Assembly (NCBI GenBank): GCA_018651925.1
Contig: JABIDC010000002.1
Span: 1 to 49,609, forward strand
Reading direction: 5' to 3'
DNA length: 49,609 nt
From: an archaeon
GTDB taxonomy: Archaea; Nanobdellota; Nanobdellia; Pacearchaeales; GW2011-AR1
Position numbers and translations under genes: made by a program. The first letter of the stretch is position 1, and every line of letters begins with the position of its first letter. Positions 1 to 49,609 of the stretch are shown in pieces. The notes below the pieces were generated by a model that worked only from the letters and a program-made list of their open reading frames with translations, did not search any database and was not told the origin of the DNA.

Positions 1-3000
1 AGTTGAAGAAGGAACACAAGTTTCATTAACTGTAAATGGAAATCATTGCGATTCAAAAGAATTAAGTTTTGAGTTATTTGAAAATGATGGTATTTTTGGA
101 AATGATGAAGTGGTGTTAGATTATTTGCCTGCAAATGTTTTCTTTTCTGGGGGAATTGCAACTTCTACCTGGATTGCTGAATGGATTGATGATTCTGATG
201 GAAGTGATTCCGATCCAGAATTTATTTTTGTGGCTAGTTTGGTCGAAGATTCTTCGAATAATATTGAGAGTTCGGAAACGATGAAGGTTTTGCAAAAGGC
301 AATTATTCCAGAAGGAGATCCAGAAATTACTTCTGTTTCGAATGAGGGAGTTTTAAGTCATGGAAATGAATTTACAATAGATGGAATGAATCTTGGAACA
401 AAGAGCCCTGTAGAACCACTTTATTGGGATACTTTTGAAGATGAACCTATCGGAGAATATCTGGAAACTGATGATTACTGGAGTACTTTTACTGATGAGG
501 ATCCTAGCGTAACATCTTATTCAAATGAATTTAATAGGCCAGGTTCATTAGTAAATGCAAAAGCTATAATCACTGAACCTACAAGAGATTATTTTTATCG
601 GGACAATATTGGATTTGATGGTCGGATCTATGTGAATTATTGGATGAGATTTGATCAAGGAATTGATGATGGTGTTGGAGAATATTCTCAGATAAAATAT
701 TCTAGTCTAGGAAGATCATTTGCTGGAGGAAACAGCTATTATCCTGTTTATGGTTATTATCAATTTGATTATTTTCTTACTGGAAGTAAACCCCATTATG
801 CTCAACTTTATTTAGATGAGGGTGAATCTTCAACAGAGACAACAACTTATTTTGGAGGATCTCTTGATGAACATGTGTGGAGTAATATCGAAACAGAAAT
901 AATTGAATCAGATATTGGAGTAAGTAATGGTGAATTAGCTTATTGGTTAAATGGGCAATTTAGGGTGAGGGAAGGAGGATATAATAATCGGCCTACGGTG
1001 GATAAAAGAATTGATGCTATAAAGTTTGGACATACTGCAGCTAATGCAGCAATAACTGCGACAGAATATTTTGATAATATTTACATGGATTCAACAATTG
1101 CCCGGGTTGTAGTTTGTGATCAAGCTATTTGGAATGAAAGTGTTTCTAGGCATTGTGAAATACAAATCCCCAAAAGTAATTGGGATAATGGAAATGGAAA
1201 TTTAATTACTTTTGAAGCTAATCAAGGGAGTTTAAATTTAGGAACAACATATTATTTGTTTGTTATCGATGAAAATGGGAATGTTAGTAATGGTGAGCCA
1301 ATAAGTTTCGAATCTATAATTTCTTGTACTAATGGGGAGAAGAGGAATTGTGGTTCAAATATTGGAGAATGTTCTTATGGGGTAGAAACTTGTAACTCTG
1401 GAGTTTGGGGAACTTGTGTTGGAGGAGTAACCCCAATTACAGAAGTTTGTGGGAATAATTTAGATGATGATTGTGATTTACAAATAGATGAGGGTTGTGA
1501 TCCTATTGGGTGTTCTTCAAATCTAGATTGTTTTCAAGATTCAGATGTTTGTACAGAAAATGTTTGTAATTTAGGAACAGGTATTTGCGAATTAGAATTT
1601 ACAACTAATTCTTGTAATGATGGAATTACTTGTACTGAAAATGATTTATGCTCGCAAGGTAGTTGTGTTGCTGGAATTCTAAATGATGATTTGTGTTCTA
1701 TAAATCCAAATTGTTTAACAACTATTTGTACCTTGGATGGTTGCCAATATTCGAATTGTTCTGATAGTTCTGATGATCCAATTATTTATTTAGATTTTAA
1801 TTCTGGTTTTTTAGACTCTTCTGGGAATTCAAATCATGGAAGCTGTATTAATTGTCCAGTTCCAAGTGAAGGACAATTTGATGGAGCATATTATTTTAAT
1901 GGACTTAATAATTATTTAGATTTTGGAGATTTGGAATTAAGTTTGCCTTTAACTATTGCTTCTTGGGTAAAAATTGACAACAAGTCTCTTTTTGCGCCAA
2001 TTTTTCAAACTGATGATTCAAATCATTATTCTGGTGCTTGGTTACAAATTACTCCAGATAATAAGATTCGTGCAGGATTTGGAAATGGTGAAGGAAGTAG
2101 TTCACCTCATAAAAGGCAAGCTCTTGCAAGTGCTGATTCTATTATTGAAGGCGAATGGCACCATATTACTGCAACAATTCAAGATGCAGAGAATATTTTG
2201 ATTTATGTTGATGGAAATTTAATTAGCTCAACTTATGACGGGGTTGGAACTTCTTTTGTTTCTACAACTGATTCATTAATTGTTGGACGTAGAACTGTTT
2301 ATGGCCCAGATTATTTGAATGGAAACTTAGATGATTTACGTATTTATGAAAGGGTTTTGAGTTTTTTTGAAATTCTTGCAATTATGGAAGATGCTGAAGG
2401 TGCTGTTCCTTTTTGTAGTGATTCAGATGGTGATGAATATAATCTTTCTGGAGAAAGTTGTGGAATTCTTGATTGTAATGATTCAAATAATGAAATATAT
2501 CCTGGAGCAATTGAATTGTGTGACGGATTAGATAATGATTGTAATTCTTTGACTTCTGATGGGGTTAGTGAATCTTGGATCAATACCAATTCAACTTGTG
2601 GTATTGGAGAATGTTCAAATGCGGGAATTTTTATTTGTGAAACTGGAGTTAAAAAAAATAATTGTGTAATTTTGGAAGGAACCGATGAAATTTGTAATAA
2701 TTCTTTGGATGATGATTGTGATGGAAATATAGATCTGAATGATTCTGATTGTTTGAATGGTTCTGGAGAAGATCCTGGGACAGGAGATTCTCCTGGAGGA
2801 AATGATTATACTCCCTCTGGAACAACGGGAGATAATGGTGTTCCTCCAAGTTCTGGAAATAATAATCTTCCTGAAGACAATTATTCAAATGATTTTTCAA
2901 TTCAGAGTAATTTTAATTTTACTGACGGTTCAGTTTATTCTGTTGAAATTGAGCATGTTGGTTCTGGATTTAATTTTGAGGTTAAAGATCTTAATGAATC

Positions 3001-3379
3001 AGATTATTCTTTGGCTTCTCAGATAATTAATTATGATTCTTTTAATTTAAGTGCAAGTGCAGGATTTGTTAAGGGAAAGGTTTATTTTAAAGTTCCATTT
3101 TCTTGGTTAAATATAAATAATTTAAATTCTACAGATGTTTCACTTTATTCTTTAGTTTCTGATATTGAATATGAATCTAAAGAAATTAGTCGGGATGAAA
3201 ACTTTGTTTATTTTAGCTCGGAAGTTAATTCGTTGGGGGAGATTGCAATTATTGGAAAGGTTGTTATTGAAGAAAAAGATTTTAATTATTTGATTTGGGT
3301 AATTATTGGAATTTTAATTGTTGCAATTATTTTTGTTTTGGTTTCAATTATAAAGAAAAGAAATAAATTTAAGTTTTAG
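1..3379 (+). CDS. Large C-terminally membrane-anchored surface protein (5'-partial): ConA/polysaccharide-lyase-like module, Cys-rich MopE-like repeats, LamG domain, PGF-pre-PGF-like domain, C-terminal TM
   Basis: Frame is open from nt 2 (VEEGTQVSLTVNG...), so the true start lies upstream of the window. DCNDSNNEIYPGAIELCDGLDNDC repeats. LamG signature (GEWHHITAT...IYVDG...LNGNLDDLRIYERVLS). VYFKVPFSWL...FVYFSSEVNSLGEIAI. Hydrophobic C-terminal helix followed by KKRNKFKF. Confidence 0.8.
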   Translation, partial: VEEGTQVSLTVNGNHCDSKELSFELFENDGIFGNDEVVLDYLPANVFFSGGIATSTWIAEWIDDSDGSDSDPEFIFVASLVEDSSNNIESSETMKVLQKAIIPEGDPEITSVSNEGVLSHGNEFTIDGMNLGTKSPVEPLYWDTFEDEPIGEYLETDDYWSTFTDEDPSVTSYSNEFNRPGSLVNAKAIITEPTRDYFYRDNIGFDGRIYVNYWMRFDQGIDDGVGEYSQIKYSSLGRSFAGGNSYYPVYGYYQFDYFLTGSKPHYAQLYLDEGESSTETTTYFGGSLDEHVWSNIETEIIESDIGVSNGELAYWLNGQFRVREGGYNNRPTVDKRIDAIKFGHTAANAAITATEYFDNIYMDSTIARVVVCDQAIWNESVSRHCEIQIPKSNWDNGNGNLITFEANQGSLNLGTTYYLFVIDENGNVSNGEPISFESIISCTNGEKRNCGSNIGECSYGVETCNSGVWGTCVGGVTPITEVCGNNLDDDCDLQIDEGCDPIGCSSNLDCFQDSDVCTENVCNLGTGICELEFTTNSCNDGITCTENDLCSQGSCVAGILNDDLCSINPNCLTTICTLDGCQYSNCSDSSDDPIIYLDFNSGFLDSSGNSNHGSCINCPVPSEGQFDGAYYFNGLNNYLDFGDLELSLPLTIASWVKIDNKSLFAPIFQTDDSNHYSGAWLQITPDNKIRAGFGNGEGSSSPHKRQALASADSIIEGEWHHITATIQDAENILIYVDGNLISSTYDGVGTSFVSTTDSLIVGRRTVYGPDYLNGNLDDLRIYERVLSFFEILAIMEDAEGAVPFCSDSDGDEYNLSGESCGILDCNDSNNEIYPGAIELCDGLDNDCNSLTSDGVSESWINTNSTCGIGECSNAGIFICETGVKKNNCVILEGTDEICNNSLDDDCDGNIDLNDSDCLNGSGEDPGTGDSPGGNDYTPSGTTGDNGVPPSSGNNNLPEDNYSNDFSIQSNFNFTDGSVYSVEIEHVGSGFNFEVKDLNESDYSLASQIINYDSFNLSASAGFVKGKVYFKVPFSWLNINNLNSTDVSLYSLVSDIEYESKEISRDENFVYFSSEVNSLGEIAIIGKVVIEEKDFNYLIWVIIGILIVAIIFVLVSIIKKRNKFKF
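3342..3377 (+). repeat. 36-bp exact repeat (copy 1; copy 2 at 7232-7267) encoding the shared C-terminus SIIKKRNKFKF
   Basis: tttcaattataaagaaaagaaataaatttaagtttt is identical at both loci. Confidence 0.9.
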
Positions 3380-3453
3380 CACCTCTCGGTGTATCCCTAA
3401 GCATGGAATATTGTGGCAATAATATTTATTAAGTGATTTTTGTTGAAGAGATT

Positions 3454-6400
3454 ATGAAAAAGAGGATTAGTTTAATTATTGTTTTGGGAATTCTTCTTTT
3501 ATCTACAGGATTTTTATTTTTTCTAAAGGATAATTTAAATTTTACTGGGAATGCAATTATTGAAAATATTTGTGAAGCTACAGGGGATGGAAATTGTTAT
3601 TATATTTCTCCAACCGGAAGTGATTCAAATAATGGAAGTTTTTATTTTCCATATGCATCAACTAATCCTATAATTGATATTCTTGGTTCCGGAGACTATA
3701 TTTATTTTCGAGGGGGAAATTATGGCCCTTCTTCCCAAGGCCAAAATGCTCCAACGAATTATCCTCCAAATTTCCCTTCAATAGCTTACCTTAGCCATTT
3801 AAGTGGAACTCTTGGAAACCCAATTACTTTTACAGCATATCCTGGTGAAATTCCGATTATAGATATGTATGAAATTAATCCTTCTTTTGATCCCTTTGAA
3901 TATGGTCCTGGAGGCCCAATTCATGATCCAGTTCATAGTCCAGATAATGCATTTCATCTTTATCATTCAGATCATATTGTGATAAAAGGATTTGAAATTA
4001 TTCATGGATCAATAATGATTTATGGTTCTGAGAATACTTGGATCGAAGATAATCACATTCATGATATGTATAGTGACAGAGATAATAATGGTTTAATTGT
4101 TCTTTATTTTACCCAGCATGCATATGTAAATAATAATGATTTACATGATGTTTATTCCAGGACAATTGTTGATGAGAGGTGGCCAAATAACACAATAAAG
4201 AGTTGGAAGTATAATTATGTTGAAAGTCATGAAGATGCCCAACATAATGGGTGTATTACTACTCTTTCTGGAGACACTTATAGTGGAGGATATGGTAGTG
4301 AAAGTTCTGGACCCTTTGAGATTATAGGCAATAAAATTTATGATTGTCCGGTTCACCTTTTTATTAAGAATCCTCAAGGACAATTAACAAATAATCAGGG
4401 GATAAATTTGTTGGTGAAAGATAATTATTTCTTTGGTGAAGGGCGTTTGGCAGAACACTTTAATGCGGCAAATGTTTTATTTGAAAATAATTTATTTAAG
4501 GATATTGGCGGAATTTCTGATGTGGGAAATTCAGAATATCCTAATTGTGAACCTCCTCATGGTTGCAGTGAAGAAATTTTAAATGAAATTTGTGCTCGTA
4601 ATGTTGTTTTTCAAAATAATGTTTTTTCTAATGTTTCTTATTTAGCGAATATTCAAGGATTAGGGTTTTTGATTGGTAATGGGGTTTATTCAACTGCAAT
4701 GGAAGATAAATTTAAATTTTATAATAATGTTGTTATTGTTAGTGATTCTGAAGCATCAACTCCTGGAACAATGGGGTATAATGAAAGAGGGTATCTTTTT
4801 TCAAATACTCGTGCTGGGATGGATGACGCTACAAATGAACTTCCTTCTAAAACTTTATCAAGAATTGATTCAATGAATAATTGTTATATTAATAAACATG
4901 GAGAGAATATTGCGTTTTTCAAACGTTGGGTTGATGGTTCATCAAGTATTACTGGAATTAGCGTAAGTGACGCACAAAATTTGTATAATGTAAATGGTGC
5001 TGGCGACTTATTTCCAAGTGATACCTTGACTTCAACACATTTTAATGATCTTAGTAACAATGATTATTCTATTAAGGTTTCTTCTCCTTGTTCAAGTATT
5101 TCTAATATTGGTTTAACAAATCCAGAGATTTTCTTTTATGATTCAATGCAAGAGTGTGGCAATAATATTATTGAATATCCTGAAACTTGTGATGGAGTTT
5201 CTCTTGGAGGAATGACTTGTTCTGAAGGAGGATTTAGGGAAGGATCTATTGGTTGCTATGATAATTGTTCATATGATTATTCTGCTTGTGTTCCAGAAAC
5301 TTTTGCAGTTGAAAGTGTGAGTAATTTTGGTAACTTGGAACAAGGACAAAATTATACAATTAATGGAATTGGTTTTGGAGAGAAATATCCTGTTGAACCT
5401 TTGCGTTGGGATAATTTTGAGGATCGTATTGTTTCTACAAATATTAGTGAAGATTATTATTGGGAAGTTTTATATTTAGATGATGGGCCTAACGGAGAAC
5501 CTGCTCCTTATTTTTCTGAAGAATTTAATCGGGTTAATTCTTTAGTTAATGCAAAAACAATTCATGCAGGATTAAATGATTATTTTTATCGAAATGATAT
5601 TCCTTTTGGAGATCATTTTTATATTAATTTTTGGAATCGTTTTGATCAAGGAATGAGAACTGATGGTTTAAATCAAATGCAACTTAAATTATTTAGTATT
5701 TGTAAAGCTTTTCCAAATAGTAATCCCGAAGATTATCCTTGTCTTGCTGATTTAAATTGGGTTTACGAAAATCCTACGCGTAGAAGTCGTTATACTTCTC
5801 TTTATCAACCAACCGGAGAAGAGGGGGCAGATAATGTTGCAGCACCTTCATTTTCACAAGGATTTGTTTATCCAGAGGGTTCTTGGAATAACCTCGAGTA
5901 TGAAGTTGTTCAAGCTGCAGTTGGAGATTATGATGGAGAATTTAGGCAGTGGGCAGATGGTTTGTTAATTGGAGAAAGTACAAATTTAAGGCTTAGGCCA
6001 ACAGAAGATAAATATTATGGGGGCATTAAATTAGGTTGGTTTTTAGGAAACGGAGGAGAATATGCTGAAGAATATTTTGATGATATTTATTTTGATAACA
6101 CTATTGCAAGAGTTATGGTTTGCAATAAAAATACCTGGAATGAAACTGTGGCAGGGCATTGTGAAATACAAATTCCCCATTCAACTTGGAATGATTCTGA
6201 AATTGAATTTACTGCAAATCTTGGTTCGTTTGATTCTGAAGAATCTTTGTATTTATTTGTAGTTGATGAGGATGGAAATGTTACTGGGGGAGAAAGGGTT
6301 TATGGAGTTTTTGAAGATGTTCCTTGCACAGATAATGATCATGATGGATATAATTTTGAAGGGGGGATTTGCGGAGTTATTGATTGTAATGATTTTAATG

Positions 6401-7269
6401 AGGTTATTTATCCTGGAGCAAATGAGTCTTGTGATGGATTAGATAATGATTGTGATTCTGGAACCGTTGATGGTTCAGAAGAAATTTGGATAAATCAACC
6501 AACAATTTGTGGAACTGGAATTTGTTTTTCAACTGGGAGTTATAGTTGTATTTCTGGAAGTCAAAATGATTCTTGTGTTGCAGGAAGTCGTGGTGTAGAA
6601 AATTGTACGAATTCATTAGATGATGATTGTGATGGGGCTACTGATTTAGAAGATACAGATTGTAATGATGATTCAGGAGGAGAACCTGGAGATACCTCTC
6701 CTGGAGGAAACACTGGCGGAGATGGAACTACTTCTGGAGGAGATGAATTAGAAAATGAAAGTGATGAAGATTATTCTCCTCAAGAAGAATTGAATCAAAG
6801 TGTTTTCCAATTTTATGATTCCTCTGTTTATTGGGTTGCAGCAAATCATCGTGGAAGTTCAATTGAAATGGATATTACTAAGGTAAATGAAAGTTTAGAG
6901 GGAGCTTATGATTTCTTTGAAGTTGTAGGGGAAGGAGATTTTGTTTCCGGAAGAGTTTACTTTAAGGTTGCATTATCTTGGTTACAAAATAATAATTTAA
7001 CTTCTGAAGAAATTCAATTATATTCTTTTGAAACAAATTCTGAATCAGATTCTCGCGAAGAATTTAGGGATGAGAATTTTGTTTACTTTAGTTCTGAGGT
7101 GGATTCTCTTGGAGAGTTTGCAATTGTTTCAAAGAATTTAGTTTTATCTGAAGAGTTTTCTGAAAATAATTTTAATTATTTTGTTTGGATCATTATGGGA
7201 ATTTTAATTGTTGCAATCGTTTTTGTTTTGTTTTCAATTATAAAGAAAAGAAATAAATTTAAGTTTTGA
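3454..7269 (+). CDS. Large surface protein: N-terminal TM/signal, right-handed beta-helix (PL9/DUF1565-like), ConA/lyase-like module, MopE-like Cys repeats, PGF-pre-PGF-like domain, C-terminal TM
   Basis: Start moved to ATG 3454 (MKKRISLIIVL), about 21 nt after TTTATTAA. YYISPTGSDSNNGS start motif, GDYIYFRGGNY, Asn-ladder beta-helix repeats, DCNDFNEVIYPGANESCDGLDNDC. Paralogous to the preceding gene. Confidence 0.8.
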   Translation: MKKRISLIIVLGILLLSTGFLFFLKDNLNFTGNAIIENICEATGDGNCYYISPTGSDSNNGSFYFPYASTNPIIDILGSGDYIYFRGGNYGPSSQGQNAPTNYPPNFPSIAYLSHLSGTLGNPITFTAYPGEIPIIDMYEINPSFDPFEYGPGGPIHDPVHSPDNAFHLYHSDHIVIKGFEIIHGSIMIYGSENTWIEDNHIHDMYSDRDNNGLIVLYFTQHAYVNNNDLHDVYSRTIVDERWPNNTIKSWKYNYVESHEDAQHNGCITTLSGDTYSGGYGSESSGPFEIIGNKIYDCPVHLFIKNPQGQLTNNQGINLLVKDNYFFGEGRLAEHFNAANVLFENNLFKDIGGISDVGNSEYPNCEPPHGCSEEILNEICARNVVFQNNVFSNVSYLANIQGLGFLIGNGVYSTAMEDKFKFYNNVVIVSDSEASTPGTMGYNERGYLFSNTRAGMDDATNELPSKTLSRIDSMNNCYINKHGENIAFFKRWVDGSSSITGISVSDAQNLYNVNGAGDLFPSDTLTSTHFNDLSNNDYSIKVSSPCSSISNIGLTNPEIFFYDSMQECGNNIIEYPETCDGVSLGGMTCSEGGFREGSIGCYDNCSYDYSACVPETFAVESVSNFGNLEQGQNYTINGIGFGEKYPVEPLRWDNFEDRIVSTNISEDYYWEVLYLDDGPNGEPAPYFSEEFNRVNSLVNAKTIHAGLNDYFYRNDIPFGDHFYINFWNRFDQGMRTDGLNQMQLKLFSICKAFPNSNPEDYPCLADLNWVYENPTRRSRYTSLYQPTGEEGADNVAAPSFSQGFVYPEGSWNNLEYEVVQAAVGDYDGEFRQWADGLLIGESTNLRLRPTEDKYYGGIKLGWFLGNGGEYAEEYFDDIYFDNTIARVMVCNKNTWNETVAGHCEIQIPHSTWNDSEIEFTANLGSFDSEESLYLFVVDEDGNVTGGERVYGVFEDVPCTDNDHDGYNFEGGICGVIDCNDFNEVIYPGANESCDGLDNDCDSGTVDGSEEIWINQPTICGTGICFSTGSYSCISGSQNDSCVAGSRGVENCTNSLDDDCDGATDLEDTDCNDDSGGEPGDTSPGGNTGGDGTTSGGDELENESDEDYSPQEELNQSVFQFYDSSVYWVAANHRGSSIEMDITKVNESLEGAYDFFEVVGEGDFVSGRVYFKVALSWLQNNNLTSEEIQLYSFETNSESDSREEFRDENFVYFSSEVDSLGEFAIVSKNLVLSEEFSENNFNYFVWIIMGILIVAIVFVLFSIIKKRNKFKF

Positions 7270-7313
7270 TTTTCATAAAAAGTTTTATAAAGTAAAGTTG
7301 ATTTTATTTTTTC

Positions 7314-8318
7314 ATGACAGACAAGAAGAAAAATAATTTGACTGAACTTATTCGAACTAATCCTTGGATTCTTTCTACTTTCGTGTTCGGAGTTTTAGCC
7401 ATTGTTTTAATTTTCACTTCTTTTGGATCTGCTGGTGTTTCATCTGATTCTGCCGGAAATAATTTTGTAGATTTTATTAATTCAAGAGGTGGAGCTCAAA
7501 TTGAATTAGTTTCTGCTGAAGAATTTGGTTCAGATTTATATGAGTTAACTCTTTTGGCAGAGGGACAAGAAGTTCCTGCGCATGTTACAAAAGATGGAAA
7601 ATATTTTGTTCAAGTTTTATATGATTTAAGTGAGGCAGAAGAACCTGCTACTCCAACTGGAGATGTTACTGCACCTATTGAATATGATGTGCCAAAAGTA
7701 GCTAAACCAGTTGTAGATTTATTTATTATGAGTTACTGTCCTTTTGGAACTCAAGCAGAAAAAGGGATTATTCCCGTTTTAGAATTATTAGGAGATAAAG
7801 TTGATGCAAATATTCGATTTGTAAATTATGCAATGCATCCTACTTACGGAGAAGTTGAAGAGCAGTTAAATCAATATTGTATTCAAGAAGAGCAAAAGGA
7901 TAAATATTTGCCTTATTTGAGATGTTTTTTAACAGAAGGAGACTCTGAATCTTGTTTGGCTGAAGCTTCAATTGATGCAGATATGTTAAGCTCTTGTTAT
8001 GAAGAAACAGATAATGAATTTAATGTTCTTGCAAACTTAGAAGATACAAGTTCTTGGTTGAATGGAAGATATCCTAAGTTTATGGTTGATAATGATTTGA
8101 ATTTGGAATATGGTGTTCAAGGAAGTCCAACTTTTGTTGTTAATGGCATTAAATTGGATAAACATGGAAGAGATTCAGCAAGTTATTTGAAAACAATTTG
8201 TGATGCCTTTAGTGATTCTCCAGAAGAATGTTTGGCGGAAGTAAGTAATGTTGCACCTTCTTCAGGATTTGGATGGGAAGGACAAGATGCAAGTGCTAAT
8301 TCTGCAACTTGTGCTTAA
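7314..8318 (+). CDS. Membrane-anchored thioredoxin/DsbA-fold protein with CPFG active-site motif
   Basis: N-terminal TM. VDLFIMSYCPFG. YGVQGSPTFVVNG cis-Pro loop typical of DsbA-like proteins. Confidence 0.7.
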   Translation: MTDKKKNNLTELIRTNPWILSTFVFGVLAIVLIFTSFGSAGVSSDSAGNNFVDFINSRGGAQIELVSAEEFGSDLYELTLLAEGQEVPAHVTKDGKYFVQVLYDLSEAEEPATPTGDVTAPIEYDVPKVAKPVVDLFIMSYCPFGTQAEKGIIPVLELLGDKVDANIRFVNYAMHPTYGEVEEQLNQYCIQEEQKDKYLPYLRCFLTEGDSESCLAEASIDADMLSSCYEETDNEFNVLANLEDTSSWLNGRYPKFMVDNDLNLEYGVQGSPTFVVNGIKLDKHGRDSASYLKTICDAFSDSPEECLAEVSNVAPSSGFGWEGQDASANSATCA

Positions 8319-8388
8319 ATTTATTTTTTATTATTTAAATTAGATTTCTTTAGAAAAGATTTATTAATTAAATTTATATTTAGATTAT

Positions 8389-9000
8389 ATGGAGGGGGTA
8401 AAACAAAAATTAGATCAACCATATTTTGAAAAAGAGTACTCTAAAACAAAGGGATCCTATTGGGGATTAAAGCCAGGAAAAAGGCTAATTTATTTTGAAA
8501 AATTGTTGAAAAGAAATTCTAAAATTCTTGATCTTGGATGTGGAACTGGGAGAGCTGCATTATATCTAGCAAAGAAAGGCCACAAGGTAACTGCGATAGA
8601 TATATCAGAAACAGGAATAGAGAAATTAAATGAATATGCAAAAAAAGAAAAATTGAAAATTAATTCTTTTGTCGGAGATTTTAATAATTATAAAATTGAT
8701 GGAAGTTATGATGCTGTTGTTGCGTTATTTTCAATTCATTTTCTTCAAGAGAAGAAAGTTTTTAATTTGATAAAAAATATTAAACAGAAGACTAAGAAAA
8801 ATGGTTTTAATTTTATTGGGGTTTTTAGAAAAAGTAAAGGTAATAAAAATAATTATCAGTTTGGAAATGGAGAGCTTTCTACAATGTACTCTGATTGGGA
8901 AATAATTTCTTATAAAGAATTTTCTAAGGAAGAAAAACATGGAAAAAATGGAAAACTTCACTCTCATGCTATTTCAAGTCTTATTTCTCAGAAAAAGTAA
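8389..9000 (+). CDS. Class I SAM-dependent methyltransferase (TehB-like)
   Basis: ILDLGCGTGR motif I, VTAIDIS, YDAVVA, and a TehB-like C-terminus (ELSTMYSDWEIISY). Confidence 0.8.
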   Translation: MEGVKQKLDQPYFEKEYSKTKGSYWGLKPGKRLIYFEKLLKRNSKILDLGCGTGRAALYLAKKGHKVTAIDISETGIEKLNEYAKKEKLKINSFVGDFNNYKIDGSYDAVVALFSIHFLQEKKVFNLIKNIKQKTKKNGFNFIGVFRKSKGNKNNYQFGNGELSTMYSDWEIISYKEFSKEEKHGKNGKLHSHAISSLISQKK

Positions 9001-9016
9001 TTCAGTAGAAAATAAT

Positions 9017-10207
9017 TTATCTCAAAACATATTCAATTTCTTCTTCGCTTAATTTCAATTGTTTTTGAATTTTATTATTAGACTTAATTATTTTTTTAAT
9101 TAAATAAAAATCTTGCATTGCTCGTTTTGCCCCAATATGAACTAATGCTGCATATTTTGTTGCAATTGATTTTTTCTTTGCTGTCTTCTGGTTATTTAGC
9201 CAAATTTTTAGTATTCTAGAGGGTTTCTGATAGTTAGTAAATCCTGTTTTTGGATTCTTCTTAGCTGCAGAAATTCCAAAACTTAGAAATATATTTTCAT
9301 AAACCATGAATCTCCAATATTGTTGTTTGTAAATTCTTCCTTTGAATAAATCTACTTGTGCTAAGGCTTCGTAAGCTTTTGCTAATTCTACTCCAGAATA
9401 TTCTTCAGGAATATTTTCTTCAACCCATAGAATTATTTCATCTAATTGCATATTTACTTCATCGTATGCTCGCAATGTTTCATTTGTGGGTTTATCTTTG
9501 AATACTTTTTTTAATGCATTAAAGATTGTTACTTCTTTATTTCTTTCATCTAGACTAATCATTTCTGGGTCTCTTGTTCTTGAAACAGCTTGTAAATCAT
9601 TTATTGCTGCCCTCAAATCTCCTTTTGATCGAACTCCAATACTTGTTACAAGATTTGCATTAAGGAATAAGTCTTCTTTTTTTAAGATTTCAAAAAGAAT
9701 AGAATTAATTATTTTATAATCAATATTTTCTAGCTCAATTAATTCAGCTTTTTTTCTTAATGCACTTAACTTTTTACTGTATGCGTCATTTGCAGTGATT
9801 ATTATTGGATATTTTGTTGTCGAAATTAAATTCAATATTTCTGAGATTCCTCCTCTATCTTTCATTCCTGAAACCCCGTCTGCTTCATCAATTAAAATTA
9901 GTTTGTTTTCTTTTAATAGAGATTTTTGTTGCAATGCTGGTTTTAGAGTTTCTTGCATTTCTTTTTTATTTCTAAGATCCGACGCATTTAATTCAAAGAT
10001 TTCATAATCCAATCCCCTTGCAACTGCGTGTGCTAGAGTGGTTTTTCCAATTCCTGGACCCCCATGAAGAAGGACTGCTTTTTTCTTGGAGATTTTATGT
10101 GTTGCAAGAAATCTTCTTAATTTTGTGACTGCATCTTCTTGTCCTTTTACAGAATCAATATTTTTTGGACGATATTTTTCTACCCATGGAATGTCTTTAG
10201 ATTTCAT
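9017..10207 (-). CDS. rfcL: Replication factor C large subunit
   Basis: PWVEKYRPK, Walker A GGPGIGKT, ELNASDLR, LIDEADG. Adjacent to rfcS. Confidence 0.93.
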   Translation of the reverse strand: MKSKDIPWVEKYRPKNIDSVKGQEDAVTKLRRFLATHKISKKKAVLLHGGPGIGKTTLAHAVARGLDYEIFELNASDLRNKKEMQETLKPALQQKSLLKENKLILIDEADGVSGMKDRGGISEILNLISTTKYPIIITANDAYSKKLSALRKKAELIELENIDYKIINSILFEILKKEDLFLNANLVTSIGVRSKGDLRAAINDLQAVSRTRDPEMISLDERNKEVTIFNALKKVFKDKPTNETLRAYDEVNMQLDEIILWVEENIPEEYSGVELAKAYEALAQVDLFKGRIYKQQYWRFMVYENIFLSFGISAAKKNPKTGFTNYQKPSRILKIWLNNQKTAKKKSIATKYAALVHIGAKRAMQDFYLIKKIIKSNNKIQKQLKLSEEEIEYVLR

Positions 10208-10226
10208 ATTAAATTAATTTAAACAT

Positions 10227-11192
10227 TCATTTACCTAAGCCAGCCAATACAAAGCTTGCAATCAATGCTTGAAGTTGAATAAATGGGTCTGATCCTTCAA
10301 CAATTCTAAATTCAGTTTCTCCAGTTTTTTCAGTAAGTTTAACTTTGATTTCTGGTTCAACTGGTAAGTTCCAGATTTCTTTTTGAATTGCTTTAATTAC
10401 TTCTTGTCCAGAAATACTTTCTTTTAACATGATGTCTAAAAGTTTTTCTTTTGATTTTTTGAAATCTCCTGAAATTGCATAATCTAAAACTATCTTGATA
10501 TCTTTTGGTTTAGCATTTGCAAGAATTGTTGAAACTAAATCCGTAGTTATTGTAGGGGAAATTGATGCGGTTGTTTGTAATAAATTTATACATCTTCTAC
10601 AATCTCCTTCGCTTCCCTCGTAAATAGTTTCTCTTGCTTCTGGATTTATTGTTAAGTTTTCATCGTTTGCAATCCATTCCATGACTTTGTCAATATCCTT
10701 TTTTTCTAAAAGTTTAAATCTAAACATTGCACAACGAGATTGAATCGGATCAATTATTTTACTTGAATAATTGCAAGACATTATGAATCTACAGGTTGAA
10801 GAGTAGTTCTCCATTGTTCTTCTAAGTGCTTGTTGAGCTTCTGGAGTTAATGCATCTGCTTCATCCAAGAAAATAACTTTAAATGGAACATCTCCAAGGG
10901 CCTTTGTTCTTGCGAAATCTTTTACTTTTTCTCGGACAATATTGATTCCCCTTTCATCTGAAGCATTTAATTCTAAGTAATTTGTTTTCCAAGTGTCTTT
11001 GAATAACTCTTTTACGATGATTAGAGCTAATGTTGATTTTCCTGTTCCTGCTGGGCCTGCAAAGAGCAAATGAGGGATGTTTAATGTGTTTGTTAGAGCT
11101 TCAATTCTTTTTATGATATCATCTTGTCCAACAACTTGGGAGAATTTTTTTGGCCGATATTTTTCTGTCCAGATTTCACTTGTCATAATCAT
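10227..11192 (-). CDS. rfcS: Replication factor C small subunit
   Basis: WTEKYRP, PHLLFAGPAGTGKS, ELNASDERGI, LDEADAL, AQQALRRTME, SRC motif. No intein. Confidence 0.96.
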   Translation of the reverse strand: MIMTSEIWTEKYRPKKFSQVVGQDDIIKRIEALTNTLNIPHLLFAGPAGTGKSTLALIIVKELFKDTWKTNYLELNASDERGINIVREKVKDFARTKALGDVPFKVIFLDEADALTPEAQQALRRTMENYSSTCRFIMSCNYSSKIIDPIQSRCAMFRFKLLEKKDIDKVMEWIANDENLTINPEARETIYEGSEGDCRRCINLLQTTASISPTITTDLVSTILANAKPKDIKIVLDYAISGDFKKSKEKLLDIMLKESISGQEVIKAIQKEIWNLPVEPEIKVKLTEKTGETEFRIVEGSDPFIQLQALIASFVLAGLGK

Positions 11193-11264
11193 TTTATTTA
11201 AATTTCATTAATAAAGATTGTTGTTTTTAGGGGACAATATTAATTATTTTAGAATTCTTAGCTA

Positions 11265-11381
11265 CTATTTACTTCTAGCTCTTTTTAGCTTACGCTTGTG
11301 CTTTTCTTTCTTAAGTTTCTTTCTTTGCCATTTCCAACGCATTTGGCCTTTCTTTTTCCACCGTCTAGATGATCTTTTCAT
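11265..11381 (-). CDS. rpl41e: Ribosomal protein L41e (eL41/eS32), 38 aa, missed by the ORF track
   Basis: Translated by hand: MKRSSRRWKKKGQMRWKWQRKKLKKEKHKRKLKRARSK*. Matches the Thermococcales-type L41e pattern MKR..R.WKKKG.MRWKW. TTTAAAAA lies about 21 nt upstream on the minus strand. Confidence 0.88.
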   Translation of the reverse strand: MKRSSRRWKKKGQMRWKWQRKKLKKEKHKRKLKRARSK

Positions 11382-11450
11382 AGGGTTTCAAATTAGATTT
11401 AGTTTTTAAAGATTTTGGTGTGTTTTTTTGGGATTAAAGAGGACTTTTTC

Positions 11451-11471
11451 AATTTGATCTTTTATCAAATT
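11451..11471. terminator. Perfect 8-bp hairpin between the acetate-CoA ligase alpha gene and rpl41e (possible terminator or processing site)
   Basis: AATTTGAT-CTTTT-ATCAAATT inverted repeat. Confidence 0.3.
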
Positions 11472-11492
11472 ATGGGGGAAACTGGTTTTAAA

Positions 11493-12698
11493 TTAAATTT
11501 TAGTAATTGTTTTTATTTTATTTTTATTTAGAACTTTTACGGCTTGTTTTATGGATTTTTTTCCAAGAAAAAATGCAATTATATTTTTTTTAAGCTTTGA
11601 TTGGGAGATGATTTCTGCGGTCTTTTTTGGATTGGACATTGTTTGAGGAGTTAAAATGATTCCAATATTTCCTTGGTAATTTTTCTTTTCTAATTTTGAT
11701 AATTCTCTTTTGTAATCTGTTTCTTTTGCGGTCCCTAAAATATCTTTTGGGCCAATTATCTTTTGTTCTTGTTGGATTAATGTGTCTGTTAGAAGTGCTC
11801 CTGCTCCGCCAGCATTTGTTATAATTGTAGTTTCTTTGTGATTGAGGGAAATTTTTTGGGATTTTAAATTAAATGCTTCTTGAAGGGATTTTACTTGCTT
11901 TATTTTTGCTTGTTTGAATGCTCCTTTGTAAATTTTGTAATCTGTTGCAATGCTTGCAGTATGACTTATTGTTGCTTGTTTTCCTTGTTCGGATTTTCCT
12001 GCTTTGATAACAATGATTTCTTTTTTACTTTTTTTACAAATTTTAATAAATCTTTTTCCTTCTTTTAATTTTTCAATGTAAAGAATTATTTTTTTTGTAC
12101 TTTTGTCTTTGTTAAAATATTCAATCCAATCTGAAAAATCTAAATCAGACATGTTTCCCAAGCTTATGAATCCAGAGAATTTTTTATTTAAATCTGAAAT
12201 ATAGCTCCATAATGCTCCGCTTTGACTAATGAAAGCAATGTTCCCTTTTTTTGGAGTTGTTTTTGCAAAAGTTAAATCTAAATTTAATTTTGGATTGAAA
12301 ATCCCAAAGCAATTTGGTCCTAAGAGATTTATTTTATATTTATCTATCTTCTTTGTTAATTCTTCTTGGAGTTTGAAATTTTTTTCTTCTGCAAAACCTG
12401 CAGAGATTATAATTATATTTTTTATTTTCTTTTTGTGGCAATCATCAATGGTTTTTAGAATAAATTTTGCAGGAATTGCAATCACAACTAAATCTATTTT
12501 TTCAGAAGTTTGTGATATTGAAGAATAACTTTGAATGTTTTGTAAAATTTTGTGTTTCGGGTTTATTGGAATTATTTTTGCCCGGGATTTTTTTGCTTTT
12601 TCTAATAAAATTCCTCCTACTTTGGTTTTATCTTCTGATGCTCCAATTATCGCAATTGTTTCTGGATTAAAGAAATCTTTTAATTTGCCCTCTTTCAT
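11493..12698 (-). CDS. acdA: Acetate-CoA ligase (ADP-forming), alpha subunit (shortened)
   Basis: FFNPETIAIIGAS CoA-binding domain, IIISAGFAE, LGPNCFG, AFISQSGA, phospho-His motif SHTASIA, ITNAGGAG. Confidence 0.85.
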   Translation of the reverse strand: MKEGKLKDFFNPETIAIIGASEDKTKVGGILLEKAKKSRAKIIPINPKHKILQNIQSYSSISQTSEKIDLVVIAIPAKFILKTIDDCHKKKIKNIIIISAGFAEEKNFKLQEELTKKIDKYKINLLGPNCFGIFNPKLNLDLTFAKTTPKKGNIAFISQSGALWSYISDLNKKFSGFISLGNMSDLDFSDWIEYFNKDKSTKKIILYIEKLKEGKRFIKICKKSKKEIIVIKAGKSEQGKQATISHTASIATDYKIYKGAFKQAKIKQVKSLQEAFNLKSQKISLNHKETTIITNAGGAGALLTDTLIQQEQKIIGPKDILGTAKETDYKRELSKLEKKNYQGNIGIILTPQTMSNPKKTAEIISQSKLKKNIIAFFLGKKSIKQAVKVLNKNKIKTITKI

Positions 12699-12744
12699 TA
12701 TTGAAATTAGAAAACTATATATAAATAGATTTTGTTTTATTTTT

Positions 12745-13347
12745 ATGAAGGTGTTTACAGAAAAAGAGGCTGGAAGTTTTCTTTCAAAACAAGGTTTTAA
12801 TCTTCTTCCGGGATTTTATTTAAAAAAAGAAAGTGATTTAGAAAAAGTTAATTTTGATTTTCCTTATGTTGCAAAGATTTCTGGGAAAAAAATTATTCAT
12901 AAGAAAAAACAAGGAGGAATTATTTTGAATGTTAAAGATGTACAAGATGTTCTTAATTCATTTAATTATTTGAAAAAAATAAAGGGTTTTGAAGAAGTAT
13001 TTTTTCAAAAACAAATTTCTGGAATTGAATTGATTTTAGGGATTAAAAAAACTCCTGAGTTTGGCCATGTTGTTGTTTTTGGAGAGGGGGGAAGTGGTGT
13101 TGAAGAAAAAGAAGATTTTACTTTTAGAGTTTTTCCAGTTTCTTTATCTGATGTAAAAGAAATGATCAATGAAACAAAAATTTCAAAGAAATTGAAATCT
13201 AAAGAAATTCTAATTTTAGAGAAAGAAATTTTTAAGTTAAATAAATTAGTGAAGAAATATCTGGAGATTAAAGAGTTGGATGTTAATCCTTTAATTATTA
13301 GTTCTAATAAACCTTATTTTGTAGATACAAGAATTGTTTTTGATTGA
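12745..13347 (+). CDS. acdB: Acetate-CoA ligase (ADP-forming), beta subunit (ATP-grasp)
   Basis: Start reassigned to ATG 12745 (MKVFTEKEA). FPYVAKI...IIHKKKQGGI, ELILGIKKTPEFGHVVVFGEGG, IKELDVNPL...VDTRI. Confidence 0.85.
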   Translation: MKVFTEKEAGSFLSKQGFNLLPGFYLKKESDLEKVNFDFPYVAKISGKKIIHKKKQGGIILNVKDVQDVLNSFNYLKKIKGFEEVFFQKQISGIELILGIKKTPEFGHVVVFGEGGSGVEEKEDFTFRVFPVSLSDVKEMINETKISKKLKSKEILILEKEIFKLNKLVKKYLEIKELDVNPLIISSNKPYFVDTRIVFD

Positions 13348-13348
13348 A

Positions 13349-13912
13349 TTATTTTAATGACCAAAGCATTTTTGTGTAACCAGTATTATCAATATCTTTT
13401 TTGTTAATTTCTAATTCTTTTAATGCGGTGTTAATTAATTGTTTTGCTTTCTCTACTTCTTTTTCTTGGCATAAATATTCAATCTCTAAAAAATATCCAA
13501 GACTTTTTACCTTATGCAATTCAATTGTTAAATTTTTGTTTTTGCGATATTTGTAACTTTCAGTTATTTTTGTTTTTTCTACCCATTCTTCAAAATTTAA
13601 ATCTTTGAATAGTTCGGATAAATTTTCTATATCTTTTTTTTCTTTTATTGAAAATTCAAATTCTTTTTTTACTACAATTTCTTTATCAGATAGTTCTTTT
13701 ATCTTTTTCTTAAAATTAATTTCAAATTTATTTGGTTTTTCTCTTATTCTGAATGCTTTTTTTGGATATTTCTTTTTTAGGAGTTTATTTTTTATTGCAA
13801 AATATTTGTCGGTTCTTGTTTCTTTTTTGTCTAACTTTGCTATTGATTTAATTTTCTTTCTTAGATTTATTGGGTCTTTAACCCTTGCTTTTGTTTCTAC
13901 TTCTAACCACAT
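13349..13912 (-). CDS. CYTH-domain protein (class IV adenylate cyclase CyaB-like / triphosphate tunnel metalloenzyme)
   Basis: N-terminal ExExK (EVETK), DKYF, FRIR, K-x-T/R segment, LGYFLEIE. Confidence 0.85.
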   Translation of the reverse strand: MWLEVETKARVKDPINLRKKIKSIAKLDKKETRTDKYFAIKNKLLKKKYPKKAFRIREKPNKFEINFKKKIKELSDKEIVVKKEFEFSIKEKKDIENLSELFKDLNFEEWVEKTKITESYKYRKNKNLTIELHKVKSLGYFLEIEYLCQEKEVEKAKQLINTALKELEINKKDIDNTGYTKMLWSLK

Positions 13913-13927
13913 TTTTCTTTAAATGTA

Positions 13928-14116
13928 CGCCCCGACCGTGATTCGAACACGGGTCACTGCCGTTCTCCAAAAGAAGGTTGCATTGAGATGCATAGACTTC
14001 CTCTCTCATCGAGATTTTTTCACCTCTCTTTTGAAATTTCTTTCAAGTCGTTTTGACCTGAAACAACTTTCGTTGTTTTGAGAGGGCAGCATACTTGGCC
14101 TCTGTACTATCGGGGC
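13928..14116 (-). tRNA. tRNA-Glu(CTC) with a 116-nt intron at position 37/38 (intron 13963-14078)
   Basis: Acceptor GCCCCGA/TCGGGGC, D arm GTAC/GTAT, anticodon stem CTGCC/GGCAG with loop CT-CTC-A|C, T arm CCGTG-TTCGAAT-CACGG. BHB core: CTCT pairs with GGAG, bulges CA|A and AA|C. Exons total 73 nt. No encoded CCA. Confidence 0.93.
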
Positions 14117-14219
14117 GTGTTTTGCTCTGAAAGTACAGGGTTTACTCAGATTCAAATTATTGGGTTAATTTGGATCTTGCGAAAATATGAAGGATATTTT
14201 CAGCGTGTACTATCGGGGC
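14103..14219 (-). repeat. 14-bp direct repeat of the tRNA-Glu 5' end (14103-14116 and 14206-14219) flanking an 89-nt hairpin-rich insert
   Basis: tgtactatcggggc occurs twice, 103 nt apart. It equals tRNA nt 1-14, GCCCCGATAGTACA. Confidence 0.92.
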
Positions 14220-14241
14220 ATAATTAATTGAAAGAAAAGTG

Positions 14242-14256
14242 TTTTATAAATTTTTA
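14242..14256 (-). promoter_or_regulatory. TATA box with A-rich BRE-like run for the tRNA-Glu transcription unit
   Basis: Minus strand reads AAAAA-TTTATAAAA, ending about 23 nt before the outer 5'-end copy (14219). Confidence 0.6.
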
Positions 14257-14329
14257 TAGTCCTGCCAGGATTCGAACCTGGGTCGCGAGGCCCAGAACCT
14301 CGCATACTTGACCACTGTACTACAGGACT
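14257..14329 (-). tRNA. tRNA-Gln(CTG)
   Basis: AGTCCTG/CAGGACT acceptor with the archaeal Gln A1-U72 pair, anticodon arm CGAGG-TTCTGGG-CCTCG, T loop TTCGAAT. 73 nt, no CCA. TTTTAAAA lies about 24 nt upstream. Confidence 0.95.
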
Positions 14330-14404
14330 ATGTCCATACTTATGATTCTTTCTTTTTAAAATCTTTTTCGAAAGATTTTTATATGTTTTTAGTTTAGAAT
14401 TGTT

Positions 14405-14746
14405 ATGGTAAACGGGGTGGTTTTTCTTGTAATCTCAGCTTTGGTAATTGTAATTTGGGTTTTAATAGAGTTTAAACGTCTTGAACATAAACTTTTTGCA
14501 TATTTTTTAATAGGAATGATTTTGGTAGTTGCTGCAAGTTTTTCGGTTGTTACAAGTAATTATGATATTGATTATGGGTCTGCTTCTGGGCTAATGACTG
14601 CGGGAAAAGTTTATTTTTCTTGGATTGGTTCAGTATTTGGAAATGCTAAAACAATGACAAGCCACGCTATTAAATTAGATTGGGAAATGAATGAGAGTGT
14701 GGAGCAAGTTGATTTAAAAAAATCTTTAGCTGATTCCTTAGAATGA
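14405..14746 (+). CDS. Small membrane protein, unknown function
   Basis: Two hydrophobic helices. C-terminal ..TSHAIKLDW is shared with the next gene. Confidence 0.65.
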   Translation: MVNGVVFLVISALVIVIWVLIEFKRLEHKLFAYFLIGMILVVAASFSVVTSNYDIDYGSASGLMTAGKVYFSWIGSVFGNAKTMTSHAIKLDWEMNESVEQVDLKKSLADSLE

Positions 14747-14943
14747 AATTTTTTTCGTTCATTTTGATTTTTCTTGTTTTAAATTCGTTATTAATTATTA
14801 GTAATAATAATCTTCATTTAGAAACAGAAGAGGGAATAGATAATTTTTTAGGAGATTATTCTTTTTTTGTAGAGAAAGTTTATTCTAATGTTTTGAGAGT
14901 TACTTCAAATGTGATAAAACTTGATTGGATTGCTACAGACTAA
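14743..14943 (+). CDS. Small membrane protein, paralogue of the preceding gene
   Basis: ATGA overlap with the upstream stop, one TM, C-terminal ..TSNVIKLDW. Confidence 0.6.
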   Translation: MKFFSFILIFLVLNSLLIISNNNLHLETEEGIDNFLGDYSFFVEKVYSNVLRVTSNVIKLDWIATD

Positions 14944-14983
14944 TTGTCGGAATATTTAAATAGGTTATTTTATTGAATGAATC

Positions 14984-15349
14984 ATGGTGAAGAAAAAGAT
15001 GGTGCGCAGTTCTGCGTACTCCAAGTCGCGGAGTTCTGGAGCAAAAAAGAAGATTGTTAAATCAAAGGTTTCAAATTCTAAAGTAAATAAAAAAGTTGTA
15101 AAATCAAATAAAACTCCTAGAAAGGTTCAGATGAGAAGTGTTTTTTCAAAGTATAAATTCCATATTGCAGTTAGAGATTTAATTTTATTCTCAGTTTTAT
15201 TCTTTTTGGTGTTCTTCTTAAGGGTAATTTCAACCAATGTGATTTTAGATAATATCTTCTTCTTATTGATGATTGTTTTCGGATTCTTAGCAATTGCCTT
15301 CTTTATAGTATTTTTAATATTTATTTTTGCTAGAATTTTTAGAAAATAA
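14984..15349 (+). CDS. Membrane protein with a Lys-rich N-terminus and two C-terminal TM helices
   Basis: ORF composition. TTTAAATA lies about 21 nt upstream. Confidence 0.65.
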   Translation: MVKKKMVRSSAYSKSRSSGAKKKIVKSKVSNSKVNKKVVKSNKTPRKVQMRSVFSKYKFHIAVRDLILFSVLFFLVFFLRVISTNVILDNIFFLLMIVFGFLAIAFFIVFLIFIFARIFRK

Positions 15350-15478
15350 ATAGGTCTCAGTTGAGATTTCAATGATTGTTAATTTTCTTGGGTTTATTTG
15401 AATAATCAAGTAATTTTTAATAATTTACAGGCCGACAGATAGAAATATATTTATAAATTAAAATAATAAATTATATAG

Positions 15479-16111
15479 ATGAGAAAGCTTCTAAAAAACC
15501 CCCTAACTCCAATTGCATTATTTGCATTAATAATTTTAGCAATATTATTTTTTCCTGGACAATCTGATATTAAGAATAATTTTTGTGGGATTCATATAGA
15601 TTATCGATATTGTAAGTGTGCATTTCATAATGAATATTGTGAAAGTTTAGGAATGAGTAAAAGTGAAGCAAATTCGTTTGTTCAAGAAGAATATGAAAAA
15701 TGGAAAGATTCGCTAAATCCAACGGAATCGGAAGAAGAAGATGAAAAATATGGTATTATTGAAAAAGATGGAAACCTTTATCTTAATTCAAAGCCAGGAG
15801 AAGTGCTCGAAATAAAAACGAAGGATTTGCCAAATTGGGCTCGTGAAAAAATTGCTACAGTTGGTGCAGAAATAATGGTTGGGGGACCATTAGATCAAAT
15901 TGCAGAAGGAGATTCAAATGTTCTTTTAGATGGACTTCCAATAGCAAGAGTGGGAGACGAAACAGTTCAAGGTGGAGTAATAACTGTTGGTTCAGAAAAT
16001 ATTTTTGTTAATGGAAAACCTGTTGCAATTATTGGGGGGATGACAACAAACTCTCAATTAACAGGAACGGTTCCTCATATTGGTGGTCCAATAATAAATA
16101 ATGTTAATTAG
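15479..16111 (+). CDS. Exported or membrane-anchored PAAR-domain protein with an N-terminal Cys-rich module
   Basis: N-terminal hydrophobic helix. FCGIHIDYRYCKCAFHNEYC. PAAR-type repeats IAEGDSNVLLDGLPIARVGD and ITVGSENIFVNGKPVA, and terminal PHIGGPI. Confidence 0.8.
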   Translation: MRKLLKNPLTPIALFALIILAILFFPGQSDIKNNFCGIHIDYRYCKCAFHNEYCESLGMSKSEANSFVQEEYEKWKDSLNPTESEEEDEKYGIIEKDGNLYLNSKPGEVLEIKTKDLPNWAREKIATVGAEIMVGGPLDQIAEGDSNVLLDGLPIARVGDETVQGGVITVGSENIFVNGKPVAIIGGMTTNSQLTGTVPHIGGPIINNVN

Positions 16112-16137
16112 TTCTTATTAGATTAAGAAAATAAATA

Positions 16138-16210
16138 AGCCACAGCCGAGATTCGAACTCGGGACCTTTACATTACCAATGTAACGCTCTACCAACTGAG
16201 CCACTGCGGC
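16138..16210 (-). tRNA. tRNA-Thr(GGT)
   Basis: GCCGCAG/CTGTGGC acceptor with U73, D arm GCTC/GAGC, anticodon arm TTACA-TTGGTAA-TGTAA, T arm CCGAG-TTCGAAT-CTCGG. 73 nt. Confidence 0.95.
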
Positions 16211-16294
16211 ATTTTTGAATTAGCCACAGCGTTCAGTTTAGCACTGCTCAGTGCACCCTTAATTGCGGAGTTCTGGGGCAAGCCACTGCGGCAT
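16199..16294 (-). repeat. 14-bp direct repeat of the tRNA-Thr 5' end (16199-16212 and 16281-16294) flanking a 68-nt insert that also contains a copy of the 3' acceptor strand (16222-16230)
   Basis: agccactgcggcat occurs twice, 82 nt apart. agccacagc occurs at 16138-16146 and 16222-16230. Confidence 0.92.
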
Positions 16295-16315
16295 AAATAA
16301 TTATCTTAATTTAGA

Positions 16316-16330
16316 TTATAAAAATGTTTT
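16316..16330 (-). promoter_or_regulatory. TATA box for the tRNA-Thr unit
   Basis: Minus strand reads AAAACA-TTTTTATAA, ending 23 nt before the outer 5'-end copy (16292). Confidence 0.6.
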
Positions 16331-16367
16331 TGGGTAGTTTTATAAGTAAATTTTGTTAGTTTTTTTA

Positions 16368-16847
16368 ATGGAAAGTAATTTAGATTGTTTGAAAGAAACT
16401 TATCAAGAGATGGCGAAGGAACATAATTTGCCGGAGTTTGATTTGTTGAATGAAGATTTTGCGATTGAGAAAATTGCTGATGCTGAAACTGATTTTTTAG
16501 TTAGAGAAGTTAGAAAATGTATTAGTGAAAAATTTTCTGTTTATTTAAGGTTGGTTGAAGGCTTTTTGCATCCAGTTAATTCTCCGATGTTTGTTTATAG
16601 TTTGGTTAAAAATTTTTCTGTTAAAGATAAAGAAAATTTGGTTTCAATTTATAAAAAATTAGCTAGAAAAGAAGTAGATTTGATTGAACTTGATTTATTT
16701 TTTGATGAAAAGAAAGAATCAATTTTTATTATAAATTCTTTTAAGTTGTGGGCCGAGATTAAAGAAGATCTTTTGAAGTTAGTTAAGTCAATGAATAAGA
16801 ATTGGGATAGCGAGTTAGAAACTAACGGAAAGAATTATTTTGGATAA
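16368..16847 (+). CDS. Hypothetical helical protein
   Basis: Long ORF with typical codon usage. ATG 16368 lies about 21 nt after TTTTATAA. Confidence 0.7.
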   Translation: MESNLDCLKETYQEMAKEHNLPEFDLLNEDFAIEKIADAETDFLVREVRKCISEKFSVYLRLVEGFLHPVNSPMFVYSLVKNFSVKDKENLVSIYKKLARKEVDLIELDLFFDEKKESIFIINSFKLWAEIKEDLLKLVKSMNKNWDSELETNGKNYFG

Positions 16848-16877
16848 GATTATAAGTAATATTTTCTTTTAGTTTTT

Positions 16878-18515
16878 ATGATTAATTGTAAAAGAGGTTT
16901 ATCTACAATAGTGACTATGTTGTTAGTTATTTTATTCGCATTTATGATGGTGGCGATTGTTTGGGTTGCGATTAAAGGAACAATTGATGAAGGAACTGAA
17001 AAAATTACTTTGGATTCTACTTATCTTGATTTATCTATCTCCCAGGTTTTGGTTGATTCTTCGGGAATTTTGGTTAGTGTTGAAAGAGGAAATGGAAAAG
17101 GAGAATTGAATGCTTTAAAGTTTGTTGTTTCAGATGGAGTTAATTCAGAAGTGATCGATCTAAATAATGTTACTTTAGATGAATTGAATTTGAAAACTTT
17201 TAATCTGACTGGATATGAAGGAATTGTAAAAGAAATTTCTGTGGCACCTACTTTTTATGATGATAAAGGGAAAAGATTTGTTGGAGAAATAAAAGATACT
17301 TATCAGTTTGAAGAAGATGAAGTAATTAAAAATATTCCTGGAATTATTTCTTGGTGGAAATTTGATTCTGATGCTACTGATTCTGTTGGAAGAAATTATG
17401 CTGAGAAAGGAAATAATCCTGAATTTGTAGAGGGAAAGTTTGGGGGTGCAATTCAATTTGACTCAGCGGAATCAAGTCCCTCTTCAAATAATGATTATTT
17501 AGAATCTGATGGAACAGACTTACAAATTAGTGGAAATGAATTTAGTGCTTTTGCTTGGGTTAAAAGAAGAACGTTGGTGGACGCATCTAATCCTCCCCCT
17601 TTAGATCATCCTATGTATTTTATTAGTAATGGAAGAGATTCTGCTTCGGTTGGAGGATTTACATTACTTTTTTCTCAATGGGGAAATTATTTTCAATCAA
17701 TCATTGCTTTTGAAAACGCTACAGGGACATATAATAAACATGTGGGAGATATGGGGTTGGATGATCCTGTAAATGATTATGATTGGCATTTTTATGGAGT
17801 TATTTTTAATGGAACGAGGATGTCAAATTATATTGGTACTAAAGAAACTGGATTTTTTGATGTTTCTGGTACTTACATTCCTTCCACTGTTTCTTTTAAA
17901 ATGGGTGCGATGGGAAATAACCCCGATTACAATGGATTTAATGGGAGTTTGGATAATGTGATGGTTTTTGATAGGGCATTAACCTCTACAGAAGTTGAGG
18001 GTTTGTACAATTTTAATTTTGGAGGAACTTATTCTGAGCCTGAAGAAGAAAGTTATACTTGCGGAGTTATTAATAGTGGAACCTGCCAATCAAGCGGATG
18101 CGATCCGGACTGGGAACCAATGGGTTCTGGAACTTGTGGTTCCGGACAAGAATGTTGTAGCGAAATTGATTATGCTGCACTATGTAATAATGTAAATCTT
18201 GTACCCGTGCCTTATTCTGCTATTTGCTGGTATAGTGATGATTTGGGAGTAGATCTTTGTAATTTTACTATTCAAAGAAATGCTCCTGCTCAAGAGTATG
18301 CTGGAATGAAAATTCATTTTGAGGATTTTGATCGTAATGATGGAGGTAACTTTGAGTATCCCGGTGAAATTCCTGTTTCTGGAACCCGTTATGAAGAGAA
18401 TGTTATATTAGAAAATGAGATGGATGATCAAATATCGATGTTAATTCGTGCATATTTTGATACTGCTGCTGGAGAATATCTTTGCCCTGAAAGAGGTTAT
18501 TCTGTATTAGGATAA
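16878..18515 (+). CDS. Type IV pilin-like protein (class III signal peptide) with a LamG adhesin domain and a Cys-rich C-terminal region
   Basis: KRG|LSTIVTMLLVILFAFMMVAIVW class III signal. SWWKFD...GKFGGAIQFD...WHFYG...FNGSLDNVMVFDRALTSTEV LamG signature. Confidence 0.82.
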   Translation: MINCKRGLSTIVTMLLVILFAFMMVAIVWVAIKGTIDEGTEKITLDSTYLDLSISQVLVDSSGILVSVERGNGKGELNALKFVVSDGVNSEVIDLNNVTLDELNLKTFNLTGYEGIVKEISVAPTFYDDKGKRFVGEIKDTYQFEEDEVIKNIPGIISWWKFDSDATDSVGRNYAEKGNNPEFVEGKFGGAIQFDSAESSPSSNNDYLESDGTDLQISGNEFSAFAWVKRRTLVDASNPPPLDHPMYFISNGRDSASVGGFTLLFSQWGNYFQSIIAFENATGTYNKHVGDMGLDDPVNDYDWHFYGVIFNGTRMSNYIGTKETGFFDVSGTYIPSTVSFKMGAMGNNPDYNGFNGSLDNVMVFDRALTSTEVEGLYNFNFGGTYSEPEEESYTCGVINSGTCQSSGCDPDWEPMGSGTCGSGQECCSEIDYAALCNNVNLVPVPYSAICWYSDDLGVDLCNFTIQRNAPAQEYAGMKIHFEDFDRNDGGNFEYPGEIPVSGTRYEENVILENEMDDQISMLIRAYFDTAAGEYLCPERGYSVLG

Positions 18516-18530
18516 TTTTTTAGAATAATT

Positions 18531-20165
18531 TTATTCTTTTAGTTTTTCAAAAATTTCTTTTAAACTAATTTCAAATAATGCAACTGGCATTTTTATTTTC
18601 CAATTCTTTAAGATTTTAGGATGAATTTCTCCAAGGTATCCAATTATTTTTTCATCCAGAATTATTTTTGCCACTCTTCCATCTATAAAATGGTCTGGGA
18701 TTTTTGTTGGTTCTTTTAAGATTAAATTTAATCCGGTCATTTTATTGAGGTATTCTAATGATTGTTTGATGTCTGTAAAGTTTCCTGGGGTGATTGCACA
18801 ACTTAGGTGTTCGGTTTCTTTCAAATCTTCAGAGAATGTTTTTCCTATTTCAAATATTTTTTGAGGATATTCCGAGTCAATATTTTCAGAAAGAATTTTT
18901 AATAAATAATGAGTTAAATCTTTTCTTAATAAATTATATTCTGTTTTTGATTCAGCTATTTCTATTGCTCCTTTTTCTTGTTTTTCTGGGATTCCCATTT
19001 TTGTGAATTGATCTTTTTTCGCAGTTAAATGATAATTGGAAATTTCTAAGAATTCAATATTTGTTAAAATCGAAGAGATTTTTCTTTTTATTGTTTCTTG
19101 GAAATTTTCTTTTCCAATAGTGGAGATTTTTGGAATTATCGGTTCAAAATTTTCATATCCATATGCAATTGCAATGTCTTCAATTAAGTCCACTTCATGC
19201 AGGAGATCAGTTCTATAACTTGGACTTTTTACAATTCCATTATTATATTCATGGCCCATTTTTCCCAATAATTGTTTTATTGTTTTTTCTTCTAAATCTA
19301 ATCCTAGTAATTTATTTACATTTTTTATTGAAATTTTTGTTTTTTCTGGTTCTAAATTCGGAGTGGTTAAATTAGAATTAATTTCCATTTGATAGATTTT
19401 CCCCCCCATATCTGCAAAGGTTGTAACAAGAATATTCAAACATTTTTCTAAGGTTTCTTGATCGAATCCAGAGCATTCAATAAAAACTTCTTTTGTTTTC
19501 TTTGTAACTCTCCCAACTTTCTCAGAATTAATTATTGGGGGCATGCTTAGAATTTCTTTGTTTGAGTCAATGAATATTGGGAATTTTATTTTTCCTGCTA
19601 AAAGGTGAGCATAATCTCTTCCAGTCGGATGTCTTTGAAGTATTTCTAATCCAGTCATTTCTTTTTTTGATTCTAATGGTTGGAATCTGATTTGATCTGG
19701 TTCAAGCGCCTTGAAAGTTATGGGAAGTTTTATTTTTTCTAAAGGATAAATTCCAATTGCAATTTTTTTCCTTCTTCTCCCAATTGTTGTATGTAGCTTT
19801 TCTTGAATTTCTATAATTTCTTTTATTTTTTCATCATTTAATTTTAAATTTTTAATGATTGCACATGCAGTATGTGGCCTTATATTTTTTAAATTTGAAT
19901 CTACTTTTATTTTATAGTTTTTTTCTTTTGGAAATACTTTATATTTTTTAAGTCCAGTATTTTTCCCAAGGAATGCTAAAAAACTTCTTTTGAATCCTTG
20001 ATAAGATAAAAGATCTGGTCTGTTTGGGAAAATTTCTAATTCGATTTCATTGTCATCAAAGCTTTCAAGAGTTGTTCCAAAGAGAGCAATTTTCATTTGC
20101 ATTTCTTTTGTTAATTTCCCGATGTCTTTTTCAAATTCTTTTCTTGGTATTTTTATATTTGCCAT
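18531..20165 (-). CDS. pheT: Phenylalanyl-tRNA synthetase beta subunit (archaeal type)
   Basis: PNRPDLLS, QEKLH..IGRRRKKIAIG, LSMPPIINS, YRTDLLHEVDLIEDIAIAYGY, GEIHP. Confidence 0.95.
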   Translation of the reverse strand: MANIKIPRKEFEKDIGKLTKEMQMKIALFGTTLESFDDNEIELEIFPNRPDLLSYQGFKRSFLAFLGKNTGLKKYKVFPKEKNYKIKVDSNLKNIRPHTACAIIKNLKLNDEKIKEIIEIQEKLHTTIGRRRKKIAIGIYPLEKIKLPITFKALEPDQIRFQPLESKKEMTGLEILQRHPTGRDYAHLLAGKIKFPIFIDSNKEILSMPPIINSEKVGRVTKKTKEVFIECSGFDQETLEKCLNILVTTFADMGGKIYQMEINSNLTTPNLEPEKTKISIKNVNKLLGLDLEEKTIKQLLGKMGHEYNNGIVKSPSYRTDLLHEVDLIEDIAIAYGYENFEPIIPKISTIGKENFQETIKRKISSILTNIEFLEISNYHLTAKKDQFTKMGIPEKQEKGAIEIAESKTEYNLLRKDLTHYLLKILSENIDSEYPQKIFEIGKTFSEDLKETEHLSCAITPGNFTDIKQSLEYLNKMTGLNLILKEPTKIPDHFIDGRVAKIILDEKIIGYLGEIHPKILKNWKIKMPVALFEISLKEIFEKLKE

Positions 20166-20170
20166 TTTAT

Positions 20171-21676
20171 TTATTTCATTAAGTATTTTGTTTTTCTTAA
20201 TTGAGTTAGGTTGTTTTTATATAATTCTCGCATATCTTTTATGTCGAACATTTTCATAATCATTCTATCGAATCCAGGTCCCCAAGCGAGTACGGGGATT
20301 GGTTTTCCTAAGAGAGGTTCTGTTACTTCTGGACGGAATATTCCTGCTGCAAAGATTTCTACCCACTCTTGCCTTTCTTCATTCCAAACATCTCCTTCTA
20401 GGCTTGGTTCGGTATAAGGAAAATATGCTGGTCTAAATCTAATCTTCTCAAATCCCATTTTCTTTGCGAATTGTTTTAGGTAACCTAATAGGTGTCCAAA
20501 GTTTGCATTTGGATCTATTACAATTCCTTCTGTTTGATTAAATTCAAATCCATGAGACCAATCGACGGTTTCATTTCTAAAGCATTTTCCTACGGAGAAA
20601 AACTTTTTAGGTAAATCTTCTTCTTTTAATTTGGATAAGGTTTGAGAAGATAAGCAGGTTGTATGGGTCCTTAATACCATTTGTTTAGAAAGTTCTTCAT
20701 CCCATCGATATCTCCATCCTTTGCTCCCTTCGCTTCCTTCTTCATGAGAGATTTTTATTTTTTCAATCAATTCTTTTGCGGGGAGAGTTGCTTTTTTGTC
20801 TATAAAGAATGTATCTTGCATTTCTCTTACTGGATGATCTTGGGCAGTAAATAATGCATCAAAGTTCCAGAACGAGCTTACAATCATGTCCCCACTCATT
20901 TCTTCAAATCCCATCTCAGTCCATACTTTTCTAGCATAATCTAATGCTTGATTTACAAAATGTCTTTTTCCGCCATTTATTTTTGGTAAAGGAGAAGTCA
21001 CATCATATCTTCTAAATTTTTTTCCTTTCCAGTTTGATTCTTTTTTTAATAAGTCTGGAGTTATTTGTTCAATTAAATTTTTATTTTCAAATTTCTCTTT
21101 TGATATCTTTTTACCAATTTCTGTTAGGTTAATTTTTATTTTTTTATTTTCAATAATTTCTACAAGATCTTTTCTTGATTGAAGTGATTTTAATGCAAAC
21201 ATTTGTTCGGGGCTCAATTTTTCATATTCAATTGGAAGTTTCTCTAGGAATATTTCTTCAAGAGTTTTTTTTGAAATTTCTTCTTTATTTGAATTAAAGA
21301 TTATTTTTCCGTTATTCAAGTCAATTAATGCTTTTTTCTTTAATACTCCAATCGAAGCTTTGAATTCATCGTCAGATAATTTGCTTTCTTTTTTCGCTTC
21401 TTTTAGTGGGATGATTCTTTTTTCGCTTAATAAGTTTAGAAGTCTTCTTTCTGGTAATCCTTTTTTTATGTAAAGTGCCCCATTTACCCCAATTTCAATT
21501 ATTTTTGTTTTTGTTGTGATAACTTCAATTATTTTTTTATTTTGAAGATATTCTAATGCTCTTAATACTGAAATTTTGTCTAGATTTGATTTTTTGCATA
21601 TTTGAACTAATGATTCTTCCAAATGAGGAATTATTTTTCTTTCGTGTGGGCTTAATGAGTCAAGTAGTTTTTGCAT
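20171..21676 (-). CDS. pheS: Phenylalanyl-tRNA synthetase alpha subunit (archaeal type)
   Basis: FWNFDALFTAQDHPVREMQDTFF, LRTHTT, FRNETVDWSH..EFNQTEG, YFPYTEPS, GIFRPE, AWGPG. Confidence 0.96.
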   Translation of the reverse strand: MQKLLDSLSPHERKIIPHLEESLVQICKKSNLDKISVLRALEYLQNKKIIEVITTKTKIIEIGVNGALYIKKGLPERRLLNLLSEKRIIPLKEAKKESKLSDDEFKASIGVLKKKALIDLNNGKIIFNSNKEEISKKTLEEIFLEKLPIEYEKLSPEQMFALKSLQSRKDLVEIIENKKIKINLTEIGKKISKEKFENKNLIEQITPDLLKKESNWKGKKFRRYDVTSPLPKINGGKRHFVNQALDYARKVWTEMGFEEMSGDMIVSSFWNFDALFTAQDHPVREMQDTFFIDKKATLPAKELIEKIKISHEEGSEGSKGWRYRWDEELSKQMVLRTHTTCLSSQTLSKLKEEDLPKKFFSVGKCFRNETVDWSHGFEFNQTEGIVIDPNANFGHLLGYLKQFAKKMGFEKIRFRPAYFPYTEPSLEGDVWNEERQEWVEIFAAGIFRPEVTEPLLGKPIPVLAWGPGFDRMIMKMFDIKDMRELYKNNLTQLRKTKYLMK

Positions 21677-21787
21677 GTTTTAAGGAGATTAATTTAGATT
21701 AAAAATGTTTTTAATTTTATTTGCTTTTAAAAATAATATAAATGATATAATCAAAAGACTTTTTAATGAAGATTAATTGTATTATTT

Positions 21788-22369
21788 ATGGTGGTGGAAT
21801 TTATTGGGGATTCTCTTTTATTGTGGGTTTCCTTACTTCCTTTTCCTTTTACTAATTTTGTTTTACTTTGGACAATGTTCCCTGCTTATCTTAATGGATT
21901 TCTTTCAAGTTTGTATTCAAAACCCTCTAATTCTTCTGCCGTTTTTGCAGGAGTTGTTGCTTGGTGGGCTGGAGCAGATTGGATTCGAAGTTATTTAGAG
22001 ATGAGGGTTTTTGCAGAACAGATAAACTGGATTATTGCTATTTTATTTTGTGTTTATGGTTTTATTGCAATTATAATTGGAGTTACAAAAAAAGAAAAAC
22101 TTTATTTTATTTTTGGAAAAAGAGATATTCTTACTTATTTGATTTTGTCTTTTTATCCTGTTCAAATTGGATACCTTAAACTTGGGGAAGAACTTCTTTT
22201 TGCAATTCTTATAGCATTTATTCCTTTCATGATTGTTTTGGGGATTTTATCTTTTGTTTTTAGAAAAATTTTAAGAACAGATGAATCTACTCCTTCTAGT
22301 TCTTCTTTTCCTTCGAATAAACGTTTTAATAAAATTAAACAAGTTCCCTTTCGTAAGAAAAAGTTTTGA
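21788..22369 (+). CDS. Multi-pass membrane protein, unknown function
   Basis: About 5-6 hydrophobic segments and a basic C-terminus. Confidence 0.65.
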   Translation: MVVEFIGDSLLLWVSLLPFPFTNFVLLWTMFPAYLNGFLSSLYSKPSNSSAVFAGVVAWWAGADWIRSYLEMRVFAEQINWIIAILFCVYGFIAIIIGVTKKEKLYFIFGKRDILTYLILSFYPVQIGYLKLGEELLFAILIAFIPFMIVLGILSFVFRKILRTDESTPSSSSFPSNKRFNKIKQVPFRKKKF

Positions 22370-22807
22370 TTAAAATTCTTTGAACATCCAGGTTGGCATT
22401 CCCAAGGCGAGTCCAAGAGATTTTAGATCTGTAGAATTTCTTTTGTGTTTTTCTTCAATAAATGTCATGTTGAGCTTATTTTTGTTGCAGAGGAATATAT
22501 TTTGTTTTACTCGTGCTAAGATTAATGATTTGTCTTTTGGATTTGAATTAATTATTTCATCTAAGTTAATTCCAATTGTGACTTTTCCTTTTTTTGCAAT
22601 TTTTGCCATTACTTGATTTAATCCGGAATTTCTTTGTTTTTGATAATCTTTTCTTTTATCCTGATTAATTAATAAAATATCAATTTTTTCTTTTTCCAGC
22701 ACTTTTCTATTCAAGTCATCATCTTCTGAAGAAAAGATAATCGGTTTTTCTGATTTTTTTAGAAGAGTTCTTAATTTTTGATAATTTGTTTCTGTGATTA
22801 TTTTCAT
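22370..22807 (-). CDS. rnp3: Ribonuclease P protein subunit p30 (Rpp30), short form
   Basis: LNRKVLEKEKIDIL, RNSGLNQVMAKIAKKGKVTIGINL, RNSTDLKSLGLALGM. Confidence 0.8.
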   Translation of the reverse strand: MKIITETNYQKLRTLLKKSEKPIIFSSEDDDLNRKVLEKEKIDILLINQDKRKDYQKQRNSGLNQVMAKIAKKGKVTIGINLDEIINSNPKDKSLILARVKQNIFLCNKNKLNMTFIEEKHKRNSTDLKSLGLALGMPTWMFKEF

Positions 22808-22837
22808 AATTAGAATAAGTGAAAAGGGTTTTTAATT

Positions 22838-23527
22838 TTAACCTTGAATCGTTGTCCCAATAAATTTTTTATTATTTAGAAAATTATCAAGTTGTTTTGT
22901 ATCTTGTCCCAAAATGAATGTTGGGAGATTATATTTTTTTATCATTTTTGATGCAGTTTGATCTAGAACGAAATGCTGTCCTGGTTTGAAAGTCATTTTC
23001 TGAGCTAAGTTGTCAAAATCTTTCCATGAAATTTTTTCAATAAATTTTGCATCTTTGTATTTTTTAGGGTTTTTTGTGTAGAGTCCTTTTACATTTGTTA
23101 AATTAATAAATTTTGTTTTGAAGTGTTTTGCAACTAATGCTGCTGTTGAATCTGAAGTTTGATTTGGTTTATATTCAAGTGCTCCGCAAAAAATTATGTT
23201 GTGGTTTTTTATTCTTTTTTCAACTAATTCCATTGTGTGGGGTATTCCTTCTTTTGGGTCGAGATTAAAAAAATAACTCATGAATCTTGCATTCATTCTT
23301 GTTGTTCCAATTCCGGCAAAACTTTGAAGTGTTTCGTTTGTTTTGTTCTTTTTTAATGCAGCTATGTATTTTCTAGCAATGCTTCCACCACCACAAACAA
23401 AAATGAATTTGTATTTTTTAGTGTGTTTTAGAACTATTTTTTTTAGCTTTTCTAAATATCTATAATCTACTTCCTCTGGGATAATTAAACTTCCTCCTAG
23501 GCTTAAAACAATTATTTCTTTTTTCAT
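22838..23527 (-). CDS. pyrH: UMP kinase (archaeal type)
   Basis: VLSLGGS, VCGGGSIARKYI, GIGTTRMNA, TSDSTAA, NLTNVKGLYTKNPKK, GTTI. Confidence 0.92.
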   Translation of the reverse strand: MKKEIIVLSLGGSLIIPEEVDYRYLEKLKKIVLKHTKKYKFIFVCGGGSIARKYIAALKKNKTNETLQSFAGIGTTRMNARFMSYFFNLDPKEGIPHTMELVEKRIKNHNIIFCGALEYKPNQTSDSTAALVAKHFKTKFINLTNVKGLYTKNPKKYKDAKFIEKISWKDFDNLAQKMTFKPGQHFVLDQTASKMIKKYNLPTFILGQDTKQLDNFLNNKKFIGTTIQG

Positions 23528-23808
23528 TTTATTGTAAATAGTTTATCATCGTGAACATCAAAGACATCTAACCTTACTCCAGAGTCTATCCATCCATGTG
23601 CATAATTTAGGGCTGCGAAGGCGTTCACGAAGTCTTTATTTGATTCAAAGTGTTTTGCATCAGAGAAATAGTTTTCAACCATGTCGATAATTTCTTTTGC
23701 ATAGTTTTCTTTTCCTTTTATTATATTTTTTTTAACTTCAATTAGCGCCCTATTTGTCACATCAAAATATTTTGCAAGTTTTTCTTTTGTTATTTTATCT
23801 TCTGGCAT
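23524..23808 (-). CDS. DUF357-family protein
   Basis: MVENYFSDAKHF...DFVNAFAALNYAHGWIDSGVRL. Confidence 0.8.
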   Translation of the reverse strand: MPEDKITKEKLAKYFDVTNRALIEVKKNIIKGKENYAKEIIDMVENYFSDAKHFESNKDFVNAFAALNYAHGWIDSGVRLDVFDVHDDKLFTIK

Positions 23809-24457
23809 AGGAATACCTCATTTGGTTCATTTGTGGAGTCATTTTTTTAATTATGAATTTTGAGTTAACAAGTTCAGAGATTATTGCAGACAGGATTAAC
23901 CTTCCTGCGACAACCTTTACAACTCCTTCTTTGATTGGGATTTTTGTTGCTTTAGAGAAAGATTCAAAGATTCCTTCTATCTCTTCTTTTGTTAATGAAA
24001 TTGAGGTGTTTTTTGTTCCCATTGCTCCCCTCACAATAATTGGTTTTCCTGGGCCGTTGCATTCAATCTCTTTTACCATTTGATCTTTAACTAATGGATT
24101 TAATTTTTCTAAATCTATTTCTTCTTTTCCAATTTGCGGCCTTAAGTGTTGAAGATTTGTTGGAAGAGGATAATTCGGGATGATTATTTTTTCTACTGAG
24201 GTTAGAGGAGATTTTCTTATTATTTTTGAAGGAGGAAGTTGTTTGAATGTTTGTCTTATTTTTGGTTTTTCTATTTCAATTATTTTTTCTTTTATCTTTT
24301 TTTCTTCAATCTCTTTTTTTTCTTTTTCTAATTTTTGTTTTTCAATTATTTTTTCTAATTCTAAGAAATATTCTTTATTTGATTCTTTAATTAATTCTTT
24401 TGTGAATTTTAAAATAAATTTTCTTTTAAATTCAAGAGAAGTATTTTCCAAATACAT
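23795..24457 (-). CDS. Protein carrying the N-terminal domain of a VirB11/FlaI-like secretion ATPase but no ATPase domain
   Basis: LEKLNPLVKDQMVKEIECNGPGKPIIV...SKFIIKK resembles GKIEPLLxDPxIEDIxCNGP...FTIRK. No Walker A motif. Confidence 0.55.
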   Translation of the reverse strand: MYLENTSLEFKRKFILKFTKELIKESNKEYFLELEKIIEKQKLEKEKKEIEEKKIKEKIIEIEKPKIRQTFKQLPPSKIIRKSPLTSVEKIIIPNYPLPTNLQHLRPQIGKEEIDLEKLNPLVKDQMVKEIECNGPGKPIIVRGAMGTKNTSISLTKEEIEGIFESFSKATKIPIKEGVVKVVAGRLILSAIISELVNSKFIIKKMTPQMNQMRYSYARR

Positions 24458-24458
24458 T

Positions 24459-25061
24459 TTATTGATTAGAGATAGATTTTTGATAATTTTCTAAATCCAA
24501 TCCGAATTTATCTTTTTTCTCAATTGGTTGATTTTCTACTGGTTTTGGAAAAGGAATTTTTTGTACAGCGGGAATTTGATTTGGTGTTGGAGGAATCATT
24601 TGTGGAGGCATTTGTTTAGGTTCTGTTGGTTTTGGAATATATGTTCCAGGAGATTCTTCTGGATGTGGAACTTTTTCGTGCATTAAGGATAATCCTCTTG
24701 CAAGAACTTTATTTTGATCTGCTAATCCTTCTAATTTTTTCATTATTTCTTCAGACTCAGGATTAATATTCAAATTTCCCATTTCTTTCTCAGAAAGAGA
24801 TTGTGCAGCTAATTCAAATGTGCTTAATAATTTTTTTATATTTTCTGAAAGATCTTCGAATTTAATAGATAATCCCACCATTACTTTTTGTAATGAGACA
24901 AAATTTTCAATTAACATTTTTTCTACTCGAACATCATTTTCATGTTTGACTCTTTTTACTCTCCTAGTAGTTATTTTTCTGGCTGGTTTTTTCTTAACAG
25001 TCTTTTTCTTAGTAATTTTTTTCTTAGTAGTTTTAGAAGTTGTTTTCTTTTTTGTCACCAT
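24459..25061 (-). CDS. Hypothetical protein (basic N-terminus, coiled coil, Pro-rich tail)
   Basis: Long ORF in an operon with neighbouring minus-strand genes. Confidence 0.7.
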   Translation of the reverse strand: MVTKKKTTSKTTKKKITKKKTVKKKPARKITTRRVKRVKHENDVRVEKMLIENFVSLQKVMVGLSIKFEDLSENIKKLLSTFELAAQSLSEKEMGNLNINPESEEIMKKLEGLADQNKVLARGLSLMHEKVPHPEESPGTYIPKPTEPKQMPPQMIPPTPNQIPAVQKIPFPKPVENQPIEKKDKFGLDLENYQKSISNQ

Positions 25062-25101
25062 ACTTTATTGAGGGGAAATGTATTTATAAAACTTTTTAGA
25101 A

Positions 25102-27435
25102 TTAATTTTCGTTGTTTTCTTTTTCTTCTGGCTGATATTGCCTTGGTTCTTTATCTGTTCCTTTAATTGCAGTTTGTTCTAATTCATAAACATAATCTGA
25201 TATTTCTTTTGCAACATCCGCATTTACGCTTATGCTATCAATCCCATTTTCAATTAAGAATTTTACCATTTCTTTTTTACTTCCAGCTTGTCCACAAATG
25301 CTTGTTTCAACCTTCATTCTTTTACAGACCCTAATTACATAACCTATTTGATATAAGACTGCTGGATGCATTTCATTGTAAAGATGTTGAACTGCTTTGT
25401 TTCCCCTATCTAATGCTAAAATATATTGAGTTAAATCATTTGTTCCAAAAGAAATAAAGTCAATTCCTTCTTCACAAATTTCTTTAATTAATTGAACTGC
25501 CGCGGGAGTTTCAACCATTACTCCAACTCGTGCTTCATTAAATTCAACTTCTTTTAGAAATTGTTTAAGTTTTTGAACTTCTTCTACAGAGATTACTTGC
25601 GGAGATAAAATTCCTACTTTCTTTCCTTGTGCTGCTCTTTTCAATCCCTTTAATTCGGCTTTGAATAATTCTGGATGGATAATTCCATATCTTATTCCAT
25701 GCATACCTAACATCGGATTTGCTTCAGTTTCTTTTGGTGCCCCTTCAAGATTTGAATATTCATCGCTTCTAATGTCTGAAGTTCTAACCCAAACTTCTTC
25801 AAATTCTTTAACAATTTCTGAAATTCCTTTGTAGATTAATTCTTCGTATTCCTCAACTTTATTATTTTTTAAATAATATTCTGGGTGTTTTCCTCCTTCA
25901 GCGATTATTCCTTCGACCCTTGTTAATCCAACTTTAGTTAGATTTGTTTTTGCAGCTCTTTTTGCAAATGTTGGTAAATCCACTATTACTTTTATTTTTG
26001 TTTTAGTTTTTGCAGTTACAGGTAATACTTCTTTTTTTTGTGTTCCTCCAGCAATTGCTCCCTTGTAGATTTTTCCTGTATATCCATCTACAGTAACCGT
26101 ATCATTTTCTTTCAAATCTTTTGTTGCAGTTTCTGTTCCAACAATTGCGGGAATTCCCATTTCTCTTGAGACTATTGCAGCATGAGCAGTTAATCCTCCT
26201 TGGTCTGTTACAATCGCAGTTGCTTTTTGCATTGAGACTACCATGTCCGGGTTAGTCATTTTTGTAACTAAAATATCTCCTTCCTTTATTTTAGGCAAAT
26301 CTGCTAAATCATTAATTATTTTTACTGTTCCCACTCCAATTCCAGGGGATGCTGCAAGTCCGGTTAAAATTACTTCTCCAGAAAGTTCTTTTGATTCTTT
26401 TTCTTCACCAATTCTCTTTTCCATTGTAGTTATTGGTCTTGTTTGAACAATAAAAATGTCTTCTCCTTCAATAGCAAATTCTATATCTTGAGGAGATTTG
26501 TAATGGTGTTCTAAGTCTAAAGCTATTTGTGCTAATTTTTTCATTTCATAGGTTTTCAATACTTGTTGTTTTGATTTTTCTTCTGTTAGGTTTACTTTTA
26601 ATTTTCCCCCTCCAGAATTTCTTGTGATTGCTACTTTTTTATCTGCAATTTTTTTATCTGTGATTTCCATATTTCTTGAAATAATATATTTGTCTGGAGT
26701 AATTAATCCTGAAACAATTCCTTCCCCTAATCCCCAAACAGCTTCTATAATTATATTTTCATTATCATATGATGGATCTTTTGAAAAGATTACTCCAGAT
26801 TTTTCAGAATCAACCATTTTCTGAACTACTACTGCTAAGCTTGCTTCCTCATATTTGAACCCTTGTTTATTTCGATAATATGTTGCTCTTGCCGTGAAAA
26901 GAGAAGCAAAACATTTTTTTATATGAAGAATTAAATCTGAATTTCCTTTTACGTTAAGGAATGAATCTTGTTGTCCTGCAAAACTAGCCTCTGCTAAATC
27001 TTCTGTTGTTGCACTGCTTCTTACTGCCACGAAAACTGGTTCGGAACTTTTTAGTATGTCTAATGCTCTATAGTTTGATTCATTGAATTTTGGTGTATCA
27101 AGATGATCGTAACTTTCTAAAATTTCTGTTTCCATTTCTTTTGGCATTTTTGCTTTAGTAATTAAATTTCTAATTTCTTCTGTTACAGAATTAAGTTTGG
27201 TTGTGTCTTCGTAATTTAAGTTTTCTAGAAGAGCTTTAATTTTTTCATTTAACTTTGATTTTTTAATAAAATAATCGTAAGCTTGAGCAGTCACAACAAA
27301 TCCTGGAGGCACTGCAACTCCTAAATTAAAAATTTCAGATAAATTTGCTCCTTTTCCTCCGACGAGTTTTCCAGAGTCTTTATTCATTTCAGAAAACCAT
27401 TTTACGAAATCTGTTTTCTCACCTTTTTTTTGCAT
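25102..27435 (-). CDS. ppsA: Phosphoenolpyruvate synthase (pyruvate, water dikinase)
   Basis: VGGKGANL, VAVRSSATTEDLAEASFAGQQ, IVQTRPIT, phospho-His GGLTAHAAIVSRE, EANPMLGMHGIR, SFGTNDLTQY, SICGQA. Confidence 0.96.
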   Translation of the reverse strand: MQKKGEKTDFVKWFSEMNKDSGKLVGGKGANLSEIFNLGVAVPPGFVVTAQAYDYFIKKSKLNEKIKALLENLNYEDTTKLNSVTEEIRNLITKAKMPKEMETEILESYDHLDTPKFNESNYRALDILKSSEPVFVAVRSSATTEDLAEASFAGQQDSFLNVKGNSDLILHIKKCFASLFTARATYYRNKQGFKYEEASLAVVVQKMVDSEKSGVIFSKDPSYDNENIIIEAVWGLGEGIVSGLITPDKYIISRNMEITDKKIADKKVAITRNSGGGKLKVNLTEEKSKQQVLKTYEMKKLAQIALDLEHHYKSPQDIEFAIEGEDIFIVQTRPITTMEKRIGEEKESKELSGEVILTGLAASPGIGVGTVKIINDLADLPKIKEGDILVTKMTNPDMVVSMQKATAIVTDQGGLTAHAAIVSREMGIPAIVGTETATKDLKENDTVTVDGYTGKIYKGAIAGGTQKKEVLPVTAKTKTKIKVIVDLPTFAKRAAKTNLTKVGLTRVEGIIAEGGKHPEYYLKNNKVEEYEELIYKGISEIVKEFEEVWVRTSDIRSDEYSNLEGAPKETEANPMLGMHGIRYGIIHPELFKAELKGLKRAAQGKKVGILSPQVISVEEVQKLKQFLKEVEFNEARVGVMVETPAAVQLIKEICEEGIDFISFGTNDLTQYILALDRGNKAVQHLYNEMHPAVLYQIGYVIRVCKRMKVETSICGQAGSKKEMVKFLIENGIDSISVNADVAKEISDYVYELEQTAIKGTDKEPRQYQPEEKENNEN

Positions 27436-27474
27436 AATTAATAAAAAATAACTTTATTAATAAAGGTTTTCCTC

Positions 27475-27648
27475 TTATTTGCTGATTGCGTCTACAGGAC
27501 ATTCTTCGATTGCACTCTTTACACAAGGTAAATCTTTTTGTGCTTTTACTTTTGCTTTTCCGCTGTCTTCCATTTCAAAAACTTCTGGACAGGTTTGAAC
27601 ACAAGCGCCGCAACCAATGCAAGTCTTTTTGTTAACTTTTATTGCCAT
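27475..27648 (-). CDS. fdx: Monocluster [4Fe-4S] ferredoxin, 57 aa, missed by the ORF track
   Basis: Translated by hand: MAIKVNKKTCIGCGACVQTCPEVFEMEDSGKAKVKAQKDLPCVKSAIEECPVDAISK*. CxxCxxC...CP pattern. Confidence 0.92.
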   Translation of the reverse strand: MAIKVNKKTCIGCGACVQTCPEVFEMEDSGKAKVKAQKDLPCVKSAIEECPVDAISK

Positions 27649-27730
27649 GGAAAATACACGAGAAACTTATTTATAAAATCTTTGGGAAATTTTGCACTAA
27701 ATTTATAAACTTTAATTCTTATTTATTTTG

Positions 27731-28282
27731 ATGTGGGAAATAATCATCTTAGCAATTGTCGTAATCATCGGAGGAATGTTCTTTGGTTATTATAATCGGT
27801 TTGTAACGTTGTCTAATAGAATTGATAATTCTCTTTCTCAAATTGATGTGCAATTGAAAAGGCGTGCAGATTTAATTCCAAATTTAATCAATACTGTTAA
27901 GGGTTTTGCAAAACATGAAACAGCTGCCATTAAAGCAGTTACAGATGCAAGAAAAGCTTTGGTTGGTGCAAAGGGTGTTGAGAAAAAAGTTGAAGCAGAT
28001 AAAAAATTAGAATCTGCATTAAAAACAATTTTTGCAATTGCAGAAGGATATCCTGATTTGAAAGCAAATACCAATTTTTTAGAACTTCAAAAAGAATTAA
28101 CTTCTACTGAAGATAAAGTTGCATATTCTCGACAATATTATAATGATAGTATTCTAACTTACAATCTTTTATGTAGGACCTTTCCAGGAGTTTTATTTGC
28201 AAATATTTATTCTAAGAAACCAAGAACTTATTTAGAAATTGCTGCAGAAGAAAAAGAAGTTGTTAAGGTCGATTTTAATTAG
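27731..28282 (+). CDS. lemA: LemA family protein
   Basis: TM, YNRFV, SQIDVQLKRRADLIPNLINTVKG, AEGYPDLKAN.NFL.LQ.EL..TEDKVAYSRQYYN. Confidence 0.93.
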   Translation: MWEIIILAIVVIIGGMFFGYYNRFVTLSNRIDNSLSQIDVQLKRRADLIPNLINTVKGFAKHETAAIKAVTDARKALVGAKGVEKKVEADKKLESALKTIFAIAEGYPDLKANTNFLELQKELTSTEDKVAYSRQYYNDSILTYNLLCRTFPGVLFANIYSKKPRTYLEIAAEEKEVVKVDFN

Positions 28283-28333
28283 TTATTTTCCAGAAGAATA
28301 ATATTTATAATTGGTTTTATTTTTGGTTTTGTT

Positions 28334-28687
28334 ATGGATTTAAGAAATTATTTTGGAAATTTGACTAATTATGCGGTAGAGAGATTACAAGAAACTTATG
28401 AAACAATGATTGAATCTTTTAATCTAAAGTATGCTCTCGCAGGAATTAATGGAGTAAATGTTAATTCTGGATTAGAGGGGGAAGTTAAATCTAATGGGGT
28501 TTTTCATTTTGCAAGGCGTCACGGAAAGGGAAACAAATCTAAGGGTGAAACTACTGGAACTATCTCTGTTAGAAATAGAAAAACTGGAAAAGTTATGAAT
28601 ATTCCGGACACAGAAAAAATTCCTAAGAAATATCAAAGAAATCATGTGGATAAATATGCAAATAAAAAAAATAAACCCAAATATTAA
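28334..28687 (+). CDS. Hypothetical protein with a highly basic C-terminal half
   Basis: 117-aa ORF with its own TATA (TTTATAA about 23 nt upstream), lying between lemA and htpX. Confidence 0.6.
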   Translation: MDLRNYFGNLTNYAVERLQETYETMIESFNLKYALAGINGVNVNSGLEGEVKSNGVFHFARRHGKGNKSKGETTGTISVRNRKTGKVMNIPDTEKIPKKYQRNHVDKYANKKNKPKY

Positions 28688-28711
28688 AAAGTAATTTTTC
28701 TTAATTTGCAT

Positions 28712-29596
28712 ATGAAACAAAGAGTGGATTTTCGTGATCAAATTTCTAAGAATAAAATGAAGTCTTATTTTTTGATGGTTGTTATCTTTTTTGTGATTTT
28801 AATCTTGGGATATGTTATTTCAATGGCCACTGATCCAGGGTATTTTTTTGTAATAATGATTTTTGCGATTATTTTTTCAATTAGTTATTTATTGGTGAAT
28901 TTTTATCATTCAGATAAAATTGCTTTGAAGTCTGTTGGAGCGAAAGAAGCGAAACGGATAGATTATAGAGATTATCATAATTTAGTTGAAGGACTTTGTA
29001 TTGCTAGCGGGATGCCTAAGCCAAGGCTTTATGTTATGGAGTCTTCAATGATTAATGCTTTTGCTAGTGGGAGAGATCCTGAACACGGGGTTATTTGCGT
29101 TACAAAAGGAGCTTTGGAAAAATTGGAAAGAAGAGAGCTTGAAGGAGTTTTAGCTCATGAGCTTGGACATATAGCTAGTTATGACATGCGTTATATGACG
29201 ATGGTTGCGGTTATGGTCGGAATGATTTCAATTATCTCTCAAGTTTTTCTTCGTAGTCTTTGGTTTCGGGGAAGGGGAAGTAGTAATGATTCTTCAAAAG
29301 CAATTTTTATGATAATCGGAATTGCTTTGGCAATCATTGCACCAATTGTTGTTTATTTTGTTCAGATGTCAATTTCAAGGAAGAGAGAATTTACTGCGGA
29401 TGCTTCTGCTGTTAAGTTTACAAGGTATCCTAATGGTTTGATTAAAGCTTTAGATAAAATCGGAAAAGCAAATCAATCTAATGAAAAAAAAGTGAATAAA
29501 GCCTTGGCTCCGTTGTTTTTTTCTAATCCGTTTAAGGGAGCAGGAAGGACTCATCCTCCTTTAGAAGAAAGGATAAATGTTTTGAAACGTATGTAA
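28712..29596 (+). CDS. htpX: Zinc metalloprotease HtpX (peptidase M48)
   Basis: INAFASGRDP, ELEGVLAHELGHI (HExxH), ISRKREFTAD, THPPLEERI. Confidence 0.93.
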   Translation: MKQRVDFRDQISKNKMKSYFLMVVIFFVILILGYVISMATDPGYFFVIMIFAIIFSISYLLVNFYHSDKIALKSVGAKEAKRIDYRDYHNLVEGLCIASGMPKPRLYVMESSMINAFASGRDPEHGVICVTKGALEKLERRELEGVLAHELGHIASYDMRYMTMVAVMVGMISIISQVFLRSLWFRGRGSSNDSSKAIFMIIGIALAIIAPIVVYFVQMSISRKREFTADASAVKFTRYPNGLIKALDKIGKANQSNEKKVNKALAPLFFSNPFKGAGRTHPPLEERINVLKRM

Positions 29597-29630
29597 TTAA
29601 TTTTATAAACTTCTTTAATCTTTTTTTATT

Positions 29631-30419
29631 ATGGGTTTTGCAAGAGGGAGTTTACTTAGTTTTGTTGGATTTTTGTTGTTCTTATCTTTGTTAATTGGAA
29701 ATCTTTTTTGGACTTTTTCATTATCTTTGGAGTATGATCAATTTAAATCCGAAGTAACTCCTTTGATTAGTTTGAAGGTTAATGAATCTGTTCCAGAAGG
29801 TGTTGTTGAAATTATGCAAATTGCTTGTGTTAATGAATCAGAATATGTTTTTTATCAAGATCAATTTGATGTAGCATTGTCTCTTCCCTGTGATATTGTT
29901 GATGCGGGAAAGGAAGAAATAATTTCTTATTCTGTGGATAATGTTTTGGAAGATATTTATTACAAGGAATATGATTGTTCTTTTGTGGGTTGCTTGTTGG
30001 GAGAGGGATTTTCTCAAATGATTATTTTTTCAAAAACTGCCAAAGATTATTTTCAAGGAAGATTTTTATTTTTTCTTGTGATTGCTTTAGTTTTAATTGG
30101 ATTAACTTTTTTACTTGTTAGTCAAAAATTGAATTTCTTGCCAATTGTTGGAGGATTAATTATTCTCTCTGCGATTCCTTTAAAGAAACTTGGTGCAGCA
30201 ATGACTTTTCTTTTACCTTCTTTTTTTGAGGAATTTGGATTGGTTTTTGTAAGCAAAGCCGGATTTGTTTCTTCAATTATTTTAACTTTGGGGATTATTA
30301 TTTTGGTTATTGGTCTTATTTGGAAGTTTTTGAGATTTGACAAGGTGAAGAAGAAGTTTACTCGAAGAGAAGTCGAAGAGATTGTGAAGGAGGAAGTTTC
30401 TAAAGCAGAGAAGAAATAG
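29631..30419 (+). CDS. Multi-pass membrane protein with an extracellular Cys-containing loop
   Basis: About 4-5 hydrophobic helices. YYKEYDCSFVGC. Confidence 0.65.
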   Translation: MGFARGSLLSFVGFLLFLSLLIGNLFWTFSLSLEYDQFKSEVTPLISLKVNESVPEGVVEIMQIACVNESEYVFYQDQFDVALSLPCDIVDAGKEEIISYSVDNVLEDIYYKEYDCSFVGCLLGEGFSQMIIFSKTAKDYFQGRFLFFLVIALVLIGLTFLLVSQKLNFLPIVGGLIILSAIPLKKLGAAMTFLLPSFFEEFGLVFVSKAGFVSSIILTLGIIILVIGLIWKFLRFDKVKKKFTRREVEEIVKEEVSKAEKK

Positions 30420-30453
30420 TTAGTTTTTAATACCTTTAATTTTAGTAATTCTT

Positions 30454-31383
30454 ATGGCAGAAAAAGTTTTAGTTATGTTTTCTGGTGGGTTGGATAGTCG
30501 GCTTGCTGTGAAGATTATGCAGGAGCAAGGATTGGAAGTAGTTGCACTTTTTTTTAGTTTGCCTTTTGGAACTGGTTGTTGTGATGAGGGATGCAGTTTT
30601 AATTTTTCTCAATTACATGGAATGAATTTGAAAATTGTTGATTGTACAAAGGGAGATAATTTGAAAGAATATTTAGATGTTATTCGTAAGCCTTTGTATA
30701 ATAGAGGTTCTGGAATTAATCCTTGTGTTGATTGTAGATTATTTATGTTTAAGAAAGCTAGAGAAATTGCAGATGAAATGGGAATTGAGATGGTTGTTTC
30801 TGGAGAAGTTTTAGGGGAAAGACCAATGTCTCAAATGAGAAAGTCAATGCGTATTGTAGAGGAGGAGTCTGGATTGAAAGGAAGGCTTTTGAGACCACTT
30901 TCTGCTAAATTCATGGAGGAAACAATTGGAGAAAAGAAAGGATATATTGATAGAAGTAAATTATATTCAATTGAAGGAAGACAAAGAGTTAAACAAATAG
31001 AATTGGCAAAGAAGTTTAAGATTAATTATCCAACTCCTGCTGGAGGGTGTTTGCTTTGTGAGAAGGCTTTGAGTAGAAGATTTTTAACATTATTAGAAAG
31101 AGATTTGAGTGGAAATCAAATGAAAATTTTGGAGATTGGAAGACATTTTATTATCGATGGAGTTTGGGTTGCAATTGGACGGTATGCAAAAGAAAACCAA
31201 ATAATTGAAACCTTTGGAAAAGAAGGAGAAGTTGCAATTACTGAAGGGTTTCCTGGTCCTACTTCTGTAATCTTTGATGATTGTAGTGATGAGGCGAGAG
31301 AGAAAGTTAAGGAATTGGTTTTAGCATATTCTAAAAAAGGTTCATTAGAAGCAAGAGAGAAGTTTGAAAAGTTCAAATTATAA
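30454..31383 (+). CDS. PP-loop tRNA thiouridylase (ThiI/MnmA-like, DUF814-type C-terminus)
   Basis: SGGLDS PP-loop, NPCVDCR, SGEVLGERPMSQ, LLRPLSAK, YPTPAGGCLLCE, GRHF. Confidence 0.8.
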   Translation: MAEKVLVMFSGGLDSRLAVKIMQEQGLEVVALFFSLPFGTGCCDEGCSFNFSQLHGMNLKIVDCTKGDNLKEYLDVIRKPLYNRGSGINPCVDCRLFMFKKAREIADEMGIEMVVSGEVLGERPMSQMRKSMRIVEEESGLKGRLLRPLSAKFMEETIGEKKGYIDRSKLYSIEGRQRVKQIELAKKFKINYPTPAGGCLLCEKALSRRFLTLLERDLSGNQMKILEIGRHFIIDGVWVAIGRYAKENQIIETFGKEGEVAITEGFPGPTSVIFDDCSDEAREKVKELVLAYSKKGSLEAREKFEKFKL

Positions 31384-33402
31384 TTATTTCTTTTTCTTTT
31401 CTAAATTAGAAATAAAATTCTTTATGAATTTTTGATGTTCTTCTGAATTTTTGAATTCGGTAATTGTATGGAAAGTATTTCCGTTATGTGCGTGTTTAGC
31501 TGTTTTAATTTCTGTAGATAGTTCTTTTGCAATGCTTTCTGATAAAACTATTTTTTCTTTAGAGTAAGCAGAGATTTTTTTTGTTCCAGTAATTGCATCT
31601 TTTATGCTCATAAATTTTAAAATTCCATTTTCATTCTTTGCAATCAATTCTCCGTTATTCATTGATATTCCGAATTCAATTTTTTGTTTGAATAATTTAT
31701 TGTGTCCATCAATAATTTCTTTTATTTTTTGAGATAATTTTAATGCTTGCTTTTCATTTTTGAAAGTTTTTGTTTTTATTGGAGATAAGATAAAGAAGAA
31801 ACTATCTTGATTTTCATAGATTGAAGATTTATATTCTGTTGCTAATTTTGAAATCTTATCGAATGTATCTTTTGTAGTTTGTTTATTTTTTTCAAGTTCT
31901 TTTAAGTTTTTTATTCTCAATCCTATAATTGTTGATTTTTGTTTTTGTCCTTTTATTGATAAGGAGATTTCTGCCTTTTTATTTGTAGAATCGATTATTC
32001 CTTTTTCTTGGATTTCGGTTTTTGATTCTTTCTTTTTTGGGCTAGATTTTGATTTAATGTAACCAAAGAAGCTTTTTTTGTATCCTTTTTTAAAAATTGT
32101 AAAAGACATAAATCCTAAAATTGCTATAATAAAAATCCAAACAATCGGATATTTCATTAAAGATGCAGCTGCTTTTCCTGCTTCTTCCACATTGATCGCA
32201 TTTCCAGTAAGCATAACTCCTTTTGAAATTTGACTTTCTCCATTGTTTATTATTTCAATTTGATAAATTCCTTCAGGAGCAGTTAGTTTGAATTCTTTTG
32301 TTTCATCAAGGCCTAAACAAACATCTAAGTTAAGAGATTCATTTCCAATTTTTATTAATACTGATTCATTGCAATATTCTGTATTTCCTGCGTTTTTTAC
32401 AATAACTGAATCATTAATAATTTCTATTTTTATTTCTGGTTTTGCTAAAATTTTTGTTGTTGTTTTTGCGTTTAGGAGATTTGTTGCTGCAGTGATTGTT
32501 AATTCTTCTGGTTCATGATTATATTCTATATCATATTCAAAAAATTCATCTGTTTTTGTTATTTTTTGTTCGATTATTTTATCAAGAGAATCTTTAATTG
32601 TGATTGTTACATTTGCTGGGATGTTCATTCCTGTTTGATCGTGTAAAATTGCCTTTATCTTTAATGCTTCATTTGGATTAATTTCTTCTTTTTCTAAAGA
32701 GATTTCAAGATTCTTTGGGATTTGATTTACAAAAATTTCTTCAATTGCAAATCCTTCATTTGAAGTTAATTCTCCATTTTTTTCATAAATTCTTACTTTG
32801 GCTAAATATTTCCCTGCCTTTATGTCTTGATCTAAAGTTTTATTTATTTTGAAATATCCTTTATTTACTGTAGATAGTTGTGTTTCAATTTCTTTTGAAT
32901 TTTCATCCATTAGAATTAGTTCAGCAAATCCATTTACCATTGAACCGCTTTCTCTTGTGGCAGTTCCTTCAATTATTATTTCTTCGTTTGGATTGAAAGT
33001 TGTTTTTGTAAGTGTTTTTTCAAGATTTATTAAGGTGGAGATTTTGAATTCTCCGGTGGTAATTGGAGTTTCTTCTGACAAGCCGGCAGTTATTTTACAA
33101 AATCCTTTTAGGTTTTCAATAATTGATTTGTCTAGAACTAATGATGGCGGAGGAGACAAAGTTATTTCTTCCCCATAATCTAATGAAATCCCATTTTTAT
33201 AGAAATTTTTTTCTAATCCTTGGCAGACAAGATTCATTTCAAGACTTCCTGCAATGTTATGTGTTGCTTTAATTGTTATTGGGACAGAGATAGAATCTCC
33301 CAAATTATAGATTTCTTCTGGTTCTGAAATAAGAATGATTTGTGAGGAAATTAGATGTAAGAAACTCAATACAAATAATATAGTAAATAATTCTTTTTTC
33401 AT
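31384..33402 (-). CDS. Single-pass membrane protein: signal peptide, Ig-like ectodomain, TM, cytoplasmic degenerate class III nucleotidyl-cyclase-like domain
   Basis: N-terminal signal, beta-rich repeats, TM YPIVWIFIIAILGFMSFTIF. C-terminal pattern STIIGLRIKN...QDSFFF...ALKLSQKI...FGISMNNGELI...IVLSES. Confidence 0.6.
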   Translation of the reverse strand: MKKELFTILFVLSFLHLISSQIILISEPEEIYNLGDSISVPITIKATHNIAGSLEMNLVCQGLEKNFYKNGISLDYGEEITLSPPPSLVLDKSIIENLKGFCKITAGLSEETPITTGEFKISTLINLEKTLTKTTFNPNEEIIIEGTATRESGSMVNGFAELILMDENSKEIETQLSTVNKGYFKINKTLDQDIKAGKYLAKVRIYEKNGELTSNEGFAIEEIFVNQIPKNLEISLEKEEINPNEALKIKAILHDQTGMNIPANVTITIKDSLDKIIEQKITKTDEFFEYDIEYNHEPEELTITAATNLLNAKTTTKILAKPEIKIEIINDSVIVKNAGNTEYCNESVLIKIGNESLNLDVCLGLDETKEFKLTAPEGIYQIEIINNGESQISKGVMLTGNAINVEEAGKAAASLMKYPIVWIFIIAILGFMSFTIFKKGYKKSFFGYIKSKSSPKKKESKTEIQEKGIIDSTNKKAEISLSIKGQKQKSTIIGLRIKNLKELEKNKQTTKDTFDKISKLATEYKSSIYENQDSFFFILSPIKTKTFKNEKQALKLSQKIKEIIDGHNKLFKQKIEFGISMNNGELIAKNENGILKFMSIKDAITGTKKISAYSKEKIVLSESIAKELSTEIKTAKHAHNGNTFHTITEFKNSEEHQKFIKNFISNLEKKKK

Positions 33403-33491
33403 TCTATAAATTGGAAAATTATGTTTATAAGTTTTGTTATAGATTTGGGGATTTTCAATACTTTTAAAAAAGTTCTTCTCTTATTTTTTTT

Positions 33492-34601
33492 ATGGCAAAA
33501 AATAGTGTGACTCCTTATGATGTTAAGGGAAGTGTGGATTATAATAAATTAATTAATGAATTTGGGGTTAAGAGGATCGACGATGCTTTACTTAAAAGAA
33601 TTGAAAAACTTGCTGGAGAGACCCATCCTTATTTGAGAAGAGAGATTTTTTTTGCTAACCGGGATCTTAAGCTTTGGTTGGATGAATATGAGAAAGATAA
33701 GAATGTTTTTCTATATACTGGAAGAGGCCCTTCTGGACCGATACATTTGGGGCATGTTTTTGGATGGATTTTTGCTAAATGGTTGCAGGATAAATTTGAT
33801 TGTGAATTGTGGTTTCAATTTACAGATGATGAGAAATTTTTGTATAAGAATAAAAGTTATGAAGAAATCCAAAAATGGACTCATGAAAACATGCTTGATG
33901 TAATTGCTATTGGTTTTAATCCAAAAAAAACTCATTTTTTAGTTGATACGCAACATGCGGGGATAATGTATCCTGAAGCAATTAAAGTTGCAAAGAAGAT
34001 TACTTTCTCCACAATTAAAGCTTCTTTTGGATTTACAGATACCAATAACATTGGAAGTATCTTTTATACTGCAATGCAAACTGTTCCTGTTTTTTTGCCG
34101 AATGTTTTGAAAAAAGAGAATAAAAGATGTTTAATTCCCCTTGGAATTGATCAAGATAATCATTTTCGTATAAGTCGGGATGTTGTTGAAAAATTGGGAT
34201 TCAAGAAACCTTCTATTATTCATGGAAAGTTTATGCCTGCCTTAGTTGGTTTGGAGGGTAAAATGAGTAGTTCTGACCCAGATAAGGCAATTTTAATGAC
34301 TGATACTCCAAATCAAGTAAAGAAGAAGGTGAATAAACATGCTTTTAGTGGAGGTCAAGATACTCTTGAAGAACATCGCAAAAAAGGTGGAAATGTGGAA
34401 ATTGATGTTGCTTGTCAATGGTTGAAATACTTTGAAGAAGATGATAAAAAATTGGAAGAAATTTATTCTAAATATAGAAAAGGGGAATTACTTAGTGGAG
34501 AAGTAAAGAAAATTTTGATCGAGAAGATTAATGAATTTTTGGCAGAGCACCAAAAGAGAAGGGCTGTTGCAGAAAAGAAGATTGGAGATTATTTGTATTA
34601 G
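33492..34601 (+). CDS. trpS: Tryptophanyl-tRNA synthetase (archaeal/eukaryal type)
   Basis: LYTGRGPSG.IHLGH, QFTDDEKF, GIDQD.HFR, KMSSS, AFSGG. Confidence 0.96.
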   Translation: MAKNSVTPYDVKGSVDYNKLINEFGVKRIDDALLKRIEKLAGETHPYLRREIFFANRDLKLWLDEYEKDKNVFLYTGRGPSGPIHLGHVFGWIFAKWLQDKFDCELWFQFTDDEKFLYKNKSYEEIQKWTHENMLDVIAIGFNPKKTHFLVDTQHAGIMYPEAIKVAKKITFSTIKASFGFTDTNNIGSIFYTAMQTVPVFLPNVLKKENKRCLIPLGIDQDNHFRISRDVVEKLGFKKPSIIHGKFMPALVGLEGKMSSSDPDKAILMTDTPNQVKKKVNKHAFSGGQDTLEEHRKKGGNVEIDVACQWLKYFEEDDKKLEEIYSKYRKGELLSGEVKKILIEKINEFLAEHQKRRAVAEKKIGDYLY

Positions 34602-34646
34602 TTATACATTAAGTAATTTTATAAACATCATTTTTTTAGATTAATT

Positions 34647-36350
34647 ATGAAGATTTTATGTTTGCATTGCGATTATATTGAATGGCAAGGATTGAAGAAA
34701 GCTTTGAAATCTATGGAGGATTTGACTGCAGAAGAAATTGCTAAGAAGAAAGTTGATGAATGTTTGGTTGTTTTGACTGCTGTTGAGAAAGGAGATAATG
34801 TTGAAGAATCTGTTCCATTGTTAATTGAAAATATTCAGAAAATTGCAAAAGATGTTAAGGCAGAAAATATTGTTTTGTATCCCTATGCTCATTTATCTAG
34901 TAATCTTGGTGCGCCAAAAATTGCAGTTGAAATTTTGAAAGATGCTGAAAAGAAATTGAAAAAAGAATTTAAGGTTTCTCGAGCTCCGTTTGGATATTAC
35001 AAAAGCTTTGAATTGAAAGTTAAGGGGCATCCTTTAAGTGAATTGTCAAGAGAAATTGTCGTTAAGGGAAATGAACAAGTTATTGAACTAGATGATAAAG
35101 AAAGAGGTAAGTTGCTTCATGAACTTTCTAAATCTAGGCTTGATACTTCTAAGTTGGCTGAAAATGATCATCGGATTATTGGTAAGAAAATGAATCTGTG
35201 GAGTTTTAATGCTGCAGCGCCTGGAATGGTTTTTTGGCATGATAAGGGACTTCATATTAAAAATAAATTAATTGATTATTGGAGGGAAGTTCATAGAAAA
35301 GCAAATTATGAAGAAATTTCAACTCCACAAATTATGGACAGGAAGCTTTGGGAAGTTTCTGGACATTGGGAAAAATATCATGAGAATATGTTTACTTCGG
35401 ATTATGAAAAAAGAGATTTTGCAGTAAAGCCAATGAATTGCCCTGGAGGAATGCTTGTTTACAAGGCGACTCCAAAATCTTATCGTGATTTGCCTCTTAG
35501 GGCAGGGGAGCTTGGAATTGTTCATAGGCAAGAATTATCTGGTGTTTTAGCTGGATTGTTTAGAGTTATTCAATTTACTCAAGATGATGCTCATATTTTT
35601 TGTACTGAAGATCAATTAGAAGATGAAATTGGAAAGATTATCGATTTAATTAATGAAATGTTTGGAGTGATGGGATTAACTTTAGATCATGTTGAATTAT
35701 GTACTCGGCCAGAAAAAAGAATTGGAGAAGAAAGGTTTTGGGATTTGGCTGAAAAATCTTTAGATAACGTTTTGAAAGCAAGAAAAATGAAATGTCAGTT
35801 GAATAAGGGAGATGGTGCTTTTTATGGGCCTAAGATTGATTTTCATTTGAAAGATTCATTGAATCGAACTTGGCAATGTTCAACAATCCAATTAGATATG
35901 GCTTTACCTGAAAGATTTGAATTAGAATATTCTGGAGAAGATGGAAAGATGAAAAGTCCAATAATGTTACATCGAGTTATTTATGGTTCTATTGAAAGGT
36001 TTATGGGGATTATTACTGAACAATATAATGGAAAGTTTCCAATGTGGCTTAGTCCTAATCAGGTAAAAGTTATGACGATGAATGATTCTGTTAATGATTA
36101 TGCAAAGGAAGTTTATGATTTATTTTATGCGGCTGATTTAAGAGTAGAATTAGATTCAAGAAATGAATCTATTGGAAAGAAGGTTCGTGAGGCTTCAATT
36201 GATCGATTTAATTATCTTGTAACTATTGGAGAAAATGAAGCAAAAGAAAAAGTTGTTGCAGTAAAGAAAAGAGATGAAAAAGAAGTTGTGAAATATAAAT
36301 TGGATGAGTTTATTTCTATGTTAAAAGAAGAAATTCAGAATCGTAAATGA
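34647..36350 (+). CDS. thrS: Threonyl-tRNA synthetase (archaeal N-terminal editing domain plus bacterial-like catalytic core)
   Basis: LYPYAHLSS, RAPFGYYKSF, GHPLSELSR editing domain. KPMNCPG, VHRQELSG, FTQDDAHIF, GAFYGPKID, MLHRVIYGSIERF. Confidence 0.95.
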   Translation: MKILCLHCDYIEWQGLKKALKSMEDLTAEEIAKKKVDECLVVLTAVEKGDNVEESVPLLIENIQKIAKDVKAENIVLYPYAHLSSNLGAPKIAVEILKDAEKKLKKEFKVSRAPFGYYKSFELKVKGHPLSELSREIVVKGNEQVIELDDKERGKLLHELSKSRLDTSKLAENDHRIIGKKMNLWSFNAAAPGMVFWHDKGLHIKNKLIDYWREVHRKANYEEISTPQIMDRKLWEVSGHWEKYHENMFTSDYEKRDFAVKPMNCPGGMLVYKATPKSYRDLPLRAGELGIVHRQELSGVLAGLFRVIQFTQDDAHIFCTEDQLEDEIGKIIDLINEMFGVMGLTLDHVELCTRPEKRIGEERFWDLAEKSLDNVLKARKMKCQLNKGDGAFYGPKIDFHLKDSLNRTWQCSTIQLDMALPERFELEYSGEDGKMKSPIMLHRVIYGSIERFMGIITEQYNGKFPMWLSPNQVKVMTMNDSVNDYAKEVYDLFYAADLRVELDSRNESIGKKVREASIDRFNYLVTIGENEAKEKVVAVKKRDEKEVVKYKLDEFISMLKEEIQNRK

Positions 36351-36862
36351 ATTTTCAATTTTATTTAGAAAAGCTTTATGCAAATAAACATTTTATAGAA
36401 TTTCGTGAGGCGGAGAAAACTGCTTACCCTTGTTCTTGTTTTTTTTCTGTTGATAAAAAAGGGAAAGACGCAAAACAACATTTTGATTTTTATATTCCTG
36501 AGACAAAGAAATTATTTAGTTTTAAGTTAGAGTCTGGAGGGGAAAAAGTTCCTGTTGAAATGTTGGAAGATACGACTCCAAATGAGATTGGTTTGAATTA
36601 TGATTTTGATTTTAAAGAAGTTGAAAAGTTACTCTTGGTGAAAATGGAAGAAGGAAAGATTAAAGGTTCTATCGAGAAAATGCTTTTTTCTTTACAAAAA
36701 GTTGAAGGAAAAGAATTACTTGTTGGGACAGTCTTTTTGTCTATGATGGGATTAATTCAAACTCATATTGATATTTCTGAAATGAAAGTTATTCATTTTG
36801 AGAAAAAAAGTTTTTTTGATATGGTTAAGATTTCTGGTAGTGCTGGAAAAGGTGAGAAATAA
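36347..36862 (+). CDS. Hypothetical protein
   Basis: ATGA overlap with the thrS stop, 171 aa. Confidence 0.7.
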   Translation: MNFQFYLEKLYANKHFIEFREAEKTAYPCSCFFSVDKKGKDAKQHFDFYIPETKKLFSFKLESGGEKVPVEMLEDTTPNEIGLNYDFDFKEVEKLLLVKMEEGKIKGSIEKMLFSLQKVEGKELLVGTVFLSMMGLIQTHIDISEMKVIHFEKKSFFDMVKISGSAGKGEK

Positions 36863-36864
36863 AT

Positions 36865-37146
36865 TTACCAAATAATTTCAGTTTGAGCACGCCTAATGTT
36901 ATAATCTGTTAGTTTTCCTTGAATATATTGATATGCTTCATTTCCTGTTAATCTTTTTTCTTTCACTGTTTCTATTCCCGCTTCAATTAATGTTGGAAAT
37001 TCCCCTGTTTTGTGAAGAATTCTTGCAATTAACCCTCTGGCTCCAATTGCAACTTCTCCTACTAATAGTTTTCTTGATTGTTCTGTAGAAATTCCTAGAG
37101 CAATCATTTCTTCTGTTTGGATTGTTTCATAGTTTTTTTCTGCCAT
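36865..37146 (-). CDS. Small hypothetical protein
   Basis: 93-aa ORF with a TATA-like CTTAAATA about 21 nt upstream. Confidence 0.55.
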   Translation of the reverse strand: MAEKNYETIQTEEMIALGISTEQSRKLLVGEVAIGARGLIARILHKTGEFPTLIEAGIETVKEKRLTGNEAYQYIQGKLTDYNIRRAQTEIIW

Positions 37147-37177
37147 AAATTTCTTTTCGGTTTAGAGTATTTAAGAA

Positions 37178-37783
37178 TTATTGTACTGGTTTTTTAACAA
37201 TAAAATTAATCATCATTTCTGAATTATAGTTTGGAATTATTTCAAATCCTGCTTCCTTGAAGAGGTTTTTTACTTCATCTTCTTCGTATAAATAATAATA
37301 TCTTATTCCTTTGTCTCTCCATTTGATTAGTTTGTCCCTTGGTGAGTTTCTTAATCTTTTTGATTTGTGATTCCAAACTCCAATAAATGCTTCTCCTCCT
37401 TTTTTTAAAACTCGATACATTTCTTCAACTGTTTCTTTCCTTTCCTTAGGTGTTTCTACGCAATGAAGTGCTGAAACACAAATTGCCGCGTCAAAAGATT
37501 CGTCTTCGAAGGGAAGTTTATTTGATTTTGAGTAAATGAATTCTGCAGGGATTTTTTCTTCTTTTGATTTTTCTTCAGCTAGTTTTAACATTTCTTTTGA
37601 AAAATCTAATTCATACATAATTCCATTTTTTATTTTTGCAAGATTTCTTCCAGAGCCTGAACCTATGTCAAGTATTTTTCCTGAGTGTTCTTTTAGAAAG
37701 TTAACCACATTTAGTGGAGGCATTTTTTTATATTCGTGCCACTCTTCTGCAATATTGTCCCATACTTTTTCTTGGTTTTCCAT
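37178..37783 (-). CDS. Trm9/ALKBH8-like SAM-dependent tRNA methyltransferase
   Basis: VWDNIAEEW, ILDIGSGSGRN, LPFEDESFDAAICVSALH, RVLKKGGEAFIGVW, RYYYLYEEDE, recalling the yeast Trm9 pattern. Confidence 0.7.
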   Translation of the reverse strand: MENQEKVWDNIAEEWHEYKKMPPLNVVNFLKEHSGKILDIGSGSGRNLAKIKNGIMYELDFSKEMLKLAEEKSKEEKIPAEFIYSKSNKLPFEDESFDAAICVSALHCVETPKERKETVEEMYRVLKKGGEAFIGVWNHKSKRLRNSPRDKLIKWRDKGIRYYYLYEEDEVKNLFKEAGFEIIPNYNSEMMINFIVKKPVQ

Positions 37784-37868
37784 AAATAATGTTTGTGATG
37801 AGGATTTAAAAGTTTAATTAAATTATTTTTCCAGTAAGGTTTATTAATGATGAATTCTTTAATTTTTT

Positions 37869-39371
37869 ATGATAAGGGATAAATTAAAATTTAATCTTTT
37901 AATTGTTTTAGTTGGACTTTTTTTAGTTGGGTTTTTCTTTTCTTATATCGGACTCCCCAGTATTACTGGGCACGCTGTTGTGGATGGAATTTCTAAGACA
38001 AAAGTTTCTAATCTTATTTTAGAAAAGGATACAAAAGATTATGATCTTATTTATGAACGTCAAAAGGCAGAAGATTGGATTGATTCATTGAAGAAAAGCA
38101 ATAACGGTGGTCCTGGATGGATTGTTGTTAATGATGCTCCTGATACTTATCATGGTTATGTTTATGATAATGCAATGGCAATTATCGCTTACACGATGTC
38201 AGGAGATTATTCAAATGCCAAAGATATTCTTAATTTCTTGAAACTCCATCAAACTGAAGATGGAGCATTTTATGATATGATGTACACCAATGGAGTATCA
38301 GAAAATGGAGCAAGACATAGCGGAAATCAGGCTTGGACCTTGTATGCTATTGCTTTTTACATGTATGAAACGGGGGATTTTGGAGCAAGTAATTCTTATT
38401 TATTAATGGCTGAAGATACTGCTGCTTGGCTAATTGAAAGACAAGAGTCTGATGGAGGGATTACTGGCGGAATTGGTAGTTTTTCTGGTAATGAACTTGC
38501 ATGGACTAGCACCGAACATAATATTGATTCTTATTTTGCATTTAAGTTGTTCTATTATTTGCCCACTAAGTTTTCAAGCTTATCATTTAATACGGATTAT
38601 TTATCTGCTATGAATGAATGTAAGAGATGGATTTTAGATGAGGGATGGAATTATTATGAGAATAGATTTAATCGGGGAGAGAATGATCCATATAAATCTC
38701 TTGATACTCAAACTCTTGGTTCACTTTTTCTTGCAGATATAAATGAAACAATTATGCAATATGACGTAATTAATTTTGCCCAAATAAATTTGCATGATAC
38801 TACCAGTAGGACTGTTGGAACAAACAATGTTTATTATGAGGGATTTAAGGAAAATGAGTATGGCAACCATTGGTTAGAAGGAACAATGCAAATGTCTACA
38901 TCCTATATTCGAAGGGGTTTACCTGGTTATGGGCGTTTGTATTTAGATGAGGTGATTAAAAGTGATGATCCTGCATATACTCTTGGACATCCAAATGAAG
39001 ATAATGATGGAGATGGAGGAAAGCAATATTATATGGAAGGTCCGGTTATTGGGGAGCAACCAGGAACTGTTCTTTGGATGATTTTTGCAATTAATGAATA
39101 TCTTAATGATAGAGAAAAAATTTTCTTTTCAACCCCATTTTCTCTTTACGATCTTAATTGTGATGGGGAAGTTAATTTGGCGGATACAGGAATATTCTCT
39201 AGCGCATTTCATGACTCTACTCCAGATTACAATGAGGGAAGCACTTATTTTTGTTCGGATTATAGTCATGATGGGGAACTTACTTTGGCTGATGTAAGTC
39301 TCTTTTATCAAGGTTTCTCCGGTAATGGTTTTAGTGAAGAGAATAATTGCTGTGTTACAATTTTTGAATAA
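37869..39371 (+). CDS. Exported (alpha/alpha)6-barrel glycosidase-like protein with C-terminal dockerin-like EF-hand repeats
   Basis: N-terminal TM. YVYDNAMAIIAY, GNQAW, WTSTEHNIDSY, SLDTQT, WLEGTMQM. Duplicated DLNCDGEVNLAD / DYSHDGELTLAD. Confidence 0.65.
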   Translation: MIRDKLKFNLLIVLVGLFLVGFFFSYIGLPSITGHAVVDGISKTKVSNLILEKDTKDYDLIYERQKAEDWIDSLKKSNNGGPGWIVVNDAPDTYHGYVYDNAMAIIAYTMSGDYSNAKDILNFLKLHQTEDGAFYDMMYTNGVSENGARHSGNQAWTLYAIAFYMYETGDFGASNSYLLMAEDTAAWLIERQESDGGITGGIGSFSGNELAWTSTEHNIDSYFAFKLFYYLPTKFSSLSFNTDYLSAMNECKRWILDEGWNYYENRFNRGENDPYKSLDTQTLGSLFLADINETIMQYDVINFAQINLHDTTSRTVGTNNVYYEGFKENEYGNHWLEGTMQMSTSYIRRGLPGYGRLYLDEVIKSDDPAYTLGHPNEDNDGDGGKQYYMEGPVIGEQPGTVLWMIFAINEYLNDREKIFFSTPFSLYDLNCDGEVNLADTGIFSSAFHDSTPDYNEGSTYFCSDYSHDGELTLADVSLFYQGFSGNGFSEENNCCVTIFE

Positions 39372-39425
39372 ATTTTATTTTATTTAATTACCAACTTTTT
39401 TAAAATCATTATTTCTTAAAATTAG

Positions 39426-40814
39426 ATGATAGTTAAAGAATATACTGGAAATGAGGTGAAAAAACCTGTCCGGACGATTTCAGGAGTTACTCCTTTGGCA
39501 GTTGTTTTGAAGCCGAAAAAGTGTAGTCATGGAACTTGTATTTATTGTCCTGGAGGAAGTGATGTCCCCCAAAGTTATACTGATAAGAGTCCTGCAGTTA
39601 TGCGGGCAATGGCTTTGAAGTTTGATCCCTTGGAACAAGTTAAGAATAGGTTGCGTGCATTAAACGCGATGAATCATCCAACAGATAAAATCGAATTAAT
39701 TTTGTTGGGAGGGACTTTTTTAGAATATCCAGAAAAATATCAAGATGAATTTATTAAGAAATGTTATGATGGTTTAAATGAATGTGCTTCAGAAAGTTTA
39801 GAAGAAGCTCAAAAAATAAATGAAACTTCGGAACATCGTTGTGTTGCAATGTGTTTGGAAACTCGTCCTGATTCTTGTACTAAAGAAGGGATTAAACGAA
39901 TGAGAAAATTTGGTTGTACTCGCGTTGAAATTGGTGTTCAAAATCCAGATGATGAGATTTATGAAATAATTAAACGAGGTCATAATGTCCAAGAGGTTAT
40001 TGATTCTACTAAAAGGTTGAAAAATGCTGGGTTTAAATTAGGTTATCATATAATGCCGGGATTGCCTGGAAGTAATTATGAAAAAGATATGGTTAATTTT
40101 AATAAAATTTTCAAAGATGAATCTTTTCGTCCAGATCAGTTGAAGATTTATCCTTGTCAGATTATTGAAAAATCTCCTTTGGCAACCTTGCACGAAAAAC
40201 TTAATTTTATTCCTTATGGTGCAGAAACGACCAAGAAAATTGTAAAAGATATTATGAAAATTATTCCAGAATATTGTCGGGTTATGCGTGTTATGAGAGA
40301 AATTCCAAAAGAAAAACTTGTCCAAGGTTTGATAAAGTTAGATGTGAGAAAAGATGCAGAAACTGAATTAAGAGATTCAGGAATAAAGATCGAAGAAATT
40401 CGAATGAGAGAAATTGGATTTAATCAAAAAGGATTGAATAAAGATTTGAGTTTAAGAGTTGTTGAATATGGTGCGTCAAAAGGGAAAGAATTCTTTTTGC
40501 AAATTGTGAATAAAGATAATATTTTGTTTGGTTTGCTTCGGTTGAGATTTCCAGATGAAACTTTTCTTGAAGGATTAGAAAATTCTGCAATTGTTCGAGA
40601 GATTCATGTTTACGGTCAAGCTTTGAAATTAGGTGAAACAGGGGAATTGTCTCAGCACAAAGGTTTGGGAAAAATGCTTTTGGCAAAGGCTGAGGAAATT
40701 TCGAAAGAAAATAGTTTTGAAAAGATTTCAGTTATTTCTGGAATTGGAGTTCGGGAGTATTATAAGAAATTAGGGTATTTTTTGAAAGGAACCTATATGG
40801 TCAAAAATTTATAA
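39426..40814 (+). CDS. elp3: Elp3 tRNA uridine(34) carboxymethyltransferase (radical SAM plus GNAT)
   Basis: RTISGV, CSHGTCIYCPGG, GGTF, ETRPD, HIMPGLPG, LKIYP, VREIHVYG, QHKGLG, ISGIGVREYY. Confidence 0.95.
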   Translation: MIVKEYTGNEVKKPVRTISGVTPLAVVLKPKKCSHGTCIYCPGGSDVPQSYTDKSPAVMRAMALKFDPLEQVKNRLRALNAMNHPTDKIELILLGGTFLEYPEKYQDEFIKKCYDGLNECASESLEEAQKINETSEHRCVAMCLETRPDSCTKEGIKRMRKFGCTRVEIGVQNPDDEIYEIIKRGHNVQEVIDSTKRLKNAGFKLGYHIMPGLPGSNYEKDMVNFNKIFKDESFRPDQLKIYPCQIIEKSPLATLHEKLNFIPYGAETTKKIVKDIMKIIPEYCRVMRVMREIPKEKLVQGLIKLDVRKDAETELRDSGIKIEEIRMREIGFNQKGLNKDLSLRVVEYGASKGKEFFLQIVNKDNILFGLLRLRFPDETFLEGLENSAIVREIHVYGQALKLGETGELSQHKGLGKMLLAKAEEISKENSFEKISVISGIGVREYYKKLGYFLKGTYMVKNL

Positions 40815-40836
40815 ATTAACTTTTCTTATTTTATTT

Positions 40837-41307
40837 ATGAAGAATTCTTTTAAGAAGGGACTTGGGTTTGGGATTACTTCTGGGGTTATTACAACTTTGG
40901 GTTTAATTATTGGACTTTATGCTGGAACTGCTTCGAGGATTGCTATTTTGGGAGGGATTATTACAATTGCTATTGCTGATTCTTTTTCTGATTCTCTCGG
41001 CATTCATTTATCTGAAGAGGCCGTAGGAAAGAAAACTAAACCGATTTGGGAATCAATGGGATTTACTTTTTTATTTAAATTAATTTTTGCAGGAATCTTT
41101 GTTCTTCCTTTTTTGTTTTTTGGTTTAGAATCTGCAGTTATTTTGAGCGTGGTTTGGGGATTTTTAGTTTTGGGAATATTTAGTTTCTTTATTGCAAAAC
41201 AAAATAAAACTTCAATCATTGGGGCAATTTTGGAACATTTGGGAATAGCTGTTTTGGTTGTGGCAATTACCTATTATGTTGGAACAATTATTGGAACAAT
41301 TTTTTAA
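40837..41307 (+). CDS. VIT1/CCC1-family metal transporter-like membrane protein
   Basis: FGITSGVITTLG, AIADSFSDSLGIHLSEE, about 5 TMs. Confidence 0.75.
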   Translation: MKNSFKKGLGFGITSGVITTLGLIIGLYAGTASRIAILGGIITIAIADSFSDSLGIHLSEEAVGKKTKPIWESMGFTFLFKLIFAGIFVLPFLFFGLESAVILSVVWGFLVLGIFSFFIAKQNKTSIIGAILEHLGIAVLVVAITYYVGTIIGTIF

Positions 41308-42104
41308 GAATTATTTGTTTGATTAATTAAAGTTTCATTTTCAGTTTCCGTTTCACTTTCTTCTTCATCTTCTGAAACCATAAATGCCCACCATGGAGTA
41401 TTCATTTTAAGTAATTCGCCTGTTTCTGCATCAATTTCTTCTTCTATCTTTAACTTCATTTTGAAAATTCCTAGAAATTTTCCGTTTTTATTTGCTTCAA
41501 TGTTATAGATTACTTTTGGAATATTTTTGTGAACTTTTTCTTCTAATTCAATAGATATATTTTGAGTGTGTAATTGTTCTCTTATTCTTGAATAAATCTC
41601 ATCTGGAAGGAAATTAATTGTTGTTTCGTTTCCATTTGAGAGCATTGCACGAATGATTGATTCATTTCCTTGATTAATTGTTTTTAGTTTTAGTTTTGAT
41701 TCTACTTCTGGGCCTTTTCCTTCAACACTTATTTTTTGAATGATTTCTCCATTTTTTTCTTTTTCTTCAATTTTTATCTTATAGGTTATTTCTGTCCCAT
41801 TTTCATACCTAATTCTTCTTTGGATTTCTATTTTTTGTTTTCCATTTTCAAATTCAATTTCTTTTTCTTCTTCCATCACATACCCTTCGAATTGGGTGCT
41901 TGTTTTTTCTTTTGTTTTACTTTTGTCCTTGTTTTCGTCAAAATCCTCTTCTTCATCAAAATCTTCTGAATCTTCCTCTTCTTCAAATTCATTTTCTGAC
42001 TCATTTTCCTCAAAGTCATCATCTTCCGCAGAGATGAGATTAGAATGAATTGAGATGCCAAAGACGAAAGAGAGTAATAAGAAAGTTAATAATATTTTAT
42101 TCAT
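41304..42104 (-). CDS. Secreted acidic protein with a PepSY-like C-terminal domain
   Basis: Start reassigned to ATG 42104 (MNKILLTFLLL signal peptide). E/D-rich tract. KFLGIFK...IDAETGE...PWWAF. Confidence 0.65.
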   Translation of the reverse strand: MNKILLTFLLLSFVFGISIHSNLISAEDDDFEENESENEFEEEEDSEDFDEEEDFDENKDKSKTKEKTSTQFEGYVMEEEKEIEFENGKQKIEIQRRIRYENGTEITYKIKIEEKEKNGEIIQKISVEGKGPEVESKLKLKTINQGNESIIRAMLSNGNETTINFLPDEIYSRIREQLHTQNISIELEEKVHKNIPKVIYNIEANKNGKFLGIFKMKLKIEEEIDAETGELLKMNTPWWAFMVSEDEEESETETENETLINQTNNS

Positions 42105-42154
42105 ATTTGGGGGAGAACTATTTTCTTTATATATTTTTTCACGTATGAATTTTA

Positions 42155-42979
42155 TTATATTTTTATTTTTCCTTCTTGCCAATCTTTTAGAATTTTTCTT
42201 GCAGTTTGATCAAAATTAACTTCGTTTCCTTTTTTTAATAAATTCCATTTTCTTCCAAGTTCTTCAATTAATTCTTCTGGATTTTCAGTTTCAATCTTGT
42301 AATGTTCTTTGATTTGTTCTTGGTATTCTTTCATTAATTCTGCCACAACTAATTCTGGATCTTTTACTTGGGAGAAAGATCTTGCTCCAACTTTAGTATG
42401 TTTTGATATTGCAATTGAATCAGAACTTGTATATTCTTTTTTTGGGATTACTCCGGGGGAATCTATCAAAGTTATTTCATTAGTCAGTTTTAATTTTTGT
42501 AATCCTTTTGTAAATCCTGCTTCAGAACCAGTTCCTGCAGATTTTTTTCCAATTAGAAGATTGATTAATGAACTTTTTCCGGTGTTTGGATAACCAATAA
42601 CTCCTACAATTATTTTATCAAATTTTTCTTTTAATGGTTTATTTATGCTCTTTGAAACTTCTTTTATTTTATTTCTTAATTCTTTTATTCCTTTTTTGTC
42701 TTTACATGTAACTAAAACATGGGGATATAGATTTTTTTTAGTATTTTTGGTTAAATCTGATTTATTGATAACATAAATTATTCTTTTTCCCTTTTTTTTA
42801 ATGTCTTCTTCAAGTTCAAGGTTTCTTGTGTCGTCAATAAATCTTGCGTCAAGGACTTCGAGGATTATATCTGAGTCTGTTAAGACTTTTTGCAAAAGAT
42901 CGGGATATTTGATTTTTTGCTTTCGCATTTTTGCAATATTCCCTGTTCTACGTGACGAAAAACTATATCTTACTCTCAT
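42155..42979 (-). CDS. Circularly permuted ribosome-biogenesis GTPase (YlqF/RbgA family)
   Basis: EVLDAR, G4 NKSD before G1 GYPNTGKS, G2 GFT, G3 DSPG, ARKILKDWQEGK. Confidence 0.9.
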   Translation of the reverse strand: MRVRYSFSSRRTGNIAKMRKQKIKYPDLLQKVLTDSDIILEVLDARFIDDTRNLELEEDIKKKGKRIIYVINKSDLTKNTKKNLYPHVLVTCKDKKGIKELRNKIKEVSKSINKPLKEKFDKIIVGVIGYPNTGKSSLINLLIGKKSAGTGSEAGFTKGLQKLKLTNEITLIDSPGVIPKKEYTSSDSIAISKHTKVGARSFSQVKDPELVVAELMKEYQEQIKEHYKIETENPEELIEELGRKWNLLKKGNEVNFDQTARKILKDWQEGKIKI

Positions 42980-43066
42980 AATAATTTTAAGAATTGTAGG
43001 TTTAAGAGGTTTTGGGAGTTATTGGGTTGCGATAAGACTTATAAATAAAAAAGATTATTGGTGAGG

Positions 43067-43123
43067 ATGAAAAATAAAAAGAATAAAAATAATTTAAAGT
43101 TTGGGAAAAAAATTCGAAAATGA
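43067..43123 (+). other. 18-codon upstream ORF (MKNKKNKNNLKFGKKIRK*) overlapping the GT2 start
   Basis: ATG about 20 nt after CTTATAAATA. ATGA stop/start overlap at 43120-43123. Confidence 0.35.
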
Positions 43124-43983
43124 GAAACTTGAATGGGAAATTAGATCATGTAGTGCCAGGAGATAAATCTTTTGATTATTATCGAAGTTTGGTTTTAAGA
43201 GAAGGTTTTCCCTTAATTAGTTTGGTTGTGCCGACTTATAATTTTGAAAAATATGTTGGAGAGACAATTGATTCAATTAAGGCTCAAACTTTAGATTCTT
43301 CTTTGTTTGAAGTTCTTTTTGTTGATGATTGTTCTACGGATAGAACTGTTGGTGCGACTGTGGAGGGTATTGCTGGAATAGAAAATGCTTCTTCAATTGT
43401 GACTCGTCAAAATGGGGGCTCCTCTCGAACAAAGAATTATGGTATTCGTTCTTCTAGGGGAAGATATGTGATGCTTTTAGATGGAGATGATTTTTTGGAA
43501 CCAACTGCATTAGAGGCCACACTTAGATTTATGGAACAAAATCCAGGAGTTAAATATTCATATTCTCAACATCGGAAAGTAGATTCTGCTGGAAAACCTT
43601 TGTATGTTAAGGAAGGATATGATTTTTCTCGTGAGAGGTTGCTGAATTTTAATTTTGTTGGAGCGGTGGAGTGTTTTAATCGAGAGTTATTTTTAGAAAT
43701 TGGGGGATATCGTGATGTTCTTGTTGAGGATTATGATTTTGCTTTAAGGGCTAGTGAAGTTTTGGGAGATGGAGAAATTGCGAGAAATCCTCAAGTTCTT
43801 TATAATCATCGTCTTCATGGAGGAAATAAAAGTGAGGGAAAAGAGGTTGTGCGTCAATCTGCAATTGATGTTATTCGGGATTCTTTGAGAAGAAAAGAGG
43901 GATTAGTCGCAGATGTAAGATTTAGTCCAGATTTTGAAGTAAAAGAACCATATAGTTGTTTTGAATGGGGGATTGCTGGATAG
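43120..43983 (+). CDS. Glycosyltransferase family 2
   Basis: ISLVVPTYN, VDDCSTD, LLDGDD (DxD), EDYDFALR. Confidence 0.9.
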   Translation: MRNLNGKLDHVVPGDKSFDYYRSLVLREGFPLISLVVPTYNFEKYVGETIDSIKAQTLDSSLFEVLFVDDCSTDRTVGATVEGIAGIENASSIVTRQNGGSSRTKNYGIRSSRGRYVMLLDGDDFLEPTALEATLRFMEQNPGVKYSYSQHRKVDSAGKPLYVKEGYDFSRERLLNFNFVGAVECFNRELFLEIGGYRDVLVEDYDFALRASEVLGDGEIARNPQVLYNHRLHGGNKSEGKEVVRQSAIDVIRDSLRRKEGLVADVRFSPDFEVKEPYSCFEWGIAG

Positions 43984-43997
43984 CGAGGTTAATCAAA

Positions 43998-45173
43998 ATG
44001 AAAAAATTATTGGCAATTCCAAATGATCCCACTTCTGCGTATTTTCGTAGTTCTAGAGAAGATTTTTTGGGAGAATTTAATCCCAAGTATGATGGTTCGC
44101 GTAGATTTGATGAAGTTCGTTTTCTGAATTGGAGAGATGAAAAAGATACCTCTTTTCAAGGTGTTGATTCAAAAGCTTTTTTGAAAGATAAGTCTCTTGT
44201 AGAAAAATTGTACAGGGGTTTAACGAATTTGGAAATTCCTTTTGATTCAGAAGAGGGTTCTTTTAGTGCTCTTTTTGAAGTTGAAGCAGATCTTGTGAGA
44301 AAATTTGTCTCTGAATATAATCCCGATTTGATTCGTGCATTTAATACCCATTTTGCAGTGGAATTAGGAATTTTGGCTAGAAGATATTCTGGTGCTCCTT
44401 TGATGGTTAGTGGCCATGATCCCACAAGGTTGACTCCTGCGATTGCAGGTGTTGATGCAATGGTTTGCGAATCTTATGAGTTAAGGAATTTATGCCTTGA
44501 AGAATTTGGGGTTAATCCTCAAGATATTTCTGTTATTCATAATGGGATTGATTTAGATTTTTTTTCTCCTCGGTCGACAAGTTCAATTGCTGAATATGTT
44601 CCGGCGGAGTTTTTGGACGCTCCTTACAAAGTTTTTAGTTCTAGTAGGTTGGTTAAGGGAAAGAATATTGAGACCTTAATGAAATCTTTAGCTCTTGTCA
44701 AGGATGAATTGCCTGGGTTAGTTCATTTGCATTTGGGTGCAGCGGGGAGTCAGCCAGAGAAGGCTGCTGAAATTATGGATTTGAGAGGAGAACTTGGTTT
44801 GGAGAGCACTTCTCATTTTCTTGGAGCAAAACAAAAGAAGGAATTACCTTTTTATTATTCTTGGGCAGATGTTTTTGTTCTTCCAACTCTTTGGGAAGGA
44901 TTAAGTCGTGTTATGAGGGAATCTTTGGCTTGTGGGACTCCTGTAATCACAACTAATTATGGTTCTTCTGCGGAGATTGTTCAAACAGGATTTAATGGGG
45001 TGGGAGTAGATCCAATGAATGAGGAAGAAATTGCAGAAGCAATACTAGAAACGCTTAAAGATGATATTTTTCGTAAGAAACTTTCAAATAATTCTCGTCC
45101 TAGTGTTGAGAAATATTCTTTACCCTTATCAATGGAACTTTACTCGAAGTTATATGCGGAGTTATCAAGATAA
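43998..45173 (+). CDS. Glycosyltransferase family 4 (GT-B)
   Basis: VIHNGID, SRLVKGKNI, ADVFVLPTLWEGLSRVMRESLACGTPVI (E-X7-E). Start moved to ATG 43998. Confidence 0.9.
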   Translation: MKKLLAIPNDPTSAYFRSSREDFLGEFNPKYDGSRRFDEVRFLNWRDEKDTSFQGVDSKAFLKDKSLVEKLYRGLTNLEIPFDSEEGSFSALFEVEADLVRKFVSEYNPDLIRAFNTHFAVELGILARRYSGAPLMVSGHDPTRLTPAIAGVDAMVCESYELRNLCLEEFGVNPQDISVIHNGIDLDFFSPRSTSSIAEYVPAEFLDAPYKVFSSSRLVKGKNIETLMKSLALVKDELPGLVHLHLGAAGSQPEKAAEIMDLRGELGLESTSHFLGAKQKKELPFYYSWADVFVLPTLWEGLSRVMRESLACGTPVITTNYGSSAEIVQTGFNGVGVDPMNEEEIAEAILETLKDDIFRKKLSNNSRPSVEKYSLPLSMELYSKLYAELSR

Positions 45174-45174
45174 A

Positions 45175-45723
45175 ATGGTTTTTGTTTCTGAGTATGACGT
45201 TAGGTGTCAATTGATTTTAACTAATTTTTTTAAGCAAAGATTTTTAGAAGGTTCTTTTGAAGAAAAGGGTGTTTATGAGATTCGTTCCGAGGTTGATTCT
45301 TTTGATTTGGAAGAAGTGGATTATTATTCTCAATTTGTTGGTTGGAATATTCCTCGGTATGGAGAATTTAGTTGGACAAAACAAGAAGTTTCTCTTGATG
45401 AAATTGGTTCTTGGCCGGGAATGCAAGGATTGCCTTTTGAATTTACTAGGGGAAGTATTTCTGAACTTTCAGATAAGATTGGTTTACCTTTTAGTGCAGA
45501 GATTCCTATTAATTTGAAAAGAAATTTACTTGGGATTATTGAAAGGTTGGATTTTACCATGCAGAATTTCTTACCAATTCTTTTACCGGGGGGGCATATT
45601 CGGGAAAGAGATCCTTTGGCTAAAAGATTAGATTATGATTGTTGGGATGGAAACACTCGTTTATTAGCATATTCTTTGTCTGGAATTGATAATGTGTTGG
45701 CATATGTTTCAAAAGAAAAATAG
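45175..45723 (+). CDS. Protein with a ParB/sulfiredoxin-like motif
   Basis: C-terminal PILL...WDGNTRLLAY...G...V resembles the ParB/Srx DG[H/N]xR motif. ATG starts 2 nt after the GT4 stop. Confidence 0.5.
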   Translation: MVFVSEYDVRCQLILTNFFKQRFLEGSFEEKGVYEIRSEVDSFDLEEVDYYSQFVGWNIPRYGEFSWTKQEVSLDEIGSWPGMQGLPFEFTRGSISELSDKIGLPFSAEIPINLKRNLLGIIERLDFTMQNFLPILLPGGHIRERDPLAKRLDYDCWDGNTRLLAYSLSGIDNVLAYVSKEK

Positions 45724-45765
45724 CTTTTTTCTATAAATTTTTTAATAGGAAGTTATTAATTAGAA

Positions 45766-46590
45766 TTATTCTTTGTTTCTTAGTTCCATCAATTTTTTTT
45801 CGTCTTCAATCATTCTTTGTTTTATTTTGTCAATTTCTATTTGTTTTGGAGATTTCTCTTTTTGTTCTTTTAATTTTCTAACTTTTTCTTGTAATTCTTT
45901 TAAGTTTTCTTCTGCTTCTTTTAGTTCATCTCCAGTTTTCTTTTTTTCTTCATCTTCTTCTTTTTTCTTGTCGCTTAGCTTAGTAATCTTTATTTCATTT
46001 CCTTTTTTGGATTTCTTTTTCTTTTTCTTCTTTACAAAAAATGTTCCCCCAATTCCTAAGATAATTGCAATGGCCACAATCCAAGTAAGGGAGTTTGAAA
46101 TAAGATTCTCTGAAATTGCGAATCCAGTAATAGATGAATTTTGTTCTTCGTTTGAAACATTTGAGATAATTTCTGTTTCATTTAATTCTATAATTGTTTC
46201 ATTTTCGGGAATATCTGTTATGTTAAGCTTTTCAGGGTTTTGTAATGCGGGAATTCCTTCTGGAAGCAGTTCGATATAAATTGGTTTTCCTGCAATTTGT
46301 TCTTTTAAGATTTTTGCAGGCATAATCATTTTGTCGTTTTTATGTGCAGTAGCCATTATTTTGTAATATTGTGCACTAGAAGAGAAGATGATTTCCACAT
46401 CCCCGTATTTATCTGCTTGTTTTGAAACTCGGTCTAATAATTCTGGCTTTGCCATTGTTGAATCAAAGAAGCTTACTTGAACTTCTGCATTTGCAACGGT
46501 CTTTATTGTAACTTCTATGCTTTCAACAGCATTTACATTTGCCAATAAAATTAGTGCAATCAGAAATCCAAATAGTAATTTACCTCTCAT
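45766..46590 (-). CDS. Single-pass membrane protein (signal peptide, ectodomain, TM, cytoplasmic coiled coil)
   Basis: N-terminal signal, N-glycosylation sequon-rich stalk, TM WIVAIAIILGIGGTFFV followed by poly-Lys. Confidence 0.7.
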   Translation of the reverse strand: MRGKLLFGFLIALILLANVNAVESIEVTIKTVANAEVQVSFFDSTMAKPELLDRVSKQADKYGDVEIIFSSSAQYYKIMATAHKNDKMIMPAKILKEQIAGKPIYIELLPEGIPALQNPEKLNITDIPENETIIELNETEIISNVSNEEQNSSITGFAISENLISNSLTWIVAIAIILGIGGTFFVKKKKKKKSKKGNEIKITKLSDKKKEEDEEKKKTGDELKEAEENLKELQEKVRKLKEQKEKSPKQIEIDKIKQRMIEDEKKLMELRNKE

Positions 46591-46677
46591 CTTAAATTAA
46601 ATATATTTTTTTGCTTTATAAAATTTTTTGTCCGGGAGTTGGATAATGTTTTTAAGGGAATCTGATTAGGATTCTTA

Positions 46678-48540
46678 ATGGAGGAGATATTTGAACAAGA
46701 AAAAGAGTATTTATTTGTATTAAAAGCATTAAATGAGCTCCCTTTCCCTGTTGGACGAAAACTTCTGGGAGATTTCTTAATGGGAGATATGACAAATAAA
46801 TCTATTTTAAAAAATAATTTGTATGATTTACATAATTTTTCTGAATTGAGACATTTGTCTCCTGGGAAAATCGAGGGACTGATTGAGGAATTAAGTAGAA
46901 AAGGATTAATTGAGTATTCAAGTTCAACATACAACAAATTCATTAAAGTTTTAGGAATAACAAGAAAGGGGGAGGATGAATTAATTAATCCTACAATGAA
47001 TGAGAAAAAGATCTCTTCAAATTATGAGGAAGTTGAAACTAAAATTACTTCGGAAGATTTGGAAAAAATTAAAGATTATGATGATTTTCTTGGTAATCTT
47101 AATTTAGAACAAAGAAAAGCCGTAGTGTCAAATCATAATAAAATTCTTTGTATTGCTGGAGCTGGGTCTGGAAAAACAACTGTTTTAACGAAGAGGGTTG
47201 AGTTTTTAGTTAAAGAAAAAAATGTAGCGCCTGAAAAGATTCTTGCAATTACTTTTACCCGGAAGGCGAGAACTGAAATGAAAGAGAGATTAAAGATTTT
47301 GGAAGTGCCAGTAAAGATTGAGACATTTAATTCATTTTGTGAGAAGATTTTAATTCGTAATTCAGATGAAATTTATGGGAGGAAATTTAGGGTCGCAAAT
47401 TATCAAGATAGGCTTTTGGCAATTTCCGAGGCTTTAATGAGTTTAAATGTTAGTTTAGAGGATGCAATTATGGATTATTTTAGTGAATCTCAAAGAAAGA
47501 ATAAATCTGGTTACCAATTGCAAAATATGTTCATGAATGATTGTTTTTCGGTTTTGGAATTTTATAAGGCGACAAGAAAAAAATTAGAAGATTTTTCTAA
47601 AGGAGTTAAGCCTAAGGATTTTTTAAATGCTAAAAGAATTTATGAAATTGTGCAGTTCTTAGAGATTTATATGCGAGAAAAAGGTTTGAGAACATATAGT
47701 GATCAGATTAATGATATTTTAGATTATTTCAAAGGTAAAAAGGAAGTGATTCCAGAATTTACTCATGTGTTAGTTGATGAATATCAGGATGTTAATTCTT
47801 CTCAAGTTGAATTATTAGATTTATTAGATTCGAAGAATTATTTTTTTGTGGGAGATCCTAGACAATCTATTTTTGGATGGAGAGGAAGTCAAGTTAATTA
47901 CATTTTAGATTTAATGAAGAAAGAATCTGTAGAGGTTATTAATTTAAAGAAAAATTATCGAAGTAATTCTCATCTTGTTCAATTGATGAATGAATCAATT
48001 AGAGAATTAAAAATGGGGGATTTGGAATCTAATTTTGAAGGAGTTAAACAAATTAGTCTTTGTAATTTTGGAGATGAAAGAGTTGAATTTGATTTTGTTT
48101 CAAAAAAGATTTTACTTTCAACAGTTCCAAGAAAGGATATTTTTATTTTAGCTAGGACAAATCGTCAATTATCTGAAATTTCTTTGGAGTTGCATAAAAA
48201 AAGAATTCCTCATGTTTTAAGAAATGATGAACATAAATCTGCAGAGGCGAAAGAAGGAGAAGTGACTTTAGCAACAATCCATTCAATTAAAGGTTTGGAA
48301 TCAGAAGAAGTTTATGTTCTTGGATGCACAAAAAATAATTTTCCTTCACGGGCAGTTGAAAATCCAATCATGGAATTAATTAAGATGTATGAATATGACC
48401 AAGAAGAAGAAGAGAGAAGACTTTTCTATGTTGCAATTAGTCGAGCAAAAAATAAACTTATTATGACTTATAGTGGGAAAGATCATACTTATTTTATTAC
48501 CGATAAAATGAAAGAGTTGATTACCGAAGTTAATTATTAG
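46678..48540 (+). CDS. UvrD/Rep-family SF1 helicase with an N-terminal RQC-like winged helix
   Basis: LNLEQRKAV Q-motif, AGAGSGKT, AITFTRKA, LVDEYQD, VGDPRQSIFGWRG, NYRS, TIHSIKGLE, EERRLFYVAISRAK. N-terminus VGRKLLGDFLMG...F..L......I..LI..L...GLI. Confidence 0.9.
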   Translation: MEEIFEQEKEYLFVLKALNELPFPVGRKLLGDFLMGDMTNKSILKNNLYDLHNFSELRHLSPGKIEGLIEELSRKGLIEYSSSTYNKFIKVLGITRKGEDELINPTMNEKKISSNYEEVETKITSEDLEKIKDYDDFLGNLNLEQRKAVVSNHNKILCIAGAGSGKTTVLTKRVEFLVKEKNVAPEKILAITFTRKARTEMKERLKILEVPVKIETFNSFCEKILIRNSDEIYGRKFRVANYQDRLLAISEALMSLNVSLEDAIMDYFSESQRKNKSGYQLQNMFMNDCFSVLEFYKATRKKLEDFSKGVKPKDFLNAKRIYEIVQFLEIYMREKGLRTYSDQINDILDYFKGKKEVIPEFTHVLVDEYQDVNSSQVELLDLLDSKNYFFVGDPRQSIFGWRGSQVNYILDLMKKESVEVINLKKNYRSNSHLVQLMNESIRELKMGDLESNFEGVKQISLCNFGDERVEFDFVSKKILLSTVPRKDIFILARTNRQLSEISLELHKKRIPHVLRNDEHKSAEAKEGEVTLATIHSIKGLESEEVYVLGCTKNNFPSRAVENPIMELIKMYEYDQEEEERRLFYVAISRAKNKLIMTYSGKDHTYFITDKMKELITEVNY

Positions 48541-48618
48541 TATTTTTGTTTTTTCGAACATATTCGTATAAGCTTATATTAGGAATTTTGAGCATTAATT
48601 TGTAAATAGGTGTTATAA

Positions 48619-49609
48619 ATGAATAAATTTTTGATTGTATTCGGATTAGTTTTTTTTAATTTGATTATTGTTTCTGCAACTCCGGTTTTGTTGAGTGATC
48701 AAGGTACAGATATAAAAGTTATTTCTACTGGAAATTTGGTTGATGGAGGGAATCTAACAATTTTAATTTATGAATCTTCTTCTGGAGGTTCTGCAATTTA
48801 TAGTAAAACTTTTGTAAATAATATTACAAATGGTTCTTGGAATGTCATGATTAATCCAGATTTGGAATTTGGAGAATTTTATTGGAAGGATTATGAAATT
48901 AATTCAGATAATTTGAATTTTTCTGGAAATGATCGGTTAAGATTTCAATCTCCTTTGGGATTGATTAATAATGTTAGTCTAATAAATTTTTCATTGATTG
49001 ATTCTTGTGCTGCTGGTAGCTCGATAAGACAAATTAACGAAAATGGTTCTGTGATTTGTGAGACAGATGATTCTGGGGGTGGGGGAAGCCAATGGTCTAT
49101 TGCTGGAAGTAAATATTTGTATAATAATTCTGGAGTTTTAGATGTTAATGAAACGGTTTTGAATGATACGATTGATTTGAGAGCTTCCGGGTTCAATGTT
49201 AATTCTTCTGTTTATTCTAATTCAACAACTTGGTGGTCTTCTGTGTCTTCTTGGTTATCTGGATGGTTTGTGAATAATGGGGGAGTTTTGGAATTTAATG
49301 AAACTAAATTAAATGAAACAATTGATGCAAGGGCAGGAGGAGATAATGAAAGTTGGAATGAGAGTTATGCTGATACTAAATATCTTCAGTCTTATACAGA
49401 AATTGATCCTTTATGGTCTGATAATTTTACAAAATATAATGCAACTTGGTCTTCAACTTACAACTCAACTTATAATTCTTATAATTCATCAGGATTGATA
49501 ATTAATTGGTCTGGAGATTATTTGACTTTGTCAGAATTATTAAATTTCAATTATTATAATTCTACAGATTTTAATATTAGTAATTACCTTTTAATTTCAA
49601 ATTGGAATG
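48619..49609 (+). CDS. Secreted, sequon-rich fibre-like surface protein (3'-partial, missed by the ORF track)
   Basis: Open frame from ATG 48619 to the window end: MNKFLIVFGLVFFNLIIVSA signal peptide, CAAGSSIRQINENGSVICETD, internal repeat NNSGVLDVNETVLNDTIDLRA / NNGGVLEFNETKLNETIDARA. Confidence 0.78.
   Translation, partial: MNKFLIVFGLVFFNLIIVSATPVLLSDQGTDIKVISTGNLVDGGNLTILIYESSSGGSAIYSKTFVNNITNGSWNVMINPDLEFGEFYWKDYEINSDNLNFSGNDRLRFQSPLGLINNVSLINFSLIDSCAAGSSIRQINENGSVICETDDSGGGGSQWSIAGSKYLYNNSGVLDVNETVLNDTIDLRASGFNVNSSVYSNSTTWWSSVSSWLSGWFVNNGGVLEFNETKLNETIDARAGGDNESWNESYADTKYLQSYTEIDPLWSDNFTKYNATWSSTYNSTYNSYNSSGLIINWSGDYLTLSELLNFNYYNSTDFNISNYLLISNWN

Follow-up and report, generated by a model that had tools for sequence, protein, structure and literature searches.

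On the minus strand of the window (the whole stretch of 49,609 nucleotides that was analysed), two tRNA genes are each preceded by an exact copy of their own first nucleotides, which raises the question of how such genes acquired a second 5′ end and of what lies between the two copies. tRNA genes are classic landing sites for mobile DNA and, to our knowledge, the way in which archaeal tRNA genes came to be interrupted, by introns or by splitting, is unsettled, very few intermediate states being known. The arrangement described here is probably due to small, non-autonomous elements that insert at the ends of tRNA genes, duplicate their target and re-form a complete tRNA downstream.

The complete tRNA-Glu(CTC) gene (13928..14116; this and all other features given below are on the minus strand) contains a canonical bulge-helix-bulge (BHB) intron of 116 nt (13963..14078; cuts after 14079 and 13963, outer helix of 7 bp). 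Because of this intron, default ARAGORN and Rfam scans miss the gene, which was found by ARAGORN with introns allowed and by a purpose-made BHB scan. Its nucleotides +1..+14 (inner copy, 14103..14116) recur at 14206..14219 (outer or relic copy) as an exact repeat of 14 nt with a spacing of 103 in the repeat search. The 89-nt insert between them (14117..14205) comprises two hairpins, the motif CTGTACT, which is complementary to nt 9–15 of the D-arm, and an A-rich tail, gcaaaacac, before +1; its ends, cgctgaaa and tttcagagc, are imperfectly inverted. A TATA-like box, tttataaaa (14242..14250), the ancestral promoter of this tRNA, stands 22 nt from the outer copy. In the neighbouring tRNA-Gln(CTG) gene (14257..14329; ARAGORN and Rfam), which is uninterrupted and serves as comparator for promoter spacing, about 22–23 nt separate the tttaaaaa box from the 5′ end.

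The tRNA-Thr(GGT) locus has the same layout. The complete gene (16138..16210; ARAGORN and Rfam, 71.8 bits) begins within an inner copy that spans nt −2..+12, the AT at −2/−1 included (16199..16212), and the outer copy, AT followed by nt 1–12 of the tRNA (16281..16294), repeats it exactly over 14 nt at a spacing of 82. The ancestral promoter again has a TATA-like box, tttataat (16315..16322), located 22 nt from G+1 of the outer copy (16292). The Thr insert (68 nt, 16213..16280), devoid of inverted ends, is composed of four parts: a 44-nt two-hairpin module (about 16241–16282), taaactgaac (16231–16240), gctgtggct (16222–16230), which is a 9-nt copy of the 3′ end of tRNA-Thr itself, and an A-rich tail (16213–16221). 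Both repeats are as an earlier note on this DNA had described them. The common length of 14 bp is a coincidence, the duplications ranging from 12 to 35 nt over 28 loci in four genomes.

The repeats are not assembly artefacts, since independent metagenome contigs from other samples span both loci. X3 record 1 (14087–14634) and X5 record 12 (14083–14887) contain both Glu copies together with the insert, at 0 differences, X6 record 17 (13850–14217) covers the inner Glu copy and the insert and reaches 12 nt into the 14-nt outer copy, and X3 record 8 (16172–16400) covers the Thr repeats. Empty orthologous sites with the same promoter were looked for and found. The Glu locus lacks the insert in two genomes from two other genera: in G015 the identical box, at the identical spacing, stands immediately 5′ of tRNA-Glu(CTC), and G016 has a similar box. 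The Thr insert is absent from G001, which belongs to the same genus as the genome of the window (G000, 86.65% complete), and the Thr promoter region aligns at 76% with the region directly 5′ of the uninterrupted tRNA-Thr(GGT) gene of G001. In X5 record 11, a 188-nt contig from a related marine organism, the 5′ end of tRNA-Glu runs directly into promoter-like sequence. The empty sites with the same promoter in sister genomes indicate that the Glu and Thr inserts are recent and that the outer copy marks the ancestral start, as had been proposed from the promoter spacing of tRNA-Gln. No TATA box stands at −23..−30 of the inner copies, so that expression of the tRNAs would have to depend on the old promoter. 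The proposal that such insertions regenerate an intact tRNA is supported at both loci.

Recurrence of the pattern in other tRNAs of this and related genomes, which the earlier note had made decisive, is frequent. A partial copy of the gene's own 5′ or 3′ end was found 40–210 nt away for 28 of the 117 tRNA genes (about one quarter) of four genomes of the lineage, namely 8/31 in G000, 8/33 in G015, 6/26 in G028 and 6/27 in G001, once matches that correspond to neighbouring tRNA genes had been dropped. When repeats of at least 11 nt within 250 nt are considered in G000, four tRNAs have their 5′ end repeated upstream and six their 3′ end downstream, two of these six repeats being neighbouring tRNA genes. 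A reversed-probe control in G000 gave 0 matches (longest, 9 nt), which excludes chance. The presumed specificity for 5′ ends does not stand, as the mirror-image 3′ form, which starts mostly in the T-loop, is at least equally common. In the 3′ form, an oligo-T run stands between the tRNA and the element; such a run is expected to act as an archaeal terminator. Across the lineage, inserts measure 40–130 nt, contain no ORF and are too short for any gene. Every locus retains a complete, colinear tRNA gene, by which a split or permuted tRNA gene is ruled out. The tRNAs hit in G000 and in the congeneric G001 form almost completely different sets. These ultra-small genomes thus offer many fresh small events at both tRNA ends, and because sister genomes provide filled as well as empty sites, the process can be compared directly across genomes.

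Two families of inserts were recognized, and families differ between genomes. R1, a 3′ family, has 4 copies in G000 and matches in 3 of 60 other genomes, all of them directly 3′ of a tRNA. At four different tRNAs it shows the same compact architecture (hairpin1-hairpin2) with a constant period of 101–104 nt, and compensatory changes affect 10 of the 24 predicted pairs of its hairpins. The R1 cores at tRNA-Ile(TAT) and tRNA-Leu(TAA) are 83% identical whereas their flanking repeats are only 39% identical, which implies that the repeat is derived from the target. R2, a 5′ family, is represented in G001 by 3 copies, all at tRNA-Leu genes and each inserted after GGAGTGGTCA, and was not found in 36 other genomes (1/37 positive). 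The four 5′ inserts of G000 (Glu, Thr, Asn and Phe) are mutually unrelated and each is single-copy. A second copy of either window insert was not found in G000, and the Glu insert has no relative at E≤0.001 among 40 other genomes. The two-hairpin module of the Thr insert is also present in G006 (3 copies), G080 and G167, the homology stopping sharply at the junction. The idea of a tiny element family at tRNA 5′ ends therefore finds an example in R2, but the two window inserts, which are single-copy and unlike each other, are not one family.

The T-loop, in which the 3′ form usually begins, is a classic crossover site of tyrosine integrases. The loci might be scars of integrase-borne viruses or plasmids, in which an att core was duplicated and the interior later deleted, leaving attL, short ends and attR. 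This origin appears unlikely. Partial tRNA copies around integrated archaeal elements are admittedly well known (passages of PMC9897764 and PMC3293823), the variable repeat length suits att identity blocks, and G021 and G028 harbour 5 and 2 tyrosine recombinases, respectively. However, independent deletions would not yield the same two-hairpin architecture and period of R1 at four tRNAs, and similar cores beside dissimilar tRNA ends indicate that the repeat is not element-borne. Furthermore, a tyrosine recombinase was detected in only 3 of 5 element-bearing genomes, PF00589 having no match in G015 (90% complete, 8 affected tRNAs) or in G001. No full-length element between distant tRNA-end copies was found in G000. 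Two 13-mers inside coding sequence, considered as possible marks of large elements, were taken as chance. Among viral contigs, scanned as possible carriers of the pattern, there were 2 chance matches in unrelated GC-rich coding sequence and otherwise 0.

Integrated archaeal viruses, plasmids and islands (SSV1, pNOB8-type, PYG1) share with the loci described here a partial tRNA copy at their borders, which in the 3′ form extends from the T-arm to the 3′ end. The tRNA-integrated archaeal elements treated in passages of PMC9897764 and PMC3293823 measure 9–23 kb or 1.8 kb, encode their own integrase and have repeats of about 44 bp (44 bp around PYG1 and SSV1), in contrast to the non-coding inserts of 40–130 nt and the target-derived repeats of 12–35 nt found here. 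Among the features of a tRNA-integrating element with a tyrosine integrase, tRNA-derived direct repeats were thus found, but neither an integrase gene inside the insert nor an element-borne att core. The closest precedent is tRNA-Thr(GGU) of Caldiarchaeum subterraneum, where a passage of Sugahara et al. 2012 (PMC3293823) describes a 5′ fragment and a 1.8-kb insertion sequence; the element carries a recombinase gene, occurs in six regions and is tied by the authors to intron gain and gene splitting. As here, a 5′ tRNA fragment lies upstream of the insertion and of a complete gene, the insertion is polymorphic between close genomes according to the same source, and the tRNA species is that of the Thr locus. 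The differences are the absence of an ORF, the absence of an intron link and the insert size (68–89 nt) in the window. Duplication of a tRNA 5′ end, which the earlier note did not recognize as a known pattern for an element below 100 nt, thus has a precedent at the kilobase scale in that paper; full-text literature searches listed no account of inserts below 130 nt with duplicated tRNA ends, although Tables S2 and S3 of PMC9897764 (partial tRNA genes) might include small cases.

MITEs are bounded by terminal inverted repeats, occupy dispersed sites and make a short target duplication of fixed length (2–10 bp). The inserts resemble them in being small, non-coding and structured, in being multi-copy in some genomes (R1, R2) and in having no enzyme of their own. 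They differ in their target, the end of a tRNA gene, and in their long and variable duplication (12–35 nt); moreover, what look like inverted ends in the 3′ form are copied from the T-loop of the target. In CRISPR spacer integration, a repeat-insert-repeat structure results when a defined segment is attacked in a staggered manner at its two edges and then filled in. The likeness is an analogy only, as Cas1, an array and a fixed repeat length are all lacking here. Casposons, with which an analogy had been drawn, make 14–15-bp target duplications and prefer tRNA gene ends (PMC5137440). The analogy fails on several points: G000 yielded no Cas1, the inserts are 100 times smaller than casposons, the duplication varies from 12 to 35 nt, and the insertion lies inside the 5′ part or the T-loop and not at the 3′ edge. 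In G000 (86.65% complete), searches gave no match for RVT_1, Y1_Tnp, Cas1 (PF01867) or IS110, and TnpB was represented by sub-threshold fragments only, so that the cas1-solo, transposase or reverse transcriptase looked for in trans was not found in this genome.

Many inserts carry a stretch complementary to the tRNA loop (D- or T-loop) that they interrupt. In the 3′ form, at least 8 of 11 positions form Watson-Crick matches to the local T-arm at +2..+15 in 14 of 16 loci, a value reached by 0–1/300 shuffles. The base opposite R57 of the T-loop follows the local tRNA in 13 of these 14, among them close element pairs from two genomes. The three R2 copies have a 10-nt junction complement (0–1/1000 shuffles). 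It is 7 nt long in the Glu, Thr and Asn inserts (reached in 17, 42 and 44 of 1000 shuffles, respectively) and is absent from 4 of 10 5′-form loci. A wider test of 5′ inserts against the first 50 nt of the tRNA gave no significant locus (55, 72, 44, 350, 140 and 464 of 500 shuffles); only the junction-centred test gave a signal for 5′ inserts. In addition, CAAAA occurs at most 16 nt before +1 in 4/4 5′-form loci of G000 versus 0/27 other tRNAs.

A quite improbable alternative is that breaks in heavily transcribed tRNA genes were mended by short tandem end duplication with capture of filler DNA. It would account for the unrelated, single-copy 5′ inserts of G000, for the Thr insert as a mosaic of a known module and a copy of its own tRNA 3′ end, for the variable repeat length and for the lack of a detected transposase in G000. 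Filler would not, however, build families of several copies that share one insertion point and a conserved structure, and neither the CAAAA tail common to the four loci nor a loop complement that tracks the local tRNA would be explained. A decayed tandem tRNA copy was also considered and rejected: in a transition-tolerant local alignment of each 5′ insert with its own tRNA, the similarity was significant only for Thr (3/300 shuffles reaching the observed value), the counts being 59 for Glu, 144 for Asn, 122 for Phe, 132 for Lys of G028 and 209 for Leu of G028.

Taken together, the favoured reading, that of small target-duplicating elements, can be drawn as follows. Short (68–89 nt), non-coding, mostly structured DNA would enter the first 12–14 bp of a tRNA gene; a target-derived duplication accompanying the insertion would restore the complete gene downstream and leave the original 5′ end as a relic at the old transcription start. 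The 5′ form would target the D-arm region and the 3′ form mostly the T-loop, the elements being presumably moved by some trans-acting enzyme. Both window loci would be part of a lineage-wide element population with a quick turnover. A duplication of 12–35 nt is unlike the product of one transposase with a fixed stagger, which counts against this reading, as do the single-copy state of the window inserts and the failure to find a transposase, Cas1, reverse transcriptase or IS110/IS200 enzyme in G000. The 7–11-nt loop-complementary stretch across the junction of many elements may either guide insertion or sequester the relic copy in the transcript. More tentatively, these could be guide-bearing mini-elements of less than 130 nt, a class so far undescribed, that find the D-loop or T-loop, the best conserved portions of tRNA genes, by their 7–11-nt complement, insert with a long duplication that restores the tRNA and retarget to other tRNAs by point changes in the guide. 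If so, they would exemplify a new and very compact targeting principle, and their spread without a recognizable transposase would need some host or viral enzyme to move them. If the complement only tames the relic copy, it would show how an essential single-copy tRNA gene tolerates an insertion.

Both tRNA introns and a splicing endonuclease occur in this lineage, and splicing from the outer to the inner copy at any equal position would give a correct tRNA. The outer copy might then be the true first exon of a gene with a non-canonical intron, the insert and the inner copy being removed at a BHB motif. This is extremely improbable. A scan for 4 bp between two 3-nt bulges with flanking helices recovers the canonical introns of Glu and Ile but no motif that would remove one repeat period at the 6 loci tested, on which ground the reading was rejected. 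The sole EndA gene is a 176-aa frame, a length that corresponds to the homotetrameric enzymes, which require a strict motif. In the outer Asn copy, moreover, 2 mismatches disrupt the acceptor stem, so that a tRNA spliced from it would be mispaired there.

Transcription from the ancestral promoter would give a tRNA precursor with an 82–103-nt leader (relic, insert and single-stranded A-rich tail), which RNase P would have to remove. When the Glu, Thr and Phe leaders are folded computationally, the 3′ part of the insert pairs with the relic and the A-rich tail before +1 stays single-stranded. The description of both inserts as hairpin-rich is borne out by the Glu leader (−22.3 kcal/mol, z −5.19, 0/200 shuffles equally stable) but not, in statistical terms, by the Thr leader (z −1.20, 27/200 shuffles as stable), whose predicted fold is closed by a 9-bp acceptor-like stem. 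The stability of the Glu leader, the compensatory changes of R1, the pairing of the relic and the presence of an RNase P RNA gene in G000 (118.4 bits) would also suit programmed leader or trailer modules, i.e. small RNAs or processing signals useful to the host and freed by RNase P or RNase Z, with a functional duplicated tRNA end. Such a role is nevertheless very unlikely: orthologous tRNAs of sister genomes lack the inserts, different tRNAs are affected in two congeneric species, each insert family is confined to a single genome (R2 in 1/37), and in the 3′ form the oligo-T run separates the element from the tRNA. Rfam 15 gave only tRNA, 5S rRNA and chance-level matches for the inserts and their relatives (gathering threshold; E cut-offs of 1 to 5), and hence no family match. 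Under the favoured element reading, the leaders predict RNase P dependence in organisms whose remaining tRNAs seem to begin at, or close to, their mature 5′ end. Annotation of tRNAs in such genomes will be misled by tRNA fragments and by long leaders. Relic copies are also decaying, which argues against a function of the duplicated end: besides the outer Asn copy, several of the distal copies in the 3′ form carry mutations at their ends.

Two tRNA genes on the minus strand of the window carry a second copy of their 5' end upstream. The tRNA-Glu(CTC) gene (13928–14116, minus), found by ARAGORN with introns allowed and by a BHB scan, is missed by default scans because it contains a 116-nt intron at the canonical position (13963–14078, minus; outer helix of 7 bp in the BHB scan). 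The tRNA-Thr(GGT) gene (16138–16210, minus) and the uninterrupted tRNA-Gln(CTG) gene (14257–14329, minus) are detected by tRNA scans (ARAGORN, Rfam). A repeat search confirmed the layout described in the earlier note, i.e. exact 14-nt direct repeats that correspond, in tRNA sense, to nt 1–14 of tRNA-Glu (14103–14116 and 14206–14219, 89 nt apart) and to AT plus nt 1–12 of tRNA-Thr (16199–16212 and 16281–16294, 68 nt apart). Repeats and inserts are spanned with 0 differences by contigs from other samples (X3 record 1 and X5 record 12 for Glu, X3 record 8 for Thr; X6 record 17 ends 2 nt short of the start of the outer Glu copy), and these independent contigs rule out the assembly artefact that the earlier note had considered.

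The proposal that the outer copy marks the ancestral start of the gene was borne out. TATA-like boxes (14242–14250 at Glu, 16315–16322 at Thr) lie 22 nt ahead of the first G of the outer copies, about the same spacing as at tRNA-Gln, and no such box was found 23–30 nt ahead of the inner copies. Empty sites were found for both genes: two related genomes, G015 and G016, have the same promoter (aaaaatttataaaac in G015) 22–24 nt ahead of an uninterrupted tRNA-Glu(CTC), and in G001, a genome of the same genus, the promoter region that aligns upstream of the outer Thr copy leads straight into an uninterrupted tRNA-Thr(GGT). On a contig of a related marine organism (X5 record 11, loose end at 14116), the tRNA-Glu 5' end directly adjoins promoter-like sequence. 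The reverse case is tRNA-Met, which shows a 3' insert in G021 and in G001 but no duplication in G000, the window's own genome. These filled and empty orthologous sites identify the events as insertions at the ends of tRNA genes, with a target-derived duplication and a relic copy left at the old promoter or terminator side. Set against the divergence of genera, or even of species in one genus, the insertions are recent.

The pattern recurs across tRNA genes. Among the 31 ARAGORN tRNA genes surveyed in G000 (one dubious call with a 535-nt 'intron' was left out), the 5' form, with an upstream copy of the 5' end, occurs at Glu-CTC and Thr-GGT (14 nt each), Asn-GTT (16 nt exact, 22 nt with two mismatches) and Phe-GAA (12 nt). 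Four others show the mirror image, in which the complete tRNA is followed by an insert and a copy of its 3' part: Ile-TAT (20-nt copy; element C2:73947-74036, directly 3' of the tRNA), Lys-CTT (30 nt, 17 of them trailer; C3:27123-27214), Ile-GAT (14 nt; C3:56021-56111) and Leu-TAA (19 nt; C5:15311-15403). Two more raw matches are merely neighbouring tRNA genes, and reversed probes gave no repeat of at least 11 nt in this genome (longest, 9 nt). Decayed 3' cases were read by eye at Thr-TGT, Leu-CAA and Val-TAC.

The same test, applied to the flanks of every Rfam-detected tRNA in three relatives after removal of neighbour-gene matches, found 8 of 33 tRNAs affected in G015, 6 of 26 in G028 (two with both forms) and 6 of 27 in G001 (5' form at four tRNA-Leu, 3' form at Met and Phe). 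The total over the four genomes is 28 of 117, a share of 24% that may exceed the lineage average as the three relatives were picked for prior matches, and in which decayed cases are under-counted since only exact repeats of at least 11 nt were scored. The targeting of 5' ends put forward by the earlier note is seen in G000, G028 and G001, but the events are not confined to 5' ends, all cases in G015 being of the 3' form. The sets of affected tRNAs are almost completely different between G000 and G001, and the turnover of inserts is fast. Downstream of tRNA-Gln(CTG) in G015 (C2:62100-62480, L073), a unit of ~210 nt that holds the tRNA 3'-end copy gtggggctat occurs twice in tandem, which indicates that insertions can stack.

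The four 3' inserts of G000 (family R1, alignment A1) are structured elements of ~90 nt with a constant repeat period of 101–104 nt, composed of an oligo-T trailer, an anti-T-loop stretch, two hairpins with compensatory changes at 10 of 24 predicted pairs, GCC and the distal tRNA copy, which starts at T-loop position 56 (start points were read by eye from printed sequences). Searches with nhmmer and a covariance model recovered exactly these four copies in G000 and six matches in G001, G021 and G028, each immediately 3' of a tRNA whose 3' part is repeated after the element; G015 and G028 carry other families of the same design. A 5' family (R2, alignment A2; 82% mean column identity) sits at three tRNA-Leu genes of G001, invariably after GGAGTGGTCA in the D-loop, and was not found elsewhere among the 37 genomes searched in all, every genome compared being an incomplete metagenome bin. 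Copies resemble each other more within a genome than between genomes, and there are families confined to one genome. At tRNA-Ile(TAT) and tRNA-Leu(TAA), the R1 cores are 83% identical whereas the flanking tRNA copies share 39%, which indicates that the core moved between unrelated tRNAs and that the repeat derives from the target. Break repair with filler DNA would be another source of inserts, one that we hold to be improbable.

The clustering of inserts suggested in the earlier note yielded R1, with its compensatory changes, and R2, but the two window inserts do not form the one element family that it proposed: the four 5' inserts of G000 are mutually unlike and each is single-copy in the genome. 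No Rfam family matches any insert. The Glu insert forms two hairpins, and folding of the entire leader (-22.3 kcal/mol, z -5.19) is predicted to pair the relic copy with the 3' portion of the insert, leaving the last 7 nt single-stranded. The Thr insert is a mosaic of a 44-nt two-hairpin module, ten bases, a 9-nt copy of its own tRNA's 3' end that pairs with the relic acceptor strand, and an A-rich tail. Homology of the module begins exactly at the repeat/insert junction; it has three copies in G006 and one each in G080 and G167, at tRNA-less sites, with a compensatory change in one hairpin, and of 301 genomes searched for the exact pattern, 3 contain it. Decayed tandem tRNA copies were rejected as a general origin, because resemblance to the tRNA at the same locus is limited to the Thr insert. 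CAAAA occurs within 16 nt of +1 in all four 5' inserts of G000, compared with none of the 27 other tRNAs, and, by eye, in both 5' inserts of G028. That the inserts are kept as leader or trailer RNAs useful to the host is a reading to which we give little weight.

Many elements carry a complement of a tRNA loop. In 14 of 16 loci of the 3' form, an 11-mer beyond the first 2–15 nt after the tRNA matches the local T-arm (G52–C62) by 8–10 Watson-Crick pairs, a value reached by 0–1 of 300 shuffles. At 13 of these 14 loci, the element base that faces R57 can form a Watson-Crick pair with the residue present in the local tRNA, and it tracks the target in close element pairs of G000 (T:A at Ile-TAT, C:G at Leu-TAA) and G021. 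R2 carries GTTTGACCAC, the complement of the junction-spanning D-loop GTGGTCAAAC (0–1 of 1000 shuffles). The Glu, Thr and Asn inserts of G000 each contain a 7-nt stretch complementary to the junction segment (17, 42 and 44 of 1000 shuffles), a junction complement is absent in 4 of 10 loci of the 5' form, and a looser test that compared 5' inserts with tRNA nt 1–50 gave no significant result, so that the complement at the window loci is only suggestive.

Non-canonical introns, which would make each repeat period a spliced segment, are extremely improbable: no BHB motif removing one period was found at six loci by a scanner that recovers canonical introns, and at Asn, use of the outer copy would leave mismatches in the acceptor stem. 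The parallel with casposons drawn in the earlier note fails, as no Cas1 was found in G000 and duplications measure 12–35 nt across the lineage. The enzyme in trans that it proposed to look for did not stand out either: in this 86.65% complete genome, searches found neither a reverse transcriptase nor Cas1, nor any transposase of the IS200 or IS110 type, the only traces being TnpB fragments below threshold and a single truncated tyrosine recombinase located at the end of a contig. Tyrosine recombinases number five in G021 and two in G028, and none was found in G015 or G001; deletion scars of larger integrase-borne elements are, in our view, a rather unlikely origin.

Taken as a whole, the inserts are probably mini-insertions with a target-derived duplication, non-autonomous and moved in trans, that leave the old promoter in place. 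The enzyme would be supplied by the host or a virus. One joint might be placed in the D-arm or T-loop, perhaps via the complementary stretch, and the other at or just beyond the gene's end, fill-in then giving a repeat of variable length. After a 5' insertion, transcription would still start at the relic copy, producing a leader of 103 nt (Glu) or 82–84 nt (Thr), whose folding would hide the relic copy and whose A-rich tail could give RNase P single-stranded access.

It is textbook knowledge that integrated elements can be bordered by partial tRNA copies. A tRNA-Thr(GGU) 5' fragment accompanies a 1.8-kb element with a recombinase gene in Caldiarchaeum (PMC3293823), and integrations of 9–23 kb are described in Thermococcaceae (PMC9897764). 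Compared with these elements, the present inserts are gene-less and only 40–130 nt long, affect about a quarter of tRNA genes, use both gene ends, and combine a target-derived repeat with a loop complement. A full-text literature search found no description of such 40–130-nt inserts with duplicated tRNA ends, and it is tentatively suggested that they could form a distinct, guide-using class of element.

The host genome (640,746 bases, 12 contigs, 31% G+C, estimated 86.65% complete; the window is contig C9) has one splicing endonuclease gene and an archaeal RNase P RNA (118.4 bits). Together with tRNA introns and tRNA promoters of the TATA type with constant spacing to the 5' ends, these point to a small-genome archaeon; the sequencing runs in which the stretch occurs are of marine metagenomes. 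The RNase P RNA gene (C10, 28675–28967, plus) lies back to back with tRNA-Phe(GAA), the pair occupying C10:28446-28967; this tRNA gene carries a 5' insert and hence would depend on RNase P for its 52-nt leader. ARAGORN counts 32 tRNA genes in total and Rfam 30; neither these tools nor a T-arm search detected tRNA-Ala, tRNA-Tyr or extra T-arms in the assembly, and both tRNAs either were not assembled or are too disrupted for these tools to recognise. An orphan T-arm with an acceptor 3' strand (ggcaggttcgactcctgcctgaggcg; C5:33409-33450, minus), which ARAGORN reads as a tRNA interrupted by a 535-nt intron, lacks a corresponding 5' half throughout the assembly and could be a relic 3' fragment or a piece of a disrupted tRNA.

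Between the two tRNA loci, the window encodes a 210-aa protein with a PAAR motif (15479–16111, plus; PF05488, E 1.3e-11), which is unusual for an archaeon whose genome is very small. At the start of a small ORF, 41 nt (15004–15044, plus) are 71% identical to the plus strand of the Thr insert (16241–16281) and share gcggagttctgg with it; the resemblance may be fortuitous, or the stretch may be a degenerate version of the 44-nt module. On C7 of G000 (109900–110100, L053), a GC-rich structured stretch lies 3' of tRNA-Val(TAC) between two ...ttttt(a/g)gcagaatctc... repeats and, farther on, a relative of the module (ccccaaaaatcaattatttggggtacgccgagcggcg) just past a convergent gene's stop codon looks like a terminator. 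Finally, the tRNA-Glu(CTC) intron (13963–14078, minus) varies in length in its 5' part, and its last ~70 nt are 76–84% conserved in G003, G009, G015, G016 and G021; this part includes tgagagagg, which is complementary to ccctctca in the anticodon loop, and in G003 a gtgatga box, and may be an intron-housed guide RNA.

What the first reader, a model, noticed from the sequence alone, without database searches (positions are those of the whole stretch)
15479..16111. Orphan, exported or membrane-tethered, circularly permuted PAAR spike-tip protein
Seen: hydrophobic N-terminus, four-Cys module (FCG......CKCAFH..YC), acidic linker, then three PAAR-like repeats. I compared them from memory with the eCIS-type PAAR pattern (repeat 1 PAAR..D.H.CP...PH.GGPI; repeat 2 PAARVGD...C.GPPD.I..G; repeat 3 PAAR.GD.T.HGG.I..G). 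The order here is 2-3-1: KIATVG....GGPLDQIAEG, PIARVGDETVQGGVITVG, PVAIIGG....TVPHIGGPI. Most Zn-ligand His/Cys residues are replaced and only PH remains. Known: PAAR proteins cap VgrG/gp5 spikes of T6SS, eCIS and phage tails and normally lack signal peptides. No VgrG, sheath or tube gene lies in this window. The gene ends 26 nt from the tRNA-Thr 3' end, a typical acquisition site. Inference: a domesticated spike tip displayed on a symbiotic or parasitic archaeon for host contact, or a decoy that caps incoming spikes.
Basis: partly seen in the sequence, partly recalled or inferred. Interest (0 to 1): 0.75.

Follow-up and report, generated by a model that had tools for sequence, protein, structure and literature searches.

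The report
Surface-tethered, circularly permuted PAAR protein
A small archaeal gene encodes an exported, membrane-tethered version of the cone-shaped protein that normally tips bacterial injection spikes, with its three repeats in rotated order, which hints that this fold has a second, still unknown job on cell surfaces.

Summary
ORF 15479..16111 (+, 210 aa) is real and under purifying selection. It has a hydrophobic N-terminus, a Cys4-His module, an acidic linker and a PAAR domain (PF05488, 45 bits, cutoff 27).

- **Permutation:** relative to eCIS/T6SS PAARs the repeat order is 2-3-1. Profile hits, two solved PAARs and a target-doubling test agree.
- **Zn site:** only one of five canonical Cys/His positions survives.
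- **Not an orphan protein:** 54 close relatives and 620 representative hits exist, in Woesearchaeota/Nanoarchaeota, Parcubacteria and Izemoplasma MAGs. Nearly all relatives carry a lipobox Cys; this copy has Gln instead. More distant relatives place the same module between a signal peptide and a C-terminal TM helix.
- **No injection machinery nearby:** no VgrG, sheath, tube or baseplate gene in the window or in nine related loci. My control showed this test has low power.
- **No acquisition signal:** the tRNA adjacency is not conserved, and composition and codon usage are native.

Best reading: a PAAR-fold knob displayed outside the membrane, independent of contractile injection systems, and probably a protein-docking module. 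Its function is inferred, not shown. Novelty: new variant of a known kind.

The parts
15450..15457 (+). TATA-like box (tttataaa), about 22-29 nt upstream of the ATG; a possible archaeal promoter for a leaderless mRNA
   Evidence: Read from the sequence. This is an inference only. The bacterial-type scan is not informative for archaea.
15479..16111 (+). Complete ORF of 210 aa, stop codon included: the exported, tethered, permuted-PAAR protein
   Evidence: Comparison with L001 gives dN 0.267 against dS 1.072.
15479..15562 (+). aa 1-28: basic n-region (MRKLLK), a 15-residue hydrophobic core, then PGQ where relatives have the lipobox L-x-G-C. Either a signal-anchor or a signal peptide.
   Evidence: The lipobox Cys is present in 9 of 9 related-locus proteins. 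It is also present in 38 (by regex) to 40 (by eye) of the 45 close relatives with a hydrophobic N-terminus. It is absent here.
15563..15718 (+). aa 29-80: Cys4-His module (DIKNNFCG-x7-CKCAFH-x3-C, then a helical-looking tail), an N-terminal module shared by many otherwise unrelated exported proteins
   Evidence: C, G, C, C, F, C invariant in 19 sequences. No Pfam family, no PDB relative, no Atlas hit.
15719..15748 (+). aa 81-90: acidic linker (PTESEEEDEK), variable in length among relatives
15749..15847 (+). aa 91-123: conserved pre-PAAR segment (YGIIEKDGNLYLNSKPGEVLEIKTKDLPNWARE), a probable beta-meander resembling a single propeller blade
   Evidence: As conserved as the PAAR repeats (mean 0.67). 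Invariant or near-invariant residues G92, P106, L110, D116, L117, P118, W120, A121. The profile weakly matches blades of designed 'Cake' and PQQ propellers. No similarity to canonical PAAR was detected.
15848..15934 (+). aa 124-152: PAAR repeat of type 2 (KIATVG...GGPLDQIAEG...LLDG)
   Evidence: Aligns to profile positions 43-~70 of collinear PAARs.
15935..16015 (+). aa 153-179: PAAR repeat of type 3 (LPIARVGDETVQGGVITVG...FVNG). The only repeat that keeps the R...D pair. The DxxxH His is replaced by Q164.
16016..16099 (+). aa 180-207: PAAR repeat of type 1 (KPVAIIGG...TVPHIGGPII), moved to the C-terminus
   Evidence: Aligns to profile positions 2-31 (24.0 bits, i-E 1.4e-7) and to residues 22-32 of 9rce_c.

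Best explanation
The gene encodes an extracytoplasmic, membrane-tethered protein with four parts.
1. An N-terminal signal. In nearly all relatives it is a lipoprotein signal. In this copy the lipobox Cys is Gln, so the hydrophobic segment probably stays as a signal-anchor or is cut by a type I peptidase.
2. A membrane-proximal Cys4-His module, used as an N-terminal handle by many unrelated exported proteins.
3. An acidic spacer.
4. A distal 120-aa module made of a conserved beta-meander plus a PAAR domain. Its repeats are circularly permuted (2-3-1) and its Zn site is lost.

The module is made outside the membrane, so it cannot be loaded onto a spike assembled in the cytoplasm (T6SS, eCIS or phage tail). 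I therefore read it as a surface knob that works independently of contractile injection systems and docks on another extracellular protein. I propose that the docking uses the conserved PAAR-motif base strands, and that the pre-PAAR meander stabilises or covers that base in the absence of VgrG.

Shown: the architecture, the homology, the permutation, the ligand loss, family-wide export signals, and the absence of contractile-system genes in the DNA examined.

Inferred: the topology, retention at the membrane, the cone fold, docking as the function, and the role of the meander.
For: - PAAR homology.
- Permutation. It appears in 86 of the 91 family members that hit the profile (92 searched).
- Export signals: a lipobox Cys in 9 of 9 related-locus proteins, and in 38-40 of the 45 close relatives with a hydrophobic N-terminus.
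- Membrane placement in distant relatives (alignment): among 43, 35 have a hydrophobic N-terminus, 29 a C-terminal TM-like segment and 24 both, and 2 carry PGF. The module therefore sits in the extracellular part.
- Archaeal lipoproteins are reported as prevalent in DPANN (PMC12462473, passages).
- Canonical Cys/His positions are mostly lost. Orphan PAARs normally have four Zn ligands and need DxxxH (PMC7773334, passages).
- No contractile-system families: 0 of 46 window ORFs, and 0 of 97 ORFs within +-5 kb in 9 loci. There was no phage match.
- Purifying selection and native codon usage.
- Modularity: the Cys module occurs with many other C-terminal parts. The PAAR module occurs with other stalks (L006-L009) and fused to a 10-Cys domain that is the divergent neighbour in L001.
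Against: - No structure could be predicted, so the cone fold and the position of the meander are untested.
- No binding partner is identified. No gene neighbourhood is conserved.
- This copy lacks the lipobox Cys, so its anchoring is less certain than in its relatives. I had no signal-peptide predictor; export rests on hydropathy and motif inspection.
- The context test has low power. My intended positive control, a Pseudomonas PAAR (L010), is also solitary. A published survey found only 16.3% plus 20.7% of PAAR genes next to eCIS or T6SS genes (PMC8651086, passages).
- Whole genomes could not be scanned for a distant contractile-system locus.
- T6SS PAAR effectors with N-terminal TM helices exist, so a hydrophobic N-terminus alone does not exclude spike loading.
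Confidence: 0.5

Rival explanations
1. A canonical spike tip: the protein caps a VgrG/gp5-like spike of a contractile system or virus tail encoded elsewhere in the genome, and the hydrophobic N-terminus is a membrane-insertion helix like those of prePAAR/TMD effectors.
For: - PAAR genes are often far from their machines. Only 37% are adjacent in PMC8651086, and L010 is solitary.
- TM-bearing and split PAARs exist (PMC7773334).
- The best PDB matches are genuine spike tips.
Against: - A lipobox Cys directly follows the hydrophobic core in 9 of 9 loci.
- Type I relatives place the module between a signal peptide and a C-terminal TM helix.
- The Zn ligands and DxxxH are lost.
- No contractile-system family appears in the 49.6-kb window or in 9 loci.
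- There is no phage match.
Confidence: 0.1
2. A host-contact or piercing device of an episymbiont: the cone on its stalk touches or penetrates the host envelope.
For: - Relatives are in Woesearchaeota, Nanoarchaeota and Parcubacteria MAGs, lineages generally held to be host-dependent (knowledge, not a call).
- The cone is at the distal C-terminus of a tethered stalk.
- The window is rich in large LamG surface proteins.
Against: - There is no force generator.
- The linker is acidic and probably flexible.
- The module lies mid-chain, not at the tip, in the type I relatives.
- Those relatives include sequences of very different composition, and an Izemoplasma MAG.
- No surface-protein neighbour is conserved.
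Confidence: 0.15
3. An extracytoplasmic metal-binding or redox protein: the Cys4-His module, and residual His residues in the PAAR part, bind a metal.
For: - The Cys4-His pattern is invariant.
- Ion or metal genes lie within +-5 kb in several loci: a P-type ATPase in 3, ZnuA/ABC-3/NikR in L006, CbiM in L009, and a multicopper oxidase and YceI in L005.
Against: - The neighbours are not conserved, and none is in the window.
- The P-type ATPases are of the Cation_ATPase_N/C kind, which as I recall (no call tested this) is not the heavy-metal type.
- The PAAR Zn site is degraded, not kept.
- The Cys module is shared with many unrelated C-terminal domains.
Confidence: 0.1
4. A decoy or defence protein: it caps or blocks incoming phage or CIS spikes.
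For: Its location outside the membrane.
Against: - There is no PADLOC hit for it or for 6 neighbours, apart from one weak HEase match (E 0.009) on ORF 13352-13912.
- It is not in a defence island.
- Spikes that use a PAAR arrive already capped (established knowledge).
- Purifying selection, with no sign of diversification.
Confidence: 0.05

Closest known systems
eCIS/T6SS PAAR spike-tip proteins (Pfam PF05488), e.g. SalCis10 (PDB 9rce chain c), the T6SS PAAR 8gra_J, and 4jiv/4jiw
   Same: Homologous over all three PAAR repeats. The repeat-specific signatures are kept: GPPD-like, T-x-H/Q-GG, and VPH-x-GGPI.
   Different: - The repeat order is 2-3-1 instead of 1-2-3.
- A 35-aa pre-PAAR meander is added.
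- Four of the five canonical Cys/His positions are lost.
- It carries an export or tether signal.
- No VgrG or contractile-system genes are nearby.
- It falls below the NCBIfam T6SS_PAAR cutoff (30.7 bits against 124).
Split PAAR / prePAAR effectors of T6SS (Tse6 class; PMC7773334, passages read)
   Same: A PAAR whose N-terminal piece is displaced in the chain, combined with hydrophobic N-terminal segments. This is a precedent for topological rearrangement of the fold.
   Different: - There, the AARxxDxxxH prePAAR motif supplies a Zn ligand and the protein is loaded on VgrG in the cytoplasm with Eag chaperones.
- Here, the displaced piece is moved to the C-terminus, no DxxxH is left, and the N-terminus looks like a Sec or lipoprotein signal.
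Small signal-peptide-bearing PAAR proteins of bacteria (uncharacterised; e.g. P0108, P0126, P0134 among the representative hits)
   Same: A PAAR domain behind a signal-like N-terminus. 29 of the 41 small PAAR hits I inspected pass a crude hydropathy test.
   Different: - They consist of three near-identical repeats without the type 1 VPHxGGPI signature.
- They have no pre-PAAR meander, no Cys module and no lipobox.
- I found no paper on them.
Type I membrane relatives with the same pre-PAAR plus permuted PAAR module (P0057, P0059, P0061, P0066 and others; alignment A4)
   Same: The same module and the same 2-3-1 order. The module is extracytoplasmic.
   Different: - They are anchored by a C-terminal TM helix or PGF-CTERM instead of an N-terminal lipid or anchor.
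- They have variable N-terminal domains and an extra conserved ~55-aa domain.
- More of them keep Cys/His at the ligand positions.
Archaeal lipobox lipoproteins (AliA/AliB pathway; PMC12462473, passages read)
   Same: Relatives carry a classical lipobox (L-[AST]-G-C) after a Sec-type hydrophobic core. Such proteins are reported as prevalent in DPANN.
   Different: This copy, along with P0002, P0017 and P0020, lacks the Cys. Lipidation of any family member is untested.

Membership tests
PAAR domain (Pfam PF05488) | Score above the Pfam gathering threshold | tested here: met
   45 bits against a cutoff of 27, E=1.3e-11. 52 of the 54 close relatives carry a precomputed PF05488.
PAAR domain (Pfam PF05488) | Three PAAR-motif repeats forming one pseudo-threefold unit | tested here: met
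   Three repeats at aa 124-152, 153-179 and 180-207. Together they cover profile positions 43-95 and 2-31 of a ~97-position canonical profile. The order is permuted.
PAAR domain (Pfam PF05488) | Collinear 1-2-3 repeat order as in solved eCIS/T6SS PAARs | tested here: not met
   The order is 2-3-1.
PAAR domain (Pfam PF05488) | Four His/Cys Zn ligands and DxxxH motifs (as stated in PMC7773334) | tested here: not met
   The window has I132, V134, Q164, N191 and H200, and no DxxxH. The close-family consensus keeps H164 (34 of 44) but has V134 (34 of 44) and D191 (30 of 44). Which residues bind Zn in this class was mapped by alignment, not from a structure.
PAAR domain (Pfam PF05488) | Cone-shaped beta fold | not testable with these tools
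CIS spike tip (functional class) | Binds the blunt end of a VgrG/gp5 trimer | not testable with these tools
CIS spike tip (functional class) | Cytoplasmic protein without an export signal | tested here: not met
   A basic n-region plus a 15-residue hydrophobic core. A lipobox in 9 of 9 related loci. This is hydropathy and motif inspection only; no SignalP was available.
CIS spike tip (functional class) | Genomic association with VgrG, sheath, tube or baseplate genes | tested here: inconclusive
   None in the window or in 9 loci.
T6SS PAAR protein (NCBIfam NF033420) | Score above the curated cutoff | tested here: not met
   30.7 bits against a cutoff of 124.
Lipobox lipoprotein | [LVI][ASTVI][GAS]C directly after the hydrophobic core | tested here: not met
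   The window has F-P-G-Q. The feature is met in the relatives: 9 of 9 loci and 38-40 of 45.

The most novel reading that the evidence does not exclude
The pre-PAAR plus permuted PAAR module is the tip or docking piece of a non-contractile surface structure assembled through the Sec pathway. Ultra-small single-membrane organisms (DPANN archaea, CPR bacteria, Izemoplasma) would use it to engage partner cells. This would be an evolutionary re-use of a spike tip outside any injection machine. It possibly works with the 10-Cys domain proteins that are fused to it in some relatives and adjacent to it in L001.
Probability: 0.12. Interest if true: 0.85.

Novelty: new variant of a known kind. Interest (0 to 1): 0.55.

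Why it matters
The PAAR fold is treated as an obligate cap of contractile spikes, and annotation pipelines label these proteins 'Zn-binding protein involved in type VI secretion' (source names).

This family is Sec-exported, lipid- or TM-tethered, permuted and largely without Zn ligands. It occurs in small-genome archaea and bacteria that show no injection genes in the DNA examined. That suggests the fold has a second, unstudied life on cell surfaces.

Two practical consequences follow. The family warns against inferring T6SS or eCIS from a PAAR hit. It also gives a compact, conserved handle for studying the poorly known surfaces of DPANN and CPR organisms: the Cys4-His module and the pre-PAAR/PAAR knob.

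Tried and rejected

No model means no Foldseek search.
I had planned to test the L001 10-Cys neighbour domain against the L001 PAAR module.

**Searches that led nowhere**
- The search for homologous proteins on sub-regions with 'longer' lengths gave 1 and 0 hits.
- The Atlas gave only weak PAAR leads at 0.77 for the whole protein and nothing for the Cys module.
- PHROGs gave only the PAAR family phrog_281. PADLOC gave nothing relevant. The phage collection had no match. Plasmids gave 5 partial PAAR matches.

**The tRNA integration idea: rejected**
- No tRNA in 9 loci. Default ARAGORN misses intron-bearing tRNAs, as it did in the window.
- No integrase in the window. One integrase lies 3.9 kb downstream in L005 only.
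- The 31-nt repeat that brackets the gene (81% identical) is AT-rich and weak.

**Other checks**
- Positive control for the context test: L010 turned out to be solitary as well.
- Conserved neighbours: none across loci.
- A second copy of either module in the window or loci: none.
- The module tree was poorly resolved.
- Pre-PAAR as a degenerate PAAR repeat: no profile hit, and pairwise scores of 16-18 against 22-41 between true repeats.

**Papers**
- Shneider 2013 and Makarova 2019 are not held. Statements about the PAAR cone, its base binding VgrG and its poor solubility alone are recalled.
- I consulted no paper supplements. The PAAR tables in the supplements of PMC8651086 may list archaeal or signal-bearing PAARs that I did not see.

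Full report
**1. Observation**

The ORF listing gives an ORF at 15479..16111 on the + strand, 210 aa.
- a basic and then hydrophobic N-terminus;
- FCG-x7-CKCAFH-x3-C (C36, C45, C47, H50, C54);
- an acidic stretch, PTESEEEDEK;
- three PAAR-like repeats.

ARAGORN places tRNA-Thr(ggt) at 16138-16210 on the - strand. That leaves 26 nt after the stop codon. Pfam scores PF05488 at 45 bits (cutoff 27, E=1.3e-11). NCBIfam's T6SS PAAR model reaches only 30.7 bits against a cutoff of 124.

**2. Circular permutation**

Against solved structures, phmmer aligns aa 126-179 to residues 46-99 of SalCis10 (9rce_c). It separately aligns aa 197-207 to residues 22-32 of the same chain. A family profile repeats this out-of-order pattern on 9rce_c and on the T6SS PAAR 8gra_J. 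SalCis10 is the PAAR-like cap of the SalCis8 trimer in a Salmonella eCIS (PMC13266070, passages).

I built a profile from six collinear PAARs found in my searches and ran it over 92 family members.
- The window protein gives two abutting hits: aa 125-177 to profile 43-95 (51.3 bits) and aa 178-207 to profile 2-31 (24.0 bits).
- 86 of the 91 members with hits show the same pattern.

The classical doubling test agrees. Local scores against three canonical PAARs rise from 100, 111 and 117 to 166, 184 and 178 when the target is doubled. The alignments run across the junction. The maximum over 300 shuffles is 65, and a canonical-versus-canonical control moves only from 297 to 301.

The 2-3-1 order is therefore real. 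It is not unique in kind: P0051 (regex) and P0054 (by eye) have the order 3-1-2. 'Split PAAR' effectors are a published precedent for rearranged PAARs (PMC7773334, passages).

**3. Zn site**

At the five positions where the canonical class has Cys or His, the window has I132, V134, Q164, N191 and H200. The close family mostly keeps H164 (34 of 44) but has V134 (34 of 44) and D191 (30 of 44). More distant relatives keep Cys or His more often. Orphan PAARs are reported to use four His/Cys ligands and DxxxH motifs for Zn binding and folding. This copy has no DxxxH.

**4. The family**

The word-indexed search returned 54 proteins at E<=1e-3. About 45 of them share the same ~200-aa architecture. 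One is named 'PAAR domain-containing protein [Candidatus Woesearchaeota archaeon]' and one comes from Parcubacteria. The exhaustive representative search found 620 proteins at E<=1e-3, 90 at <=1e-10 and 9 at <=1e-30. They fall into three groups:
- proteins sharing aa ~83-208 (pre-PAAR plus PAAR), many of them 400-800 aa long;
- proteins sharing only the Cys module (aa ~28-80);
- small PAARs.

In species-representative genomes, nine related loci were recovered: three Woesearchaeota MAGs, two MAGs labelled Methanosarcinales, one Nanoarchaeia, one Nanoarchaeota, one Parcubacteria and one Izemoplasma. A tenth locus holds a distant Pseudomonas PAAR.

The window itself is archaeal by gene content: RFC subunits, archaeal PheRS, the archaeal ThrRS editing domain and RNase P p30.

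**5. Export and tethering**

All nine related-locus proteins have a lipobox Cys right after the hydrophobic core. Among 49 close relatives, 45 have a hydrophobic N-terminus. Of those, 38 match a lipobox regex, and two more do so by eye. The window protein, together with P0002, P0017 and P0020, lacks the Cys; it reads F-P-G-Q. Lipobox proteins are reported as prevalent in DPANN (PMC12462473, passages).

Among 43 more distant relatives, 35 have a hydrophobic N-terminus, 29 a C-terminal TM-like segment and 24 both. Two carry PGF. Their alignment shows this layout: signal peptide, variable N-domain, pre-PAAR plus PAAR, a conserved ~55-aa domain, a TM helix, then a basic tail. The module is therefore placed outside the membrane in two independent ways. 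I had no signal-peptide predictor, so this rests on hydropathy and motifs.

**6. Other modules**

The Cys module is invariant at C, G, C, C, F, C across 19 short proteins. It always sits just after the signal, and it heads proteins of 73-951 aa with otherwise unrelated sequences. It has no Pfam family, no PDB relative and no Atlas hit.

The pre-PAAR segment (aa 91-123) is as conserved as the repeats, 0.67 against 0.65-0.73. It weakly matches single blades of designed and PQQ-type beta-propellers. It shows no detectable similarity to PAAR repeats.

**7. Context**

- None of the 46 window ORFs hits a VgrG, sheath, tube, baseplate or integrase family. NCBIfam adds nothing for 23 ORFs.
- Among 97 ORFs within +-5 kb in nine loci, none hits a contractile-system family. 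One locus (L005) has an integrase 3.9 kb away.
- Neighbours are not conserved.
- No tRNA is called in the nine loci. Default ARAGORN also missed an intron-bearing tRNA in the window, so this count may be low.
- There is no second copy of either module.
- The gene is compositionally native: GC 33.0% against 30.7% for the window, within the ORF range, and codon-usage rank 15 of 36.
- It is under purifying selection: dN 0.267 against dS 1.072 versus L001. dS is saturated against most other relatives.

A caveat weighs against my reading. The Pseudomonas PAAR that I meant as a positive control is also solitary. A survey found only 16.3% of PAAR genes near eCIS genes and 20.7% near T6SS genes (PMC8651086, passages). 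Absence of nearby machinery is therefore weak evidence, and I could not scan whole genomes.

**8. Interpretation**

The strongest argument against a classical spike tip is topological. Contractile spikes are assembled in the cytoplasm (established knowledge), whereas this family carries Sec or lipoprotein signals or sits between a signal peptide and a TM anchor. Loss of the Zn ligands points the same way.

I therefore read the protein as a tethered surface knob with a PAAR fold that works independently of contractile injection systems. Docking onto another extracellular protein is my preferred mechanism, because:
- the PAAR-motif strands stay conserved while the tip ligands decay;
- the module is shuffled among different stalks and heads;
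- one such head is an 82-aa, 10-Cys domain. It is fused to the module in P0057, P0059, P0063 and P0091 and encoded by the divergent neighbour in L001.

This mechanism is inferred, not shown. The rivals are a tip for a distant contractile system, a host-piercing device, a metal-binding protein and a decoy. They are weighed in their own sections.

**9. What stayed open**

- Structure prediction (five refusals) and complex prediction (unavailable) could not be run. The cone fold, the place of the pre-PAAR meander and any partner are untested.
- Cluster membership was switched off, so most hits lack taxonomy.
- Literature searches found no paper that describes exported, lipoprotein or permuted PAARs. 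This covers only the held library. I judged the listings by title and abstract, apart from the passages cited above.

Noticed in passing
window 13927-14117 (-): tRNA-Glu(ctc) with a 116-nt intron. Found only when ARAGORN was run with introns allowed; missed by the default run. A partial copy of its 5' end lies at about 14200-14220.
   Followed up: partly
window 16222-16293 (-): A 72-nt GC-rich element right after tRNA-Thr. Its first 12 nt and last 9 nt copy the tRNA-Thr acceptor-stem halves, while the interior is unrelated. It is not called by ARAGORN or by Rfam at E<=1. Its fold is no better than shuffles (z -1.1).
   Followed up: partly
window 15004-15044 and 16241-16281: A 41-nt direct repeat at 71% identity. 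It links the 5' part of ORF 14984..15349 with the interior of the tRNA-like element (family D2). Unexplained.
   Followed up: no
window 15338-15368 and 16123-16153: A 31-nt imperfect direct repeat (81%) that brackets the PAAR gene. The second copy overlaps the 3' end of tRNA-Thr (family D5). It is AT-rich and weak, and probably arises by chance.
   Followed up: partly
window 14405-14746 and 14743-14943 (+): Two small overlapping membrane-protein ORFs (113 and 66 aa) that end in a similar motif, TS..IKLDW. They have no family hits and were not seen in the related loci.
   Followed up: no
window 2-3379, 3433-7269, 16878-18515 (+): Large surface proteins with LamG (Laminin_G_3), the MopE metal-binding motif and sub-threshold PGF-pre-PGF hits. 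The 545-aa LamG protein just downstream starts with a short basic and then hydrophobic N-terminus that, by eye, resembles an archaeal pilin-type signal (the motif is recalled, not tested).
   Followed up: no
proteins P0098-P0200 (representative hits); window aa 29-80: The Cys4-His module DIKDDFCG-x7-CKCAFH-x3-C is an undescribed N-terminal module. It sits right after a lipobox and heads dozens of exported proteins of 73-951 aa. It has no Pfam or PDB match.
   Followed up: partly
proteins P0108-P0201 (representative hits): 29 of the 41 small PAAR hits I inspected (88-192 aa) have signal-like N-termini, and most of the signal-bearing ones end near a C-terminal Cys. Exported PAAR-like proteins seem common in bacteria, and they are unstudied in the papers I could search.
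   Followed up: partly
L001 8349-9872 (-), next to the PAAR gene at 9932-10528 (+): The divergent neighbour (508 aa) starts with an 82-aa, 10-Cys domain (DCxPGY...CVCGSxGSxNExP...CPGCxYAC...CPGE). The same domain is fused N-terminal to the PAAR module in P0057, P0059, P0063 and P0091. This is a fusion-plus-adjacency link. The domain is absent from the window.
   Followed up: partly
alignment A4 (28 type I relatives): A conserved ~55-aa domain (GD.V.IG...E.A.V.DKGSLILDRPL..DHPAGT.V.RVP) lies between the PAAR module and the TM anchor. Neither Pfam nor a PDB profile search recognises it.
   Followed up: partly
L007 2259-3098, 3382-4524, 9176-10366; L008 1888-3153; L009 4098-5138: The Parcubacteria, Izemoplasma and Nanoarchaeota versions replace the Cys4-His module with a long stalk of ~19-aa Cys-containing repeats. 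L007 also encodes a lipoprotein made of that stalk alone. These three group weakly in the module tree (80/84), which hints at transfer between domains of life.
   Followed up: partly
L001 13159-14169 (+): A Pretoxin-HINT (PT-HINT) domain protein lies 2.6 kb downstream of the PAAR gene in one locus only.
   Followed up: no
L010 9713-10207 (+): The Pseudomonas caricapapayae PAAR gene lies between SHMT and a CobW-family gene, with no VgrG within +-6 kb. This shows that solitary PAAR genes also occur in proteobacteria.
   Followed up: yes
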